From NCBI GenBank assembly GCA_965250285.1, contig OZ252299.1:3616001-3680000 (forward strand): a DNA stretch of 64,000 nt, in the 5' to 3' direction. The notes under the pieces were generated by a model. The model did not search any database. It had not been told where the DNA came from and saw only the letters and a list, made by a program, of their open reading frames with translations. Positions 1 through 64,000 of the stretch are shown here, piece after piece. This DNA comes from Myxococcota bacterium. Its GTDB lineage: Bacteria; Myxococcota_A; UBA9160; UBA4427. Positions within the stretch are counted from its first letter, which is position 1. Each line of letters begins with the position of its first letter. Position numbers and translations under genes: made by a program.

Positions 1-167
1 CTCGACCCGATCGCATCGGTGAGCTGCAGCGTGCCGTCGACTGCCAGAACCGGCCCAGTCGATTGCCAGCCTTCGAGCCCGGTGTCGAAGCTGCCATTCG
101 AGAGCGCCTGGCCGGGCGTGGCGATGCTGACCGCTCCGAGAATCAGAGCAGTCCAGATGACGCACAT
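1..167 (-). CDS. Secreted protein, N-terminal part (runs off the window edge)
   Basis: Hand translation from ATG 167: MCVIWTALILGAVSIATPGQALSNGSFDTGLEGWQSTG..., a signal-like hydrophobic stretch followed by an NGSFxxGLxGW motif typical of extracellular beta-sandwich domains. The frame is open upstream to ATG 335, so the start is uncertain. Confidence 0.55.
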   Translation of the reverse strand, partial: MCVIWTALILGAVSIATPGQALSNGSFDTGLEGWQSTGPVLAVDGTLQLTDAIGS

Positions 168-659
168 CGACGCCCTGACAGGGCGAACGAGTCGAGAAAG
201 AGAGCGTCGCCACCGGCGGTCTTCCGGGGGCACGGCGGCCAGCTGCATCTGCTTCTTCAGCTCCTGCGGGTGCGACGCGGGGGCCACACAAACAAAGAGT
301 GGGGGCACGAATCGCGAAGTGTTCAGAATTTTCATCTTCGTCGATCTTTTCCCTGCGGTGCAAACACCGAACGTGACCTTGCTGTGATTCGGGTCAGCGA
401 GACATCCGAGCCCATCGCGCACACTGGGCGTCGGGGGTTCGCGACGGCCCCAGCGACTCGGCGATTCCGCGAGACAGAACCCAGGTGCGCCTGGGTTGCT
501 TCTCGCCTGCATCGCTGCCCTCGCCCCCGCCGCGCCCCTGCGCAGGAGTTGCCGATGCCAGCTGAGCCACCAGACACACAGTTGACGAAATACATTTCAT
601 GTTGTTAACTACGCCTATCTCGCGAGCTCGGCCCGACCGGCTCGAAGAGGAGGAACGTC

Positions 660-2129
660 GTGCAGAACGATCGACTCGAAGACGCGGCCACGAGCCGCAC
701 CATCGCCGTCGCGCCGGGCGATGGCATCGGCCCCGAGATCATGGCCTCGACCCTCGCGATTCTCGAAGCGGCGGGTGTGCCGTTCGACTACGAGCTGATC
801 GAGCTGGGCGAGAAGGCCTACCTGCGCGGCGAGAGCTCGGGCATCCCCGCGGCGTCATGGGAGTCGATTCGGCGCTGCGGCGTGCTGCTGAAGGCGCCGA
901 TGACGACACCTCAGGGCGGCGGCTACAAGAGCGTCAACGTCACCCTGCGCAAGTCGCTCGGTCTGTTCGCGAACGTGCGCCAGTGCAAGTCGTACGATCC
1001 CTTCGTCGTCTCGAATCACCCGGGCATGAACCTGGTGATCATCCGCGAGAACGAAGAAGACCTGTATGGCGGCATCGAGCACCAGCAGACCAACGAGGTC
1101 GTGCAGTGCCTTAAGCTCGTGTCGCGCCCCGGCACCGAGAGCATCATTCGCTACGCCTTCGAGTACGCGCGGGCCTACGGCCGCAAGCACGTGACGTGCA
1201 TGACGAAGGACAACATCATGAAGCTCACCGATGGGCTCTTCCATCGGGTCTTCGACGAGATCGCGGCCGAGTACCCCGACATCGAGAGCCGCCACGAGAT
1301 CATCGACATCGGCGCCGCAAACCTGGCGGCCAACCCCACCCGCTACGACGTGATCGTGACGCTCAACCTCTACGGCGACATCCTCTCAGATATCGCCGCG
1401 CAGGTCGCGGGCTCGGTCGGGCTCGCGGGTTCGACGAACGTTGGGCGCGAGGCCGCGCTCTTCGAGGCAGTGCATGGCTCGGCGCCCGACATCGCCGGCC
1501 AGGGCATCGCCAACCCGTCGGGGCTGATCGTGGCCGCCACACAGATGCTCGTGCACCTCGGCCTGCCCGAACCCGCCGAGCAGATCAAGAACGCATGGCT
1601 GCGCACGCTCGAAGACGGCGTGCACACCGGCGACATCTTCGTCGAAGGCGTCTCGGCCGAAAAAGCGAGCACCGAGCGGTTCACCGCCGCGGTGATCGAG
1701 CGACTCGGCCAGAAGCCGCGCAGGCTCGAGCCAGTGCACTACGCGGGCGCAGGCATCGAGATGCCCGAGTGGCAGGCAGCCGAACCCAATCACCGCGAGC
1801 TCGTGGGCGTCGACGTCTTTCTGGCCTGGAACGACGCCGATCGCTCGCCCAAATCACTCGGCACCCGGCTCGAAGCGCTCGCGGGCGAGCAATTCGAGCT
1901 CTCCGTCATCACCAACCGCGGTGTGCGCGTCTACCCCGGTGGACTGCCCGAGACGCTCTGCACCGACCACTGGCGCTGCCGATTCATGGCGCAGGAGACG
2001 ATCGACTACCGCAGCGTGATCGATCTGCTGTCGGCCATCGACGAGGTCGGCCTCGAGGTGATCAAGACCGAGAACCTCTATCAGCACGAGAGCGGCGAGC
2101 CGGGGTTCTCGCAAGCGCAGGGGCAGTAG
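660..2129 (+). CDS. icd: Isocitrate dehydrogenase, probably NADP-dependent, with C-terminal extension
   Basis: GDGIGPEI, KSVNVTLRK, IRENEEDLY, KDNIMK, NLYGDILSD and EAVHGSAPDIAG motifs; C-terminal tail ending GFSQAQGQ; GTG start after GAGGAGG. Confidence 0.93.
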   Translation: MQNDRLEDAATSRTIAVAPGDGIGPEIMASTLAILEAAGVPFDYELIELGEKAYLRGESSGIPAASWESIRRCGVLLKAPMTTPQGGGYKSVNVTLRKSLGLFANVRQCKSYDPFVVSNHPGMNLVIIRENEEDLYGGIEHQQTNEVVQCLKLVSRPGTESIIRYAFEYARAYGRKHVTCMTKDNIMKLTDGLFHRVFDEIAAEYPDIESRHEIIDIGAANLAANPTRYDVIVTLNLYGDILSDIAAQVAGSVGLAGSTNVGREAALFEAVHGSAPDIAGQGIANPSGLIVAATQMLVHLGLPEPAEQIKNAWLRTLEDGVHTGDIFVEGVSAEKASTERFTAAVIERLGQKPRRLEPVHYAGAGIEMPEWQAAEPNHRELVGVDVFLAWNDADRSPKSLGTRLEALAGEQFELSVITNRGVRVYPGGLPETLCTDHWRCRFMAQETIDYRSVIDLLSAIDEVGLEVIKTENLYQHESGEPGFSQAQGQ

Positions 2130-2309
2130 AGGCGCAGCGGCGAAATCTCCCAGAGCGTGTGGGTCGCGCACCGCTGGGTCTCTCTCGAGCGAGCCGCCGA
2201 ATCGAGCGCCCCTGGCTGATGGTGCGTGCGCTCCGTCAGCCCGCGAGCGATGTTCTGCGTCGATGTCCCCGAACCCCACCGCACCCGCAATCGACGGAGT
2301 CGAGACCGA

Positions 2310-2777
2310 ATGAGCCCGACCGCGCACTCAGCGACGGCGCTCATCCCCAACCGGCGCATGCACCGCGCGACGTTCGTCGCCGCGGCGGTCTACAACGTCG
2401 TGTGGGGGCTCTACTCGGGGCTCGATCCGCAGTGGGTGTTTCGCTTCGCAGACATGCCGCCCATGCAGCACCCGGTCGTGTTCGCGACGGTGGGCATGGT
2501 GATCGGGCTCTACGGGGTCGTCTATGCCGAGGTCGCTCGCCGACCCGAGCGCGGCTTCATGCTTGCGCTCGTCGGCCTGCTCGGGAAGATCTTTGGCCCC
2601 ATTGGGCTCGCGTTCATGATCGCCACCGGCGCGTGGCCCGCGAAGACCGTGTGGGTGATCTTGACCAACGATCTGATCTGGTGGGTCCCCTTCGGTCTCT
2701 ACCTGCGCGACAGCTGGCCCGCGTATCGCGCCGATCTGCTCAGCGGGTGGCCTTTCACCCGTGAAGACGGCGTCTGA
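2310..2777 (+). CDS. Conserved integral membrane protein (about 4 TM)
   Basis: Hydrophobic helices with AAVYNxxWG, GLLGKIFGPIG and TNDLIWW motifs; GGAG upstream of ATG 2310. Confidence 0.7.
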   Translation: MSPTAHSATALIPNRRMHRATFVAAAVYNVVWGLYSGLDPQWVFRFADMPPMQHPVVFATVGMVIGLYGVVYAEVARRPERGFMLALVGLLGKIFGPIGLAFMIATGAWPAKTVWVILTNDLIWWVPFGLYLRDSWPAYRADLLSGWPFTREDGV

Positions 2778-2822
2778 CCGCCCGGCATCGCGACCCCATC
2801 GAATCGGCGCTCGCCCCGTCCG

Positions 2823-3161
2823 CTACGGCTCTGACTTCGGCGGCCGCTCGACGTGCTGGCCCCACAGCCCCTCGTACTTCGTGACTTCGAGATCGCCGAG
2901 CACGCTGCACTGGCACGCCAGGCGAAGTCCGCGCTCGGCTCGATGCGGCGGAAAGTCGAGCCGCCACTGCTCGACCGACGTCGGCGGACTGACGGAGCCC
3001 TCGATGCGCACGGCGCAGGTACCGCACGTACCGAAGCCTCGACAGTGGATCGCGCGCGCCACCTTCGAGTAGAGCGGCACCCGCGCCCGCAGCAGCACGG
3101 TCCGCAGGTTGGCGCCCTCTAGGCACTCGATCTCGCGACCTTCGAACCGGATGATCGGCAT
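2823..3161 (-). CDS. 2Fe-2S ferredoxin
   Basis: CRGFGTCGTC...RLACQ cysteine pattern. Confidence 0.9.
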   Translation of the reverse strand: MPIIRFEGREIECLEGANLRTVLLRARVPLYSKVARAIHCRGFGTCGTCAVRIEGSVSPPTSVEQWRLDFPPHRAERGLRLACQCSVLGDLEVTKYEGLWGQHVERPPKSEP

Positions 3162-3266
3162 GGCAGTCTCCTGTGCGCGCCTTCGTGCGATGCCAGGAGG
3201 GCCGGGGAGGACTCGCTCGGTCGCCTACGACTCGGTCGGGGCACACCGGGCCGCCCGAGATCCAGC

Positions 3267-4154
3267 TCACAGCCGGTCGAGGATCGGCACGGTCGGCAGG
3301 GCCTCCATCTCGCTCGGTCGGTAGCTGTCGACGGTCTCCTGAATGAAGGTGCTCGACATGAGTGAGCGGAAGAACTCAGCCCCGGGGTAGTAGTTGATCA
3401 TCACGCGATCGAAATCTGCGTCGCCTTCGAGCGCGACCGCCTCTCCCATGTGGAGCGGGCCATAGCCGCCCTCGGCCATGGCGCGCATCATCTTGCGAGG
3501 GTGGGCGCCGGTCGAGGCTGCCTGCTGTTCGGGCGTCTGATCACGCATCAGATTGACGAACACGAGCCCATCCTGTGCGCGGGCACCGAGCGAGCCGAAC
3601 AGCGCGGCGAAGCGCGCGTTCCGCGGTTCGTCGATGTCGATGCTCGTGTCGATGACGACCGGAAAGATCGACGGCTTCAGCGTCACGAGGTCGAACAGGC
3701 GCACCCCGAGCAGCATCTGCGGCAACACGAGGTTCAGCGCTGCAGGCCGCGTGATGCCTTGCGCAAACGAATGCTCGAACGGCGCGCGGACAGCGTCGAA
3801 CGATGCCAATTCATACGCTGCACGCGAATCGAACTGCGCGAGCAGCACCGCGTCCCACGCTGAAGTGTCGAGCTGGTCAGACACGATCGTGCTGCCGGCG
3901 GCGCGGCCGGCGTAGACCGGCGCGCCCTCGGCCGCCTCGATGGCGCCGACGAAGCGACGCAGCGCGGGCTCGAGCGGTTGGCCGGCAGGAAGGTCGAGCA
4001 GCCAGAGCACGTGGAACGCATCGCCGGCGTACAGAGACGGCTGCCGATCCTGCGCGTGGTGTTGCCGAAATCGCTGATAGCGGCCGTGCTGCCAGAGCAT
4101 CGCCGACCCGACGACGAGCAACACTGCGAGGGCGATCCATGTAAGCCGCTTCAT
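3267..4154 (-). CDS. Membrane-anchored hypothetical protein, possibly DUF1330-like dimeric alpha/beta barrel domains
   Basis: N-terminal TM helix; two segments resembling WDAVLLAQF and FDRVMINYYP, as in DUF1330-like domains. Confidence 0.6.
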   Translation of the reverse strand: MKRLTWIALAVLLVVGSAMLWQHGRYQRFRQHHAQDRQPSLYAGDAFHVLWLLDLPAGQPLEPALRRFVGAIEAAEGAPVYAGRAAGSTIVSDQLDTSAWDAVLLAQFDSRAAYELASFDAVRAPFEHSFAQGITRPAALNLVLPQMLLGVRLFDLVTLKPSIFPVVIDTSIDIDEPRNARFAALFGSLGARAQDGLVFVNLMRDQTPEQQAASTGAHPRKMMRAMAEGGYGPLHMGEAVALEGDADFDRVMINYYPGAEFFRSLMSSTFIQETVDSYRPSEMEALPTVPILDRL

Positions 4155-4508
4155 GTGCGCGGCCTCGCGGTGGTCGCCTGTGCGAAGTGGGGGCAGTGGT
4201 CATCGGGGCGTGCGGTCATCTCTTCCTCCGAGCGCTGACACGGCCAGGTCAGCCCCAAGCTGATCCGCGGAACCTCAGATACAGAACTAGAATTCTTATT
4301 CTATTTATTGCGGGATCAATGGTCAACTCGGTGCGCGCGACGGGCCGAGCCGACGGGCTGGCTTCGCCGAGGCATTCACAGGGCAAGAGGTCGCCGAGCT
4401 GGGGCGGTCGAGGGCGACCGCAACGAGACACCCGATCCGACCGAGAACAGGGACATAGATAGAGAGAAGGAAGGAGCACCGGTCGACCACCAGTAGGGCC
4501 TGACTCGA

Positions 4509-4544
4509 TTGCCATCTGTGGCGAGATGAGACATAGTTGTCTCA
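4509..4544 (+). promoter_or_regulatory. Sigma70-type promoter overlapped by a palindromic TetR operator
   Basis: TTGCCA (4509)-17 nt-CATAGT (4532); perfect inverted repeat TGAGACA-tagt-TGTCTCA at 4527-4544, ending 1 nt before ATG 4546. Confidence 0.7.
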
Positions 4545-4545
4545 A

Positions 4546-5100
4546 ATGGAATCACTCAGACTCAGTTCGCGCGACGCCGTTCTCACGGCCGCGCTCCAGC
4601 TCTTCGCCCAGAATCCCGGCGCCTCGCTCTCGGCCGTCGCCATGAGGGCCGGGGTCGGGCGGGCAACGCTGCACCGACACTTCGCAACCCGCGACGCGCT
4701 GATTCGGGCGCTCGCCATCGAAGCGCTGGACGCAACCGACGCCGCCGTGGCCGGCCTCGAAGCCGTCGACGATCCCACCGAGTCGCTCGCGCTCATGTTC
4801 GAGCGGCTCGTGCCGCTGGGCGACCGCTTCCAGTGCCTGGCGCACCTGCCCATCGAAGACCCTGAGATCGATCGCCGCTACGCCGCGCAGATCGACGCGC
4901 TCACCACCCTCATCGATCGCCTGCAGGCCGGCGGCGTCATCGATCCGAGCGTTCCAGTCGGCTGGGCGGTCCGCATCGCCGACTCGTTGATCTGGACGGC
5001 CTGGGGCTCGGTGGCCGAAGGCGATCTCACCGCCCGCGACGCGACGCAGCTCGCGCTTCGCACGTTTCTGGCGGGTGTCGGAGGAGAACGAGATGCATGA
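4546..5100 (+). CDS. TetR/AcrR family regulator
   Basis: HTH SLSAVAMRAGVGRATLHRHFATRDAL. Confidence 0.9.
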   Translation: MESLRLSSRDAVLTAALQLFAQNPGASLSAVAMRAGVGRATLHRHFATRDALIRALAIEALDATDAAVAGLEAVDDPTESLALMFERLVPLGDRFQCLAHLPIEDPEIDRRYAAQIDALTTLIDRLQAGGVIDPSVPVGWAVRIADSLIWTAWGSVAEGDLTARDATQLALRTFLAGVGGERDA

Positions 5101-6199
5101 GATGATGACCCTTCGTGCCGCCACCGCGGCCCACCCCGGGCAAGGCGTGGCGCTGCCCTTCTCGGCCTACCGTGAACCGGATGTGTTCGAGCTCGAGATG
5201 GAGCGCGTCTTCCGCGGCGATTGGGTGGCGGTCTGCTCCGCCTCGATGCTGAAGGATGCCGGCGACTACGTGGCGCTCTCGATCGGCGGCGAGCCCGTCG
5301 TGGTGCTGCGCGGACAAGACGGCGAGCTGCGCGCCCTCTCGAACGTGTGCCGCCACCGCGGCACACCGATCCTCGACGACGGGTTCGGTCACGGCGGCTC
5401 GCTCGTGTGCCCCTACCACGCGTGGAGCTACGCCGACGACGGGGCGTTTCGCGGCGCACCCCACACCGGCAACGTCGAGATCGACGCGAAGCGACACGCC
5501 CTCCCCCGCTTCGCGCTCGAGATCTGGTGCGGCGTGGTGTTCGTGAACGTCGACGGCCAGGCCGAGCCCCTCTCGACGCGCCTCGCCGACCTGAGCGACG
5601 CCCTCGCGCCGTTCGAGATGGGCCGATACGACACGGCGCTCGGCGCCTTCGACGCCAAATCATGGAATGCGAACTGGAAGCTCGTCTACGAGAACGGCGT
5701 CGAGTCGTACCACCTCTTCAAGGTGCACAAGAAGACGCTCGAGCCGGTCACCGCGACCCGCCATGCGTACTACGCGCTCGGTGATGCGCGTGGATCCATC
5801 ACCGGCGGGCCGCTCGAAGGCACGCGCGATCACCAGTTCGTCGTCGCCCTGCCCCCGTCGTTCATCGCCACGTTGACCCGCGAGTTCTTCGGATGGATCG
5901 CGATTCATCCCGTCGCGCCCGATCGCACACACGTCGTGACGGGCGCGCTGGCACCCCGCGACGTATCGGCCTGGATCGGTGCCAGCGCCGACACGAACGA
6001 CACGCTGACCGATGCGTTCCTCGAAGAGGATCGCGTGATCTGCGAGCGCAGCCAGAAGGGCATGGCCGCCCGTCACAGCCAGGGCGGTCAGCTGGTCGAG
6101 CTCGAGCGGATCGTCGGCGACTTCCACCAGTTTCTGGGTGCACGGCTCTTCGGTCAGGTGCCCGAGCCGATCCACCGCGCACGATCGGTGACGGCATGA
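5093..6199 (+). CDS. Rieske non-heme iron oxygenase alpha subunit (choline monooxygenase/CntA-like group)
   Basis: CRHRG...CPYHAWSY Rieske motif; NWKLVYEN..ESYH..VH and EED mononuclear Fe ligands; GGAGGAG RBS. Confidence 0.9.
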   Translation: MHEMMTLRAATAAHPGQGVALPFSAYREPDVFELEMERVFRGDWVAVCSASMLKDAGDYVALSIGGEPVVVLRGQDGELRALSNVCRHRGTPILDDGFGHGGSLVCPYHAWSYADDGAFRGAPHTGNVEIDAKRHALPRFALEIWCGVVFVNVDGQAEPLSTRLADLSDALAPFEMGRYDTALGAFDAKSWNANWKLVYENGVESYHLFKVHKKTLEPVTATRHAYYALGDARGSITGGPLEGTRDHQFVVALPPSFIATLTREFFGWIAIHPVAPDRTHVVTGALAPRDVSAWIGASADTNDTLTDAFLEEDRVICERSQKGMAARHSQGGQLVELERIVGDFHQFLGARLFGQVPEPIHRARSVTA

Positions 6200-6702
6200 A
6201 CCGGCTGCGCAGCTGGGCGGCCGCACTCTTCGTCGCGTGGGTCACGCTCGCCAGCGCCTCTGCACAGGCGCCGGCCCCGGCTGCCGCCTTCGATGCCGAG
6301 GCGCAGCACCGCCGCTACGCCGAGGCATGGGCCTCGGCCGACGGCCTCTTCGACCTCGAAGCGCTCGGCGCACTCTACGCATCGGATCCGGGCGCCGTGT
6401 TCTTCGACGAGTACATGCGAACGCCTCAAGACTGGAGCTTCTCGCGGCTGTTCGCGCGCGGCCGTCAGCCCGTGGCACAGGGCGTGGCATCCCTGCGGCT
6501 GGCCCCTTCGACCCCAGCACGGGTCGTGGCGATGAGCGAGGGCCGCGTCGTGACCGTCGGCGCCTACCGTCTCGATGCCCGCTTCGAGGGCATGGCGCCA
6601 ATGTCGGGCACGCTCCGCCACACAGCAGTCTGGGAGCGCCGGGGCGACGATTGGGTGCTCATTCACGAGCACCGATCGATCCCGCTCGAGGATCTGTATT
6701 GA
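6196..6702 (+). CDS. Secreted NTF2/SnoaL-like protein
   Basis: Signal peptide (ASA-QA); C-terminal TAVWERRGDDWVLIHEHRS typical of NTF2-like domains; ATGA overlap with the Rieske gene. Confidence 0.75.
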   Translation: MNRLRSWAAALFVAWVTLASASAQAPAPAAAFDAEAQHRRYAEAWASADGLFDLEALGALYASDPGAVFFDEYMRTPQDWSFSRLFARGRQPVAQGVASLRLAPSTPARVVAMSEGRVVTVGAYRLDARFEGMAPMSGTLRHTAVWERRGDDWVLIHEHRSIPLEDLY

Positions 6703-6998
6703 GCACATCGACCGCCGCACGCGAAGCCCCCACTTCGAAGCCGCGTACCCTCGTCGCCCTGTCGGCGCTCTGGCTCTCGACCCTGCTCGGCTGGAGCTGG
6801 CCGTGGGGCGTGCTCTTTCTCTGGATGACCGTCGAGTCGCTTCGCAGAGGTGAAACGAGCCTCGTCGAGTCGATCACCCGCGCCGAGAATCCGGTTGTCT
6901 TCTCACTGACGGTGGCCACCTGGTTCTCGCTCAGCGTGGCGATGATCGTCTGGGATGTCGTGCTCGTCTTCGCACCCGGCTGGCTCACAGGCAGCTAG
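6699..6998 (+). CDS. Small membrane protein
   Basis: TTG start overlapping the previous stop (TTGA); hydrophobic segments and an ITRAENPVVF motif. Confidence 0.6.
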   Translation: MSTSTAAREAPTSKPRTLVALSALWLSTLLGWSWPWGVLFLWMTVESLRRGETSLVESITRAENPVVFSLTVATWFSLSVAMIVWDVVLVFAPGWLTGS

Positions 6999-7082
6999 CC
7001 CGGCGAGCCAGGGCAGTCGAGCTCGATCGACTGCGCCGACCTCGAGCGCCGCCTGCGGACGGGCACCGCCAGCCGGATCGGT

Positions 7083-7562
7083 TCAGAGACCGAGATCGGA
7101 CAGCGAGGGATGGTCGGCCGGCCGCGTAGGCGTCGTCCAAAGAAACTTGCGATCGGAAGCTTCGATCGGAAGATCGTTGATGCTGGCAATGCGTCGCATC
7201 ATGAGGCCGTTCTCGGCGAACTCCCAGTTCTCGTTGCCGTAGGACCGATACCACTGGCCCGTGTCGTCGTGGCATTCGTACGCGAAGCGCACGGCGATGC
7301 GGTTGCCGCCGAACGTCCACAGCTCTTTGACCAGTCGGTAGTCGAGCTCGCGTGCCCACTTGCGGCGCAGAAACTCAGCGATCTCGACTCGACCGGCGAT
7401 GAACTCTGCACGGTTGCGCCACGACGAATCGGAGGTGTATGCGAGCGCGACCTTGTCGGGATCCTGGCCGTTCCAGGCGTCTTCGGCCATGCGCACCTTC
7501 TGCTGTGCACTCTCGAAGTCGAAAGGGGGAAAGGGAGGTTTCGGCTGATCCATGCGCTCCAT
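7083..7562 (-). CDS. DUF1348 / NTF2-like protein
   Basis: PFPPF...[10 protein letters not shown]...WRNRAEF...[15 protein letters not shown]...[12 protein letters not shown] signature; alternative start at 7553. Confidence 0.9.
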
Positions 7563-7723
7563 TCCTTGGGTCGGCGACGATTCTTGGACGCTCGGCCCGG
7601 ACGGGTCGTTTCGTGTGCGCCCCGCGCGACCGGACCGAAGGGCGGCGTCGGGGGCTCAGGCCGCATGCAGGGCGCCGGGGCCGCTCAGATCGCAGCGGGT
7701 GAGAAGAGATCGTCGAGCATGCC

Positions 7724-8776
7724 CTATGCGCCTCGGGGCGCGATCTGCAGCGAGGCAACCCGCCCGTCTTCGAGACCGGCCACGAGCCAAGCGCCATCGG
7801 GTGACCAGGCGAGCGCCGAGACGGCCGCGCCCTGACCGGGTCGGCCCGTGATCGCATCGCCGTCGATGTCACAGATCAGCACCGTGCCGTTGGAATAGCC
7901 CACCGCGAGGGTCCGTTCGCTGGGATGAGCAGAGATCTGCGTGACCACGGCGCCATAGGCGTACCCACACTCGTCGGGCATGCGGCCCGACGGCCCATCC
8001 CCCCGACAATCCCAGGCCGTCGCGACCTCGGCGCCGCTGGCAGCAAAGAATGCCCCGTCGTGGGTCCACGCGATGGAGCGCGACTTCGAGAGGAACCCGG
8101 CCATCCGCATGTCCTTGCCGTCGGCAAGGCGCCAGCAATGAAGCTCTTTGTCCTGCATCGCCGAGGCGACGAGCCGTCCATCGGGGCTCCAGGCCACGGC
8201 GATGTGCGAGCCGTGCCACTCGAGACGTCTTGGTACGTCCAGGGTGTCGACCTGCCAAATCGAGACACCCCCGTAGTGGGCGACGGCGAGTCGTCGCGCG
8301 TCCGGAGAAAAGGAGAGCCCTGCGATCGTGCTCGGATGATCCTCGAAGCACGCGACGATGCGACCGCCGGCGTCGACGATGCGAGCGCTGCTGCCCGTTG
8401 CGAATGCGCAGACGCCTCGAGCCGAGCCCACGAGATGCTCGATCCACCCATCGTTCTGCTCATAGACCGTCTCTGCGGCCGAGCCAGTCAGCCGAAGCAC
8501 GCGCCCGTCATCCGTGCCGAACAGCGTCGCTCCACCTGCACCCGGCGCCGCGCACAGGGGCATCGCACCGAGCATCGAGACCTTCTTCGCGCTCGCAGTT
8601 CCCCGAACGCTCCAAACAGCACCTGCTCCCGTGCCGACGAGCGCCTCGTTCGAATCCCCGACGAAACACACCACGAGGGGAAACCCGTCGACGGCGTGCT
8701 CGCTGAGGCGAATGCGATCGGATACGACGCGCGCACCCGCGTCGGGCGAGACACCCGGTGCGGCTGAAACGCTCAT
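7724..8776 (-). CDS. WD40-repeat beta-propeller protein
   Basis: Repeated FSPD/WSPDG units and the [21 protein letters not shown] motif; ATGA-coupled to the upstream COG0523 gene. Confidence 0.85.
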
Positions 8777-9744
8777 TGAATCTGCGTACATGCAAGGAAG
8801 TCCTTCTCGAGGGCGATCGGATCGAGATCGCGACCGATGAAGACGAGGCGACTCGCGCGAGGCGTGTCGGCCCAGGGCGCGCCCCACGCGCTGTCCATCA
8901 CCATGTGTACGCCCTGGAAGACGTATCGACGCTCGTGGTCGGCGACGTCCAGGATCCCCTTCGAGCGCAACACGTCGACGCCGCGCTCCATGATGAAACC
9001 GCGGATCCATTCGGAGAACTTCTCGGGGCTGACCGGCGCCGTGGCGGTGATCGAGACACTCTGGATCGACTGATCGTGCTCATGGTCGTCCTCACCCTGC
9101 AAGAGGTCGGGCTCGATCTCGAGAATGCGTCCCAGATCGAATGCGCCGCAGCCCAGCACCTGGTCAAGGTCGATGTTGCTCTCGACGGTCGGATGAATGC
9201 GCGCGAAGCGATTCAAGCTGCGCACTCTCTCCGTCACCTTGACGGCCTGAGTCGAGTCGACCAGATCGGACTTGTTCAGCAGCAGCACATCGGCGAATGC
9301 GACCTGTTCGGCGGCCTCGTGCTCGGTCTCGACGCAATCGAGGAAATGGCGCGAATCGACCACAGTGACCACGGCGTCGAGATGAACCTTCTCTCGAACC
9401 TCTTCGTCGACGAAGAACGTCTGCACCACGGGCGCCGGGTCGGCCAGCCCCGTGGTCTCGATGATGATGCCGTCGAAACCCTCGGCGCGTTTGATGAGCG
9501 TCGAGATGATGCGAATCAGATCGCCTCGCACGGTGCAGCAGATGCAGCCGTTGTTCATCTCGAAGATCTCTTCGTCGGCCCCGACGACGAGCTCGTTGTC
9601 GATGCCCACTTCGCCAAACTCGTTGACGATCACGGCGTATCGCTTTCCGTGCTGCTCGTTCAGGATCCGATTCAGGAGCGTCGTCTTGCCCGCGCCCAGA
9701 TAGCCTGTGATGAGCGTGACGGGAATCTTGGCTCGTGCGTTCAT
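8773..9744 (-). CDS. COG0523/CobW-family G3E GTPase (metallochaperone)
   Basis: [35 protein letters not shown], short HEHD tract and CobW_C domain; AGGAG RBS before ATG 9744. Confidence 0.93.
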
Positions 9745-9887
9745 GTCTGGCACTCCTGCTTTCGTTCGAGGCAGTCGCCGGGCTAAGACGCGGACCGATT
9801 GAGCGGCGCACTCGCCGCCATCGACGCCCCGTTCATGCGCCTCTGCCCTCCTCGCGTTCGACTCTCATCGACCTTCGCCTTCCCCCT

Positions 9888-10805
9888 CTACGAGATCGCC
9901 GCTTCGACCTCCGGCTCGACGGCTGCTTGCAGATCGGGAGCTTCGAGGTCTTCTCCCGGCCGTACGACCGGCGGATGGCGGGGGTCATAGCTGGGCGACG
10001 CCAGCTCCTCTGCAAACTTGGCGGACCGATTCACGAGAAACTCGATCAAGTGGTTGCGAAGCGGGTAGTAGTTCGGGTCGTGGTGCATGTCGTGTCGCGT
10101 GCGTTTCGGCGAAAGCGTATTGCCGACGAACTCACACACACGCGCATCCGGGCCATTCGTCATCAACACGATCTGATCGGACAGGAGAATGGCCTCGTCG
10201 ATGTCATGCGTGATCATGAAGACCGTCTGTTTCGTCTCGGCACAGATCGTCAGCAGCTCCTCCTGCAACGCAGTGCGCGTGAGAGCATCGAGCGCGCTGA
10301 ACGGCTCGTCGAGCAGCATGATCTGCGGCTCGATCGACATCGCGCGGGCGATCCCGACCCGCTGTTTCATGCCGCCCGAGAGCTGGGCCGGCCGTTTGTC
10401 CTCGGATCCCGTCAGACGAACCAGATCGATGTACTTCTGAGTGTGCTCGCGAATCTGGTCCTTGCCCCAGTCGGGGTGCCTCGACTTCACGGCGAATGCG
10501 ATGTTCTCGCGCGCCGACATCCATGGCATGAGGGCATGGCTCTGGAAGACCACCGCGCGGTCGAGGCTCGGGCCGGAGATCTCCCGTCCACCGACCACGA
10601 CGCCGCCCGCACTCGGTTCGTCGAGACCGGCCAGGATGTTGAGGAGCGTCGTCTTGCCGCAGCCCGAGTGCCCGATGAGACACTTGAATTCACCCGGCTC
10701 GACGGTGAACCACACATCCTCGAAGATCGCGACTTCTCCGTCGCCGTCGACCGCCGGAAACCGCTTGGCGAGCCCCTCGACGCTGATACTCGCTTGAAGG
10801 CTCAT
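9888..10805 (-). CDS. cynD: Cyanate/nitrate-type ABC transporter ATP-binding subunit
   Basis: GHSGCGKTT, LSGGMKQR, LLDEPFSALD, ITHD; lies in the cynS operon. Confidence 0.85.
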   Translation of the reverse strand: MSLQASISVEGLAKRFPAVDGDGEVAIFEDVWFTVEPGEFKCLIGHSGCGKTTLLNILAGLDEPSAGGVVVGGREISGPSLDRAVVFQSHALMPWMSARENIAFAVKSRHPDWGKDQIREHTQKYIDLVRLTGSEDKRPAQLSGGMKQRVGIARAMSIEPQIMLLDEPFSALDALTRTALQEELLTICAETKQTVFMITHDIDEAILLSDQIVLMTNGPDARVCEFVGNTLSPKRTRHDMHHDPNYYPLRNHLIEFLVNRSAKFAEELASPSYDPRHPPVVRPGEDLEAPDLQAAVEPEVEAAIS

Positions 10806-10826
10806 CGAGATCGCGACCTCAACCGT

Positions 10827-11663
10827 CTACTCCTCATAGGTCACGAAGCCGGCCACGTAGCCGAGAGACAGGTCGAGAACCATGCCGATGACGCCGATGA
10901 ACAGGATCGCGGCGATGACGTTGGTGATCGACAGATTGTTCCACTCGTTCCAGACGAAGTATCCGATGCCCGTACCACCCACGAGCATCTCAGCCGCGAC
11001 GATGACGAGCCACGCGATCCCGATCGAGATGCGCATGCCGGTCATGATCGTTGGCGCGGCCGCCGGCAGAATCACCTTCACCGCCGTCCGCCAGGGGCTG
11101 ACCTCCAGGGTGCGGGCCACGTTGATCCACTCTCGGCGCACCGAGGCGACCCCGAAGGCGGTGTTCAGCAGCATCGGCCAGATCGAGCAGATGAAGATCA
11201 CGAACACCGACGAGAGGATCGAATCCTTGATCGTGTACAAGGCCAGTGGCATCCAGGCCAGCGGCGAGATCGGCTTCAGGACCTGAATGAATGGATCGAG
11301 GGCCCGGTACATCAGGGGTGACATACCCACGACGAACCCGAGTGGCACGGCGACGAGCACTGCCAGACCGAACCCGATCAGCACCCGAATGATCGAGAAG
11401 CCGAGCTGAATGCCGATGCCCTTGTCGTTCGGCCCAGCATCGTAGAAGGGGTCGGCGACGTGCTCCCAGACCTGCTTGCCGACCTCGAGCGGGCCGGGCA
11501 TGGCCGACGCACCTTTTGCCGTCGCGCCCATGAGCGCCGCGTACTCGGGATCCATCTCGACGGTCTCTTCTTTCGACCCGACCGATGCCTCCCAGATCAT
11601 CATCGAAACCACGAAGATGACGATCGAGAGTACGTACGCCTGCAGCTTGAGCGGAGAGCTCAC
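10827..11663 (-). CDS. cynB: Cyanate/nitrate-type ABC transporter permease (NrtB family)
   Basis: PFYDAGPNDKGIG, LKPISPLAW and WLVIVAAEML motifs. Confidence 0.85.
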   Translation of the reverse strand: MSSPLKLQAYVLSIVIFVVSMMIWEASVGSKEETVEMDPEYAALMGATAKGASAMPGPLEVGKQVWEHVADPFYDAGPNDKGIGIQLGFSIIRVLIGFGLAVLVAVPLGFVVGMSPLMYRALDPFIQVLKPISPLAWMPLALYTIKDSILSSVFVIFICSIWPMLLNTAFGVASVRREWINVARTLEVSPWRTAVKVILPAAAPTIMTGMRISIGIAWLVIVAAEMLVGGTGIGYFVWNEWNNLSITNVIAAILFIGVIGMVLDLSLGYVAGFVTYEE

Positions 11664-11672
11664 GCCTCCCCC

Positions 11673-13262
11673 CTAGCTCCGCTTGATGTCGAAGCTCTCG
11701 ATGTACTCATCGGGCTTCGTCGGATCGAACCACTTGCCCATGATCTCGTAGGTCTCGTACGTCTTGGTCGGCGGCGTCGCATAGGGGCCTTCGAGCGCCA
11801 TCTCGGTCATGAGCTTCTGGGCGTCGGTTGCGAGGTACACCTGTTCCGCGACCTTCTGGTAGTCGATGTCTTCCTTGACATAGCCCCAGCGCTTCATCTG
11901 CGTGAGGATCCAGACCGCCATCGAGTTCCAGGGGAACGGGTCGAAGTCGATCCGATCGGGCACCCGTTTGATGTTGCCCAACCCGTCTGCGTACGTGCCC
12001 GTCAGCACCTGCTCCAGGACCGTGACGGGCTGATTCAGGTAGTTCTTCGGCGCGATCGCCTTGGATATCTCCTTGCGGTTCGATTTGATCGACGCGTAGT
12101 TCGTCGAATCCATGATCGACTTCCAGAGCGCCATGAACGTATTCGGGTTCTCGTTGATGAAGGCCTGACTCGCGGCGAACGCGCAGCACGGGTGCTTGTC
12201 CCAGATGTCCTTCGTCAGCAGATGAATGAAGCCGACACCGTCGTAGACCGCCCGCTGGTTGAAGGGATCAGGCGACAGGTACCCGTCGACGTTATCGGCG
12301 CGTAGGTTGGCGACCATCTCGGGCGGCGGCAGCACTCGGATCTGAATGTCGCGATCGGGGTCGAGACCATGTTCGGCGACGTAGTATCTCAGCAGGAAGT
12401 TGTGCATCGAGTACTCGAAGGGCACCGCAAACTTGAAGCCCTTCCACATCTTGGGATCGTTCTTGTCTTTGTGCTTGGTCGATAGGACGATCGCCTGCCC
12501 GTTGACGTTCTCGACCGCGGGCATGGTCCAGGGTGCGCTCGTCGAACCCGCACCGAGCGTGATCGCCAGCGGCATGGGTGTCAGCATGTGCGAGGCGTCG
12601 TACTCGCCTGACAGAGATTTGTCGCGGGAGACCGCCCAACCTGCGGTCTTGATCACTTCGACGTCCAACCCCCACTTCTTATAGAAGCCCATCGGGTGCG
12701 CCATGATGATCGGCGTCGCACAGGTAATGGGCACGAAGCCGACCTTGAGGTTCGTCTTCTCGAGCGCCCCCTTGTTTTCCATGGCAACGGCTTTCGCCTG
12801 TTCCAGCGGGAAGATCGAGCTGATTGCGGCCAGCGCCGTCCCCGACCCGACAGCGCGAAGAAAGCTACGGCGGCTGACGTCGGTCCCGAAGATGCCCTTC
12901 AGCACGGCTGACTCGACGCACCGCTCGAGCGCCGCATCCATGTCGTCGCCCGTGGGTTCGTCCGCTTCGCTCGCGAGCGACATGCTCGACGGGGCGTCGC
13001 CCGTGGCAGGGCACATGGGATCGACGCAGTCAGGATCGAGACATTCGGGCTGGCCCGCGAGCGACGCGCCCCCAGCAAACTTGATCTGTGGCGTAGGCGA
13101 GGCTCGGTCTGGCTTGACCTCTTCGCAGACGAATCTCGAAGCGGCATCCACCTCTCCCCCGGCCATCGCCATCTGATGCTCGATCAGCGAGCGGTGACGT
13201 CCACAGGGGCACCCGTTCCAGAGAAGCTTCTTGGGATCAAAGGGGTCGGCGTAGGCAGCCAC
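11673..13262 (-). CDS. cynA: CmpA/NrtA-family substrate-binding protein, probably for cyanate
   Basis: GFVPITCATP, HMLTPMP, FEYSMHNFLLRY, HPCC; internal Tat motif SRRSFL; GGAGG before GTG 13262; directly downstream of cynS. Confidence 0.85.
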   Translation of the reverse strand: MAAYADPFDPKKLLWNGCPCGRHRSLIEHQMAMAGGEVDAASRFVCEEVKPDRASPTPQIKFAGGASLAGQPECLDPDCVDPMCPATGDAPSSMSLASEADEPTGDDMDAALERCVESAVLKGIFGTDVSRRSFLRAVGSGTALAAISSIFPLEQAKAVAMENKGALEKTNLKVGFVPITCATPIIMAHPMGFYKKWGLDVEVIKTAGWAVSRDKSLSGEYDASHMLTPMPLAITLGAGSTSAPWTMPAVENVNGQAIVLSTKHKDKNDPKMWKGFKFAVPFEYSMHNFLLRYYVAEHGLDPDRDIQIRVLPPPEMVANLRADNVDGYLSPDPFNQRAVYDGVGFIHLLTKDIWDKHPCCAFAASQAFINENPNTFMALWKSIMDSTNYASIKSNRKEISKAIAPKNYLNQPVTVLEQVLTGTYADGLGNIKRVPDRIDFDPFPWNSMAVWILTQMKRWGYVKEDIDYQKVAEQVYLATDAQKLMTEMALEGPYATPPTKTYETYEIMGKWFDPTKPDEYIESFDIKRS

Positions 13263-13375
13263 GTTGTCGGATCCTCCTTGCACGTTCGACGTGCACAGTT
13301 CGACCGGTTCTGTCGGGCCGAGTCGGTCGGGGTCATTCGACCCGCTCCGTGCCTCTCAGCCCCTCTCGCCGTTGA

Positions 13376-13819
13376 CTACCAGTTTCGGTAGGGCAGGAAC
13401 TTGCCGTTGTACGTGATGACGACTCGATCGCCCTTCGGATCTTCTTCGCGTTGAATGTCGATCTCGAAGTCGATTGCACTCATGATCCCGTCGCCGAACA
13501 TCTCGTGGACGACCGCCTTCATCGATGTGCCGTAGACCTGCATGATCTCGTAGAAGCGATAGATCAGAGGATCGGTGGGGACCGATGCGTCGAGGCATCC
13601 CTTGAGCGGAAAGTCCTGGAAAGCCGATTCCGCCTCGGGAGACAAGCCGAGGAGCGCGGTGAGCTTCGACGCTTCGGCTTCGGGCATGCTCGCCTGACCC
13701 TCGATGGCAGCCGCGGCCCAGACCTTGTCGCACCCCACCGCCTCTCCGATCTGTTCGTACGTCAGCCCCTTCGCCTTCTTGGCCTCCAGCGCCAGCGTCT
13801 TCGCCTCCTGCTTGTCCAT
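13376..13819 (-). CDS. cynS: Cyanase (cyanate hydratase), 147 aa
   Basis: PTDPLIYRFYE, FGDGIMSAIDF and GKFLPY signatures; GAGGAGG RBS. Confidence 0.96.
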   Translation of the reverse strand: MDKQEAKTLALEAKKAKGLTYEQIGEAVGCDKVWAAAAIEGQASMPEAEASKLTALLGLSPEAESAFQDFPLKGCLDASVPTDPLIYRFYEIMQVYGTSMKAVVHEMFGDGIMSAIDFEIDIQREEDPKGDRVVITYNGKFLPYRNW

Positions 13820-13902
13820 GATCACGCCCTCCTCTTCGGTCAGATCGGTGCAGAGTGAGCACGCACACGACCGATTGAGTCGTCTCGCGCGCTCGTGCGC
13901 CG

Positions 13903-13949
13903 AAAAAAAGAAAGGGCGCAACTCTCCCGCATGGGAGAGAAGCGCCCTT
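13903..13949 (-). terminator. Intrinsic terminator in the cynS 5' leader (attenuator)
   Basis: Minus strand AAGGGCGC-TT-CTCTCCC-ATGC-GGGAGAG-TT-GCGCCCTT followed by TCTTTTTTT, between the promoter and cynS. Confidence 0.9.
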
Positions 13950-13974
13950 GCCTCTCGACAGCCGTGTTGGCTGC
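13937..13974 (-). promoter_or_regulatory. ANTAR-type dual-hairpin RNA element
   Basis: P1 GCAGCC-AACAC-GGCTGT (13958-13974); P2 GAGAGGC-AAGGGC-GCTTCTC (13937-13956), a hexaloop with A1/G4 and a C-G closing pair, overlapping the terminator 5' arm. Confidence 0.8.
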
Positions 13975-13992
13975 GCCACTACAGGGCTTGGT

Positions 13993-14010
13993 AAGCACGG
14001 GTCGTGCCAA
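13993..14010 (-). promoter_or_regulatory. Sigma54 (-24/-12) promoter of the cyn operon
   Basis: Minus strand TTGGCACGACCCGTGCTT, with exact GG-N10-GC spacing, directly upstream of the ANTAR hairpins. Confidence 0.85.
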
Positions 14011-14292
14011 GTCGGAGGACCGCGCAGCCGGGCAGATGAGGTGCGTGGCAAACCAAGCCGAGTTGTGCAGGATCGGTACGCCAACGGCGGCGAACTGCAC
14101 GAAGCGAGTCGACCGAATGCCACGAAGCACGATCAGACGACGATCGCGGCAGGCTTTGTGCGCTGAACGTCGCGTGGCCCCATGCACAGCGATCTGGCAA
14201 CGCCTGCTCAGAAACCATGCCGATTCGAACAGCCGCCCACCCAACCGATCGCCCCAGCCGGTGCACTCGTGCTTGCAACCTCGATGAAGCGC

Positions 14293-14310
14293 GAGGCTTG
14301 CTTCTTGCAT
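14293..14310 (+). promoter_or_regulatory. Possible sigma54 promoter for nasT
   Basis: GAGGCTTGCTTCTTGCAT has GG-N10-GC and TTGCAT, but the -24 half is imperfect. Confidence 0.35.
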
Positions 14311-14468
14311 CGGTCGCCACGTTCAATGAACCGAGTGGACATCATCGAATCGACTTGGCCTTCGACTTCGGCCGAGAAACCGGCGAGCGCGATCCATCGA
14401 GTTCGCGACGAAGGCCAAGAACGAGCGGCACGTGCCGTTCGAATTCAAGACCTTCATGGAGGCGACGT

Positions 14469-15098
14469 GTGATCAGCGACGCGGTGACGCTTCGAGTCAT
14501 GTTGATCGACGACTGCGAAGAGCGAGCCGTAGAAGTCACGAGTCTCTTGGAATCTGCGGGGTGCGAGGTGGTAGCCATCGACTCGTCGACCGAGCATCTC
14601 GAACGGACCGTGGCCCGTGTTCGCCCCGACGTCTTGATCATCGAGCAAGAGGCGCCACGCCGCGACACGCTCGAGAGCATGCAGCGGCTGACGGAACAGA
14701 ACCCCTATCCGATCGTGATGTTTGTCGACGAGACCGACCCGGATGCGATTCGCACGGCCGTTCAGGCGGGTGTGGCGGCCTACGTCGTTCGGGGACTGAG
14801 CCCCGACCGTGTCCGGCCCGTGCTCGACGTCGCCATCGCTCGGTTCGAGGAGCATCGAAACCTGCTCGAGCGACAGCACGATCTCGAGCGAGAGCTCGAC
14901 CGCGCGCAGCAGCGCCTGACCGAGCGCCGAACCATCGACCGGGCCAAGGGCCTGCTGATGGACCACCACGGGTTGACCGAGCAGGCCGCCTACGACGCGA
15001 TGAGACGAATCTCGATGGAACGCAACCTCACGATGGGCGAGGTGGCCCGCATGACGATCGAGGCGTTGGCGAATCCCGGCCCACGACGCCGAGGATGA
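14469..15098 (+). CDS. nasT: REC-ANTAR transcription antiterminator (NasT/AmiR type)
   Basis: Receiver-like N-terminus (PIVMFVD, AGVAAYVV), a coiled coil, and ANTAR motif ERRTIDRAKGLLM...AYDAMRRISM; GGAGG before GTG. Confidence 0.9.
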   Translation: MISDAVTLRVMLIDDCEERAVEVTSLLESAGCEVVAIDSSTEHLERTVARVRPDVLIIEQEAPRRDTLESMQRLTEQNPYPIVMFVDETDPDAIRTAVQAGVAAYVVRGLSPDRVRPVLDVAIARFEEHRNLLERQHDLERELDRAQQRLTERRTIDRAKGLLMDHHGLTEQAAYDAMRRISMERNLTMGEVARMTIEALANPGPRRRG

Positions 15099-15171
15099 AC
15101 GCGCGCAGGGCCGAGCCCACGCCACCGACTCTTCACGCTGGGGGCCCGCGCCCACCAATATGCGAAGCGCC

Positions 15172-17520
15172 CTAGGGTGAGGGCTCCCCGATCGGCCCAG
15201 GGGCGACTCGCTCGGCACCCGGTCTGCATCCCAGGATGGCGGCCGCCGCCGGCAGCAGCGTCACTGTCATGAGCAGCGACATCGGCAGCCCAACGAGAAG
15301 CAGCGTCGCCACGCTTTCGATGCCAGGATGTCGCGTCCACAAGAGCAAGCCGACACTCGCGCACGTGGTCGCTGTCGTGAGCAGAATGCTCGGCGCCACC
15401 GAGCCGACTGCGTCTTCGATCTGCCGCGTGCCGGGCTCGATCAATCGGTGGACGGTGTGGATGCCGTCATCGACGCCCAGCCCGAGCAAGACCGGAATGG
15501 CCACGAGCGTGATCGTATTGAAAGAGAAGCCGAACGCCGTGAGCAGGCCCACCGTCACGATCGTCGACGCCGTCACCGGTAGAAGCGCCAGCAGCACGAG
15601 TCGGGGACGCCTGAAATCGAGGAACACCATGAAGAAGATCGCGATGACCACGGCTGCGAGGATCGGCGGCAGCCAGGGGCGCTCGGTGCCGATCAGCGCT
15701 TCGTAGAGGACGTTCATCGAGGTGGCATCGGGCGCAATCGATTGGGCCACTCGACGCTCACGCGCCGCGACCCGCGAGTCGAGGGCCGGCTCGGCCGAGT
15801 AGGCATAGACGATCAGCTCACCATCGGGGCCGACGAGTCGGCTCCTCAGCACTTCGGGGAGGCCGTCGAGCTCGGGCGGCCCCTGGTTGTCGGCGACCAG
15901 CAGCATCGTGAGCGGCGTGATCGCGTCGCGGGCGCCCTCTGCAGCCGCCCCTTCGAGCTGCATGGCGGCGAGCTCCCGCTCACGCACCCGCCGCGTCAGC
16001 TCATCCGATATCCCGCCCAGCGTCGCGCGGCGCTCGTTGGCATCGGGCAGGAGGAGCGACGACAGGCTCTCGACGCGGTCGAAGGTGGGCTCGGCCTCGA
16101 AGGCAGCCGTCAGCGCGCGGGCCTCGTCGAGATCGCCGGCCGTCGCGACCCAGGGACTCGGATCGATGCCGAAGAGGTCGTGGATGCGCTGGGCCGTATC
16201 GACGGCGTCGATGTCGCGCGAGAAGACGCGTTCGAGGTTCGTCTCGTAGTGAATCTGGCCGAGTTCCTGGGCCGAGAGCGTCACGACCCCGGCGATCACG
16301 ACCAGGGTGACGATGGCGTTTCGACGACAGAGCCCCGCGACGGAGCGAAGCCAGAGCGTCGCGGGCAGACCGGGCCTGCGCGCGGGGGCAGCGCTGCGGC
16401 GTTCGATCGCACGCCACTGCGGCGGGAGCGCAGTGATGAGGAAGACGAGACACAGGATGAGCCCTACCCCGCCGGCGAACCCCAGGCGCCGAAACACCGG
16501 GTCGGGCGAGAACGCGAGAATGAAGAAGGCGCCGGCGGTCGTCGCCGCCCCCGCGACGACGCCACGACCCGTTCCGGTCATGGCCCGGTGCAGGCTCGTC
16601 TCGAAGTCCTCTCCGGCGGCGCGCTCTTCGCGCATTCTCATCAGCAGATGGATCGAGATGTCGATGCCGAGCCCGAAGACGAGTACACCGAACACCGATT
16701 CCATCAACGTGAGGCGACCGGTGACGCTCCCGATCAAGGCGAGCGTGCACCCGATGCTCAGCAGCATCGGCCACGCGATGCTGGCGAGCACGAGCAATCG
16801 CCGCTCGACGAAGAGCAGAATTGCGAGCACGAGCACGAGCGATGCAGGCCCGAGCCAGCGAAGGCGCTCGAGCGTCGCCTCGCGTTCCTGCGTCACGATG
16901 GCTGGCATGCCCGAGAATCGCGGCGTCACCCCCAGCGGCTCGACGGTTTCGCGCACGATGCGGCGAATCTCGGGATACACGTCGGCATCGAGGGCGAGCT
17001 CGAACGTGTCGTGACTCATCACGATGGTGACCAGTCGCTCACCGGGCGGTGCGCGAGGCGCCCGAAGGTCGGCCAGCGCCTCGAGCTTCGCGATCACGGA
17101 GCGGCTCGCAGTGGCGTCGGCGGGCGCTTCAGCCAGCGCGACCCACTCGTCGAAGACGTCGGCATCGACCAGATAGGGCGCACGCGCCATCAGCCAGTCG
17201 CGCGGAGGCGGCACGAGCACCTCGCGAATGTCGTCGCGGCCATCGAGCGCCAGCTGCACATCGACCACCGCGTCGTCGAGTCGATCCTCGGGCCCTTCGA
17301 GCAGCACGGGGATGATGCCGCCCAGCCCGAAGCGCTCCGAAGCGGCGAAGTAACGCTGTACCTCGCGGTTCGAGCGATCCATCACGCCCGCGAAGCTGAG
17401 ATCGACGGGCACGCGCAACGCCTGCAGCGAACACAGCGCAGCGATCAATCCACCGACGACCACCCAGCGCGGTCGGCGCTCGGTGAGCGTCGCAATCCGG
17501 TCGAGCACCGCCTCGATCAT
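15172..17520 (-). CDS. MMPL/RND-superfamily lipid transporter
   Basis: Two repeats of a TM bundle with GLGIDISIH and GLGVDDGIH motifs, and large extracytoplasmic loops. Confidence 0.85.
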   Translation of the reverse strand: MIEAVLDRIATLTERRPRWVVVGGLIAALCSLQALRVPVDLSFAGVMDRSNREVQRYFAASERFGLGGIIPVLLEGPEDRLDDAVVDVQLALDGRDDIREVLVPPPRDWLMARAPYLVDADVFDEWVALAEAPADATASRSVIAKLEALADLRAPRAPPGERLVTIVMSHDTFELALDADVYPEIRRIVRETVEPLGVTPRFSGMPAIVTQEREATLERLRWLGPASLVLVLAILLFVERRLLVLASIAWPMLLSIGCTLALIGSVTGRLTLMESVFGVLVFGLGIDISIHLLMRMREERAAGEDFETSLHRAMTGTGRGVVAGAATTAGAFFILAFSPDPVFRRLGFAGGVGLILCLVFLITALPPQWRAIERRSAAPARRPGLPATLWLRSVAGLCRRNAIVTLVVIAGVVTLSAQELGQIHYETNLERVFSRDIDAVDTAQRIHDLFGIDPSPWVATAGDLDEARALTAAFEAEPTFDRVESLSSLLLPDANERRATLGGISDELTRRVRERELAAMQLEGAAAEGARDAITPLTMLLVADNQGPPELDGLPEVLRSRLVGPDGELIVYAYSAEPALDSRVAARERRVAQSIAPDATSMNVLYEALIGTERPWLPPILAAVVIAIFFMVFLDFRRPRLVLLALLPVTASTIVTVGLLTAFGFSFNTITLVAIPVLLGLGVDDGIHTVHRLIEPGTRQIEDAVGSVAPSILLTTATTCASVGLLLWTRHPGIESVATLLLVGLPMSLLMTVTLLPAAAAILGCRPGAERVAPGPIGEPSP

Positions 17521-17542
17521 GTTCGGCGCCGGCCTGCGCGGT

Positions 17543-18541
17543 TCACCGGTCGAGCACCGCGTCGAGATCGCCCTGGGCCTCGAGACAGGCGTTGACCCCC
17601 GGCCCCTCGAAGACGACCTCGTCGTCGACGAGTCGCCTGAGCTGGACACCGACGTTCGACGTCATCGTCTCGGCCACGCGTTCGATCATCTGCTCTTCGT
17701 AGGGAGCATGCAGGATCGCGCCGTCAGACTTCTCGGCATCGACGACGAGCCGGTGCGTTCGGTTGCGAATGGCGAGATGCAGGTGGGTCTCGCTCATCTC
17801 GAGGCGTTCGAGCACGCTGCCCGTATACGTGGTGAAGCGATGCAGCTCGCCGTCGAGCAGAAACGCGATGATGTAGCCACGGAAGGTGCCGGTCAGCCAC
17901 GGGATCATCGCGACGGCGGCCGTCAGCGAGATCCCGGCGCGCGCGAAGTGATTGCTGTGCACCCACACGTATCCGGCCGGGAAGCTCCGACCCCAATCCT
18001 TCTCGACGTAGCCTCGCCCGCCACGGTAGTCGGTGGTGACGTCGTCGACCGAAAGGGTGCCGTCGAGCGCGTGGTCGAGGCTGAGGATGCCATGATTGCA
18101 TTGCATGAAGGGGACGAAGCTGTAGGGGCCCATGATCCCCGGCGAGAGCACGGTGACTGGCCATGGCTGCCAGGGGCCGAACTTCACCTCGCCCTGAACG
18201 CGCTGATCCGCACTCGAACCGCCCGGCTCGATGTCGAGGCGGATCCCCGACGTCGAGAAACGGCTGCCGGCGATCTCGATGTCGAAGCACTCACGCGCCG
18301 CGCTGAAGGCATCGATCGGAAACCGGTGATACGTCGCGGTGCCGGCCCGACCATCGAGCACCTGGATGAACGCATGGCGATCCCGACCCAGGAAGACACC
18401 GGGGATCAACGCATAGGGCTGCCGACCATCGTGGTCGACCAGCTTGACGTACCAGCCTTCGAACGGCCCGCCGCCCCGCTCGAGGAGATGGTGATAGTGG
18501 AAGACCTCCGGTCTCCAGATGTTCCGCAGACGATCGAGCAC
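17543..18541 (-). CDS. Tocopherol cyclase-like family protein
   Basis: FEGWY.K, PGIMGPYSFVPFMQCNHG and GYVEKDWGRSFP.GYVW motifs; GGAG before GTG 18541. Confidence 0.85.
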   Translation of the reverse strand: MLDRLRNIWRPEVFHYHHLLERGGGPFEGWYVKLVDHDGRQPYALIPGVFLGRDRHAFIQVLDGRAGTATYHRFPIDAFSAARECFDIEIAGSRFSTSGIRLDIEPGGSSADQRVQGEVKFGPWQPWPVTVLSPGIMGPYSFVPFMQCNHGILSLDHALDGTLSVDDVTTDYRGGRGYVEKDWGRSFPAGYVWVHSNHFARAGISLTAAVAMIPWLTGTFRGYIIAFLLDGELHRFTTYTGSVLERLEMSETHLHLAIRNRTHRLVVDAEKSDGAILHAPYEEQMIERVAETMTSNVGVQLRRLVDDEVVFEGPGVNACLEAQGDLDAVLDR

Positions 18542-18761
18542 CGGACTCCGTTGCACGCCGGGCCATCGATCGTGGGCGCGCGCGTCGTCCTTGTGATGCT
18601 GCCTGAGAGTGGATCGGTTCGGGGGCTCGACTCGCCCACGCATGCTCTCCGCCCGGCGAATGACCCGCCGCACAGCGGCCGTCGGATTCGATCGAGGCCG
18701 ATCGTGTCACGCGCGCTGCCCGCGCTGCTCGCCCGTTCGCGCCGGCGGCCCGAGAGCGATT

Positions 18762-19883
18762 CTATGCGGCCCTCGCCTCGCGCCGAACCATCCAGAGCGA
18801 AACGCCGCCCATGGCGAGAATCAGTAGCCCGAGCCCGAGCGGCAGCAGACTCGGCACGGCCGCAGGGCAGTCGGCGGGGCAGCCCGCTTCGCCGGGATCG
18901 CAGATGCCGTCCCCGCACACCGTGTTGAAGCTCACACACATCGAGGGCTGAATCTGTTCCGGAAGGCAGGCGATGCGCGTGCAGGCGGGTGTCTCACCGC
19001 ACGTGCAGTAGTTGCAGCCGTCGAACCACGAGTCGCAGGTGCCCGGGCACTCGACTCGGCAGTCGTAGCTGCAGCCGTCGCCGTTGGCGGTGTTGCCGTC
19101 GTCGCACTCCTCGCCCGGGTCGAGCACGCCGTTGCCGCAGGGTGAGCCGAACTCGAGGCACTCGGCCGGCTCGATCTCGTTGGGCGCACAGAAGCGCTTG
19201 GTGCAGGCGGGCACTACGCCGCACTGACAGGTGTTGCAACCGTCGAACCAGACGGCGCACGAGCCAGGGCAGAGCTCGATCTCGCAGTCGGCACTGCAGC
19301 CGTCGAAGCCGACGAGATTGCCGTCGTCGCACTCTTCGCCCAGCTCGACTTCGCCGTTGCCGCAGGCCGCGAAGTCGAGGCACTCGGCCGGTTGGATCTG
19401 GTCGGGTGCGCAGAACCGCTGCGTGCACGCGGGCACCTCACCGCACTGGCAGGTATTGCAGCCGTCGAACCAGACTTCGCACGAGTCGGGACAGAACTCG
19501 TCCTGACACTCGGCGCTGCAGCCATCAAAGTCGATCAGGTTGCCGTCGTCGCACTCCTCACCGAGCTCGACCTCGCCGTTGCCGCAGAGCGCGAAGTCGA
19601 GGCACTCGGCCGGCTCGAGATCAGCGGGCAAGCAGGCGCGCTTCGTGCAGGCCGGCACGTCGCCGCACAGGCACGTGTTGCAGCCGTCGAACCAGACCTC
19701 ACAGCTGTCGGGGCAGAACTCGTCCTGGCAGCTGGCGCTGCAGCCGTCGAAGTCGACGACGTTCCCGTCGTCGCATGCCTCACCGGCTTCGACCACGCCG
19801 TTGCCGCAGACGGCGTCGGCGGCGGAGGGAACCGCGGCGAAGAGAAGCAATGCGAGCGGGATCAAGAGGAGCGACCGGGCCAT
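18762..19883 (-). CDS. Secreted, C-terminally anchored Cys-rich repeat protein (Myxococcus-type/DUF4215 repeats alternating with pacifastin-like modules)
   Basis: Signal peptide; four copies of CGNG..E.GE.CDDGN....DGCS..C plus CP..C..WFDGCN.C.CG..PACT...C; VPSL-TM-RR tail resembling an IPTL/PEP-CTERM sorting signal. Confidence 0.85.
   Translation of the reverse strand: MARSLLLIPLALLLFAAVPSAADAVCGNGVVEAGEACDDGNVVDFDGCSASCQDEFCPDSCEVWFDGCNTCLCGDVPACTKRACLPADLEPAECLDFALCGNGEVELGEECDDGNLIDFDGCSAECQDEFCPDSCEVWFDGCNTCQCGEVPACTQRFCAPDQIQPAECLDFAACGNGEVELGEECDDGNLVGFDGCSADCEIELCPGSCAVWFDGCNTCQCGVVPACTKRFCAPNEIEPAECLEFGSPCGNGVLDPGEECDDGNTANGDGCSYDCRVECPGTCDSWFDGCNYCTCGETPACTRIACLPEQIQPSMCVSFNTVCGDGICDPGEAGCPADCPAAVPSLLPLGLGLLILAMGGVSLWMVRREARAA
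18920..19808 (-). repeat. Intragenic tandem repeat, four units of about 222 bp
   Basis: The CGNG Cys codons start at 19808, 19586, 19364 and 19139 (spacings 222, 222, 225). Confidence 0.9.
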
Positions 19884-20147
19884 GGGGCCTCCGCGAAGGG
19901 CTGGATCGGGCAGAGCCCCGATCGTTCTCGGCCCCGAAGGTCTCGGCGCCATCGCTCATTCTATCGGAATGCAGCCGCCCGAGCCGAAGGATCATCATCT
20001 CTGACGCAGCGGAGTGTCGTGATGCGGATCGCGCTGGCAGCTCAGCTGATCCTTTGTGGTGTCACTGGAAACCCGATGTGTCGTTCGCGGCTGCTCGGCG
20101 AGGGCCGCGCTCGGTCTCGCGCACGCCGAAGCAGGCATGAGCGCAGG

Positions 20148-20335
20148 CTACGTGTCCGTATGCCTGAAGTCGGCGGGGATCGGGCAGTCGCTGCACACAC
20201 GATCGTCACACAGGCGGCACAGGGTGCGCCGCTCGAGATCGGTCGGCTCCATCGAAGACAGCAACCTCTGCAAGAGCGTGCCCAACGCCTCCTGCTCGTC
20301 GCGCGCCAGCGGCTCGACCAGCTGTTGACCGATCG
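20148..20335 (-). pseudogene. C-terminal remnant of a MarR-family regulator with a Cys-rich tail
   Basis: LVEPLARDEQEALGTLLQRLL (terminal MarR helix) then LCRLCDDRVCSDCP; no HTH and no credible start upstream. Confidence 0.6.
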
Positions 20336-20516
20336 ACTGGGCCGGCTCGACGTGCTGCCGATTCAGGATCTGGGGATCCAGCGCGGCTTCACGAGTTCGT
20401 TCCGGCGGTCGACCAAGCCGGTTGCCCGCGCGATCGAAGACCGCGGCGAGCGCTGGCGCCCTTACCGCAGCATCGCGAGCTGGTACCTCTGGCGTGCAGC
20501 CGACATGACTCGGTAG
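20334..20516 (+). pseudogene. C-terminal remnant of an AlkA-type DNA-3-methyladenine glycosylase
   Basis: RLGRLDVLPIQDLGIQRGF...WRPYRSIASWYLWRA is the C-terminus of the HhH-GPD family; the N-terminal part is missing. Confidence 0.8.
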
Positions 20517-20670
20517 ACAGGTGTTCTCATAAGCGGGCCCGCCGCGATCGATGCGGGTCGAGCCCTCGCGACCAGCATCGATCCTCCGACCCCCCACCCG
20601 GCTCGACCGACCCTCGGCGCCGACGTTGCCGCGTGCGCGCTCGGTGGGTCACCTGCGCGATCGGGTCGCA

Positions 20671-21864
20671 TCACTCGATCTCGCGGACGCGCTTGGGCCA
20701 GGGGTCTTCGAACGGCGCACCACGTTGCCAGGCTTCGATCTCGTCTTCGGTGCACAGGGCGCCGCGCAGCGCCGCTGCGAAGGCCTCGCGCGCGGCGGGG
20801 AGCCCGATCAGCGTGAGCTCGTTGTGCCGGTCGCCAAAGACGGGGTGCTCTGTCTCGAGCCGACCGCGAAGCAGCTCGGCTTCGCTGGGCGTCAGCTTGC
20901 CGTAGCGGTTGTGGACGGCTTCGGCCCGCCAGATACCCGTGAGCTCGAGCGCGATCTGGCTGCCCGATTGCTGCCAGAGCAGCACGTCTTCGGGGCGCGA
21001 CGCGAGCCACAGAAAGCCCTTGATGCGATACAGGCCGGTGCCGAGCTCGCGCTGGCAAGCGTCGTAGAGCCGCTGCGGATGGAAGGGGCGCGGATCGCGG
21101 AAGACGATCGCCTCGAGATCTTCGACGGTCGCCGCCTCTCGACTGAGCCCGAACTGCCTGGCGCGGCGTTCGAGCTCACCGAGGTTGGGCGCTGGCGTGG
21201 GGTCGAGCTGATCGAGCAACAGCCCCGCCTGGGCGGAGAGCCCGACCGTGGCCTGCGGCGCGAGCTTCTGCAGCGTGCGCACCTGGGCGTCGACGACCGA
21301 CCGGGGAAGCGTGTCGATCTTGGTCAGGATGATCACGCTCGCAAAGAGGATCTGCTCGGCCAAAACGCCGGCAGCGCGCGCGAGCGCAGGATCGTCGGGC
21401 ACCGTCGCTTCGCCCGTGAAGACGAGACCATCGGCGAAGTCGCGATGCAGATTCAGCGCGTCGACGGTCACGATGAAGTGGCGCAGGAAGAAGCGGTCGT
21501 CCTGCGTGAGCGCCGTGATCAGCGGCCACGGCCGGGCAACACCCGTGCTCTCACACAGAACATGCGGGGGCGCGGGATCGAGCGTCGCAATCTCGCCCAG
21601 TGCTCTCTTCGCCGAGGGATGGAGCTGTTCTCTGGCGTGGACGCCATGCAGAGCGGCTACGCGATCGACGAGACGGCCGGCCTGGGGCTTCACGTCGTCA
21701 TCCGACAGCAGCTCGGCGTCGAGGCCGAACTCGCTCAGATCGTGCACGACGAGCGCGGCGTCGCGCAGCGCGTCTTCGTGGCGCCAACGCCTGAGCAGCG
21801 TGGTCTTACCCGACCCCAGAAACCCGCACAGCACCGTTACCGGGATCTTCCTCGACGTGCTCAT
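20671..21864 (-). CDS. COG0523 GTPase, YciC/ZigA-like, with atypical metal motif
   Basis: GFLGSGKTT, ESTGVARP, AEQI.FA, TKID, RPFHPQRL, KGFLWLASRP and FGDRHNEL; the CxCC motif is absent. Confidence 0.85.
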   Translation of the reverse strand: MSTSRKIPVTVLCGFLGSGKTTLLRRWRHEDALRDAALVVHDLSEFGLDAELLSDDDVKPQAGRLVDRVAALHGVHAREQLHPSAKRALGEIATLDPAPPHVLCESTGVARPWPLITALTQDDRFFLRHFIVTVDALNLHRDFADGLVFTGEATVPDDPALARAAGVLAEQILFASVIILTKIDTLPRSVVDAQVRTLQKLAPQATVGLSAQAGLLLDQLDPTPAPNLGELERRARQFGLSREAATVEDLEAIVFRDPRPFHPQRLYDACQRELGTGLYRIKGFLWLASRPEDVLLWQQSGSQIALELTGIWRAEAVHNRYGKLTPSEAELLRGRLETEHPVFGDRHNELTLIGLPAAREAFAAALRGALCTEDEIEAWQRGAPFEDPWPKRVREIE

Positions 21865-22063
21865 GCGCGAGGCTCCAGCTTTGACCGACCCCCGGAAGCC
21901 TGAACCGGGCACTCGGCGGTCGGGACGGCAGTGTAGCCGGCGCGGGCTGAGTGCGATCCCCTGCATCGAAGCGCTCCAGAAGTTCGGCCGTGATGCGAAG
22001 CGCTGGTCGAAACCCGAATGAGCCTCGAGCACCGCGGCGATGCGACTCGGGCCCGCGTCCGCT

Positions 22064-22954
22064 TCAACCGGCGACGCCCGTCAGATACTCGATGAACCCC
22101 CGCACGCGCGCAGGCAGGAAGCGCCGCACCGGGTAGACGAGCCAGACGCCGCTGTCGAATGACGTGCCCGCCACCTCGTAGTCGGGCAGCAGATCGACGC
22201 AGCGATTCGTCTCGAGATCGCCATCGATCAGCCAGTCGGGCAGCACCGCGAAGCCCAGCCCTTCGAGCATCGCCGTACGCACCGTGGCCGCGCTGTTCAT
22301 CAACACGCGCGGGCGAAGGGGCACATGGATCGTCTCGCCGGTCGAAGTACGCGCGTTCAGCTGATCGCGAAGGCCTGGAAGACTCATGGCGATGCACGCG
22401 GGGCCAGCGAGGTCTTCGGGGTGCGCGACCTCGAGCTCGTCGGCGAAGCCCCGCTCGGCCACCACGCGGTATCGAACCGACATGAGCTTGCGTGCGACGA
22501 GACTCGACTCGGCGGGCTTGCCGAGCCGGATCGCCAGGTCGACGCGCTCTTCGATGAGGTCGAGCACCGCGTCGCTGAGCTGCAGATCGAGATCGAGCGA
22601 CGGGTGCTGCTGCAGGAAGCCCCGCAGCCGCGGCACCAGCCAGTGTGCTCCGAACGACACCGACGCCGTCACACGAAGATCGCCCTCGAGCGCATCGGTG
22701 CCCGAAGCCAGGTGTTCGCGCGCGTCTTCGAGCTCTTCGAGCAGCGGCTTCACGCGCAGATAGAACTGGCGCCCTTCGGCCGTGATCGTCATTCGGCGGG
22801 TCGTGCGCTGAAAGAGCCGCGCGCCGAGCTGGGCTTCGAGGCCGCTGATCGATCGTGAGATCACCGACGGATCGACGTGCCGCCGCTTCGCGACGGCCGC
22901 GAAGCTGCCGACGTCGGCCACCTCGAGAAAGACCGTGAGTGCGTCGGTATCCAT
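22064..22954 (-). CDS. LysR-family regulator (CrgA-like)
   Basis: N-terminal HTH (GSFAAVA...LEAQLGARLFQRTTR) and DLIEERVDLAIR. Confidence 0.93.
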   Translation of the reverse strand: MDTDALTVFLEVADVGSFAAVAKRRHVDPSVISRSISGLEAQLGARLFQRTTRRMTITAEGRQFYLRVKPLLEELEDAREHLASGTDALEGDLRVTASVSFGAHWLVPRLRGFLQQHPSLDLDLQLSDAVLDLIEERVDLAIRLGKPAESSLVARKLMSVRYRVVAERGFADELEVAHPEDLAGPACIAMSLPGLRDQLNARTSTGETIHVPLRPRVLMNSAATVRTAMLEGLGFAVLPDWLIDGDLETNRCVDLLPDYEVAGTSFDSGVWLVYPVRRFLPARVRGFIEYLTGVAG

Positions 22955-23002
22955 TCGTGCAGATTACGCACTTATTATTTGGTAGGCACGCCATTTAATG
23001 CG

Positions 23003-23017
23003 ATTGATTCGTTCAAT
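23003..23017. promoter_or_regulatory. Candidate LysR box (T-N11-A dyad)
   Basis: ATTGA-TTCGT-TCAAT in the AT-rich spacer between the divergent LysR and SDR genes. Confidence 0.5.
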
Positions 23018-23084
23018 AAGTTGTTCTCCGTCATCACGGCCAGCCAGCGAGCGCCTTGCGAGCGGCCCCCGAAGGGAGAACAGC

Positions 23085-23858
23085 ATGACTTCGATCCCCA
23101 ACACGACCGCCATCGTCACCGGCGCAAGCCGCGGGATCGGTGAAGCGACCGCACGGCACTTCGCGGCGCAGGGCATCCATGTCGTGCTCGTCGCCACGCA
23201 CCGGCCGCGGCTCGATGCGCTGGCCGAGGCGCTGTCGAGCGGCCCGGCCGAGACGCGCGTCGTCGCCGGAAGCGTGGCCGACTACGCGACGCTCGAGGCG
23301 GCTCGCGATGCCGCGCTCGCCATCGACGGCCGGCTCGACATCCTCGTGAACAACGCAGGCCTCATCGATCCCATCGCGCGACTGGCCGACAGCGAGCCAG
23401 CGAGGTGGTCGAACGCCATCGACGTGAACCTGACCGGCGTCTACCACGGTCTGCGAGCCGTGCTTCCGCACATGACCCGGGCGCGGCAGGGCACGGTCAT
23501 CAATCTGAGCTCGGGCGCCGCCACGAACGCGCTCGAAGGTTGGAGCCACTACTGCGCGTCAAAGGCCGGCGTCCTCGCGCTGACCCGATGCGCACACAAG
23601 GAGTCCGCACCGAGCGGCGTCCGGGTGATCGGGCTCAGCCCCGGCACCGTGCTCACGCGGATGCAGTCAGAGATTCGCGATTCGGGGATCAACCCGGTCA
23701 GTCAGCTGCCGAGCTCGGCCCACATCCCCGCCGAGTGGGTCGCGCAGGCGATCGCCTATCTGTGCGGTCCGGGCGGCGACGCGCACGGCGGCACCGATTT
23801 CTCACTCAAGACGAACGAGGGTCGGCTCAGCGTCGGCCTTCCCCCGATCGAGGCGTAG
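23085..23858 (+). CDS. Short-chain dehydrogenase/reductase
   Basis: TGASRGIG, NNAG, SSG and YCASK motifs. Confidence 0.92.
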   Translation: MTSIPNTTAIVTGASRGIGEATARHFAAQGIHVVLVATHRPRLDALAEALSSGPAETRVVAGSVADYATLEAARDAALAIDGRLDILVNNAGLIDPIARLADSEPARWSNAIDVNLTGVYHGLRAVLPHMTRARQGTVINLSSGAATNALEGWSHYCASKAGVLALTRCAHKESAPSGVRVIGLSPGTVLTRMQSEIRDSGINPVSQLPSSAHIPAEWVAQAIAYLCGPGGDAHGGTDFSLKTNEGRLSVGLPPIEA

Positions 23859-23891
23859 CGGTCCATCGGGCCAGCACGAAGGATCCATCGC

Positions 23892-24518
23892 ATGCAGCAC
23901 TACGGCGACATCATGTTCACCGACACCGTGAAGGCCGAGCAGACGCGCCGCGGCTCGCGCACGGCCTACGAAAAGATGACCGCGCGCCCCGCGCCGAGCG
24001 GGCTCGGCGAGGCCGAAGCCGCGTTCATCGAAGCGCGCGACTCGTTCTACATGGCGACGGTCACCGAGACCGGCTGGCCCTACATCCAGCACCGAGGCGG
24101 GCCGGCGGGTTTCTTGCGCGTGCTCGGGCCGAACGAGATCGGGTTCGCAGACTACCGCGGCAATCGGCAGTACATCTCGAAGAGCAACCTGGAGGGGGAG
24201 AGTCGGGTCTCGCTGATCCTGATGGACTACCCGGGCCGGGCCCGGCTCAAGATCGCCGGTCGAGCGGCGGTGCTCGACGCCGCCGAGGCGCCCGACCTCG
24301 CCGACCGGCTCGCCGTCGAGGGCGAGGGCCACGTCGAGCGCCTCTTCGTCATCGAGGTCGAAGCCTTCGACTGGAATTGCCCGCAGTTCATCACGCCGCG
24401 GTTCACGGCCGACGAGGTCGTCGATGTGGTCGAACGTCGACACCGCTCGCTGGTGGACGAGAATGCCAAGCTGAAGGCGCAACTGGCCGAGCTCGAGGCA
24501 GTGGACGAACGCGCGTAG
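23892..24518 (+). CDS. Pyridoxamine 5'-phosphate oxidase-like FMN-binding protein
   Basis: GWPYIQHRGGPAGFL, ADYRGNRQYIS and FDWNCPQFITPR motifs. Confidence 0.88.
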   Translation: MQHYGDIMFTDTVKAEQTRRGSRTAYEKMTARPAPSGLGEAEAAFIEARDSFYMATVTETGWPYIQHRGGPAGFLRVLGPNEIGFADYRGNRQYISKSNLEGESRVSLILMDYPGRARLKIAGRAAVLDAAEAPDLADRLAVEGEGHVERLFVIEVEAFDWNCPQFITPRFTADEVVDVVERRHRSLVDENAKLKAQLAELEAVDERA

Positions 24519-24701
24519 TCGCGACCCCGACTCCGCTCCCTCATGAGACGTGCTATCACCGCTCCGTGTCAGGGCGCGTATGGACGCGCCTCGGTCTGAC
24601 GTCTCGTGAGTGGCCGATCCCTGCGCGGCCGGTCCGAGAGACAAACACGCGGCATCGTGCCCTGACGTGCGCGGTCGGCCGATCAGAAGGAACCCACTCG
24701 A

Positions 24702-25298
24702 ATGGCAATCAGCGGTCCGGTCCCCAACGTTCGTCGCATCGCGGGCACCGAGGTGCACCGCGCCGTCGATACCCTGACGATGGCCTTCGCCGCTGATCCG
24801 ACGATGCGCTGGCTCTGGCCCGAGAGCGACGTGTATCTGCGGAGCTTTCCGAGGCTGGTCGCCTCATTCGGTGGTCGCGCCTTCGAGCATTCGGGTGCCC
24901 ACGCGGACGAGGCGTTCGGCGGCGTCGCGCTCTGGCTGCCCCCCGGCGTCACACCCGACGGCGACGCCGTCGTGGCCCTGTTCGAAGAAACGATCCCGCC
25001 GCCGCGGTGCGATGAGGCCCTGAAGCTCCTCGAGCACATGGATGAGCACACCCCGGCCGAAGCGCACTGGCACCTCTCGTTCATCGGAGTGGACGCGTCG
25101 CGTCAGGGCGAGGGCCTCGGCAGCCACGTGATGCGCAACGGGGTCGAGATGTGCGACGACCACGGCACCCCGGGCTACCTCGAGTCTTCGAACCCGTCGA
25201 ACATTGCGTTCTACCAGCGACATGGCTACGAGATCGTCGGTGAGATTCAGGTCGGCTCTTCGCCGGTGGTCACACCGATGTGGCGCGCGCGCGGATGA
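24702..25298 (+). CDS. GNAT acetyltransferase
   Basis: HWHLSFIGV...QGEGLGS and YLESS...NIAFYQRHGY. Confidence 0.88.
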   Translation: MAISGPVPNVRRIAGTEVHRAVDTLTMAFAADPTMRWLWPESDVYLRSFPRLVASFGGRAFEHSGAHADEAFGGVALWLPPGVTPDGDAVVALFEETIPPPRCDEALKLLEHMDEHTPAEAHWHLSFIGVDASRQGEGLGSHVMRNGVEMCDDHGTPGYLESSNPSNIAFYQRHGYEIVGEIQVGSSPVVTPMWRARG

Positions 25299-25369
25299 AC
25301 GGGCGGCGGCGACCGCCTTCGCGTTCGGCGCGCTGAATCGGGCATCGCCGTCGACCTCGCGCGGCGATG

Positions 25370-26794
25370 CTACGCCGGCCCGGCCACGACCGGGGGCCGT
25401 CGCTTCCAGTGCTCGGTGGCCTGCTGGAAGGCGTAGGCGAGCTGCAAGACGCCGAAGTCGTCATGCTGGCGACCGACGATCTGCAGCCCCACCGGCCAGC
25501 CTTCATCGGTGAAGCCGCACGGAACCGAGATGGCCGGGTGCCCTGTCAGCGTCACGAACGAGGCCGACTTCATCCAGTCGATGTAGGTCTCCATCGCGAC
25601 GCCTTCGATCTCGGTCGGGTATTCGAGCTCGATGTCGAAGGGCGGCACCTGGTTGACCGGCATCACCACGAACTCGTTCGCCGCGAGCAGCGACGCGAAT
25701 CGCGCGACGAGCGCCGTGCGGCGGGCTTCGGCCTCGGCGAGCTCGGTGGCCGATAGACCGCGGCCCAGCTCGATGTTCCACCGAAGCGTTTCTTTGAGGG
25801 TCGCCAACGCCGCCGGCGGCAGGCTCGCGAAGCCCGATGCAAAGGTGTGCGCTCTCAGCACCTGAAACGCCTCGTTCGCACCCGACCAGTCCATCGTCGA
25901 AGGCTCGACCGATGCACCGAGCGACTCGAGTACGGGGAGAGCGGTCTCGATCACCGCCTGAACACGCGGGTCGACCGGCAGGCCGCCGAGATCGGCGTCG
26001 TAGGCGATGCGCGTCTCCTCGAAGTCGCGGTCGAGGGGCTCGGCGAACCGCGTGCCCGGTGTCTCGAGCGAGAGCGGCGCGCGCGGGTCGGGGCCCGCCA
26101 TCACCGAGAGAAGCAGAGCTGCGTCTTCGACGGTGCGACCCATGGGGCCGAGCACCGAAAGAGAATCCCAGCCCGAGGTGGCCGATACGCTCGGCACTCG
26201 GCCCACCGAGGGTCGAAGCCCCACGACGTTGTTCCAGTTGGCGGGGTTGCGGAGCGACCCGCCCATGTCGCTGCCGTCGGCGAGCGGCACCATGCCGGTC
26301 GCCAACGCGACGCCCGCTCCGCCGCTGCTCCCCCCGCAGCTTCGCGTTCGGTCGTACGGGTTGCGTGTAGCGCCGAAGACGGGATTGAACGTGTGCGAGC
26401 CCGCCCCCGCTTCGGGCATGTTCGTCTTGCCGATCGTGATCGCGCCCTGGGCGCGCACGCGCGCGACGAGCAGGTCGTCGGCGGTCGGCACGTGCTCGGC
26501 CAGCACCTCGAGCCCCATCGTGCTGCGGATGCCCGCCGTCATGACGGCGTCCTTGTGCGCGATGGGCAGCCCATGCAGCCGACCGAGCGGCTCACCGCGG
26601 GCCTGCTTTTCGTCGGCAGCGAGCGCCCACGCTTCGGCCTGTTCTGCGACGAGCGTCACGATGGCGTTGACATCGGGGTTGACGGCATCGATGCGAGCGA
26701 GGTGCGCGGCGAGCAGCTCGCGCGCCGACAGCTCGCCGCTCGCGACCCGCTTCGCCAGCTCGACCGCCGAGCGATCGCAGAGATCCGTGTCCAT
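25370..26794 (-). CDS. Amidase-signature family amidase
   Basis: GLPIAHKD, GGSSGG and GSDMGGSLRNPA (Lys-cisSer-Ser triad). Confidence 0.93.
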   Translation of the reverse strand: MDTDLCDRSAVELAKRVASGELSARELLAAHLARIDAVNPDVNAIVTLVAEQAEAWALAADEKQARGEPLGRLHGLPIAHKDAVMTAGIRSTMGLEVLAEHVPTADDLLVARVRAQGAITIGKTNMPEAGAGSHTFNPVFGATRNPYDRTRSCGGSSGGAGVALATGMVPLADGSDMGGSLRNPANWNNVVGLRPSVGRVPSVSATSGWDSLSVLGPMGRTVEDAALLLSVMAGPDPRAPLSLETPGTRFAEPLDRDFEETRIAYDADLGGLPVDPRVQAVIETALPVLESLGASVEPSTMDWSGANEAFQVLRAHTFASGFASLPPAALATLKETLRWNIELGRGLSATELAEAEARRTALVARFASLLAANEFVVMPVNQVPPFDIELEYPTEIEGVAMETYIDWMKSASFVTLTGHPAISVPCGFTDEGWPVGLQIVGRQHDDFGVLQLAYAFQQATEHWKRRPPVVAGPA

Positions 26795-26946
26795 CGTCGC
26801 GCCCTCCAGGTGCACGCCTGCGAAGGGTAGAGCCCTACCCCGCTCGATCCATGGCGCGCAGGCGCATTCCGCACGACTCAGCGATCTCGACCGGGTGTTC
26901 TAGCGTTGCGCTGTCCATGAACACGCGCGGGCATCGAGGAGACCGC

Positions 26947-27582
26947 ATGAAGACGCTCGTCATCGGAAGCCACGGCCAGATCGGCCGCATTCTCTGTCGC
27001 AAGGCGGCGACGTACGGCCTCGAGCTGCGCGCGATGGTGCGCGACGCGTCGCAGGCTTCGGCGCTCGCCAGCCCGGCCGTCGACGTGGTCGAGGGCGACC
27101 TCGAGGGCGCCTTCGCCGATGCCTTCGAGGGATGTGACCGCGCCGTCTTCACGGCGGGCTCGGGCGGCCACACCGGCGGCGACAAGACCCTGCTCATCGA
27201 TCTCTACGGGGCGATCCGCGCCATCGAGCTGAGCGAGACGCGGGGCATCGAGCACTTCGTGATGGTGAGCGCGTTGCGCGCCGATCGACCGCTCGAGGGA
27301 CCGCCGGCGATGCGCCACTACTTCGTCGCGAAGAAGCTGGCCGACGACCGCCTGCGCGCGAGCCCGGTGCCGTCGACCATTCTTCGGCCCGGGCGGCTCA
27401 CCGACGCGCCCGGCAGCGGCCGCGTGACGACCGATGTGACCCGGGCAAGCGGCGTCGACATCTCGAGAGAGAATGTCGCCGACTGCATCGCAGCCGCACT
27501 GACACACGCGAACGCGCGCGGGCGGGTCGTCGACCTGCTCGACGGAGATCAGCCGATCGACGCGGTGTTCGCCGAGCGCTGA
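26947..27582 (+). CDS. Atypical SDR / NAD(P)-binding protein (YhfK-like)
   Basis: GSHGQIG, FTAGSGGHTG, YFVAK and ILRPGRLTD. Confidence 0.88.
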   Translation: MKTLVIGSHGQIGRILCRKAATYGLELRAMVRDASQASALASPAVDVVEGDLEGAFADAFEGCDRAVFTAGSGGHTGGDKTLLIDLYGAIRAIELSETRGIEHFVMVSALRADRPLEGPPAMRHYFVAKKLADDRLRASPVPSTILRPGRLTDAPGSGRVTTDVTRASGVDISRENVADCIAAALTHANARGRVVDLLDGDQPIDAVFAER

Positions 27583-27761
27583 GGCCTTCGCCTGCGGCCC
27601 GGCCACGAGCGCAGCGCGTCGCTTCCTTGATCAGTCATGCTGCGGGCTCCGGGAGTGGCATCGGCTGGTCGGGTGTACCCTTTCCGATGAATTCCGTTTG
27701 CGCACTCGGCGTGATCGATGTGATCGGATTCGGTGCGAACCAATGACGAGGAGCATGCACG

Positions 27762-28223
27762 ATGAGCGCTGCCTACCAGTTCGATGGCGAGAAGATCGAT
27801 TGGACGCTGATCGAAGATCCGACCCAGCCCTACCCCTGCAAGTACGAGATGGCGATTCTGGGCGCCGACCCGGCTACGGGTCGCCTCGACCTGATCGTGC
27901 GTTGGCCCGCGAACTCGTACTGCCACTTCCACCGCCACGTCGCCGACACCGCGGTGCTGGTCCTCGAAGGGGAGCAGCACATCATCGAGATCCATGACGA
28001 CGGGAGCGAAGGCGAGCACAAGGTGCGGCCCGCCGGCACGTACGTGATGAGCCCCGGTGGCGAGGCCCACATGGAGCGCGGCGGCCCCGACGGTGCCCTC
28101 GTCTTCTTCTCGCTCCTTGCGGGAGACGGCCCGGTGTTCGAGACGCTCGACAAGGACATGAACGTGCTCGACGCCGCCACGGTCGCAGAGATGGCCGAGA
28201 CCCCGACCCTCGGAGCGAAGTGA
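27762..28223 (+). CDS. Cupin-domain protein
   Basis: CHFHRH...VLEGEQH...GEAHME cupin metal motif. Confidence 0.8.
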   Translation: MSAAYQFDGEKIDWTLIEDPTQPYPCKYEMAILGADPATGRLDLIVRWPANSYCHFHRHVADTAVLVLEGEQHIIEIHDDGSEGEHKVRPAGTYVMSPGGEAHMERGGPDGALVFFSLLAGDGPVFETLDKDMNVLDAATVAEMAETPTLGAK

Positions 28224-28350
28224 CCGCCGCAGGGCGAGACGTGTCCATTCCCGACCGCGCGAAACACGAAGCGGGCCGAGCGATGCGCCGCACCGGCGAT
28301 CGCGAAGGCCCGCGGATCGATCTCCCATCCGACGAGCCTGGAGCCACCCG

Positions 28351-29520
28351 ATGAATCAGAAGCTGTTCGAGAAGTACAAGGTCATCGACATCGACACCCA
28401 CATCACCGAGCCGGCGACCGTGTGGACCGACCGCGTCGCGAGCAAGTGGGGCGACAAGGTGCCGCACATCAAGCAGATCGAAGGCCGTGATACGTGGTTC
28501 ATCGGCGACGCGCCGGTCGGCGGACCCGGTCTCTACACGATGGCCGGCCACACGGGCACGTATCCCGACGCGCCGTTGACCTACGACGACCTTCCCGCCG
28601 CCTCGTACGACGCCCACGCTCGCCTGAAGCTCATGGACGAAGAGCAGATCCACTCGATGGTGCTCTACCCCAACCTCGGCGGCTTCGGGTCGGGCGGCTT
28701 CTTGCGGCTCGGCGAACCCGAGCTGATGCTCGAATGCGTGATCGCCTACAACGACTTCCTCGCCGACTGGGCGAGCGCCGATTTGAACCGCCTGCTGCCC
28801 GTCATGGCGTTGCCCTTCTGGGACGTCGACGCCTCGGTGAAAGAGATCGAGCGCTCGGCCGCCAAGGGGCATCGCGCCGTTCTGTTCGGGAGTCGACCCG
28901 AGACGTTTGACGAGCCGCCCCTCGCCCACAAGCACTGGGATCCCATCTGGGCCGCGGCCCAGGCGGCGGGTCTACCGATCAGCTTTCACATCGGCGCAGG
29001 AGACCTGAGCGATCTGATGGACGACTCGGCCGAGATGGGGTTCAAGGCGAACTTCGCCCGCGGCAGCTCGCTCGCTCTGCTCGACAACCAGCGCTGTCTC
29101 GCGAGCCTGATCTTCGGGGGCGTCTGCGCGCGCTTCCCCGATCTCGACTTCGTGTCGGTCGAGAGCGGCGCGGGTTGGCTCGCATGTGCGCTCGAGATGT
29201 TCGACTGGCAGTGGGTGAACGGCGAGGTCCAGAAGGAGCATCCCGAGTATGACCTGTTGCCGTCGGAGTACTTCGCACGCCAGATCTACGGCTCTTTCTG
29301 GTTCGAGAAGGGTGCGATCCAAACGGCGGTGAGCCGCTTCCCGAACAACGTCATGTGGGAGACCGACTACCCGCATCCGACGAGCCAGTACCCGAGCCCG
29401 AACAGCATCGCAGCGAGGCCGGCCGACTACGCCGAAGACGCACTGGCCGGTGTCGACGAGAACGTCGTTCGCGCGATCCTGCAAGACACGCCGGCGCGGC
29501 TCTACAACGTCGAGATCTAG
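28351..29520 (+). CDS. Amidohydrolase_2 family metal-dependent hydrolase
   Basis: DIDTHITEP, AYND, SFHIG, VESGAGW and WETDYPH. Confidence 0.9.
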   Translation: MNQKLFEKYKVIDIDTHITEPATVWTDRVASKWGDKVPHIKQIEGRDTWFIGDAPVGGPGLYTMAGHTGTYPDAPLTYDDLPAASYDAHARLKLMDEEQIHSMVLYPNLGGFGSGGFLRLGEPELMLECVIAYNDFLADWASADLNRLLPVMALPFWDVDASVKEIERSAAKGHRAVLFGSRPETFDEPPLAHKHWDPIWAAAQAAGLPISFHIGAGDLSDLMDDSAEMGFKANFARGSSLALLDNQRCLASLIFGGVCARFPDLDFVSVESGAGWLACALEMFDWQWVNGEVQKEHPEYDLLPSEYFARQIYGSFWFEKGAIQTAVSRFPNNVMWETDYPHPTSQYPSPNSIAARPADYAEDALAGVDENVVRAILQDTPARLYNVEI

Positions 29521-29602
29521 CCGGCGTCAGGCCGACAGCAAGCCACCGCCGACCGAGATCGGCCGTCCGCCACGTGAGCGTGGCGGCGGCGACAGAGGTG
29601 AC

Positions 29603-30049
29603 ATGAGCGAGTCCGTATCCGACGCCGAGCTGGTCGAGCGATTTCCCTGGGTCCAGATCTCGCACGATTCGAAGCACCACTTTCGCGGGTGGCTCGACCG
29701 GCGTCTTCTGATCAATCGCTGTACCGATTGCGGCAGCTTCCACCATCCGCCGAAGCCGGTCTGTCCCGAGTGCTGGTCCGAACGCATCGTGCCCACCGAA
29801 GTCGAGGGCTCGGGCGAGGTCCATCTCGCGATGCATCTGCATCAGGGCCCGCCAGCGCCCGGGGTCGACTACACCGCCGGGCCCCATCCCGTCGTGACGG
29901 TGGACCTCGACGGCACCGACGGCGTGCGCTTCAGCAGCACCGTGATCGATCTGCCGCGTGAAGAGATCGTCATCGGGCTGCGTGTCGAGCTCGACTGGAT
30001 CGAACGCTACGGCCATCCCTTTCCCGTGTTTCGAAAGCAGGGGGGCTGA
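29603..30049 (+). CDS. Zn-ribbon/OB-fold (DUF35) protein
   Basis: CTDC...HPPKPVCPEC followed by an OB fold; adjacent to a thiolase-like gene. Confidence 0.88.
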   Translation: MSESVSDAELVERFPWVQISHDSKHHFRGWLDRRLLINRCTDCGSFHHPPKPVCPECWSERIVPTEVEGSGEVHLAMHLHQGPPAPGVDYTAGPHPVVTVDLDGTDGVRFSSTVIDLPREEIVIGLRVELDWIERYGHPFPVFRKQGG

Positions 30050-30051
30050 GC

Positions 30052-31242
30052 TTGGCGACCCGGAACCCGATGCGGGACGAGATCGCGATCATCGGCGTCG
30101 GCTCGACCGAGTTCAGCCGGGACGCCGGCGAGGTCTCTCCGGCGAAGCTCGCAGCCCGCGCCTCGATCGCGGCGATTCGCGACGCGGGCATCGACTCGAG
30201 CGAGATCGATGGTGTCGTCGGGGCGCTCGAGCCCGGCGCACCGCGCGCGAACCAGATGTCGTCGATCCTCGGCCTCACCGACATCACGCATCACTCGAGT
30301 CCGATGCCGGTCGCGATCTTCGGGCTCGTCGACGCGATGACGGCGATCTACTCGGGACAGTGCGACACCGTCCTTCTCTATTTCGCGTTCACCCGCGCAC
30401 CCTGGAACTCGCGCTCCGCGGCGCAGGACCCTTTTCGCAGCTATCTGGCGGGGATGATGGGGGGCGGCTTGAAGGCGCCGCCCATGCCCGAATCGATCGA
30501 TCCTTCGTCGGCGTATACGGCGTGGGCCGCTCGGTACATGCATGAGTTCGACGTGCCGCGCGAGACGCTCGGGCGGGTCGCTCTCAACATGCGCGCCAAC
30601 GCGGCTCGCAACCCCAAGGCAACGATGAAGAAGCCGCTCACGATGGAGGCCTACCTCGGAGCGCGGATGATTCGCGACCCGCTCTGCATGCTCGACATGG
30701 ACATCCCGGTCGACGGCGCAGACGCATTCATCCTGACGACGACCGAGAAGGCGAAGGCGCTCACGAAGAATCCCGTCGTGGTACACGCGGCCACCGCCGG
30801 CATGGTCGGAAGGAACGACGAGGATCAGCTCCCCTCCCTCGCGCGACACGGCCAGCACGTCGTCGTCGACGCGCTCAAGGCGCGCAGCGACGTCTGGATC
30901 GACGACATCGACGTGTTCTTTCCCTACGACGGGTTCAGCATCATCACGCTCGGCTGGATCGAGAACATGGGCTTCGCGAAGCCGGGCCAGGCCGGCCGGT
31001 GGATGCAGGACCAATGGGACGACGACCTGGGTTGTGTGATGATCGACGGCCGCGTCCCCATGAACCCCCACGGCGGATCGCTTTCGGAAGGGGCGTCGCG
31101 CGGAACGGGACATCTTCGAGAAGCCGTGACCCAGCTGCGCGGCGACGCCGGCGAACGCCAGGTGCGCGACGCCGCAACCGCGCTCATCGGTTGCGGTGGC
31201 TTCTTCTTCAACTCACAGGGGGCGGTCCTCAAGCGGCTCTGA
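30052..31242 (+). CDS. SCP-x/Ltp2-type thiolase-superfamily protein
   Basis: AIIGVGSTEFS, NAARNP, YDGFS, NPHGGSLSEG and QLRGDAGERQV; TTG start (alternative ATG 30070). Confidence 0.88.
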   Translation: MATRNPMRDEIAIIGVGSTEFSRDAGEVSPAKLAARASIAAIRDAGIDSSEIDGVVGALEPGAPRANQMSSILGLTDITHHSSPMPVAIFGLVDAMTAIYSGQCDTVLLYFAFTRAPWNSRSAAQDPFRSYLAGMMGGGLKAPPMPESIDPSSAYTAWAARYMHEFDVPRETLGRVALNMRANAARNPKATMKKPLTMEAYLGARMIRDPLCMLDMDIPVDGADAFILTTTEKAKALTKNPVVVHAATAGMVGRNDEDQLPSLARHGQHVVVDALKARSDVWIDDIDVFFPYDGFSIITLGWIENMGFAKPGQAGRWMQDQWDDDLGCVMIDGRVPMNPHGGSLSEGASRGTGHLREAVTQLRGDAGERQVRDAATALIGCGGFFFNSQGAVLKRL

Positions 31243-31382
31243 GAGACGGCCGGCGAAGCGTCGCCGAGCGCCGAACGCAACGCGTAGAGCCGCGCTGGCC
31301 GAACATGCTCGGAGCCCCTGCACGATGCCGGGTCGTGCGCCCCGGACCCCATCGCCCGGCCACCACACACGAAGGAGCTCAC

Positions 31383-32321
31383 ATGCTCGAAGGCCATCGC
31401 ATCCTCGTGACCGGAGCCACCGGCCAGGTCGCCCGCCCGCTCGCCGAGAAGCTCAACGCTCACAACGAGGTCTGGGCGGCCGCGCGCTTCTCCGATCCCG
31501 AAGCGAAGGCCGAGCTCGAAGCGGCCGGGATCGGCACTGCTCGGTTCTCGCTCGGCGAATCCGACCTGTCACACCTGCCCGACGTCGACTACGTCTTTCA
31601 CTGTGGCGTCAATCAGAACCCCGAGACACCCGGCCAGGGCTTCGAGCAGAACGCCGAGGGCACCGGCTACCTGATGCAGCGGTACCGCGACGTGCGCGGG
31701 TTCCTCCACATGTCGTCGTCCAGCGTCTACCGGGTCCCGGCGAGCTCACCCGAGCCGGTCGATGAAGACCATGCACTCGGTGGCTACTCGACGTATGCAC
31801 CGCACTACGCTTCGAGCAAGCTCGCAACCGAGGCGGTCGTACGTTTCCAGGCCCGAGCCCTGGGTCTGCCGACCGTGATCACGCGGCTCGACGTGGCCTA
31901 TGGCGCCCGCGGTCACGGCGGCGTCCCCATGGTGGTGTACGAATTCATGAAGCACGGCATGGCATACACCCGCGCCGAGAGCGGTGAGAGCTACTGCTCA
32001 CCGATCCATGAGGACGACATCGCCGAGCAGGTTCAGCAGCTCATCCTGAAGGCAGACGTTCCGGCCGTCGTCGTGAACCTCGGCGGCGACGAGACCACGT
32101 CGGTCGAGGAGATCATCGCCTATGTCGAGGCGTTGACCGGGTTGGAGATGAAGATCGAGACAGGCCCCGACGCATCGTGGGGCATGAAGGTGCTCGACAA
32201 CACGAAGCGCAAGGCGCTCGCGGGCCCCTGCCGTGTGCCGTGGCGGGAAGGCGTGCGGTCGGCGCTCGCACGGCGGCATCCCGACGCGATCATCGAGAGC
32301 GAGGAGGCGAAGCCCGCATGA
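31383..32321 (+). CDS. NAD-dependent epimerase/dehydratase (extended SDR)
   Basis: VTGATGQVA, SSSSVY and YASSK. Confidence 0.85.
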   Translation: MLEGHRILVTGATGQVARPLAEKLNAHNEVWAAARFSDPEAKAELEAAGIGTARFSLGESDLSHLPDVDYVFHCGVNQNPETPGQGFEQNAEGTGYLMQRYRDVRGFLHMSSSSVYRVPASSPEPVDEDHALGGYSTYAPHYASSKLATEAVVRFQARALGLPTVITRLDVAYGARGHGGVPMVVYEFMKHGMAYTRAESGESYCSPIHEDDIAEQVQQLILKADVPAVVVNLGGDETTSVEEIIAYVEALTGLEMKIETGPDASWGMKVLDNTKRKALAGPCRVPWREGVRSALARRHPDAIIESEEAKPA

Positions 32322-33280
32322 GCAACCCGAACCCGCGCTACCCCGTCCCCGAAAACGTGAGCGCCGAAGCGAGAGCGTTCCTCGCCCAGCCGGTCGACAT
32401 GAGTGCCGGCGACCGGCCTTCCCCCGCGTCGACCGCCGAGTGGGAGGAACGCGTCGCCGAGAGCAACGGCATGTTCGAGGGCCTCGTGCGCGAGGCGATC
32501 GAGAAGGCCCCCGTCGTCGTCGAAAAGTCGACGCTCGCCGGCGTGATCGTGCGCGAGGTGCGACCGCGAGACGAGTCACTCCTGAAGCCCGGGCGCCTGC
32601 TGCTCAACCTGCACGGCGGCGGCTACACGATGTTCGGCGGCGATCTGAGCGTGCTCGAAGCGCTGGGCCTCGCCGCCGCCGGCTACCGGGTCGTGTCGGT
32701 GGACTACCGCATGCCGCCGCACCACCCGTTCCCCGCTGCCGTCGACGACGGCGTCTCGGTCTACGAGAAACTGCTCGAAGAGCTCGATGCGCGAAAGATC
32801 GCCATCTTCGGCACTTCGGCCGGTGGGGCGCTCACCGCTTCGGTGATCCTCGCCGCGCGGGACCGGGGCTTGCCGCTGCCGGCCGCGGCCATCATGCACA
32901 CACCGTGGGCCGACCTGGCGAAGATCGGTGACAGCTACGAGACCAACGAAGGCGTCGACCCGACGCTGTCGAGCTACGCGATGCTGGGCGACGCGGCCGT
33001 CGCCTACGCTGGGGGCGAAGCCCTCGACCACCCCCTGCTGTCGCCCGTCTACGGCGACTTCAGCGAGGGCTTCCCGCCCTCGCTGCTGTCGACGGGCACG
33101 CGCGACCTGCTGCTCAGCTGCACCGTCCGCCTGCACCGCGCACTGCGCGCGGCGGGCATTCCGGCCGACCTCCACGTCTACGATGCGATGTGGCACGGGT
33201 TCCCGCTGATGGTGCCGGTCGAGGGGCAGGATCTCGATCGCGAGACGCTCGCCTTCCTCGAGACGCACCTCGGCGACTGA
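32318..33280 (+). CDS. HSL-family esterase/lactonase
   Basis: HGGGY oxyanion motif, GTSAGG nucleophile, D and HGF catalytic residues; ATGA-coupled to the previous gene. Confidence 0.9.
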   Translation: MSNPNPRYPVPENVSAEARAFLAQPVDMSAGDRPSPASTAEWEERVAESNGMFEGLVREAIEKAPVVVEKSTLAGVIVREVRPRDESLLKPGRLLLNLHGGGYTMFGGDLSVLEALGLAAAGYRVVSVDYRMPPHHPFPAAVDDGVSVYEKLLEELDARKIAIFGTSAGGALTASVILAARDRGLPLPAAAIMHTPWADLAKIGDSYETNEGVDPTLSSYAMLGDAAVAYAGGEALDHPLLSPVYGDFSEGFPPSLLSTGTRDLLLSCTVRLHRALRAAGIPADLHVYDAMWHGFPLMVPVEGQDLDRETLAFLETHLGD

Positions 33281-33332
33281 GCGCACGCGTCCGGGAGCAC
33301 CCCCTCACCTGCCCGACTCAGGAGCGACCGAC

Positions 33333-34970
33333 GTGACCCACGAGCACTACGACGCTGTCGTCATCGGAGCCGGCGTCAGCGGGATGTACGCACTCCATCA
33401 CCTGCGCGAGATGGGTCTGTCGGTGCGCGCGTACGATGGTGCACCCAGGGTGGGCGGCACGTGGTGGCACAACCGCTACCCCGGTGCACGCGTCGATGGC
33501 CCGAGTGCGCCGCTGTACGGCTACACCTTCTCGAAGGAGCTCGTGCAGGAGTGGGACTGGACCGAGACGCAATCTTCCCAGCCCGAGGTGCTCGCGTATC
33601 TCGAGCACGTCGCCGACCGCTTCGACCTGCGTCGCGACATCCAGCTCGAGACCTGGATCAGCGGCGCGCGCTACGACGATGACGACCAGCGCTGGACGGT
33701 CGAGACGAGCGCCGGCGACCAGGTCTCGGCCCGCTACCTGATCTGTGCCGTCGGCGCGCTCTCGACCCCGAACAAGCCCGCCATCCCGGGCATCGACCGC
33801 TTCGCGGGTCAGTGCATCCACACGGGCGATTGGCCTGAGCGGGCGGTCTCGTTCGATGGCCAGCGCGTGGGCGTCATCGGCACGGGCTCATCGGGCATCC
33901 AGGCGATCCCCGAGATCGCGAAGCAGGCGGCGCACGTCACGGTCTTCCAGCGCACACCGCAGTACACCGTGCCCGCGCGCAACCAACCGCTCACCCCCGA
34001 GGCGCTCGCGCTCGTTCGCGACAACTGGGACCAGGTGCGCGCTGGGATGGTGGCGCCCCCGCCGCCCGATGCGCTGCTGCCGATGATGCCGGGCAACGGG
34101 CGGTCGGCCTTCGACGAGACGCCCGAAGAGCGACGCGCGCTCTACGAAGCGCTGTGGGCGCAGGGCACCCTGGCGTTCGTCTTCGGCAACTACCCCGAGC
34201 TCCTCGTGAACGAAGAGATCAACCGCGAAGTGGGTGCGTTCATTCGCGGGAAGATCGAGGAGATCGTCGACGACCCGGCAACCGCGAAGAAGCTGAAGCC
34301 CGACCACTTCTACGGCACGAAGCGCCCGATCCTCGATGACGGGTACTACGCGACCTACAACCGCGACAACGTCACGCTCGTCGACCTGCGCGACGACCCG
34401 CTCGAAGAGGTGACCGCGACGGGCGTGCGCACGGCGTCGGGCGAGCACCGGATCGACGTGCTCGTGCTCGCTACCGGCTTCGACGCGATCAGCGGTTCGA
34501 TGCTGCGCCTCGACCCGATCGGGCGCGGTGGCATGAAGCTCAGCGAGCGGTGGGAGAGCCAGTTCCACAACTACCTCGGCTTGATGATCCACGGCTTCCC
34601 CAACCTCTTCATGATCCACGGGCCCGGCACGCCCGGGGTGCTCTATCTCATGCCGCTCGGTGCCGAGCTCGAGACCGAGTGGATCGCGAACTGTGTGCGC
34701 CACCTGCAGGACGAACGCATGGGGGCCGTCGAGCCGACGCAGGCCGCTGAGCGCGCGTGGGACCGCGAGGTCACCACACTCGCTGACCAGACCCTCTTCC
34801 CGCGGACCGAGTCTTGGTATACGGGCGCGAACATCGCCGGCAAGCCTCGACAGTTCGCCGTCCACCTGGGCGGGCCCGCCTACTTCCACCGCATCGCCGA
34901 GGTCGCCGCGCAGGGCTACGACGGCTTCGTCTTCGAAGCCGAGCGCAACGGCAGCGCGGGCCCCGACTGA
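33333..34970 (+). CDS. Type I Baeyer-Villiger monooxygenase
   Basis: GAGVSG, GGTWWHNRYPG, fingerprint FAGQCIHTGDWP, GTGSSG and ATGF. Confidence 0.93.
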   Translation: MTHEHYDAVVIGAGVSGMYALHHLREMGLSVRAYDGAPRVGGTWWHNRYPGARVDGPSAPLYGYTFSKELVQEWDWTETQSSQPEVLAYLEHVADRFDLRRDIQLETWISGARYDDDDQRWTVETSAGDQVSARYLICAVGALSTPNKPAIPGIDRFAGQCIHTGDWPERAVSFDGQRVGVIGTGSSGIQAIPEIAKQAAHVTVFQRTPQYTVPARNQPLTPEALALVRDNWDQVRAGMVAPPPPDALLPMMPGNGRSAFDETPEERRALYEALWAQGTLAFVFGNYPELLVNEEINREVGAFIRGKIEEIVDDPATAKKLKPDHFYGTKRPILDDGYYATYNRDNVTLVDLRDDPLEEVTATGVRTASGEHRIDVLVLATGFDAISGSMLRLDPIGRGGMKLSERWESQFHNYLGLMIHGFPNLFMIHGPGTPGVLYLMPLGAELETEWIANCVRHLQDERMGAVEPTQAAERAWDREVTTLADQTLFPRTESWYTGANIAGKPRQFAVHLGGPAYFHRIAEVAAQGYDGFVFEAERNGSAGPD

Positions 34971-35016
34971 CGCCGCAGCGCCTGGAGCCCGTGAGACGCC
35001 TCCGACGCGAGCCCGA

Positions 35017-35044
35017 TTGCTTTTTACGTAATGACGGTTACGAT
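35017..35044 (+). promoter_or_regulatory. Promoter with overlapping dyad operator
   Basis: TTGCTT (35017)-16 nt-TACGAT (35039); inverted repeat CGTAA-N6-TTACG at 35027-35042; ATG 6 nt after the -10. Confidence 0.6.
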
Positions 35045-35050
35045 AAAGGC

Positions 35051-35632
35051 ATGCCTCGGATCGTCGACCACGAAGAGCGCCGCCAATCGATCGCGACGGG
35101 GGCCGTCCGCGCGATCGCCGACCTGGGCCTCGAGGTCAAGATGACCGACATCGGTGCGGCCGCGGGCTGCACGACGGGCGCCGTGACCCACTACTTCGAC
35201 GACAAGGACGAGGTGCTGGTCGCCGCCCTCCGCGAGCTGAACCGCCGCGTCGCCGAGCGCATGGAGACGCATCTCGAGAACGAGTCGTCGGAGCTCGTCG
35301 ACGTCATCGCCGAGGCGCTGCCCCTCGATGCCGCGCGACGCGAGGAGTGGCGCGTCTGGATCGGCTTCTTCGGCCGCTCTGCCTGGAGCCCGGCGCTCGC
35401 GGGCGAGCTGCGCGATCGCAACGGCGAGTGGCGCAACGCGGCCACCGAAATGTTCGAGTGGGGCATCGAGCAGGGCCTCTTTCGACACGACATCGACGTC
35501 GAACTCGAGAGCGAAGCGCTCCTGCTCTTGATCGACGGCATCGGCTCGAATGCCATCCTCGACCCGCGCCGCTGGACGGCCGCTCGCCAGCGTGCCCAGG
35601 TCGATCACTTTCTCTCACGACTGCGCCCGTAG
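35051..35632 (+). CDS. TetR-family regulator (BetI-like C-terminal domain)
   Basis: MPRIVDHEERR start and IGAAAGCTTGAVTHYFDDKDEV HTH. Confidence 0.9.
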   Translation: MPRIVDHEERRQSIATGAVRAIADLGLEVKMTDIGAAAGCTTGAVTHYFDDKDEVLVAALRELNRRVAERMETHLENESSELVDVIAEALPLDAARREEWRVWIGFFGRSAWSPALAGELRDRNGEWRNAATEMFEWGIEQGLFRHDIDVELESEALLLLIDGIGSNAILDPRRWTAARQRAQVDHFLSRLRP

Positions 35633-35668
35633 ACCGCACGCACCGTCGATCGACGAGGAGAACGACGC

Positions 35669-36358
35669 ATGCCCTACCAACCCCTCAAAGCCTGGCGCGC
35701 CCTGAAGAAGTCGTACGCCGATCCCGACGACACCGTCGCCGTCTTCGAGCTGCTCGATGCCCTGAGCGGCAGCTCGTATCAGCGCGACTTCGACCGCTTC
35801 GCCCAGAGCGAAACCGGCCGCCGCGTGCTCGACGAGAAGCGCGATCTGCTCGATACGCTGCGCGACCGCACGTATCTCGAATCGTTGCCCGAGGGCAGCT
35901 TCGGGCGAACGTACGCCGAGTTCACGGCGCGCGAGCAGATCAGCGCGGACGGACTCGTCGAGGCCAGCAACGGAGCCGAGTACGACGCAACCGACATCGG
36001 CGAAGACCGAGCCCGCTTCATGGCGCGCTATCGCGACCTGCACGATCTCGAGCACGTATTGACCGGCTACGGGCGCGACCTGCGCGGCGAAGTCGCGCTG
36101 CTCACCTTCGACCTCGCTCAGTCGTGGAGTCTCGGGCTTGCGGTCATCGTGGGCACGGCGCTGATCGAGAGCGACCGCGAGCAGTGGCGGCTCGTGCGCG
36201 AAGCCTGGCGCCGAGGCAAGAACGCAGCCTGGTCACCGGGGGTCGACTGGGAGGCACTGCTCCCACTGCCCCTCGAAGACGTGCGTGCGCGCCTGTCTGT
36301 CGGCGCGCCGCCCGCGTACGAGCCGCTTCGGTCGGCGGGCGCGCCCTCGCTCGCCTAG
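35669..36358 (+). CDS. Coq4-family protein
   Basis: LPEGSFGRTY and RYRDLHDLEHVLTGYGRDLRGE (HDxxH...E motif). Confidence 0.82.
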   Translation: MPYQPLKAWRALKKSYADPDDTVAVFELLDALSGSSYQRDFDRFAQSETGRRVLDEKRDLLDTLRDRTYLESLPEGSFGRTYAEFTAREQISADGLVEASNGAEYDATDIGEDRARFMARYRDLHDLEHVLTGYGRDLRGEVALLTFDLAQSWSLGLAVIVGTALIESDREQWRLVREAWRRGKNAAWSPGVDWEALLPLPLEDVRARLSVGAPPAYEPLRSAGAPSLA

Positions 36359-36457
36359 CCCCCGCCCTGAACGGAGGCCTCGAGCACGCGGAACTACAGG
36401 CACGCCGGCGCGTTCGGAATCGGCCGGGCATCGGTGCGGCGAGTGACGATGTCGGGA

Positions 36458-38836
36458 TCAGGGCGTCGTTCCCTGCTCCGAGACGACGCGCTCGATGAAC
36501 GCGTTGCGGCGCCGAATGAGCTCGTGGAGCTGGGCCCGGAACGCCGGGTCGCGGATCGACCAGGGCACCGACGGCGGCGCAGTGTCGCGAAGCATCGAGA
36601 CGAAGCGGGCGTAGCGCGGCTGGCCGCGCAGCGAGGTGATCTGCGGTGCCCCGTAGCTGACGATCGGGTGGTCGTCGGTGTTGACGGGTCCATCCCCCGC
36701 GTAGGCACCCAGCGCTTCCGACTCGGCGATCAGCATGCCGAACAGGCTCGGGTCGGTCTCGAGGTCGAGACCCGCCAGAGCGCGTCGCAGGTCTTCGCTT
36801 CGAACACGCCGGTCCATCCAGCCGGGCCCGTACTCGGGCCACTCGTCGCGTACGCCGACCAGGGCCACGGCCGGGGAGTCGAGTCGCACCTCGACCATCA
36901 CGGCGCGTGCGCTCGGAAACGCGCTCAGGAACGTCCGGATCACGTCGCGCAGCGTGGGCTCATCGAGCTGGTACATCGGCAGCCACTGCACGAACAGCCC
37001 GCCCCGATCGAGCCGCTCCCGCACCGCTTCGAAGTGCTCCCGCGTATAGAGCATGCCGCCGCCGTCGCGCGCGGGATGGAACAGATCGGCGATGATGACG
37101 TCGAAGGTCTCGTCGCTCGTGCGCACGAATCGTCGGGCATCCGCCGCGTAGACGCGCGTGCGCGGCGCGTCGATCAGGCTTCGGCCTTCGACCACGAAGG
37201 CCGGCAACGCGTCGACGACCTCGGGCACGAGCTCGACGGCATCGACCTCGACGCCGGGATGATCGGACGCCGCCAGCGCAGTCAGCCCGGTCCCCAGACC
37301 GAGGTAGAGCGCACGCGTCGGATCAGGATGCAGCAACAGCGGGATGTGCCCCTGGCGAAGCTGCATGCGCTCACCGAGCGGCGTCGTGCCGCCCATCGCG
37401 AACCGATTGTTGACGCGGAGCGCGCGATGCCCCTGCTCGTCTTCGAGCACGGCGACCGAAGCCATGACGCCCTCGCGGTAGGAGACGATTCGCTGCCCCT
37501 CACTCGTCTGGATCCAGCGCAGATCGGGCAGCACGAGCGCGAGCAGGATCGGCGGCACGAAGAGAACGAGCCGGGGGCGCGACAGGGCGGCCGCCAACGC
37601 CAGGTAGCCCAGCGAGACCGCCGCGAGGGCCCAGCGGGTGCCGACGACGGGCAGGACGAGGACGCCGACGACGAACGGCGCGAGAAAGCCGCCCGCCGTG
37701 TTCGCGGCGAGCGCCTCGCCCACACCCGCGCCTCGGCTCTTGGCCTCTTCGGTCAGGAGGCTGAAGATCGAGCCCATCAGCGCGGTGGGCAGCAACAGGG
37801 CGGCCGCGGCGACGACGACCTCGGAGATCAAAACGCCGCGGATCGAGTTCCCAAAAGTGAAGCGGCCAAACTGGTAGATCTCGGGGCTCACCGCGAACAC
37901 GACGCCCCCGATCAGGCACGCGGTCGAGAGCAGAGCCAACAGCCGCGCGGCGACTGACGCGGGCGCTCGGAGCCGGCCCTGCAAGCGCTGGTACACCGCG
38001 GCCCCCGCCGCGGTGCCGAGCAACCACACACTCAACACTGCCGCGTAGCTGTACACCGTGTTCTCGATGACCTGCGCGAGGATGCGAAGGGCCACCGCTT
38101 CGTACCCGATCCCGAGGAGCCCGGTGATGAAGAGCGCGGCGAGAAGACGGCGGCGCAGCGGCGTAGGGTCGGCGGCTCGCTCGAGTACGGGCTCGACCTC
38201 GGGCGACGCGTCCCCGAACGATCGCAGCCAGACCAGTACGAGTACGGCGCACACCGCGTTCAGCGCCGCGACCGACAGGAGCGTCGTGCGGTACCCCAGC
38301 ATCGGGACGAGCACGAACGCCCCCGACAGCGTGCCGATCACCGCGCCGAATGTGTTCGCGGCATAGAGACCGCCGACGTGCCGCCCACGGCCGGCCTGCG
38401 CCGCGACGAGGCGCTCCATCGCGGGGAGCGTGGCGCCCATGGCGGCCGTGGCCGGCAAGAGAACGAGCAAAGGCAGACCAAACGAAACGACCCACTGCAA
38501 TGCGGGCGCCGGCATCGGGCCCATGAGCCAGAGCGCGAGCTCGGTCGTCGGCGCCGCGATCCATGCGCACACCACGCCCCACACCGCGATGAGACCCTCG
38601 AGCGCGGCGTACCAGAGGCCGGGCCGCTCGCTGCGACGAATCGGCCGATCGAGCAGCCAGGCCCCGAGGCCGAGGCCTCCGAAGAACGCACCGACGATGG
38701 CGAGGGTGGCCGCAAGCTCATGCCCGAGGCCGACCGCAAACATGCGCACCGAAGCCATCTGAAAGCCGAGACCGGCCGCCCCCGAGGCGAGGAAGATCGC
38801 GTGCAGCATCCAGCCGCGCGATCTCGGCATGGTCAC
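36458..38836 (-). CDS. Fused multi-TM / spermidine-synthase-like SAM-dependent protein
   Basis: Two TM blocks (LYAANTFGAVIG, ANTAGG) and a C-terminal LGLGTG, VELVPEV, DARRF, DVIIADLFHP domain. Confidence 0.85.
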   Translation of the reverse strand: MTMPRSRGWMLHAIFLASGAAGLGFQMASVRMFAVGLGHELAATLAIVGAFFGGLGLGAWLLDRPIRRSERPGLWYAALEGLIAVWGVVCAWIAAPTTELALWLMGPMPAPALQWVVSFGLPLLVLLPATAAMGATLPAMERLVAAQAGRGRHVGGLYAANTFGAVIGTLSGAFVLVPMLGYRTTLLSVAALNAVCAVLVLVWLRSFGDASPEVEPVLERAADPTPLRRRLLAALFITGLLGIGYEAVALRILAQVIENTVYSYAAVLSVWLLGTAAGAAVYQRLQGRLRAPASVAARLLALLSTACLIGGVVFAVSPEIYQFGRFTFGNSIRGVLISEVVVAAAALLLPTALMGSIFSLLTEEAKSRGAGVGEALAANTAGGFLAPFVVGVLVLPVVGTRWALAAVSLGYLALAAALSRPRLVLFVPPILLALVLPDLRWIQTSEGQRIVSYREGVMASVAVLEDEQGHRALRVNNRFAMGGTTPLGERMQLRQGHIPLLLHPDPTRALYLGLGTGLTALAASDHPGVEVDAVELVPEVVDALPAFVVEGRSLIDAPRTRVYAADARRFVRTSDETFDVIIADLFHPARDGGGMLYTREHFEAVRERLDRGGLFVQWLPMYQLDEPTLRDVIRTFLSAFPSARAVMVEVRLDSPAVALVGVRDEWPEYGPGWMDRRVRSEDLRRALAGLDLETDPSLFGMLIAESEALGAYAGDGPVNTDDHPIVSYGAPQITSLRGQPRYARFVSMLRDTAPPSVPWSIRDPAFRAQLHELIRRRNAFIERVVSEQGTTP

Positions 38837-39056
38837 GGCTTCTCCGACGAGTGAACGATTGACATGGAGGGTGTGTGACCCCGCGATCGCCGTTTCGGCG
38901 CTCGCAGTGGCGTCCTCGATCGAGAAAGGAAGACGCCGAAGACCCTTAGCAGGTGCCGCTCGCGGCGGCCGGGTTCCTCGGGCCCATGCTGCGCTCCTCG
39001 AAGACAGCCGATGCTAGGATCGAGGCCCACGCACCCCTTCGAAGAGGACGGGCCCC

Positions 39057-39821
39057 ATGCTCGAGATTCACCAGTTCGGATGTCTGTCCGACAACTACGG
39101 CTTCCTCGTCCACGACGCCGACTCGGGGCTCACGGCATGCGTCGATACGCCCGAAGCCGGACCGATCCTCGCCGCGCTCGAAGCCAAGGGCTGGTCGCTG
39201 ACACACATCTGGAACACGCACTGGCACCCCGACCACACGGGTGGAAACCTCGAGATCCAGAAAGAGACGGGCTGCGAGATCTTCGGCCCGCGCAACGAGC
39301 GCGAGCGCATCCCGGGGATCGACCTGGAGCTCGACGAGGACAGCCGCTTCGAGTTCGGTGCCCACACGGTGCGCGTGTTCGACGTGCCGGGCCACACGTC
39401 GGGCCACATCGCCTACTGGATGCCCGACGACGCGGTCGCGTTCGTCGGCGACACGCTCTTCGCGCTTGGCTGCGGTCGGCTGTTCGAGGGGACCGCCGAA
39501 CAGATGTGGGATTCACTCGGCAAGCTGGCCGCGCTGCCGCCCGAGACGGTCCTGTACTGCGCGCACGAGTACACCCAGGCCAACGCGCGCTTCGCCCAGA
39601 GCGTCGACCCCGAGAACGAGGCCCTCGCCGAACGCGTGCAGGAGATCGACTCGCTTCGCGCGAAGGGGATCGCGACGGTGCCCACCTCACTCGGGACCGA
39701 GCTGGCGACGAACCCGTTCCTGCGCGCCGAAGACCCCGGGCTGCAGCGGGCACTCGGCATGGAAGGCGCCGACCCGGTCGAGGTGTTTGCCGAGACGCGC
39801 AAGCGCAAGGACAACTTCTGA
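39057..39821 (+). CDS. gloB: Hydroxyacylglutathione hydrolase (glyoxalase II)
   Basis: THWHPDHTGG, PGHTSGH, GDTLF..GCGRLFEG, CAHEYT and TNPFLR. Confidence 0.95.
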   Translation: MLEIHQFGCLSDNYGFLVHDADSGLTACVDTPEAGPILAALEAKGWSLTHIWNTHWHPDHTGGNLEIQKETGCEIFGPRNERERIPGIDLELDEDSRFEFGAHTVRVFDVPGHTSGHIAYWMPDDAVAFVGDTLFALGCGRLFEGTAEQMWDSLGKLAALPPETVLYCAHEYTQANARFAQSVDPENEALAERVQEIDSLRAKGIATVPTSLGTELATNPFLRAEDPGLQRALGMEGADPVEVFAETRKRKDNF

Positions 39822-39943
39822 CGCATGCAACGCGCAGCGACGCGTCTCGCCCATCGCCGACGTCGACGCTGGGGTCGCTCTCGATGAGCACCATCGCGCA
39901 CCCCGCCGACACGACACGGTCTATGGCCACCTCGGAGGTTCCG

Positions 39944-40882
39944 ATGACACAGTCGAAGCCCTTGCGACACCCCACCGAGCTGCGCCGCGCAGCCTCTCTC
40001 CTCTTTCTCGGGCTCCTTCTGCTCTCTGTCGGCTGTGGTGATGTCTTCGGTCGGTCGAACGCGGAGCAGGTCGACACCACCGACACGACGGTTGCGCCGG
40101 CGGGAGACTCGGCGACGGACGGCGCCGAGCTGCTCTCCGCATTTTACGGTCTCGATGACGGGCTCCCGTTTCTCGCGCGGTTTCTGGTGTGCGGCGGCTC
40201 GATGGGCAGCGACGGCATGCCGGTGATCTTCTCCGAAGAGCTCGACCTCGACACCGTGCAGGCGGGCGACTTCCGCGTCGTGCTCGAAGGCGGAGGCACG
40301 GGTGAGATCGTCTGCGTCACCCCCGCGCCGGCCACCGACGCGGGCGAGCTCCGTACGATCCTGATGATCGGCGACTTCGGCTCGATCGAGAATCAGCCCG
40401 CGCGCGTCGAGATCGTGGGCAACGTGCTCTCGCACGACCAGCGATCGAACTTTCGAGGCAGTCAGGTCGACGCGACCCGGCTGGAGGCGGGGCCGACGCT
40501 GCTCCACGCCGAGATCGTCCCGCAAGATGAGTGGGAGCTCGGCAAGTCGCCCACACGCTTCCCCTTCGGCGGCGGCAGCGGCTGCCCCGACTCGACGCGT
40601 CAGGTCGTGCGCGTCGTGTGGACAGGCGGCGTGACGAAGCCGGGCGGCGGCGAGATCGACGACGTCGAACGCGAGGCGTACAGGGTGTTCGTCGAAGACG
40701 ACGCGGGTGAGGTCACCGCACTTTCGCCCTTCGCCATCGGGGACCTCGGTGATGGCGACAACAACCACGAGCTCTGCCTCGACACCGAGGCGCCGGCGCT
40801 GCGTGTCGAGTTCCCAGCAGGGCTATTGACGGACCCGCGCGAAGACCTCAATCCGGCCACGGAGGTCGCCGTCTCACGATGA
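39944..40882 (+). CDS. Hypothetical lipoprotein
   Basis: GGAGG RBS; signal peptide with LSVGC lipobox; acidic mature domain (DGMPVIFS, DLGDGDNNHELCL). Confidence 0.75.
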   Translation: MTQSKPLRHPTELRRAASLLFLGLLLLSVGCGDVFGRSNAEQVDTTDTTVAPAGDSATDGAELLSAFYGLDDGLPFLARFLVCGGSMGSDGMPVIFSEELDLDTVQAGDFRVVLEGGGTGEIVCVTPAPATDAGELRTILMIGDFGSIENQPARVEIVGNVLSHDQRSNFRGSQVDATRLEAGPTLLHAEIVPQDEWELGKSPTRFPFGGGSGCPDSTRQVVRVVWTGGVTKPGGGEIDDVEREAYRVFVEDDAGEVTALSPFAIGDLGDGDNNHELCLDTEAPALRVEFPAGLLTDPREDLNPATEVAVSR

Positions 40883-40907
40883 GGGGTGAGACCGGGCCAT
40901 GGCGCGC

Positions 40908-41471
40908 TCAGGCCGTTTCGCAGCAGCCTTCGTAGACGCAGAGGCAGTCGACGCAGTCGCGCAGCGTTTCGACGCCGCAGTGGTCGCGCATCCTCTTCTT
41001 GAGCGCCTTGCGCGCGCGGTGCAGCCGCACCGTGGCGTTGTTCACCGAGATGCCGAGCACGCTGGCCGCCTCGCGCAGCGTGAGGCCACGCACGTCGACG
41101 AGGCTCAGAATGACGGCATAGTTGTCGGCCAGCGTCTGCGTCTGGCTGATGCTGCAGGCACACGAATCGACGCGAGCCTGGGTCGCGGGGTCGGGCAGCT
41201 CATCGATCGTTCCGCCGAACTGTTGTCGTTGACGCGCGCGGCGGCGCATCAGATCTGTGGCCACGTTTCGGTACAGGCGGTGCAGCCAGGGCACGACCCG
41301 ATCCCGATCGCGAAGCGAGCCCGCACTGCGGATCGCGCGCATCGCGGCGATCTGAAACGCATCGTCGAGATCGTCGGGATGCACCCGCGCGCGCAGAACA
41401 CCCCTCAGGGCGACCTCTTCGGCGCGAAGAGCGTTCGCGACGACTTCGTCTTGGAAACTGCGCACGGCCAT
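40908..41471 (-). CDS. ECF sigma factor, CorE-like (CxC linker and C-terminal Cys-rich domain)
   Basis: Sigma2 (DDAFQ...WLHRLYRN..TD), linker CAC, sigma4 (LREAASVLGIS.NNATVRLHRARKAL) and tail HCGVETLRDCVDCLCVYEGCC; no adjacent anti-sigma gene. Confidence 0.9.
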   Translation of the reverse strand: MAVRSFQDEVVANALRAEEVALRGVLRARVHPDDLDDAFQIAAMRAIRSAGSLRDRDRVVPWLHRLYRNVATDLMRRRARQRQQFGGTIDELPDPATQARVDSCACSISQTQTLADNYAVILSLVDVRGLTLREAASVLGISVNNATVRLHRARKALKKRMRDHCGVETLRDCVDCLCVYEGCCETA

Positions 41472-41489
41472 CGTGCCTCGAAAGCTAAG

Positions 41490-41633
41490 CTACTTCTGCG
41501 TTGCGGGACAGCCGCAGCTCGCTTCACAGCGACACGCATCGCCACATGCGCACGTCTCTCCGCAGCAGCAGCCCGTTGGGGTTCGCTCGCACGCACACGG
41601 GGTCGGACAGGGACACTTCGTCGCTTCGGCCAT
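41490..41633 (-). CDS. Metallothionein-like peptide, 47 aa with 13 Cys (not in the ORF track)
   Basis: Hand translation MAEATKCPCPTPCACERTPTGCCCGETCACGDACRCEASCGCPATQK*; GGAG 7 nt before ATG; stop codon 18 nt upstream of the ECF start. Confidence 0.88.
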   Translation of the reverse strand: MAEATKCPCPTPCACERTPTGCCCGETCACGDACRCEASCGCPATQK

Positions 41634-41697
41634 CTCGAAACTCCAGGTGAAGCCACCGCTCGATCGCGGTGACGCAGCTCTTCATCACTTGATTGGA

Positions 41698-43560
41698 TTG
41701 ACGATCGACACCCCGCATTCCTTACAGTCGCCGCCCAGATCCCAGAGGGGCGCCCCTGCGATCCCGGCGAGCGCGGGGTCGACGCTGGCCCCGGCGCCGA
41801 GCCGTGCTCGGGCTGCGGAGGCGCCGCCGCCCATCGACCTGCGGCGGCGCGAGCTGATGAAGGGCTCGCTGGTCGCGGCCGTCGGCTTCCTGGCAGGCTG
41901 CAGTGTCGTGCCGCGGTCGAACCCGCCCGCGCGATTGGTCGACTTCACGCCGGTGCCGCTCTCGGCCTCCGACGGCAAGACGATCCAGATCGCAGACGAG
42001 TACGAGCTTCAGGTGATCGTGCCTTGGGGTGAGCCGCTGACGGCGGGTGCGCCGGCCTTCAGCTGGCCCCCTTCGAGCGAGGCTCAGGCGCAGCAGATCG
42101 GGACCGGGCACGACGGCATGACGTTCTTCCCGCTCGACGAGGATGGCCACCACGGTCTGCTCGCGCTCAACCACGAGTACGGCCTCAATCGGCAAGTGCT
42201 CGGTACGAAGCGACCGAAGACCCTCGAACAGGTTCGCGCCTCGCAGCACGCGCATGGTGTGTCGATCATCGAGCTGCGCGAAGCCGACGGCGCCTGGCGG
42301 GTGGTTCCTCAATCGGGATACGCCCGTCGCATTCACGTCGGCACCGAGATCGACATGTCCGGCCCGGTCGCCGGGCACGCGCTGGTGGCGAACCGCGCCG
42401 AAAACCCCGTGATGGGGACGCTCAACAACTGTGCGAACGGCGAGACGCCCTGGGGCACGTTTCTCACGTGCGAAGAGAACTTCAACCTCTACTTCGGAAG
42501 CACCGAGTCGTTCGAGCCGAGCGAGCGGCAGCGACGCTACGACCTCGTCGGAGGCGCGGGCTACTACGGGTGGCACCACTTCGATCCGCGCTTCGACCTG
42601 GCGAACGAAGACTACGCCCACGAATCGAATCGCTTCGGATGGGTGGTCGAGATCGACCCGAACGATCCCACGACCCGGCCGGTGAAGCGAACGGCACTTG
42701 GGCGCCTCAAGCACGAAGGGGCTACGGTGGTGGAGGCCCACGACGGTCGTACGGTCGTCTACATGGGCGACGACCAGCGCTTCGAGTTCATCTACAAGTT
42801 CGTCTCGAGTGGCGATTGGCGTGAGCTGCGCGCCGCGGGCGCAAGCCCGCTCGACGAAGGCACGCTCTACGTGGCGCGCTTCGATGAAGACGGCCGCGGC
42901 GCGTGGCTGCCGCTCACGATCGACGACCCGGTGCTCGCCGAGGCGTTCGAAGATCAGGCCGATGTGCTGGTCCACGCGCGGGTGGCCGCGTCGCTCGTCG
43001 GCGCGACGCCCATGGACCGCCCCGAGTGGATCACGGTCGGGCCCGGAGGCGAGGTCTACTGCACGCTGACCAACAACGTCGAGCGCGACGAACCCGATGC
43101 CGCGAACCCGACGGCACCCAACCCCCACGGTCAGATCATTCGCTGGTGGGACGACGACGGCCACCTGGGCACGCAGTTCGCCTGGGATCACTTCCTCGTA
43201 TGCGATGACGTCTACGAGACCGAAGAGAGCCTCGCCAGCCCCGATGGGCTGTGGGCCGATCCCGATGGTCGACTGTTCATCTGCACCGACGGCAAGCAGC
43301 TCGAGGGCAAGCCGAACCAGCTGCTGGTCGCCGATCCCTTCACGGGCGACCTGTCGCGCCTGCTGGTCGGAGTCACGGACTGCGAGATCACCGGCCTCGC
43401 CACGACACCCGATCGGCGCGCGCTCTTCGTCAACGTGCAGCACCCGGGCAACGGCAACCCGAAGGTGACGAGCTTTCCGGCCCCGGACGATGGCAAGACG
43501 GTGCCGCGAGACTGCACGCTGGTCGTCCGACGCAAGGACGGCGGGGTCGTTGGCAGCTGA
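41698..43560 (+). CDS. phoX: PhoX-family alkaline phosphatase (start uncertain)
   Basis: Tat motif RRRELMKG; HDGM, NHEY, GTLNNCANG.TPWGTFLTCEEN, RLKHE, MDRPEW, SPDGL, CEITG and NVQHPG. The nearest canonical start upstream of RR is TTG 41698. Confidence 0.9.
   Translation: MTIDTPHSLQSPPRSQRGAPAIPASAGSTLAPAPSRARAAEAPPPIDLRRRELMKGSLVAAVGFLAGCSVVPRSNPPARLVDFTPVPLSASDGKTIQIADEYELQVIVPWGEPLTAGAPAFSWPPSSEAQAQQIGTGHDGMTFFPLDEDGHHGLLALNHEYGLNRQVLGTKRPKTLEQVRASQHAHGVSIIELREADGAWRVVPQSGYARRIHVGTEIDMSGPVAGHALVANRAENPVMGTLNNCANGETPWGTFLTCEENFNLYFGSTESFEPSERQRRYDLVGGAGYYGWHHFDPRFDLANEDYAHESNRFGWVVEIDPNDPTTRPVKRTALGRLKHEGATVVEAHDGRTVVYMGDDQRFEFIYKFVSSGDWRELRAAGASPLDEGTLYVARFDEDGRGAWLPLTIDDPVLAEAFEDQADVLVHARVAASLVGATPMDRPEWITVGPGGEVYCTLTNNVERDEPDAANPTAPNPHGQIIRWWDDDGHLGTQFAWDHFLVCDDVYETEESLASPDGLWADPDGRLFICTDGKQLEGKPNQLLVADPFTGDLSRLLVGVTDCEITGLATTPDRRALFVNVQHPGNGNPKVTSFPAPDDGKTVPRDCTLVVRRKDGGVVGS
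41700..41726 (-). promoter_or_regulatory. Candidate ECF-type promoter for the metallothionein-sigma operon
   Basis: Minus strand TGTAAG-17 nt-CGTC, ending 66 nt upstream of the metallothionein ATG. Confidence 0.6.
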
Positions 43561-43639
43561 GCGGCGGGCAAGCCAGACCGCCCGATGCGACCGATCTCGA
43601 CGAGGAGCGTCGGCCAAACGTGGGGCGGAAAGAGAACGC

Positions 43640-43899
43640 ATGTCGTGAGGATCACGCGCGAAGGATCCGCCGAACGCCATGATCGCCGGCGGCTCGATGG
43701 CCGGCCTGTTCGCCGCAATCTCCCTACCCCGGGCGGGGCAGCGGGCCGTGCTCTACGAGCGAGCGCGAGAACACGCAATCGCACGGCGGGCATCGTCACC
43801 CACGATCGACTCTACGCGCCGCTGCAGAAGGCCGGCGTCGAGCTTCATCCGCAGATGGGCGTAGCCTGCGTTGGCCGCAGGACGAAGAAGCCGCGGTGA
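43640..43899 (+). pseudogene. Decayed N-terminus of an FAD-dependent monooxygenase (dihydroxypyridine-hydroxylase-like)
   Basis: IAGGSMAGLFAA..L.RAG....YER in one frame continues as AGIVTH..L...LQKAGV...MGV in another frame, then stops. Confidence 0.7.
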
Positions 43900-43913
43900 A
43901 GGAAGCGGCCCGT

Positions 43914-44726
43914 TCAGGCTCGAGCGCCGTCCACGTGCCGCTCGAGAAACGAGGTGAGCACGCGATTGAAGCGCTCCGGCGCCTCCATCGGCGACATGTG
44001 ACCGACGCCCGCGATCTCGACGCGCTCAGCATGGGGAAGCCGGCGCACGAGCAGACGGGCGGCGGCGTGAAAGTGGGGCAGATCTCGTTCGCCCACGACC
44101 ACGAGACACGGCGCTTCGATCTCTTCCAGCCGCGCTTCGGCTTCGGGCTTGGTGCGCTTCTCGGGATCGCGGTGCATCCAATGCCAGCCATCGTAGTCGT
44201 CGAGCATCTCTTGGATCGCTCGGCTTACGTCTTCGTGCGCGCGTGCACTCTCGAAGAGGGCACACTCGATCCAAGCGCGCTTCGCCGACTCGACGCCCTC
44301 GGCCGCCGCATGTCTCGCAACGTCGTCTCTGATCGCAGCAAACTCGGGCGACAGCTTCAGCCCATTGATGTTGGCCCCCGCCAGCGCGAGCGTGCGCACG
44401 CGCTGGGGGTGGTCGAGCGCGAACGTGATGGCTGCGCGCGCTCCCCTCGACAACGCGACGATGTGCGCATTCTCGATCTCGAGCTCGATGAGGAGCGCTT
44501 CGAGATCACTCGACGACGAGTACTCAGCGCCCGTGAGCGCCGAAGAGCGCCCGAAGCCGCGCATATCGTATGCGATCGTCCGATACCGCTCTGCAAAGAA
44601 ATCGATCTGAGCCTTCCACATTCGCGTATCGAGGCCCGTCCCGTGGATGAAAACGATGGGAATACCCGCGCCACAGTCGACGACGTGAATCTTTGCACCG
44701 TCTCGAAGCGTGACGAAGTCGTTCAT
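43914..44726 (-). CDS. Alpha/beta hydrolase
   Basis: FIHG, YDMRGFGRS, ALSRG nucleophile elbow, GERD and GHMSPMEAP. Confidence 0.9.
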   Translation of the reverse strand: MNDFVTLRDGAKIHVVDCGAGIPIVFIHGTGLDTRMWKAQIDFFAERYRTIAYDMRGFGRSSALTGAEYSSSSDLEALLIELEIENAHIVALSRGARAAITFALDHPQRVRTLALAGANINGLKLSPEFAAIRDDVARHAAAEGVESAKRAWIECALFESARAHEDVSRAIQEMLDDYDGWHWMHRDPEKRTKPEAEARLEEIEAPCLVVVGERDLPHFHAAARLLVRRLPHAERVEIAGVGHMSPMEAPERFNRVLTSFLERHVDGARA

Positions 44727-44916
44727 CGATGCTCCGTCGCGCGCGATCGCTCGGGATCGCCATTGATGCGGGGTCGGCCGCCGAGTCGAACAAGTCGGGT
44801 CTCGCGACCTGACCTGCCGACGCATCTCGGCGTTCGAACCACACCCAGTCGCTGGCGGCGCAGCGCCGAGACGAGCCGCTCGCGCCAGTCGACGCATCGC
44901 GCCCGCTGGTTGCTGT

Positions 44917-45450
44917 TCATGAACCTTGCGCCTCGGCCAACGTCTTCAGATTGAGGAGCTGCCTGCGCATCATGAACAGGTCGAGACCCGGGCCGACCAG
45001 CGCAACGGCCCGGCCCAGGACGCCCGGCCCGAGATGCAGCGCGAGCTTGACGCGAAGCCGCGCGTGCCCCGGCGCTGCCGCTTCGACCACGTACGAGATC
45101 GCAGAAGGCGGAAACCGACCTGATTCGGGCAATCGGATCGTCACGTGATGACCCGCCTCGAACGACGCGAGCTCGAAGATCTGCATGAACGTCTGTCCGA
45201 CCTCGAGCTGCTGCAGCTCGGGGGTCAGAAAGCGCGGCGACTGACGCCCGAAGTTGTCGATCCAGTCGTAGCTGTACGGCGCCACCCGCATCTGGCAGAG
45301 CCAGGGAAAGACCGCTTCGGGCGCAGCCTCGACGTCGACGCCTCGCCACCAGCACTCGTTCGCGTTGGGTACGACCTCGTCACAGGGGTACGAAAGCCGC
45401 TGTTCTTCGAGGGTCGTTCCCCAGGTGCGAAATGTGTGCTGCCAGCTCAT
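44917..45450 (-). CDS. Conserved hypothetical protein (SRPBCC-like)
   Basis: VFPWLCQMRVAPYSYDWIDN and MMRRQLLNLK motifs. Confidence 0.72.
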   Translation of the reverse strand: MSWQHTFRTWGTTLEEQRLSYPCDEVVPNANECWWRGVDVEAAPEAVFPWLCQMRVAPYSYDWIDNFGRQSPRFLTPELQQLEVGQTFMQIFELASFEAGHHVTIRLPESGRFPPSAISYVVEAAAPGHARLRVKLALHLGPGVLGRAVALVGPGLDLFMMRRQLLNLKTLAEAQGS

Positions 45451-45478
45451 CTGGTCTCGATCGATGCACCTGCTTCGC

Positions 45479-46144
45479 TCATGAACCCGCTGGGTTCGCG
45501 TCGACCGGCGTCGCGCGGTAGTAGCCCGAGCCGTCGGCGTTGCCGGTGCCGTTGAAGCCGAGCGCATAGTAGCCGGCGAAGCTGCCATCGGTCGGATCGA
45601 CACGGTCGACCGACATCTCGAACCGCGTGACCACGTGCCCGATCACGGCCCAGAAACAGTAGAAGCGACCGTAGACGATGTTGGCCGAGCCGTTGTCGTT
45701 GATCGTGACGCGAGCGGTCGAGCGCACACACTGGGGCGGGATCCCGTTCACGCGCGTATGGAACCGCGAGCGGAAGCTCCAGCCAGCCGGATCGACGTTG
45801 ACCTCGTCGACCGAGATCTCCGAGAGGTCGAGCAGCAGCGGCAACAAGGTGCCGCCGACGCCCGTCGCCGAGAGACCGTCGTCGGGGTCTTCGCAGACAC
45901 CGGTCTCGGGATCGGCCTCGCAGAACACGTAGCCCCCGGGCGCATTGGCGGCGAAGAAGAGCGCCTCGAGCGAGCGGGACAGGTCGGTGTCCTCTTTCTG
46001 GGCCTGAATGTCTGTGGCCTCGGCCGCCGGGCGGTCGAGCTCCACCGGCTCGGGTGCCTCGACGTAGCGAGACGCGCAGCCCGCGAGTGCCGAAAGTAGA
46101 AGAACAAGGGCCAGGTGCGAAGGGGCCGTTCGTGCTCGTAACAT
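45479..46144 (-). CDS. Hypothetical lipoprotein
   Basis: Signal peptide with LAGC lipobox; four Cys in the mature part. Confidence 0.7.
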   Translation of the reverse strand: MLRARTAPSHLALVLLLSALAGCASRYVEAPEPVELDRPAAEATDIQAQKEDTDLSRSLEALFFAANAPGGYVFCEADPETGVCEDPDDGLSATGVGGTLLPLLLDLSEISVDEVNVDPAGWSFRSRFHTRVNGIPPQCVRSTARVTINDNGSANIVYGRFYCFWAVIGHVVTRFEMSVDRVDPTDGSFAGYYALGFNGTGNADGSGYYRATPVDANPAGS

Positions 46145-46237
46145 ATTGATTCCGATCGGTTTTATTGTTGGGCACGCTCGAATCATGCAGCCCGGGCGCG
46201 GGGCGAGGCGCGTGTCGTGAAGCCCCAACGATAGCCG

Positions 46238-46266
46238 TTGACTTGCAACTTGCAAGTCAGTAGTAT
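46238..46266 (+). promoter_or_regulatory. Sigma70 promoter containing a perfect 9-bp dyad operator
   Basis: TTGACT (46238)-17 nt-TAGTAT (46261); inverted repeat TGACTTGCA-act-TGCAAGTCA at 46239-46259; ATG 6 nt after the -10. Confidence 0.8.
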
Positions 46267-46272
46267 CTGGGC

Positions 46273-46833
46273 ATGCGATCCACCCCGTTCGACCTTCACG
46301 CCCCTGCCCAGCGACGGCCCGATCGCCTCGCCGGGCCCACTGCGTTCGAGCGGCTCGTCCGCGGGCTTCGTCTCGACCGAGCCACCGTCGGTGTCGACTT
46401 CGGCCCGGGCAGCGCGGGATCCGACTGCGACGGCGCCGAGCCGACCGAGACCGAAACGGTGCTCGTCGCTGTGACGAGAGGCGTGATCGATCGCGGCCGT
46501 CGCGGCGCGTTCTCGCGCGAGCTGCGGGCGGTGCTGGCGAAGATGACGGCATGCCCGGGCCTCGTCGGCTTCGCCGCGCGGCAGCAGATCCTCGGGCGCG
46601 CGGTCTGGACGCTCTCGGCGTGGACCGACGCCGAGGCGCTGCGTGCGTTCGTGCAGTCGCAAACGCATCGGCGCGCCGCAAAGCACGGCGGCATTCCAGC
46701 GACCGCGGTCGAAGCCGCCTTCGTCGAGCTGCCGCGCAGCGTGCTGCCCCTCGGCTGGGACCAGGCTGAACGGATCCTGGCCGAACACCGGCGACGCGTC
46801 GCCGGCCTCACCCCAACGGTTCGAGAGGAGTAA
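46273..46833 (+). CDS. DUF3291/ABM-like dimeric barrel protein
   Basis: PGLVGF...WTLSAWTDAEALRAFVQSQTH motif. Confidence 0.7.
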   Translation: MRSTPFDLHAPAQRRPDRLAGPTAFERLVRGLRLDRATVGVDFGPGSAGSDCDGAEPTETETVLVAVTRGVIDRGRRGAFSRELRAVLAKMTACPGLVGFAARQQILGRAVWTLSAWTDAEALRAFVQSQTHRRAAKHGGIPATAVEAAFVELPRSVLPLGWDQAERILAEHRRRVAGLTPTVREE

Positions 46834-46837
46834 CGAC

Positions 46838-47356
46838 GTGCGCCCCAACCGCTTCGATCACTGGCCCTGCCCCATCGCACGCAGCGCCGATCTGCTGGGC
46901 GACCCGTGGATCCCGATGGTCCTGCGCGAGTGCACCTACGGCGTCACCCGATTCGACGAGTTCCAGAAGCGCCTGTCGATCTCGCCGAACATCCTGGGGG
47001 CGCGTCTGCAGCGCATGGTGGAGCAGGGGATCCTCGAGAAGGAGCTCTACCAGGAGCGACCGCCCCGGTACGCATATCGGCTCACGCCGATGGGCTACGA
47101 CGCGACCCTCCTGCTCGCCGCGATGATCCGGTTCGGCAACGACTGGATCTTCGAAGAAGGGCAGCACCCGATCGATCTCTGCGACCGCGAGACGGGTCGC
47201 GTGGTGCGGCCGCTCGTCATCGACGAGCTGACCGGCAAGCCCATCGACCCCACCCAGGTGCGGCCCGGTCCGGGCCCCGGGTTCCCGGCCCCGAAGTCGT
47301 TCCAGGAGACCTGGTTCTACCCCGAGCGAGCGCACGGCGAAGAGGAAGACGCATGA
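46838..47356 (+). CDS. HxlR-family winged-helix regulator
   Basis: CPIARS.DLLGDPW..LRE...GVTRFDEFQ..L.IS.NIL..RL; GAGGAG before GTG. Confidence 0.92.
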   Translation: MRPNRFDHWPCPIARSADLLGDPWIPMVLRECTYGVTRFDEFQKRLSISPNILGARLQRMVEQGILEKELYQERPPRYAYRLTPMGYDATLLLAAMIRFGNDWIFEEGQHPIDLCDRETGRVVRPLVIDELTGKPIDPTQVRPGPGPGFPAPKSFQETWFYPERAHGEEEDA

Positions 47357-48528
47357 CGGTGAAGCGAAGTTGGAAGTGGATTGGAGCGGCGACGCTCATC
47401 GTCGCAGCGCTCACCGTCGCGGCGGTCGTGCGCATGGCGGCGAACCGCGACGTCGACGACCCGGCGTCGCGTCGTGCGCTGGCCATCGAAGTGACGCCCG
47501 CCGAGCAGACTGCGGGCTTCGAGCGTGTGCATCGCTTCGTCGGCCGCGTCGAGTTCGCCGAGTCGGCCGAGCTCGGCTTCGAGCTGACGGGGAGACTCAG
47601 CAAGATCGTCGTCGACGAGGGGCACCGCGTGGCCGCCGGCGACACGATCGCCGAGCTCGACACCGACCGGCTGCGGGCGCAGCGGGCCGAGCTCGTCTCG
47701 ACGCGCAACGAGGCCCTCGCCCGCCTCGAGCTGGCGACCTTGCGGGATCAGCGCGCCATCGCGCTGCAGGAGCAGGACGTCGTCGCGCCGCAGCTCGCCG
47801 ACGACGCGCGACTCGAGCGGTCGGCGCGCGAAGCCGGCCTCGCTCGCGTCGACGCCGCCATCGCACGCGTCGATGTCGATCTCGCAAAGTCGGTGCTGAA
47901 AGCGCCGTTCGCGGGCGTCGTGTCGGCGCGCCACGTCGACGTCGGCGAGGTCGTATCGCCCGGTCAGCCGACCGTGCGACTGCTGAGCGTCGAGCGACCC
48001 GAGGCGCGCATCGGTGTCTCGCGGCGCGTTGCGGCCCGCATCGACGAGGGCAGCGCCGTCGAGCTGAGTGTCTCGGGTCAACCCATCACCGCAGTCGTGC
48101 TGTCGGTGTTGCCCGAGCGAAGCAGCGCGACGCGCACGGTGCCCGTTCGCTTTGCACTGAGAGAATCGGAGACCCGCCTGCACGAAGGCGACCTGGTCGA
48201 GCTCGCCTGGAACGAAAACGAGAATGCGCCGGGCTTCTGGCTGCCGAGAACGGCGCTCACCGAGGGAGCCCGCGGCCTGTGGGCGGTGTACGTCGCGGTG
48301 CCGGGCAATGCAGTCCCCGGCCCCGAGCTTCGCGCGCTCGAGCGGCGACCCGTCGAGATCCTCCACGAAGCCGGTGAACGTGTCTACGTGCGCGGTGCCC
48401 TGCGCTCGGGTGAAGACGTGGTGCAGGCCGGCGTCCACCGTCTCGTCCCCGGCCAGATCGCTCGCGTGACGAGCGGCGGGCCGCAGCTCGCGGGTCTCGC
48501 GGAAGCGGCCGGGGAGCGCCGACCGTGA
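47353..48528 (+). CDS. RND efflux periplasmic adaptor (MFP)
   Basis: LGFELTGRL..VDEG, LKAPFAGVV and helical hairpin; ATGA overlap with the previous gene. Confidence 0.9.
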   Translation: MTVKRSWKWIGAATLIVAALTVAAVVRMAANRDVDDPASRRALAIEVTPAEQTAGFERVHRFVGRVEFAESAELGFELTGRLSKIVVDEGHRVAAGDTIAELDTDRLRAQRAELVSTRNEALARLELATLRDQRAIALQEQDVVAPQLADDARLERSAREAGLARVDAAIARVDVDLAKSVLKAPFAGVVSARHVDVGEVVSPGQPTVRLLSVERPEARIGVSRRVAARIDEGSAVELSVSGQPITAVVLSVLPERSSATRTVPVRFALRESETRLHEGDLVELAWNENENAPGFWLPRTALTEGARGLWAVYVAVPGNAVPGPELRALERRPVEILHEAGERVYVRGALRSGEDVVQAGVHRLVPGQIARVTSGGPQLAGLAEAAGERRP

Positions 48529-51500
48529 GCCTCTCTGCCCGCCCTGCCCTGTCGCTGCTCGAGAATCGACACCTGCTCGTGATGGTGCTCGTCGTCCTCA
48601 TTGCCGCCGGGACGAGCGCCCTGCTGTCGCTGCCGGTCACCGAGGATCCGCGCATCGCCATGCGCGGCCCCATCGTGTTGACGCGGCTCCCGGGTGCCTC
48701 ACCCGAGCGAGTCGAAGCGCTCGTATCCGAGAAGATCGAAGAGAAGCTGAAAGAGGTAGCCGCGATCCGCGAGGTCGACTCGACATCGCGCGCGGGCATC
48801 TCGGTGGTCGCGATCACCCTGCGCGACGACGTGTATGACACCGAGGAGGTCTTTGCCGAGATCCGCGATCAGATCGGGGCCGCGGTGCCCGAGCTCCCGG
48901 CCGAAGCGACGACCCCCATCTTCGACGACAAGCGCGGCGCGACTTCGTTCTCGCTGATCGTCGGCCTCACGGTCGAGCAGGACGGTCAACTGACGATCGC
49001 GTCGCGGCTCGCCGAAGAGCTTGCCGATCAGCTGCGCGGGGTGCCCGGCACCGAGCTGGTGCGCATCTACGGCGAGCCCGACGAAGAGCTCGTCGCATTG
49101 ATCGACGACGCCGAGCTGTCGGCCCTTGGGCTGACGGCGGCCGACGTGGCCGCATCGCTCCGGGCAGCCGATTCGAAGCGGCCGAGCGGCCGCTTGCGCA
49201 GCGAAGACAGCGACATCGTGATGGAGGTGCACGGCGCCTTCGAATCGGTCGACCGCATTCGCCGTGTGCCGATTCGGCGGGCCGGCGACGGCGCCGTGAT
49301 TCGCGTCGCCGACGTTGCGCAGGTCGAGCGCCGCTGGCGCGATCCGACGCGCGAGATCGGGCTCTTCGACGGCGCACGCGCGGTCTTCGTGGCCGCGCGC
49401 ATGGGTCCGGGCGAGCGGGCCCAGACCTGGTCGGCCCGAGCCCGCAGCATCGTCGACGCCTTCGACGCCGAGGTCGGCGGGCCGGGCAGCCCGGTCGCGC
49501 GGCGCATCGTCTTCGACCAGAGCATCTACACCGCCGAACGACTCAACGACCTGACCGCGAACCTGCTGCTCGGGGCCGCGGTGGTCGTGGCCGTGGTGCT
49601 GTTCACGATGGGCCTGCGGGCCGGTCTGGTCGTGGGCGCCGCGCTCCCGCTCACCACGGCGCTCGCACTCTTCGGGTTGATGATGACCGGTGGCTCGCTG
49701 CAGCAGATGTCGATCTTCGGGATGATCATGGCGCTCGGCCTGCTGATCGACAACGCGATCGTGATCGTCGACGAGGTCAACGCGCGGTTTCGCGCCGGCA
49801 GCAGGCGCGCCGATGCCGTGCGCGGTGCCATCTCGCATCTCTTCGGCCCCCTGGCGGCCTCGACGCTGACGACGGTGCTCTCGTTCGCTCCGATCCCGCT
49901 GCTGATCGGCAACGTGGGCGACTTCGTCGGGCCAATCGGCGTCTCTGTGATCGTCGCGCTCGTCGCCTCATTCGTGCTTTCGATGACGATCGTGCCCGCG
50001 CTCGCCGGGCTCTTCTTGAAGGAGCGCCCGAGTCAGTCGAAGGCGGCCCACTGGATGGATCACGGCGTCGACGTGCCGCGGCTCGCCGCGGCCGCCCGTC
50101 GGCTGCTCGCAGCGGGCATGCGGCGGCCCTCACGGGCCATTGCGGTCGCCGTCGCGCTGCCACTGCTCGGCTTCGCCCTGGCGCCGACCCTCGGCAGTCA
50201 GTTCTTTCCCCGCGTCGATCGCAACATGTTCGACGTGCAGGTGTGGCTGCCCCGCGACGCATCGCTCGACCGCACTCGCCGGTCGGTGGAACAGATCGAG
50301 TCGATCATCCGGCAGGACGAGGCCGTGCGCCGCGTCTCATGGGTCATCGGCGGGAGCTTCCCGAGCGTCTTCTACAACCTGTTGATGAACCGCGACGATG
50401 CCTCCTACTACGCGCGTGGGGTCGTCGAGACCAACACGGCTGCCGAGGTGAAGGCCCTGCTGCCCGAGTTGCAGGCCGCGCTCGATGCGCGCGTGCCGAA
50501 CGCGCAGGTCGTCGTGCGGTCGTTCGGCCAGGGGCCGCCGATCGACGCCGAGATCGAGCTCGAGCTGCGCGGGCCGAGCCTCGCGACACTGCAAGAGCTC
50601 GGCGAAGAGGTGCGCCGGCTGCTGGTCGCGCAGCCCGATGTGCTCCACACGCAGACGACCCTCGAGCGCGGCGAGCCCAAGCTCTGGGTCGACGTCGACG
50701 AAGACGAGGCCCGGCTCGCGGGGCTGACGCTCTCAGATGTCGCCCTTCAGCTCGAAGGCCGACTCGAGGGCTACACGGGTGGATCCATGGTCGAGAGCTT
50801 CGAAGAGCTCCCGGTGCGGGTCCGCACGCGCGACGAACGGCGGGGCGACCGCGGCCGACTGTCGTCGATCCAGCTGATCGGCCGTGCGGGCGGCTCGGGG
50901 GACGCGTCGGAGTGGCTGCCGCTCGCGGCGCTCGGCGAGGTGAGGCTCGAGCCCGAGATCGGCGGCATCACGCGCTGCGACGGCGAGCGCTGCAATCAGG
51001 TGCGTGCCTATCTACGCGCCGGGGTCCTGCCCATCGACGTGACGCGCCAGCTGCTGGCCGAGCTCGAGCAGAGCGACTTTACGCTGCCGCCCGGCTACAG
51101 CCTGCGCGTCGGTGGCGACTCGGAAGAGAGCGGCGCCGCCGTGTCGAGTCTGCTCACGTACGCGCCGATCCTCGGCGTGCTGATGGTGACGACCGTCGTA
51201 CTGTCGTTTCGCAGCGGGCTGCTCGCGACGCTCCTGTTCGGGGTCGCGGGCCTGTCGGTCGGCATGGGCCTGCTCGCCACCTGGGTCAGCGGCTTTCCGT
51301 TCAGCTTCACGTCGATTCTCGGCACCGCGGGCCTGATCGGTGTCGCGCTGAACGACTCGATCGTCGTGCTCGCGGCGATTCGCCACGACCCGCGCGCATC
51401 GGCCGGCGAGGTCGATGCGATCGTCGACGCAGTCATGGGCTGCGCGCGCCACGTGATCTCGACGACGCTGACGACGATCGGCGGTTTCTTGCCACTGCTC

Positions 51501-51716
51501 ATCTTCGTCGGCGGTGACTTCTGGCCGCCGCTCGCCGTCGTGCTGGCCGGTGGGGTCGGCGGCGCGACGCTGCTGGCCACCGTTTTCCTGCCCGCCGGCT
51601 ACCGGATGCTGGCGACACGGGTCGGCCGACTTCGGAGCGACCCCGATCCGGAGACCGAGCGGCCCGTTCGCGTCGTCGCGCTGGCGCCGCAGCCCGAGAC
51701 CGCACTCGGGGGCTAG
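48525..51716 (+). CDS. AcrB/AcrD/AcrF-family RND permease
   Basis: 1063 aa; PGASPERVEALV, ALGLLIDNAIV and STTLTTIGGFLPL. Confidence 0.93.
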   Translation: MSLSARPALSLLENRHLLVMVLVVLIAAGTSALLSLPVTEDPRIAMRGPIVLTRLPGASPERVEALVSEKIEEKLKEVAAIREVDSTSRAGISVVAITLRDDVYDTEEVFAEIRDQIGAAVPELPAEATTPIFDDKRGATSFSLIVGLTVEQDGQLTIASRLAEELADQLRGVPGTELVRIYGEPDEELVALIDDAELSALGLTAADVAASLRAADSKRPSGRLRSEDSDIVMEVHGAFESVDRIRRVPIRRAGDGAVIRVADVAQVERRWRDPTREIGLFDGARAVFVAARMGPGERAQTWSARARSIVDAFDAEVGGPGSPVARRIVFDQSIYTAERLNDLTANLLLGAAVVVAVVLFTMGLRAGLVVGAALPLTTALALFGLMMTGGSLQQMSIFGMIMALGLLIDNAIVIVDEVNARFRAGSRRADAVRGAISHLFGPLAASTLTTVLSFAPIPLLIGNVGDFVGPIGVSVIVALVASFVLSMTIVPALAGLFLKERPSQSKAAHWMDHGVDVPRLAAAARRLLAAGMRRPSRAIAVAVALPLLGFALAPTLGSQFFPRVDRNMFDVQVWLPRDASLDRTRRSVEQIESIIRQDEAVRRVSWVIGGSFPSVFYNLLMNRDDASYYARGVVETNTAAEVKALLPELQAALDARVPNAQVVVRSFGQGPPIDAEIELELRGPSLATLQELGEEVRRLLVAQPDVLHTQTTLERGEPKLWVDVDEDEARLAGLTLSDVALQLEGRLEGYTGGSMVESFEELPVRVRTRDERRGDRGRLSSIQLIGRAGGSGDASEWLPLAALGEVRLEPEIGGITRCDGERCNQVRAYLRAGVLPIDVTRQLLAELEQSDFTLPPGYSLRVGGDSEESGAAVSSLLTYAPILGVLMVTTVVLSFRSGLLATLLFGVAGLSVGMGLLATWVSGFPFSFTSILGTAGLIGVALNDSIVVLAAIRHDPRASAGEVDAIVDAVMGCARHVISTTLTTIGGFLPLLIFVGGDFWPPLAVVLAGGVGGATLLATVFLPAGYRMLATRVGRLRSDPDPETERPVRVVALAPQPETALGG

Positions 51717-51757
51717 GCCGGCTTCATCGAGCGCCGCACCCACTCAAAGGAGAAACC

Positions 51758-52219
51758 ATGCGATCTCGACAACACCCCCGATTCGTTCGCAGCCTGCTCT
51801 TCGTCGCCGCTTGCGGCATGACGACGGCGCTGGCCGCGCCAGCGGCCGCGGTCGATCTGGTCGTGTTCATTCAGGGGGTCCCGTCGGACGAGGGGCAGGT
51901 GCGCTGTGCTCTCTTCGCCGGCGAGCCCGGCTTTCCGATGGATTCGGACGAGGCGCTCGAACGCGCCTCGCACGAAGCCCGGCCGGATGGCGTCGAGTGC
52001 CGCTGGGAGGGGCTCGAACCGGGCACCTACGCCGTCGCGGCCAACCACGACGTCAACGCCAACGGGCGCACCGACAAGAACTGGCTCGGCATTCCCACCG
52101 AAGCTTGGGGCGTCTCGAACAACGTGCGCCCGACGCTCCGGGCGCCGCGCTTCGACGAAGCCGCGTTCGATCTGCCCGATGTCGAGTCGCTGGAGCTCGA
52201 GATTCGGCTGGGTCGCTGA
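51758..52219 (+). CDS. DUF2141 secreted protein
   Basis: Signal peptide; PGTYAV...HDVNANG..DKNWLGIPTEAWGVSNN. Confidence 0.88.
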   Translation: MRSRQHPRFVRSLLFVAACGMTTALAAPAAAVDLVVFIQGVPSDEGQVRCALFAGEPGFPMDSDEALERASHEARPDGVECRWEGLEPGTYAVAANHDVNANGRTDKNWLGIPTEAWGVSNNVRPTLRAPRFDEAAFDLPDVESLELEIRLGR

Positions 52220-52247
52220 AAGGGCGATCGCAGGACTCGCGCCTGAG

Positions 52248-53171
52248 TCACCGACCCCGTGCGCCGAATCTCGGCTCGGGCAGCCCGCGAACACCGAGGC
52301 CGTGCACGGCGAACACGCTCCCGGGCTTCGGGTGTCGCGCCAGCTCTTCGGCCGTGAGGAACGACTGCTGTGAGGTGACGAAGAGCGTCTCGTAGTCGTC
52401 GCCCCCGAACGCGATGCACGTGGGGCTGCGCACCGGCATGTCGATCTCGCGGTCGAGCCGGCCGTTCGGATCGACGCGCAGGATCTTGCCGCCCAGGTTG
52501 AGGGCGAACCAGTAGTACCCCTCGGCGTCGACCGTGGCGCCGTCGACGATCGCGGGCTTTCGGTCGGCGAGCGAGAAGAAGGGGCGGCGGTTGTGGATCC
52601 GTCCCTCTTCGATGTCGAAGTCGAAGACGTAGATCATCCCACCGAAGGTGTCGCCGAAGTACATGCGTGTGTCTTCGGGGTCGAACGCGATGCCGTTGCT
52701 CACGATGAAGTGAAAGTCGGGGGCGACCTCGCGACACGTGAGGTCGGGCTCGAGGCAGTAGAGCCGCGACGCCTCATCGGTGAACGTCGGCTCCATGCTG
52801 CCGCACCAGAAGCGCCCGCGGCGATCGACCTTTCCATCGTTGAGTCGGTTGCCCGGCTTGTCCGGCTCGGGATCGAACACGGGGGCGAGCGCGCCCGTCT
52901 CGAGATCGATCGTGCAGAAGCCGCTGTTCGCCGCACCGACGAGACCGCCGCCTTCGCGAAGCCCGATGGATCCGACCTGCTCGGGCATCTCCCAGACCCG
53001 CCGCTCACCCGTCGCGACGTTCAGGCGACGAACCGAAGGCCGCCGCGTCTCGCCCGGCTCGATCCGCGGCTCGACGTGATCCGCCCAGTAGAGCGCCGAC
53101 TCGTCGGGCGACCAGATCGGGGTCTCGCCGAGCCCGTCGTCGCACTCCCAGAGACATTCGACTTCGACCAT
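52248..53171 (-). CDS. SMP-30/gluconolactonase family protein
   Basis: LGETPIW, NRLNDGKVD..GRFW, SNGIAF, DGATVD and PTCIAFGG. Confidence 0.92.
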   Translation of the reverse strand: MVEVECLWECDDGLGETPIWSPDESALYWADHVEPRIEPGETRRPSVRRLNVATGERRVWEMPEQVGSIGLREGGGLVGAANSGFCTIDLETGALAPVFDPEPDKPGNRLNDGKVDRRGRFWCGSMEPTFTDEASRLYCLEPDLTCREVAPDFHFIVSNGIAFDPEDTRMYFGDTFGGMIYVFDFDIEEGRIHNRRPFFSLADRKPAIVDGATVDAEGYYWFALNLGGKILRVDPNGRLDREIDMPVRSPTCIAFGGDDYETLFVTSQQSFLTAEELARHPKPGSVFAVHGLGVRGLPEPRFGARGR

Positions 53172-53405
53172 GCTCAGAACCCCAGCGGCGCGTGCGCCCG
53201 GCTTCACGGCATCTCGCCGCAGCCCGGGTGGCGCCGAGGGCGAAGATAGACCTTCGTCGCCGGTTCACTCCGAACGCGTCGCAGTGTGTGACACGAAAAC
53301 CGACGGCGTCGCGCCGTCGACCGACGAGGCCGCGCGCGCCGCGGTGCGATCCGATCGGCCAATGCCCTTCAGGCGGACGCGCACCAGTGAGATACGCTTA
53401 CCGGC

Positions 53406-54122
53406 ATGGACGAGCTCAAGCCCGAGGCGAGGCAGTTTCTGACGCACACGCTTCGCGGATTTCTGGGTCTGGCGCGCGATGCCGGCGACTACGAGAGCCT
53501 CGTCGAAGTGGTCCAGGGCTCGCGGCTCCCCGAGCTCTTCGAAGCGCACGAGCGCTTCGCGATGGCCGACCCCGACGTGGCTGCCCTCGTGCGCAAACGC
53601 TACACACCGCCGCCCTACGACATGGACCGGCTGCTCGCGATGCCCGCGGGCTCGCTCGGGCACGAGTACGCGAACTTCCTGGTCTCGCAGGGGTTGTCGG
53701 CCGACAAGATCATCGACGATTTCGACGCGCAGCCGTCGTGGGAGCATGACGTCGACTACCTGTGGTCGCGCCGCTTTCGTACGCACGACATCCACCACCT
53801 GCTCGCGAACTTCGATACGAGCATGGCCGGCGAGATCGGCGTCGCCGCGATCTACTACGTTCAGCTTCGCAATCCGGTCGGTCCGGTCGCCCTCGCGGGC
53901 GTGCTCTCGCACGCGATCCTCGAGCCCGAATGGCTCGAGCCCATCGCCCAGGCGGCCGCCCATGGCTACCGGGTCGGCCGCGACGCCCGCAACCTCTTTG
54001 CGTTCAAGTACGAAGAGGGCTGGGAGCGCCCGATCGACGAGTGGCGCGCCGAGATCGGCATCGAGGTGCCGCCCGACATCTCGACCCATGCCCTCGAGCA
54101 GGCCTGGCACGCATCGCACTGA
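53406..54122 (+). CDS. Coq4-family protein (second copy)
   Basis: MPAGSLGHEYA and RFRTHDIHHLL..F......GE motifs. Confidence 0.82.
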   Translation: MDELKPEARQFLTHTLRGFLGLARDAGDYESLVEVVQGSRLPELFEAHERFAMADPDVAALVRKRYTPPPYDMDRLLAMPAGSLGHEYANFLVSQGLSADKIIDDFDAQPSWEHDVDYLWSRRFRTHDIHHLLANFDTSMAGEIGVAAIYYVQLRNPVGPVALAGVLSHAILEPEWLEPIAQAAAHGYRVGRDARNLFAFKYEEGWERPIDEWRAEIGIEVPPDISTHALEQAWHASH

Positions 54123-54247
54123 AAATCGGGACAGGCCGTGCCGTACATCGCGCGGGCCGACCCCTCGGCGACGCGCTGATTGCCGCACAGGCGCGACGAT
54201 TCTCGTTGTCCCCGTTAGACTCCGCGGCCCACCGCGAGGAGCAGAGC

Positions 54248-54778
54248 ATGAGTTCGGACGGAAACGGCGCATCGAACCACCCCGGCGACCGAGAGATCGG
54301 CGGTGGCGACGCCGCGACTTTTCAGACCGCCGGCGAGATCCTGCTCGAGATGAGTGCTTTTCAGCACCAGCTGGGCACCCTCTTCGGCGAGTTCCTCGAC
54401 CGGACGAACAGTGCTCGACTCGAGATGCTGCTGAACCTCGTCGCAAAGCGGGCGCATGCATGCGAGCGCGATCTCGCCGAATACGTGGCGGGCATGCCGG
54501 CGGATCTGAAAGAGACCCGTGTCCAGTCGCACATGCACCACACGCCGAAGTCGCTTCTCGGCGACCTGTGCGACGTCGAGCAGCCGACCTCGGACGACGT
54601 CACGCGGGTGGGCCTCGAATCGGATCAGTACTTCGAGGATGTCTTTCGCGAGCTGATCGGCATCGCCGATGCGAACGGCACCGAGCGGCTGAAAGACGTG
54701 TTCGAGAACCTGTGGCAGCTCGAGCTCGAGGCGCGCAAGAGCTTCGTGCGCCAGGTCAACGCGCTGCAGGACATCTGA
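54248..54778 (+). CDS. Hypothetical helical protein, possibly ferritin-like fold
   Basis: Four-helix pattern; GAGGAG upstream; no clear di-iron ligand set. Confidence 0.6.
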   Translation: MSSDGNGASNHPGDREIGGGDAATFQTAGEILLEMSAFQHQLGTLFGEFLDRTNSARLEMLLNLVAKRAHACERDLAEYVAGMPADLKETRVQSHMHHTPKSLLGDLCDVEQPTSDDVTRVGLESDQYFEDVFRELIGIADANGTERLKDVFENLWQLELEARKSFVRQVNALQDI

Positions 54779-54791
54779 GCCCGCCCGCCGC

Positions 54792-55376
54792 CTACGCGGC
54801 CAGCAGTGCGTGCACCGAAGCGCTGAGGCTGCGGGTTGCGGCCGCCACCGAGAGCCGCTCGTGTCGTCGCAGCTCGTCCCAGTGACTGAACGAGATCACC
54901 GCCCTCAGCGCGGCGACACGCTCCCGGCGCTCGCGATCGCCGAGCGGCGCGAGCTCGTCGACGAACATCCGCCGCACGGCCCGCCGAATCTCTCTGCGCT
55001 GCCAGTCATAGCGGTCGCGCACCGTATCGGAGAAAGGCTCGATCAGCAGAGCGGCGCGGCGCACCGGCGCCGTCAGCTCGAAGGCGCGCGCCGCGCGGGC
55101 GACGAGTGAATCGACGCGCTCCGCGCGCGAGCCCTCGAACTCGAGCGGCGGCAGCTGCGTGACGATGCGCTCGCTCTGAAGCGCCGCGGCCTCTTCGATC
55201 AGGTGCTCGAGGCTCTCGAAATGTCGAAAGACCGCACGTGTGGAGACCCCTGCGCGCTCGGCGACGGCAGGCGCCGACGGGCGTAGCGTCCCGGCCTCGA
55301 TGCACTCGAGCATCGCCTGCGCCACTGCGGCGCGTGTCCGGTCGGAGCGCGCATGCCGCCCATCCGTTGTGGCCAT
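54792..55376 (-). CDS. TetR-family regulator
   Basis: DGRHARSDRTR...VAERAGVSTRAVFRHF. Confidence 0.9.
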   Translation of the reverse strand: MATTDGRHARSDRTRAAVAQAMLECIEAGTLRPSAPAVAERAGVSTRAVFRHFESLEHLIEEAAALQSERIVTQLPPLEFEGSRAERVDSLVARAARAFELTAPVRRAALLIEPFSDTVRDRYDWQRREIRRAVRRMFVDELAPLGDRERRERVAALRAVISFSHWDELRRHERLSVAAATRSLSASVHALLAA

Positions 55377-55388
55377 CGCGAATCTCTC

Positions 55389-55413
55389 CTATTGTCACCT
55401 GAAGTGACGATAG
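55389..55413. promoter_or_regulatory. Candidate TetR operator between divergent genes
   Basis: CTATTGTCAC-ctgaa-GTGACGATAG, 10-bp arms with one mismatch. Confidence 0.7.
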
Positions 55414-55498
55414 CAGGACCACCGACACGCGCTCGACGTTTCGAACGACATCGGGGCCTTGGCGACGCGACGCCGAGACGCTCCGGGAGACTCACCCC

Positions 55499-56578
55499 AT
55501 GAAGCGAATCCTCCTGATCACCGTCGGCCTCGTCGTCGTGCTGGGCCTCGGCGCCTACGCGATGCGCAAACCGCTCACGATGCGCGCCATCAGTCGCGTC
55601 GCCGAAGGCAACCTGGCGAGCAGCGTGATCGACGAGCTCCCCGACGGGCTGCATGTCGGCCTCTGCGGGGCCGGCTCTCCGCTGCCCGACCCCGAGCGTT
55701 CGGGGCCCTGCACAGCGGTGATCGCCGGCGACCAGCTCTTCATCGTCGACTCTGGATCGGGCTCGGCGCGCGTGCTCGGCCGCATGCGCATACCGCAGGG
55801 CGAGGTCGACGCCGTCTTCCTGACGCACTTCCACTCCGACCACATCGACGGGCTCGGTGAGCTGATGCTGCAGCGCTGGGCCAACGGCGGAACGACCGAG
55901 CCGGCGCCGCTTTATGGGCCATCGGGCGTCGAAGAGGTCGCGCGTGGCTTCGACGTCGCCTACCAGCAGGACTATGGCTACCGCGTCGCCCACCACGGCG
56001 ACGACGTCGTGCCCCGAAGCGGCGCCGGAGCGCGTGCCATGCCATTCGCCGTGCCACCGAACGGTGAAGGCGAGCTGCTGATCGACCGCGACGGCGTGAA
56101 GGTGACGGCGTTTCGCGTCGATCACGACCCCGTCGAACCCTCGGTCGGCTACCGCTTCGACTACGGCGACCGCTCGGTCGTCATCAGCGGCGACACGGCC
56201 AAGTCATCGAATCTCGAAGCGTTCGCGCGCGATACCGATCTGCTCGTGCACGAGGCGCTCGCGCCCCAGCTCGTCGCAGTGCTGACCGACGCCGCCCGGC
56301 GGGCCGGGAACGACCGGCTCGCCAAGATCACGGTCGACATTCTCGACTACCACACGACCCCGGTCGAAGCGGCCGAGTCGGCGCAGACCGCGGGCGCCCG
56401 CCACCTGCTCTTCAACCACATCGTGCCACCGCTGCTGCTGCCGCCCATGGTCGAGATCTTCACGGAGGGGGTCGACGACGCATACGATGGCCCGTTCACG
56501 GTGGGGAAGGACGGCACGCTCGTCTCGATGCCGGCGGGTTCGGACGAAATCGAGGTGTCGCTCAGCCGGGGGTTCTGA
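55499..56578 (+). CDS. MBL-fold metallohydrolase (RNase Z/AtsA-like) with N-terminal anchor
   Basis: THFHSDHIDG, VDH, ISGDT, LVHEA and YHTT motifs. Confidence 0.88.
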   Translation: MKRILLITVGLVVVLGLGAYAMRKPLTMRAISRVAEGNLASSVIDELPDGLHVGLCGAGSPLPDPERSGPCTAVIAGDQLFIVDSGSGSARVLGRMRIPQGEVDAVFLTHFHSDHIDGLGELMLQRWANGGTTEPAPLYGPSGVEEVARGFDVAYQQDYGYRVAHHGDDVVPRSGAGARAMPFAVPPNGEGELLIDRDGVKVTAFRVDHDPVEPSVGYRFDYGDRSVVISGDTAKSSNLEAFARDTDLLVHEALAPQLVAVLTDAARRAGNDRLAKITVDILDYHTTPVEAAESAQTAGARHLLFNHIVPPLLLPPMVEIFTEGVDDAYDGPFTVGKDGTLVSMPAGSDEIEVSLSRGF

Positions 56579-56719
56579 GGTGAATCGAACGGCGCGATAT
56601 CACGCAGGGGGCGATTCCCTGCTCTCGTTCGAGCCGACCCCCCGGATGCGACGCTAGACTCGGTTTGCCTTTCCTTTCGTCCGAGACCGCGACCCCGCGT
56701 CGCTCGAGGAGCCCCCACC

Positions 56720-57166
56720 ATGGCCGACTTCAGCGAGATTCCCTGGATCGCAGAGCACATCGCCCTCTACAAGAGCGACCCCGAGAAGGCCCATCACTGG
56801 GATTCGACGCCGCTCGGCGGGCCGGGCGTGTTGCCGACGCTGCTGCTCACGACGATCGGTCGCAAGTCGGGCGAGCCGCGCCCGCTGCCGCTCATCTACG
56901 GTGAGGCCGACGGCGCATACGTGATCATCGCGTCGAAGGGCGGCATGCCGAATCACCCCATCTGGTTTCTCAACCTCGAGGCGAACCCCGAGTGTGATCT
57001 GATGGTCGGACCGAAGCCCGTGAAGGCGCGTGCCCGCATCGCCGAGGGCGACGAGCGCGAGGCGCTCTGGAAGCAGATGGCCGAGATCTATCCGCCGTAC
57101 GACGACTATCAGAAGTCGGCCGGCGACCGCGTGATCCCGGTGGTCGTGCTCGACCCGATCGGTTGA
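56720..57166 (+). CDS. Ddn-family deazaflavin (F420)-dependent oxidoreductase
   Basis: LLLTTIGRKSG.PR..PL, ASKGG..HP.W..NL.ANP and YDDYQ....RVIPVVVL. Confidence 0.9.
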   Translation: MADFSEIPWIAEHIALYKSDPEKAHHWDSTPLGGPGVLPTLLLTTIGRKSGEPRPLPLIYGEADGAYVIIASKGGMPNHPIWFLNLEANPECDLMVGPKPVKARARIAEGDEREALWKQMAEIYPPYDDYQKSAGDRVIPVVVLDPIG

Positions 57167-57388
57167 CGCGCTCGCCGCACGTTGGCCTGCACCCGCGAGC
57201 GGGGTAGCCTTCTACTTCTTCGTCTTCGTCGAGCGCGCCCTGCCCTCGCCCTCACGCACCCGAGTCGAGTCATGCCGATTTCGCGACCGCATCTTTGAAT
57301 CGACCCGAGCGCCGGAGTCTCCGGCGCCGGAACGACGCGGTCGGCGTAGCAGGCTCCTGCTGCGGCCTCGCCGCGCAGGAGCCCCCCA

Positions 57389-57901
57389 TTGGCCGCACGC
57401 CCGAAACCCGGTGAGGATCTCACCCGGCGCTTGCCCATCACCGCAGCGCCGAGCGAAGACGATGCATTCGTCGTCGATCTGCGCCGCTGCATCGGCTGTC
57501 ATGCCTGCAGCGTCGCCTGCAAGACGGCGCACGACGTGCCGCTCGGTGAGTTCGCGCTGCGCGTGCGCTGGCTGCCTCGCCCCGACGGCCAGACCTATGC
57601 CTTCGTGCCCGTGTTCAGCGAATCAATGTGCGGCGGCGACCCCGAGAGCCTCGCCGTCGGTCTCGATCCGGCCTGCGTGCGGGCCTGTCCGACCGATGCG
57701 CTGGTGTACGGCGCGGGCACCGACGCGCGCATCGAAGCGCTTCGAGCGCAACACGCACCGCAGCCGCTCGCCGGGCCCAGGGCCACCGACCTCAAGACGA
57801 ACGTGCACTACATCGGGCTGGCCGGCTTCGAGGGCGAGCACCTGAATCGAGGGGCGGCGCTCGACCCCGCCGACCCCGATCCGATCTACGAGCAGAGGTA
57901 G
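57389..57901 (+). CDS. Shortened DmsB/NrfC-like 4Fe-4S subunit
   Basis: DLRRCIGCHACSVACK and C..D.....PACVRACPTDAL.YG; the two central cluster motifs are absent; TTG start is uncertain. Confidence 0.8.
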   Translation: MAARPKPGEDLTRRLPITAAPSEDDAFVVDLRRCIGCHACSVACKTAHDVPLGEFALRVRWLPRPDGQTYAFVPVFSESMCGGDPESLAVGLDPACVRACPTDALVYGAGTDARIEALRAQHAPQPLAGPRATDLKTNVHYIGLAGFEGEHLNRGAALDPADPDPIYEQR

Positions 57902-57906
57902 GCGCG

Positions 57907-60567
57907 ATGGGGCTCAAGCGACGCGAGTTCATTCGGCTCTCTGCGAGTGCAGCGGCCACGATCGCAGCGCCGGGATGGCTAGCGTGCGCCACCCACCGAC
58001 CTGCGGGCGACGCCGCCGCCCCGCCTCCGGTCCCGATCGACTACCGCCGAGCCGAAGCGAAGCCCACGATCTGCTTCGGCTGCACGACCCACTGCGGCGT
58101 GATCGGCTGGGTGCAGGACGGCCGCGTGCGGCTCATCGAAGGCAACCCGAACGATCCGAACAGCCAGGGCACGATCTGCAGCAAGGCGAATGGCCTCATC
58201 GAGGCGACCTACGACGAGGAGCGCCTGCTGTATCCGCTCCGGCGCATCGGCCCGCGTGGCTCGGGCGACTGGGAACGCATCTCGTGGGACGAGGCGCTCG
58301 ACACCGTGGCCACGAAGCTGCGCGCGCTGCGCGAGGCGGGCACGCCCGAGCAGTTCGTCTTTCACTACGGGCGCGACAAGACGAAGGGCTTCAGCAAGCG
58401 CTTCACGAACGCCTACGGCACACCGCACCGCCTGAACCGACGCTCGATCTGCAGCAGCAATCGGCGCGTGCCTCTGATGAGCTTCTACGGCCGCGAATTC
58501 GAGTGGGAGAGCCAGGACGTCGAGCACACGCAGCTCGTGATCAACTTCGGCGCCAACCCGATGGAGGCCCATCAGGGCGGCCAGTTCATGCGCAAGCGGT
58601 TGATGGATGCGCGCGTCGATCGCGGCGCCCGCCTCGTGACGTTCGACGTGCGTCCTTCGGCGACGGCCAGCGTCTCGGACGAGTATTTCGCCGTGGCGCC
58701 GGCGTCCGATGGCGCGATCGCGCTGGCGATGGCGCACGTGATCGTCGACGAAGGCCTCGGCGACGAAGCGTTCTGGCGACGCTGGGCCAACATGCCCTAC
58801 GAAGAGCTGGCGCCGATGCTCGCGCCCTACACGCCCGAGTTCGCCGAGGCCGAAAGCGGGGTCGCGGCCGACGACATCCGCCGCCTTGCCCGCGAGTTCG
58901 CAGGGGCCGCCCCGGCGTGCTGCACGCTGTCGAACCGTGGTTCGGCCAAGCACTACAACGGCGTGCAGGCCGATCGCGCGATTCGCATGCTCGACGTGCT
59001 CGTGGGCAACGTCGGCCGGCCCGGGGGCTTCTGTCTTTCGACGCTGCGCATGTGGAACAACCGGTACGGGCAGGAGGGGCTGCCGGTCATCGACCAGCCC
59101 GGGCCGAAGCCCAAGTCACCCGCGCCCTGGCGGCCCGGCACGCGCGAGTTCGAGACCCTGCCCGAAGACGTACAGGCACGCGTCGCCGCGTTCCCCGAAG
59201 CCTGGCAGGCGAAGTACTACGGCGAGCTGGCGACGCCGTCGGAATACCCCCTGTCGTGGCACTGGTATTCGATGCGGGTCGGCCAGATGGTCTACCCGTA
59301 CATCAAGGAAGGGAGGCAGAAGGTCGGCGCGTACATGTCGTACACGCTGGGCGCCGCCTACGGGTTCCCCGAGACCGACGTCGCGCGTGAGGTGCTCGAA
59401 GACGAATCGCTGATCCCCTTCCACGTGGCGATCGACATCAGCTACGGCGAGCAGACGGCGCTGGCCGACATCATCCTCCCCGACGCGACAGCGCTCGAGC
59501 GCTGGGATGCGCACTCGACCAACAGCTACGGGCTGCGCCCGTACACGGGCATCCGCCAGCCGCTCGTCGAGCCACGCGGCGAGGCGCGCTCGGCTCAGTG
59601 GATCTGGCAGCAGCTCGCCCAGCGGATCGGCGGCGGCATGGAGCAGTACTTCGCGTTCGACGACCTCGAAGACTTCTATCGCGAGTGGTACGCCGAGGTG
59701 CCGGTCGAGTGGAAGACGCTCAAACGCGACGGGATCTGGCAGGATCCGAACCGTCCCCTCGACTACGAGCTCTACGAGCGACCGCTCACCGAAGCCGAGC
59801 TCGAGGGCACGACGGTCGACTCCGAGACGGGGCTCGTCTATCGCGGCACAGGCAAAGCAAGCAGGAAGAAGCCGGTCGGCATCATGCGCGAGGGACAGGC
59901 GGTGCGCGGCTTCGATACGCCCACGCGCACGATCATGGTCGAAGACCCGGTCTTTCCCCTCGCGGCCGAGAAGACGGGGCTGCCGCTCGACGATCCGAAC
60001 GCGCAGTCGCGACCCCTCTACTTCAGGGTGCCCGAGCACGAGGGGCTCACCGACGACGAGTTCGTGTTCACCACGTTCAAGTGGAACGTGCATACGCAGG
60101 GGCGTTCGGCGAGCTGGGCCCAGGCCAGTGAGGTCGTCCACACGAATCATGCCTGGATGGCGCCCGAGACCGCGGCCCGGCTCGGCGTCGAGACGGGCGA
60201 CTGGGTCGACATCACCGTCGGCCGACCGAAGGGGCGCACGTATCGCTCCGGCGAGGCCGAGCCCGTCGGCACGCTGCGCAACCAGGTGCGCGTCGTACCG
60301 GGCCAGCATCCGCGGGTGATCTCGTGCTCACACCACGCGGGTCACTGGGAGCAGGGCACGACGGCGCGCGCAGCAACGGCGAGCGACCAGAAGGCCGCAC
60401 CGGCAGAGCCGCGCGCCGATCTGTGGTGGTCGCGAGAGCGAGGCGGCGTCGGCAACGGCCAGGCGCTCAACCACGTGCTGCCAATCAACCCGCAACCGCT
60501 GGTCGGCGGACAGAACTGGTTCGACAACGTCTGCTCGGTGCGGCGCGTCGATTCGGCGGAGAGCTAG
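57907..60567 (+). CDS. Tat-exported Mo/W-bisPGD oxidoreductase catalytic subunit (DMSO reductase family)
   Basis: KRREFI Tat motif; CFGCTTHC...C FS0 motif; RLLYPLRR, WDEALD, SICS and ADIILPDATALER; C-terminal dinucleotide-binding domain. Confidence 0.92.
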   Translation: MGLKRREFIRLSASAAATIAAPGWLACATHRPAGDAAAPPPVPIDYRRAEAKPTICFGCTTHCGVIGWVQDGRVRLIEGNPNDPNSQGTICSKANGLIEATYDEERLLYPLRRIGPRGSGDWERISWDEALDTVATKLRALREAGTPEQFVFHYGRDKTKGFSKRFTNAYGTPHRLNRRSICSSNRRVPLMSFYGREFEWESQDVEHTQLVINFGANPMEAHQGGQFMRKRLMDARVDRGARLVTFDVRPSATASVSDEYFAVAPASDGAIALAMAHVIVDEGLGDEAFWRRWANMPYEELAPMLAPYTPEFAEAESGVAADDIRRLAREFAGAAPACCTLSNRGSAKHYNGVQADRAIRMLDVLVGNVGRPGGFCLSTLRMWNNRYGQEGLPVIDQPGPKPKSPAPWRPGTREFETLPEDVQARVAAFPEAWQAKYYGELATPSEYPLSWHWYSMRVGQMVYPYIKEGRQKVGAYMSYTLGAAYGFPETDVAREVLEDESLIPFHVAIDISYGEQTALADIILPDATALERWDAHSTNSYGLRPYTGIRQPLVEPRGEARSAQWIWQQLAQRIGGGMEQYFAFDDLEDFYREWYAEVPVEWKTLKRDGIWQDPNRPLDYELYERPLTEAELEGTTVDSETGLVYRGTGKASRKKPVGIMREGQAVRGFDTPTRTIMVEDPVFPLAAEKTGLPLDDPNAQSRPLYFRVPEHEGLTDDEFVFTTFKWNVHTQGRSASWAQASEVVHTNHAWMAPETAARLGVETGDWVDITVGRPKGRTYRSGEAEPVGTLRNQVRVVPGQHPRVISCSHHAGHWEQGTTARAATASDQKAAPAEPRADLWWSRERGGVGNGQALNHVLPINPQPLVGGQNWFDNVCSVRRVDSAES

Positions 60568-60571
60568 GCAG

Positions 60572-61564
60572 ATGTCGAGCTGGATGCAGGGGATCCTGGC
60601 GATCGTGGTCGCGCTCATTGCGCCAGCGGCCCTGGCCGAAGAGACGCGCTCGATCGCGTTCCACTACGAGACGACGATCGGCCCGGTGCCGCTGGGTGCC
60701 GGGCCGGTCCACGTCTTCATCCCGCTCGCGCGCAACGACACCGACCAGCGCGTCGTCGCCGAAGCGATCGAGGCGTCGATCCCGGGCGGCATCGAGACCG
60801 AGGACGTCTACGGCAATCGCTTCTGGCACGGCCAGCTCGCCCGGTCGACGGGCGAGCCGATCACCGTCTCGGTCGAGACGACCGTCGAACGCGTCGTTCA
60901 GCGCAAGGCGCCCGTCGAATCGAGCGCGGGGCCGTCGGCGCAAGAGCGCGACGACCTGCGCCGGTATCTCACCTCGAACGAGCGCGTGATCGTGGGCCAC
61001 CCGATGCTCGACCCGATCCGGGCCGAGATTCGAAGCGCGGTCGGCGAGGGCAACAAGGCGGCCACCGCGCGCGGCATCTACGACTGGGTGGTCGAGAACG
61101 TCGAGTACAAGAAGGTCGGCGACGGCTGGGGCAACGGCGACATGTTCTGGGCGTGCAACGAGCGCCATGGCAACTGCACCGATTTCCACGCCCTCTTCAT
61201 CTCGCTCGCGCGCAGTGAAGGGATCCCGGCGCGCTTCGAGATCGGCTTTCCCGCGCCCGAGGGCGACGCCGCCGTCGCGATCGGTGGCTATCACTGCTGG
61301 GTCGAGTTCTACCTGCCCGAGACCGGCTGGTTTCCGATCGACGCCTCCGAGGCGGCCAAGCACCCCGAGCAGCGCGAGCTGCTCTACGGCACCCAGCCCG
61401 CCGACCGCATCCACTTCTCGACGGGCCGTGATCTTCGCCTGGGTCCCGACCACCGCGACGCGCCGCTCAACTACTTCGTGTATCCCCACGTCGAGGTCGA
61501 CGGTGCGCCGTGGCAGGGCGAGGTCGAGCATCGCTTCGTCTCTCGAGGGGGCGCCGAAAGCTGA
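60572..61564 (+). CDS. Secreted transglutaminase-like domain protein
   Basis: Signal peptide; GNCTDFH, YHCWVEF and PID form a Cys-His-Asp triad; starts 4 nt after the molybdoenzyme stop. Confidence 0.88.
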   Translation: MSSWMQGILAIVVALIAPAALAEETRSIAFHYETTIGPVPLGAGPVHVFIPLARNDTDQRVVAEAIEASIPGGIETEDVYGNRFWHGQLARSTGEPITVSVETTVERVVQRKAPVESSAGPSAQERDDLRRYLTSNERVIVGHPMLDPIRAEIRSAVGEGNKAATARGIYDWVVENVEYKKVGDGWGNGDMFWACNERHGNCTDFHALFISLARSEGIPARFEIGFPAPEGDAAVAIGGYHCWVEFYLPETGWFPIDASEAAKHPEQRELLYGTQPADRIHFSTGRDLRLGPDHRDAPLNYFVYPHVEVDGAPWQGEVEHRFVSRGGAES

Positions 61565-61633
61565 AACGTTGAATCGCAGCGATGTCTCGATGCGCCGCGG
61601 CCCCTTCGATTCATCGCGGCGCGAGTCACGGCG

Positions 61634-63331
61634 CTACGGCAGCCCCGTCTCCTCGGTGATCGTGCCGTCGTTGCCGGGCGGAGATCCCGCACCGCCGGTC
61701 GAGACGAGGGCGCCCGTCGTGATCGTCGGCGCGACGAGGGTGATGCTGCCGCCGTCGCCGCCCATCGAGCTCGGCGGCTCTTCGAGCACGTCTCCGCCCG
61801 AGGTGTCGATCGTCGGTTCGATGAAGATCGTGCCCGTGGTCGAATCGGTGACGCGGGCCACGTCGATATCGACCGGGCCTCCGCTCGCGGCGGTCAGCAC
61901 GGCCGCCCCTCCGCGCGACCGAATCGCAGAGACGCCGGTCAGCACGATGCGCTGGGTCGCGTTCGTGGGGTCATTGAAGATGCCGATCCCGATGTCGCCG
62001 CCGTTGCCCGCCAGGCTGCCGAGTGGGCCTCCATCGCCGCCCTTTGCGCTCAACGAGCCCCCGATCAGCACGTCGCCCGCCGGGACATCGGCGGCGCTGG
62101 GATCGGCCGACGTGTTGCTGGGCTGCGTCGAGATGGCGATGGGCCCACCCGCACCGGCTGAGAGGCCGGACGACGTGTTCCCACCCTCTGCGACGACGGA
62201 TCCGTCGATGGCCACCCTTCCCCCGCCGGCCTGGATGGTGATGGGCGCGCCTTGCCCCGCGGACGCGGCGAGCCCGTCCCCGCCGCCCGAGTACGTGCCG
62301 CCTTGCAGGAGGACGTCGCCCCAGATGGTCGCCACCGCACTCACGCTGCCGCCCATGCCACCGCTCGCGCCGGTGCCGCCCCGCGCATCGAGGGTGCACG
62401 CACAGCGCACAGAGCGAAAGGTCCCGAGTTGAATGTCGCCGGCGCGACCGCCGGCGCCGCCGGTCTCGGTGCTATCGCCCCCAAACGACAGCATCTGCCC
62501 CCTGAACTCGATTGAGTCGGCGCTCGCAGAGACTCCGGTGAAGAACGAGATCGTGCCGCCGTCGCCCGCATCGCCCCCAGCGTTGTCGGCGCCGTAGCTC
62601 GCGAGCCGGCCCGATGCGTAGGCGCCGGTCTGCACGAGAATCGCGATGCGGCCCCCCGACTGACCGGCCAGCTCGCCGAACGTGAGCATGCGACCCGAGC
62701 CGAAGTAGCGCGCGACGGTCAGGTTGATGCCACCTCGCTGCGCAGCCGTCACGTCGGGGATCGTGACGGTGCCGTCGTTGAGCAGGTCGCCGGGCAGAAA
62801 GACCAGCGCCTCGTTCTCGCCATTGAGCGCAAGCGTGAGGGTCGCCCCTTCTTCGACGGCGAGGGTATCGACGGGCAACTCGTCCTGGGTTTCAGCGTCG
62901 CCATCCGACACGTAGAGTCGATCGGATCCCGTCAGCGCATAGATTTCGCCCAAGGGCGGTGCGACGGGATCGAGGGCCACGCTGCGATCGCTCTCGACCA
63001 CGAGCACGACACCGAAGTTGCCGTCGAACCCGACGTCGCTCGGGCTCCAACCGGCGTCGACGTCTCCATCGCGCACGATCTCGATGGCGGCTCCGCCGTC
63101 GTAGAACAACCCGATCCGAATCAGCCCACCGACTCCACCCGAGAACCCCTCGCTGGCGGCCGAACCGCCCGAGGCGTCGATCACGAATCTCGGGCCCGAC
63201 GCGTCGTCGTCTTTGCAACCGAGTGCGCCCGAGATCAACCCGAGCACGATCAACGCCAGGCCGATTCGGCCCGTTTCTCTCATTCGACCCCAGAAGCGCA
63301 TCTGCATGACTCCATCGTCCGTTGGGGGCAC
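61634..63331 (-). CDS. Gly-rich repetitive surface lipoprotein (start uncertain)
   Basis: ALGC lipobox; recurring GG.GG.I.I units suggestive of a beta-solenoid. Confidence 0.72.
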   Translation of the reverse strand: MPPTDDGVMQMRFWGRMRETGRIGLALIVLGLISGALGCKDDDASGPRFVIDASGGSAASEGFSGGVGGLIRIGLFYDGGAAIEIVRDGDVDAGWSPSDVGFDGNFGVVLVVESDRSVALDPVAPPLGEIYALTGSDRLYVSDGDAETQDELPVDTLAVEEGATLTLALNGENEALVFLPGDLLNDGTVTIPDVTAAQRGGINLTVARYFGSGRMLTFGELAGQSGGRIAILVQTGAYASGRLASYGADNAGGDAGDGGTISFFTGVSASADSIEFRGQMLSFGGDSTETGGAGGRAGDIQLGTFRSVRCACTLDARGGTGASGGMGGSVSAVATIWGDVLLQGGTYSGGGDGLAASAGQGAPITIQAGGGRVAIDGSVVAEGGNTSSGLSAGAGGPIAISTQPSNTSADPSAADVPAGDVLIGGSLSAKGGDGGPLGSLAGNGGDIGIGIFNDPTNATQRIVLTGVSAIRSRGGAAVLTAASGGPVDIDVARVTDSTTGTIFIEPTIDTSGGDVLEEPPSSMGGDGGSITLVAPTITTGALVSTGGAGSPPGNDGTITEETGLP

Positions 63332-63480
63332 CGGGATGGATGCCGCCTCGTACCTTCGGCCGGTCGAAGGAGTGTCGCGCTTCGCGGCTGCGCTTGCGAC
63401 CTACTCAAAGCGCGGCCGGGGCGGGGATCAAACCTGCACCCGCCGGACGGCGAAGAAGCGCGTCCGGCGGGCGCGGCTCG

Positions 63481-63960
63481 TCAAGGCGTCGTCTGATCGG
63501 CAGCCGACGTCGCGGCATCGGCGGCCGAGTTGGCTGCCTCGGTGCCGGCCGCTGCGCCCTGGGCCGCCGCATCCGTCGCTGCGGCTTCGGCCTGGGCGCC
63601 CGCGTCGGTCGCCGCCTGCGCGGCCGCGTCCTGCGCAGCCTGGGCATCGACCGGCGGCGGCGCGGCCACGTCGGGTTCGTCGTCGATCGAGACGCAGCGG
63701 AACTTCGCCACGCGGGTCGTCGGCGTGGCCGCCGTCTTGACCACGGTGAAGCGCGCGGTTCGCTCGTACTTCGCGCACTCCTTCTGCGCGAGGTCGGTCG
63801 CTTCGCCGAGATCTCCCGCCTTGGGGAACTCGATGGCGACTTCATCGGGGGTCGTGGTGAGGACCTCGGGCCGGGCGGTGGCACAGGCCGTCGCAAGGCC
63901 TGCGGCCGCCATCACGATCACGGCGAGTCGAGTGACATCGTTGCGGGGACGATTCGTCAT
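63481..63960 (-). CDS. Small lipoprotein with Ala-rich tail
   Basis: ATAC lipobox; AQKECAKYERTA...FRC domain; low-complexity tail. Confidence 0.7.
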   Translation of the reverse strand: MTNRPRNDVTRLAVIVMAAAGLATACATARPEVLTTTPDEVAIEFPKAGDLGEATDLAQKECAKYERTARFTVVKTAATPTTRVAKFRCVSIDDEPDVAAPPPVDAQAAQDAAAQAATDAGAQAEAAATDAAAQGAAAGTEAANSAADAATSAADQTTP

Positions 63961-64000
63961 GGGGGACTCCAATTCAGGTTCGATGGGGGTGAATCAGCTA

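Follow-up and report, generated by a model that had tools for sequence, protein, structure and literature searches.

Cyanate use in a Myxococcota bacterium appears to be gated at the level of RNA, and control of its cyanase operon by an ANTAR-type antitermination protein is well supported by the conservation and covariation of the operon's leader. The operon lies in a window of 64,000 nucleotides, the whole stretch of DNA that was analyzed, within a source genome (G000) that consists of a single 6.25-Mb contig and is 95% complete. While the antitermination mechanism belongs to a textbook class, what is particular here is a small clade of paralogues, which we call NasT2, that appears to have split from the nitrate sensor.

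An initial annotation of the window had listed, in order along the minus strand, a sigma54 promoter, two hairpins (P1 and P2), a terminator and cynS, with a divergent REC-ANTAR gene and no adjoining sensor, and each of these elements was recovered at its place. The -24/-12 promoter (13994..14009, minus strand; TGGCAC-N5-GTGCT, 10 of 11 consensus bases) is the top-scoring of 10 GG-N10-GC sites in the gap between cynS and nasT2; it stands at an equal position in all five cyn leaders of the family, with GC at -12 in four and GA in one. The cyanase gene cynS (13376..13819) scores 190 bits against a cut-off of 113 with NCBIfam TIGR00673. Behind it on the same strand, and beyond what had been annotated, are cynA (11673..13283), encoding an NrtA/CynA-family binding protein with a twin-arginine-like motif, the ABC permease gene cynB (10827..11663; TIGR01183 above cut-off), the ABC ATPase gene cynD (9888..10805; TIGR01184 above cut-off), genes for a CobW-family GTPase (8773..9753) and a WD40 protein (7724..8780, start approximate) that are both likely in the operon, and a gene of the SnoaL/NTF2-like DUF1348 family (7083..7562) that is conserved at cyn loci. 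With a cyanase and an NrtA-family ABC transporter together, this is a cynABDS operon. In CynA, the signature PITC/HPCC replaces the LTD/EK of NrtA and NasS, as it does in 35 of the 35 cynS-linked binding proteins examined, and gene context points to cyanate as the substrate of the CynABD transporter. On the plus strand, nasT2 (14469..15098) encodes a REC-ANTAR protein of 209 amino acids and has a sigma54-type promoter of its own (14294..14309, 8 of 11 consensus bases), in which GGC-N6-TTGC is kept in all four nasT2 genes. No sensor or kinase gene adjoins nasT2 or the cyn locus.

Several other features of the locus were observed. A long Cys/His-rich N-terminal extension of CynA (12940-13283) precedes the twin-arginine-like motif, and His/Cys-rich extensions occur in relatives too. 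CynA and CynB match Polyangiaceae homologues at 67-71% and 61-64%, against 59-64% and 40-47% for the family's own loci, and the comparison of sequences suggests that the cyn transporter genes were replaced behind a conserved leader and cynS. The CobW GTPase was not seen at the cyn loci of relatives, cobW and WD40 genes also lie downstream of cynS at locus L097, and two CobW-family GTPases are encoded within 12 kb of each other (8773-9753 and 20671-22032). Farther along, at 18762-19952, is a Cys-rich, apparently exported protein with repeated CGNG..E.GEECDDGN and CxxWFDGCN motifs.

The leader RNA, encoded on the minus strand, has most features of an ANTAR target. P2 (13937..13956; GAGAGGC/AAGGGC/GCUUCUC) has a 7-bp stem and a hexaloop with A1/G4 and a C-G closing pair. 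It overlaps an intrinsic terminator (~13903..13951), which ends in a U tract at 13913-13903 and has the P2 loop incorporated in its 5' arm, so that the two structures are mutually exclusive. The transcript start was placed by its position relative to the sigma54 box, and for the predicted transcript (13983-13895) folding gives -48.1 kcal/mol and a z of -5.16, with none of 200 shuffles as low. The terminator was missed by a simple scanner for such sites, probably owing to an internal loop in its stem. The second A1/G4 hexaloop close upstream that a dual-hairpin target would have is missing, as P1 (13958..13974; GCAGCC/AACAC/GGCUGU) has a 6-bp stem with a 5-nt loop, and a canonical P1 is present in only one of the five cyn leaders (G171). 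A candidate alternative P1, not previously annotated, is located at the predicted transcript start (13972..13983) with a 3-bp stem and the A1/G4 hexaloop AGUGGC (13980-13975), sharing bases with the 5' arm of P1; there is weak support from relatives, as G171 has a similar motif equally far from its promoter and G023 has one that forms no stem. An Rfam search of the leader gave no matching family, the only hit being a chance match to RAGATH-28 (E 4.2). Contigs from DNA runs X1-X3 are identical to the leader without indels, which argues solely against an assembly slip in P1, since they come from one study that is perhaps the source of the assembly. The binding of NasR to a single hairpin is about tenfold weaker, and the available part of the EutV structure preprint redefines the minimal ANTAR motif as a single hexaloop (bioRxiv 10.1101/2020.09.27.315978).

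The cyn leader was found in five genomes, four with nasT2 (G000, G027, G023 and G171) and one without it (G174). When these leaders are compared, pairing holds at 32 of 32 cells of P2, and two of its base pairs differ on both sides; 12 of 500 shuffles reach this level of pairing, and slid controls give 51-69%. For the terminator, 95% of 80 cells are paired and four base pairs differ on both sides; none of 500 shuffles has as many paired cells, and slid controls give 51-76%. Such counts, from five related sequences whose structures were drawn from those same sequences, are supportive and are not probabilities. In addition, position 3 of the P2 loop covaries with the 3' arm of the terminator (G-C, C-G, A-U). 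A1/G4 is kept in the P2 loop of four of the five leaders, and the exception, G027, has G1/G4 (GAGGGC; L012, 9696-9806). The NasT2 of the same genome (8821-9423) has Gln for a conserved ANTAR Met, and this single case possibly reflects co-evolution. P1 keeps its position in the five leaders with a different loop sequence in each, and some nitrate-gene leaders of the family also have no canonical P1. The prominence that the initial annotation had given to the atypical P1 is therefore not borne out, and the idea of a specificity code in its loop is ruled out.

Leaders of the same kind are found at nitrate genes. In G000, the nirB and nrtA leaders have canonical P1 loops (AAUGAU and AAUGAC), and the P2 loop AAGGGC is identical at cynS, nirB and nrtA. 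A genome-wide scan of G000 for P2 with a terminator gave 27 matches including these three leaders. Of the remaining 24 matches, 16 of which are G1-loop matches beyond those checked, eight were inspected, among them all seven other A1 loops, and none had a sigma54 box; only at cynS, nirB and nrtA does an A1 loop coincide with a nitrogen gene that has a sigma54 promoter. In G023 and G171, P2 with a terminator is present in two of two cyn leaders and none of four nirB/nrtA leaders, and in G163 it is present in none of three leaders; the nirB/nrtA regions of these three genomes were also read by eye. The negatives of the scanner, which overlooked two leaders visible by eye (G027 nirB and G022 nrtA), are imperfect. 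G141 has NasTS and a leader at nrtA but none at cyn. Both G163 and G141 run cyn without such a leader, and in G176, where NasTS is present, the scan detected no leader. Among cynS loci (77 of 80 scanned), seven leaders were found: three at family loci, one at L050, and three in cyanobacteria, which have no A1 and were treated as chance. At the L050 locus (682-2900; Binatia), glnA and a gene for a REC-ANTAR protein whose acceptor residue is Ala precede a leader with two canonical hexaloops (AGCGUU and AAAGGC) and a terminator, and then come cynABD-cynS; by its layout the locus is a putative independent link between ANTAR proteins and cyn genes. As a side observation, the sigma54 boxes of the family's nitrate genes mostly read TTGA or TTGG at -12, not TTGC (G000:C1 upstream of 5888872 and 5898324, and nirB/nrtA of relatives), and the nasT2-linked cyn promoters keep TGC.

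NasT2 has the REC and ANTAR domains and the RNA-contact residues of a NasT protein and is nested among NasT sequences. It keeps the RNA-binding residues R153, K160, E171, Y175 and M183, and the residues contacting RNA in EutV, as given in the available part of the preprint (bioRxiv 10.1101/2020.09.27.315978), are likewise kept. At the phosphoacceptor site, where the initial annotation had pointed out a Glu, Glu59 indeed occupies the alignment column of the acceptor Asp in Rv1626 and EutV. NasT2 differs in this from a phosphorylated ANTAR response regulator, and the locus encodes no cognate kinase. On its own this Glu is hardly distinctive, as 16 of 150 NasT-family representatives also carry it. 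The hallmarks of NasT2 are rather the combination of an IIEQ[DE] acceptor site, an insertion of seven residues in the coiled coil and the lack of a NasT1-type C-terminus, of which the first two are invariant in six of six clade members. In the predicted monomer (mean pLDDT 88), the insertion lies within one unbroken helix. In a quick tree of 126 aligned homologues, 115 have Asp with a short linker, and the six with Glu and the insertion are grouped together; in a tree of 34 chosen rows, NasT2 forms one clade (support 96/88) with long branches. NasT2 proteins are 46-51% identical across relatives, and NasT1 and NasT2 are 51-53% identical. A profile search of 1.84 billion representatives found Glu with the insertion in two of the best 150 matches, one being G027's own protein, and Asp with the insertion in one, and a metagenome scan with the NasT2 alignment found neither Glu plus insertion nor a cynS neighbor in the best 80 of 296 loci. 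A PDB sequence search with NasT2 returned no entry named NasT.

The C-terminal end that is absent from NasT2 is the M[AS][DE]LL-like motif of NasS-linked NasT, for which, solely from this co-occurrence, we infer a role in NasS binding. The NasT proteins of G180 and G175 (L232 and L233), a divergent orphan clade without nasS, also have no such motif. In G027, on the other hand, a nasT1 without nasS runs straight into nrtA (L119, 8584-9558) and its product keeps the motif; life without NasS is therefore not unique to NasT2.

Following the suggestion of the initial annotation, the genome was searched for nasS, and a canonical nasT1-nasS1 pair was found elsewhere in G000, in a nitrate cluster with the order nirB-nasA-nasT1-nasS1-nrtABCD-porin. 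The genome has two ANTAR genes and three NrtA-family genes, and nasS lies beside nasT1, 2.27 Mb from nasT2, which makes NasT2 an extra paralogue. Across the class, cynS is present in eight of 225 genomes and ANTAR genes in 29. A nasT2 divergent from a leader and cynS was found in four genomes of one family, representing three genera. Of the ANTAR loci in the class, 28 were classified: all four NasT2 genes flank cynS, and 19 of the 24 others flank nasS. Thus, unlike NasT, which is encoded with nasS and targets nitrate/nitrite assimilation genes, NasT2 is beside nasS in none of four cases and linked to cynS in all four. A NasS profile recovered a true NasS in G174 (636 bits) and none in the drafts G027, G023, G171 and G163, whose best scores (315-419 bits) all belong to NrtA. 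The three nasT2 genomes among these are drafts that are 91-96% complete, two of them from one genus, and G174 is 88% complete; with comparison genomes that are drafts 88-96% complete, and kin, the pattern is suggestive. NasT2 is the only ANTAR protein found in G023 and G171, and none was found in G163. G174 has the cyn leader with NasT1-NasS1 only, and its DUF1348 gene, facing away from cynS, stands where relatives have nasT2-DUF1348, which suggests that nasT2 was secondarily lost.

The sequence comparisons indicate that NasT2 likely binds P2 and so allows read-through into the cyn operon. As to what controls it, the reading we prefer, to which we give about an even chance, is that NasT2 is a paralogue that escaped from NasS and freed cyanate use from nitrate induction, with nitrogen starvation as the input. 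Nitrogen starvation would fire both divergent sigma54 promoters through an NtrC-type activator, and transcription of the operon would halt at ~13903 until NasT2 accumulates. NasT2 would be active by default, like NasT in nasS mutants, and by binding P2 would block the terminator, so that cynS-cynABD would be expressed with or without nitrate in a feed-forward loop. In this history, cyn would once have been a NasTS target and a nasT duplicate would have freed it from nitrate induction; NasT1 may perhaps read the same P2 in G000, adding a nitrate input. In the portions available of studies in Paracoccus, loss of nasS leads to constitutive nitrate assimilation (PMC3795266), and nasT is under NtrBC control (PMC5424462). 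G000 has an NtrB/NtrC-like pair, although its NtrC-like protein scores 519 against a family cut-off of 559 bits and the NtrC boxes in the cyn gap are weak (best 9 of 12). An AmiC-like or NIT sensor was found neither in G000 nor in common among the four nasT2 genomes. Asp-to-Glu changes can partly activate receivers, and phosphomimicry has been disproved for some pseudo-receivers, according to the accessible text of PMC12632262. Further points weigh against the preferred reading. A default-on antiterminator would be nearly redundant, given that G163 and G141 run cyn without a leader, and that NasT2 has nonetheless been retained for long hints at an additional input. Furthermore, NasT1 could serve the cyn leader, given the leader of G174 with NasTS only and the identical P2 loop in G000.

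In a second explanation, a new signal, for which cyanate is the most plausible candidate, acts on NasT2 by way of its pseudo-receiver or of a partner, and NasT2 would replace the cyanate-responsive activator CynF at the RNA level; we regard this as possible but distinctly the more tentative proposal. The initial annotation had likewise proposed gating at the RNA level by an unknown signal, and while conservation and covariation uphold the gating, such a signal is possible without being the most likely reading. The strongest points for it are that NasT2 occupies the divergent place that CynF has at the cyanate-induced cynABDS of Pseudomonas pseudoalcaligenes, as described in the available part of PMC6627978, and that both protein and terminator are retained, at 46-51% identity, although leaderless cyn operons exist. 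The invariance of IIEQ[DE] and the insertion also fits, and no CynF/CynR-type regulator gene is present at the cyn locus. Nor did the G000 genome give a full-length match to three putative CynF-like PAS-domain sigma54 activators, taken as queries from upstream of other cyn operons. A candidate partner is DUF1348, whose gene lies directly behind nasT2 in G023 and G171, and a nasT duplicate rewired from the nitrate sensor to cyanate, or to a partner such as DUF1348, is conceivable, if somewhat doubtful. However, NasT2 has no sensor domain, and DUF1348 is the only candidate sensor gene common to the four loci. A dedicated sensor role of DUF1348 is weakened in turn by its truncation to ~42 residues in G027 while NasT2 is intact, by its presence beside cynS in G163, G141 and nine of 77 non-family loci, none showing a NasT-like gene, and by the best 120 of its 285 longer homologues, none of which is a fusion of DUF1348 to ANTAR.

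DUF1348 is near cynS in seven of the eight cynS-containing genomes of the class, and it adjoins cyanase genes irrespective of their regulator in the class, in cyanobacteria and in Polyangiaceae (window 7083-7562; L013 8085-8591; L117 3629-4153; L086, L090, L097, L100-L103 and L108). This distribution resembles that of an accessory gene of cyn operons in general more than that of a sensor specific to NasT2. A structure of the family is on record (2IMJ), and the papers naming the family concern fungi, as far as their available text goes.

A third explanation, which we consider unlikely, is that the operon simply belongs to the Nas regulon, with NasT1 reading the cyn leader or NasS1 holding NasT2, and with nitrate or nitrite needed for expression. 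The initial annotation had held that a canonical nasS elsewhere, with nitrate-only induction, would reduce the locus to this. The first half agrees with what was found, namely the canonical nasT1-nasS1 pair and the P2 loop shared by nirB, nrtA and cynS, which, together with the G174 leader served by NasTS only, is the strongest evidence for this explanation. The similarity of NasT1 and NasT2 is in line with it, as is the nitrite transport ascribed to cyanobacterial CynABD in the available part of PMC6627978. However, NasT2 and the cyn leader persist in G023, G171 and G027, where NasS was not found, which speaks against ordinary membership; G023 and G171 have neither nitrate-gene leaders nor nasTS, and the position of DUF1348 in G174 suggests secondary loss of nasT2. 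Finally, that NasT2 is no activator of the cyn leader at all, being a decaying duplicate or a competitor damping NasT1, has the long branches of the clade and the Met-to-Gln change of the G027 copy in its favor but is very improbable, given the intact frame in G000, the kept promoter and RNA-contact residues, and two genomes that keep the terminator with NasT2 as their only ANTAR protein found.

Cyanobacterial cyn genes are controlled by NtcA. In E. coli, cynTSX likewise encodes a cyanase, but has another transporter and no leader and is controlled at the DNA level by the LysR-type CynR, according to the available part of PMC6627978. The same source describes cynFABDS of P. pseudoalcaligenes CECT5344, which resembles the present locus in having cynABD and cynS, a sigma54 promoter and a divergent regulator, whereas here the regulator is a predicted RNA-binding antiterminator instead of a sigma54 activator, cynS comes first, and the leader has a terminator. 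Closest are the NasS-NasT systems of Paracoccus denitrificans (PMC3795266, PMC5424462) and of nirBD/NalA in Pseudomonas putida (PMC10783516), which, as far as the available text goes, share the REC-ANTAR protein and the A1/G4 hexaloop overlapping a terminator. They also have nasT under nitrogen control, and G000 itself uses NasS-NasT in its nitrate cluster. In contrast, the genes targeted here are those for cyanate uptake and cyanase, and P1 has no canonical hexaloop. The regulator is a separate, nasS-unlinked paralogue that carries Glu and an inserted heptad, has an altered C-terminus and persists where NasS was not found. EutV/EutW, AmiR/AmiC and NasR (PMC3369931, PMC7496416, bioRxiv 10.1101/2020.09.27.315978), as described in the parts available, share a P2 that overlaps the terminator and conserved RNA-contact residues, and AmiR also has a pseudo-receiver, as NasT2 does. 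Compared with these dual-hairpin systems, the present one has one canonical hexaloop, a coiled coil one heptad longer, and no kinase, AmiC-like or NIT partner found. A literature search that covered few subscription papers returned no ANTAR-controlled cyanase operon and no such NasT paralogue, and the terms 'cyanate', 'cyanase' and 'cynS' do not occur in seven supplementary files of PMC3369931.

The reach of these results is limited by the familiar class of mechanism and the small size of the clade. Nevertheless, they add an RNA-level route to the known controls of cyanate use and tie the uncharacterized DUF1348 family, for which a role in cyanate handling is a testable lead, to cyanase operons. 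The differences of NasT2, namely its Glu, heptad insertion and C-terminus, provide hypotheses for the site at which NasT contacts NasS. With a nitrate-gated NasT and a cyanate-linked paralogue in one genome, the organism offers a natural experiment in regulon rewiring. If NasT2 were cyanate-responsive, it would be a cyanate switch that acts post-initiation; if our preferred reading is true, cyanate use in these bacteria would no longer depend on the presence of nitrate.
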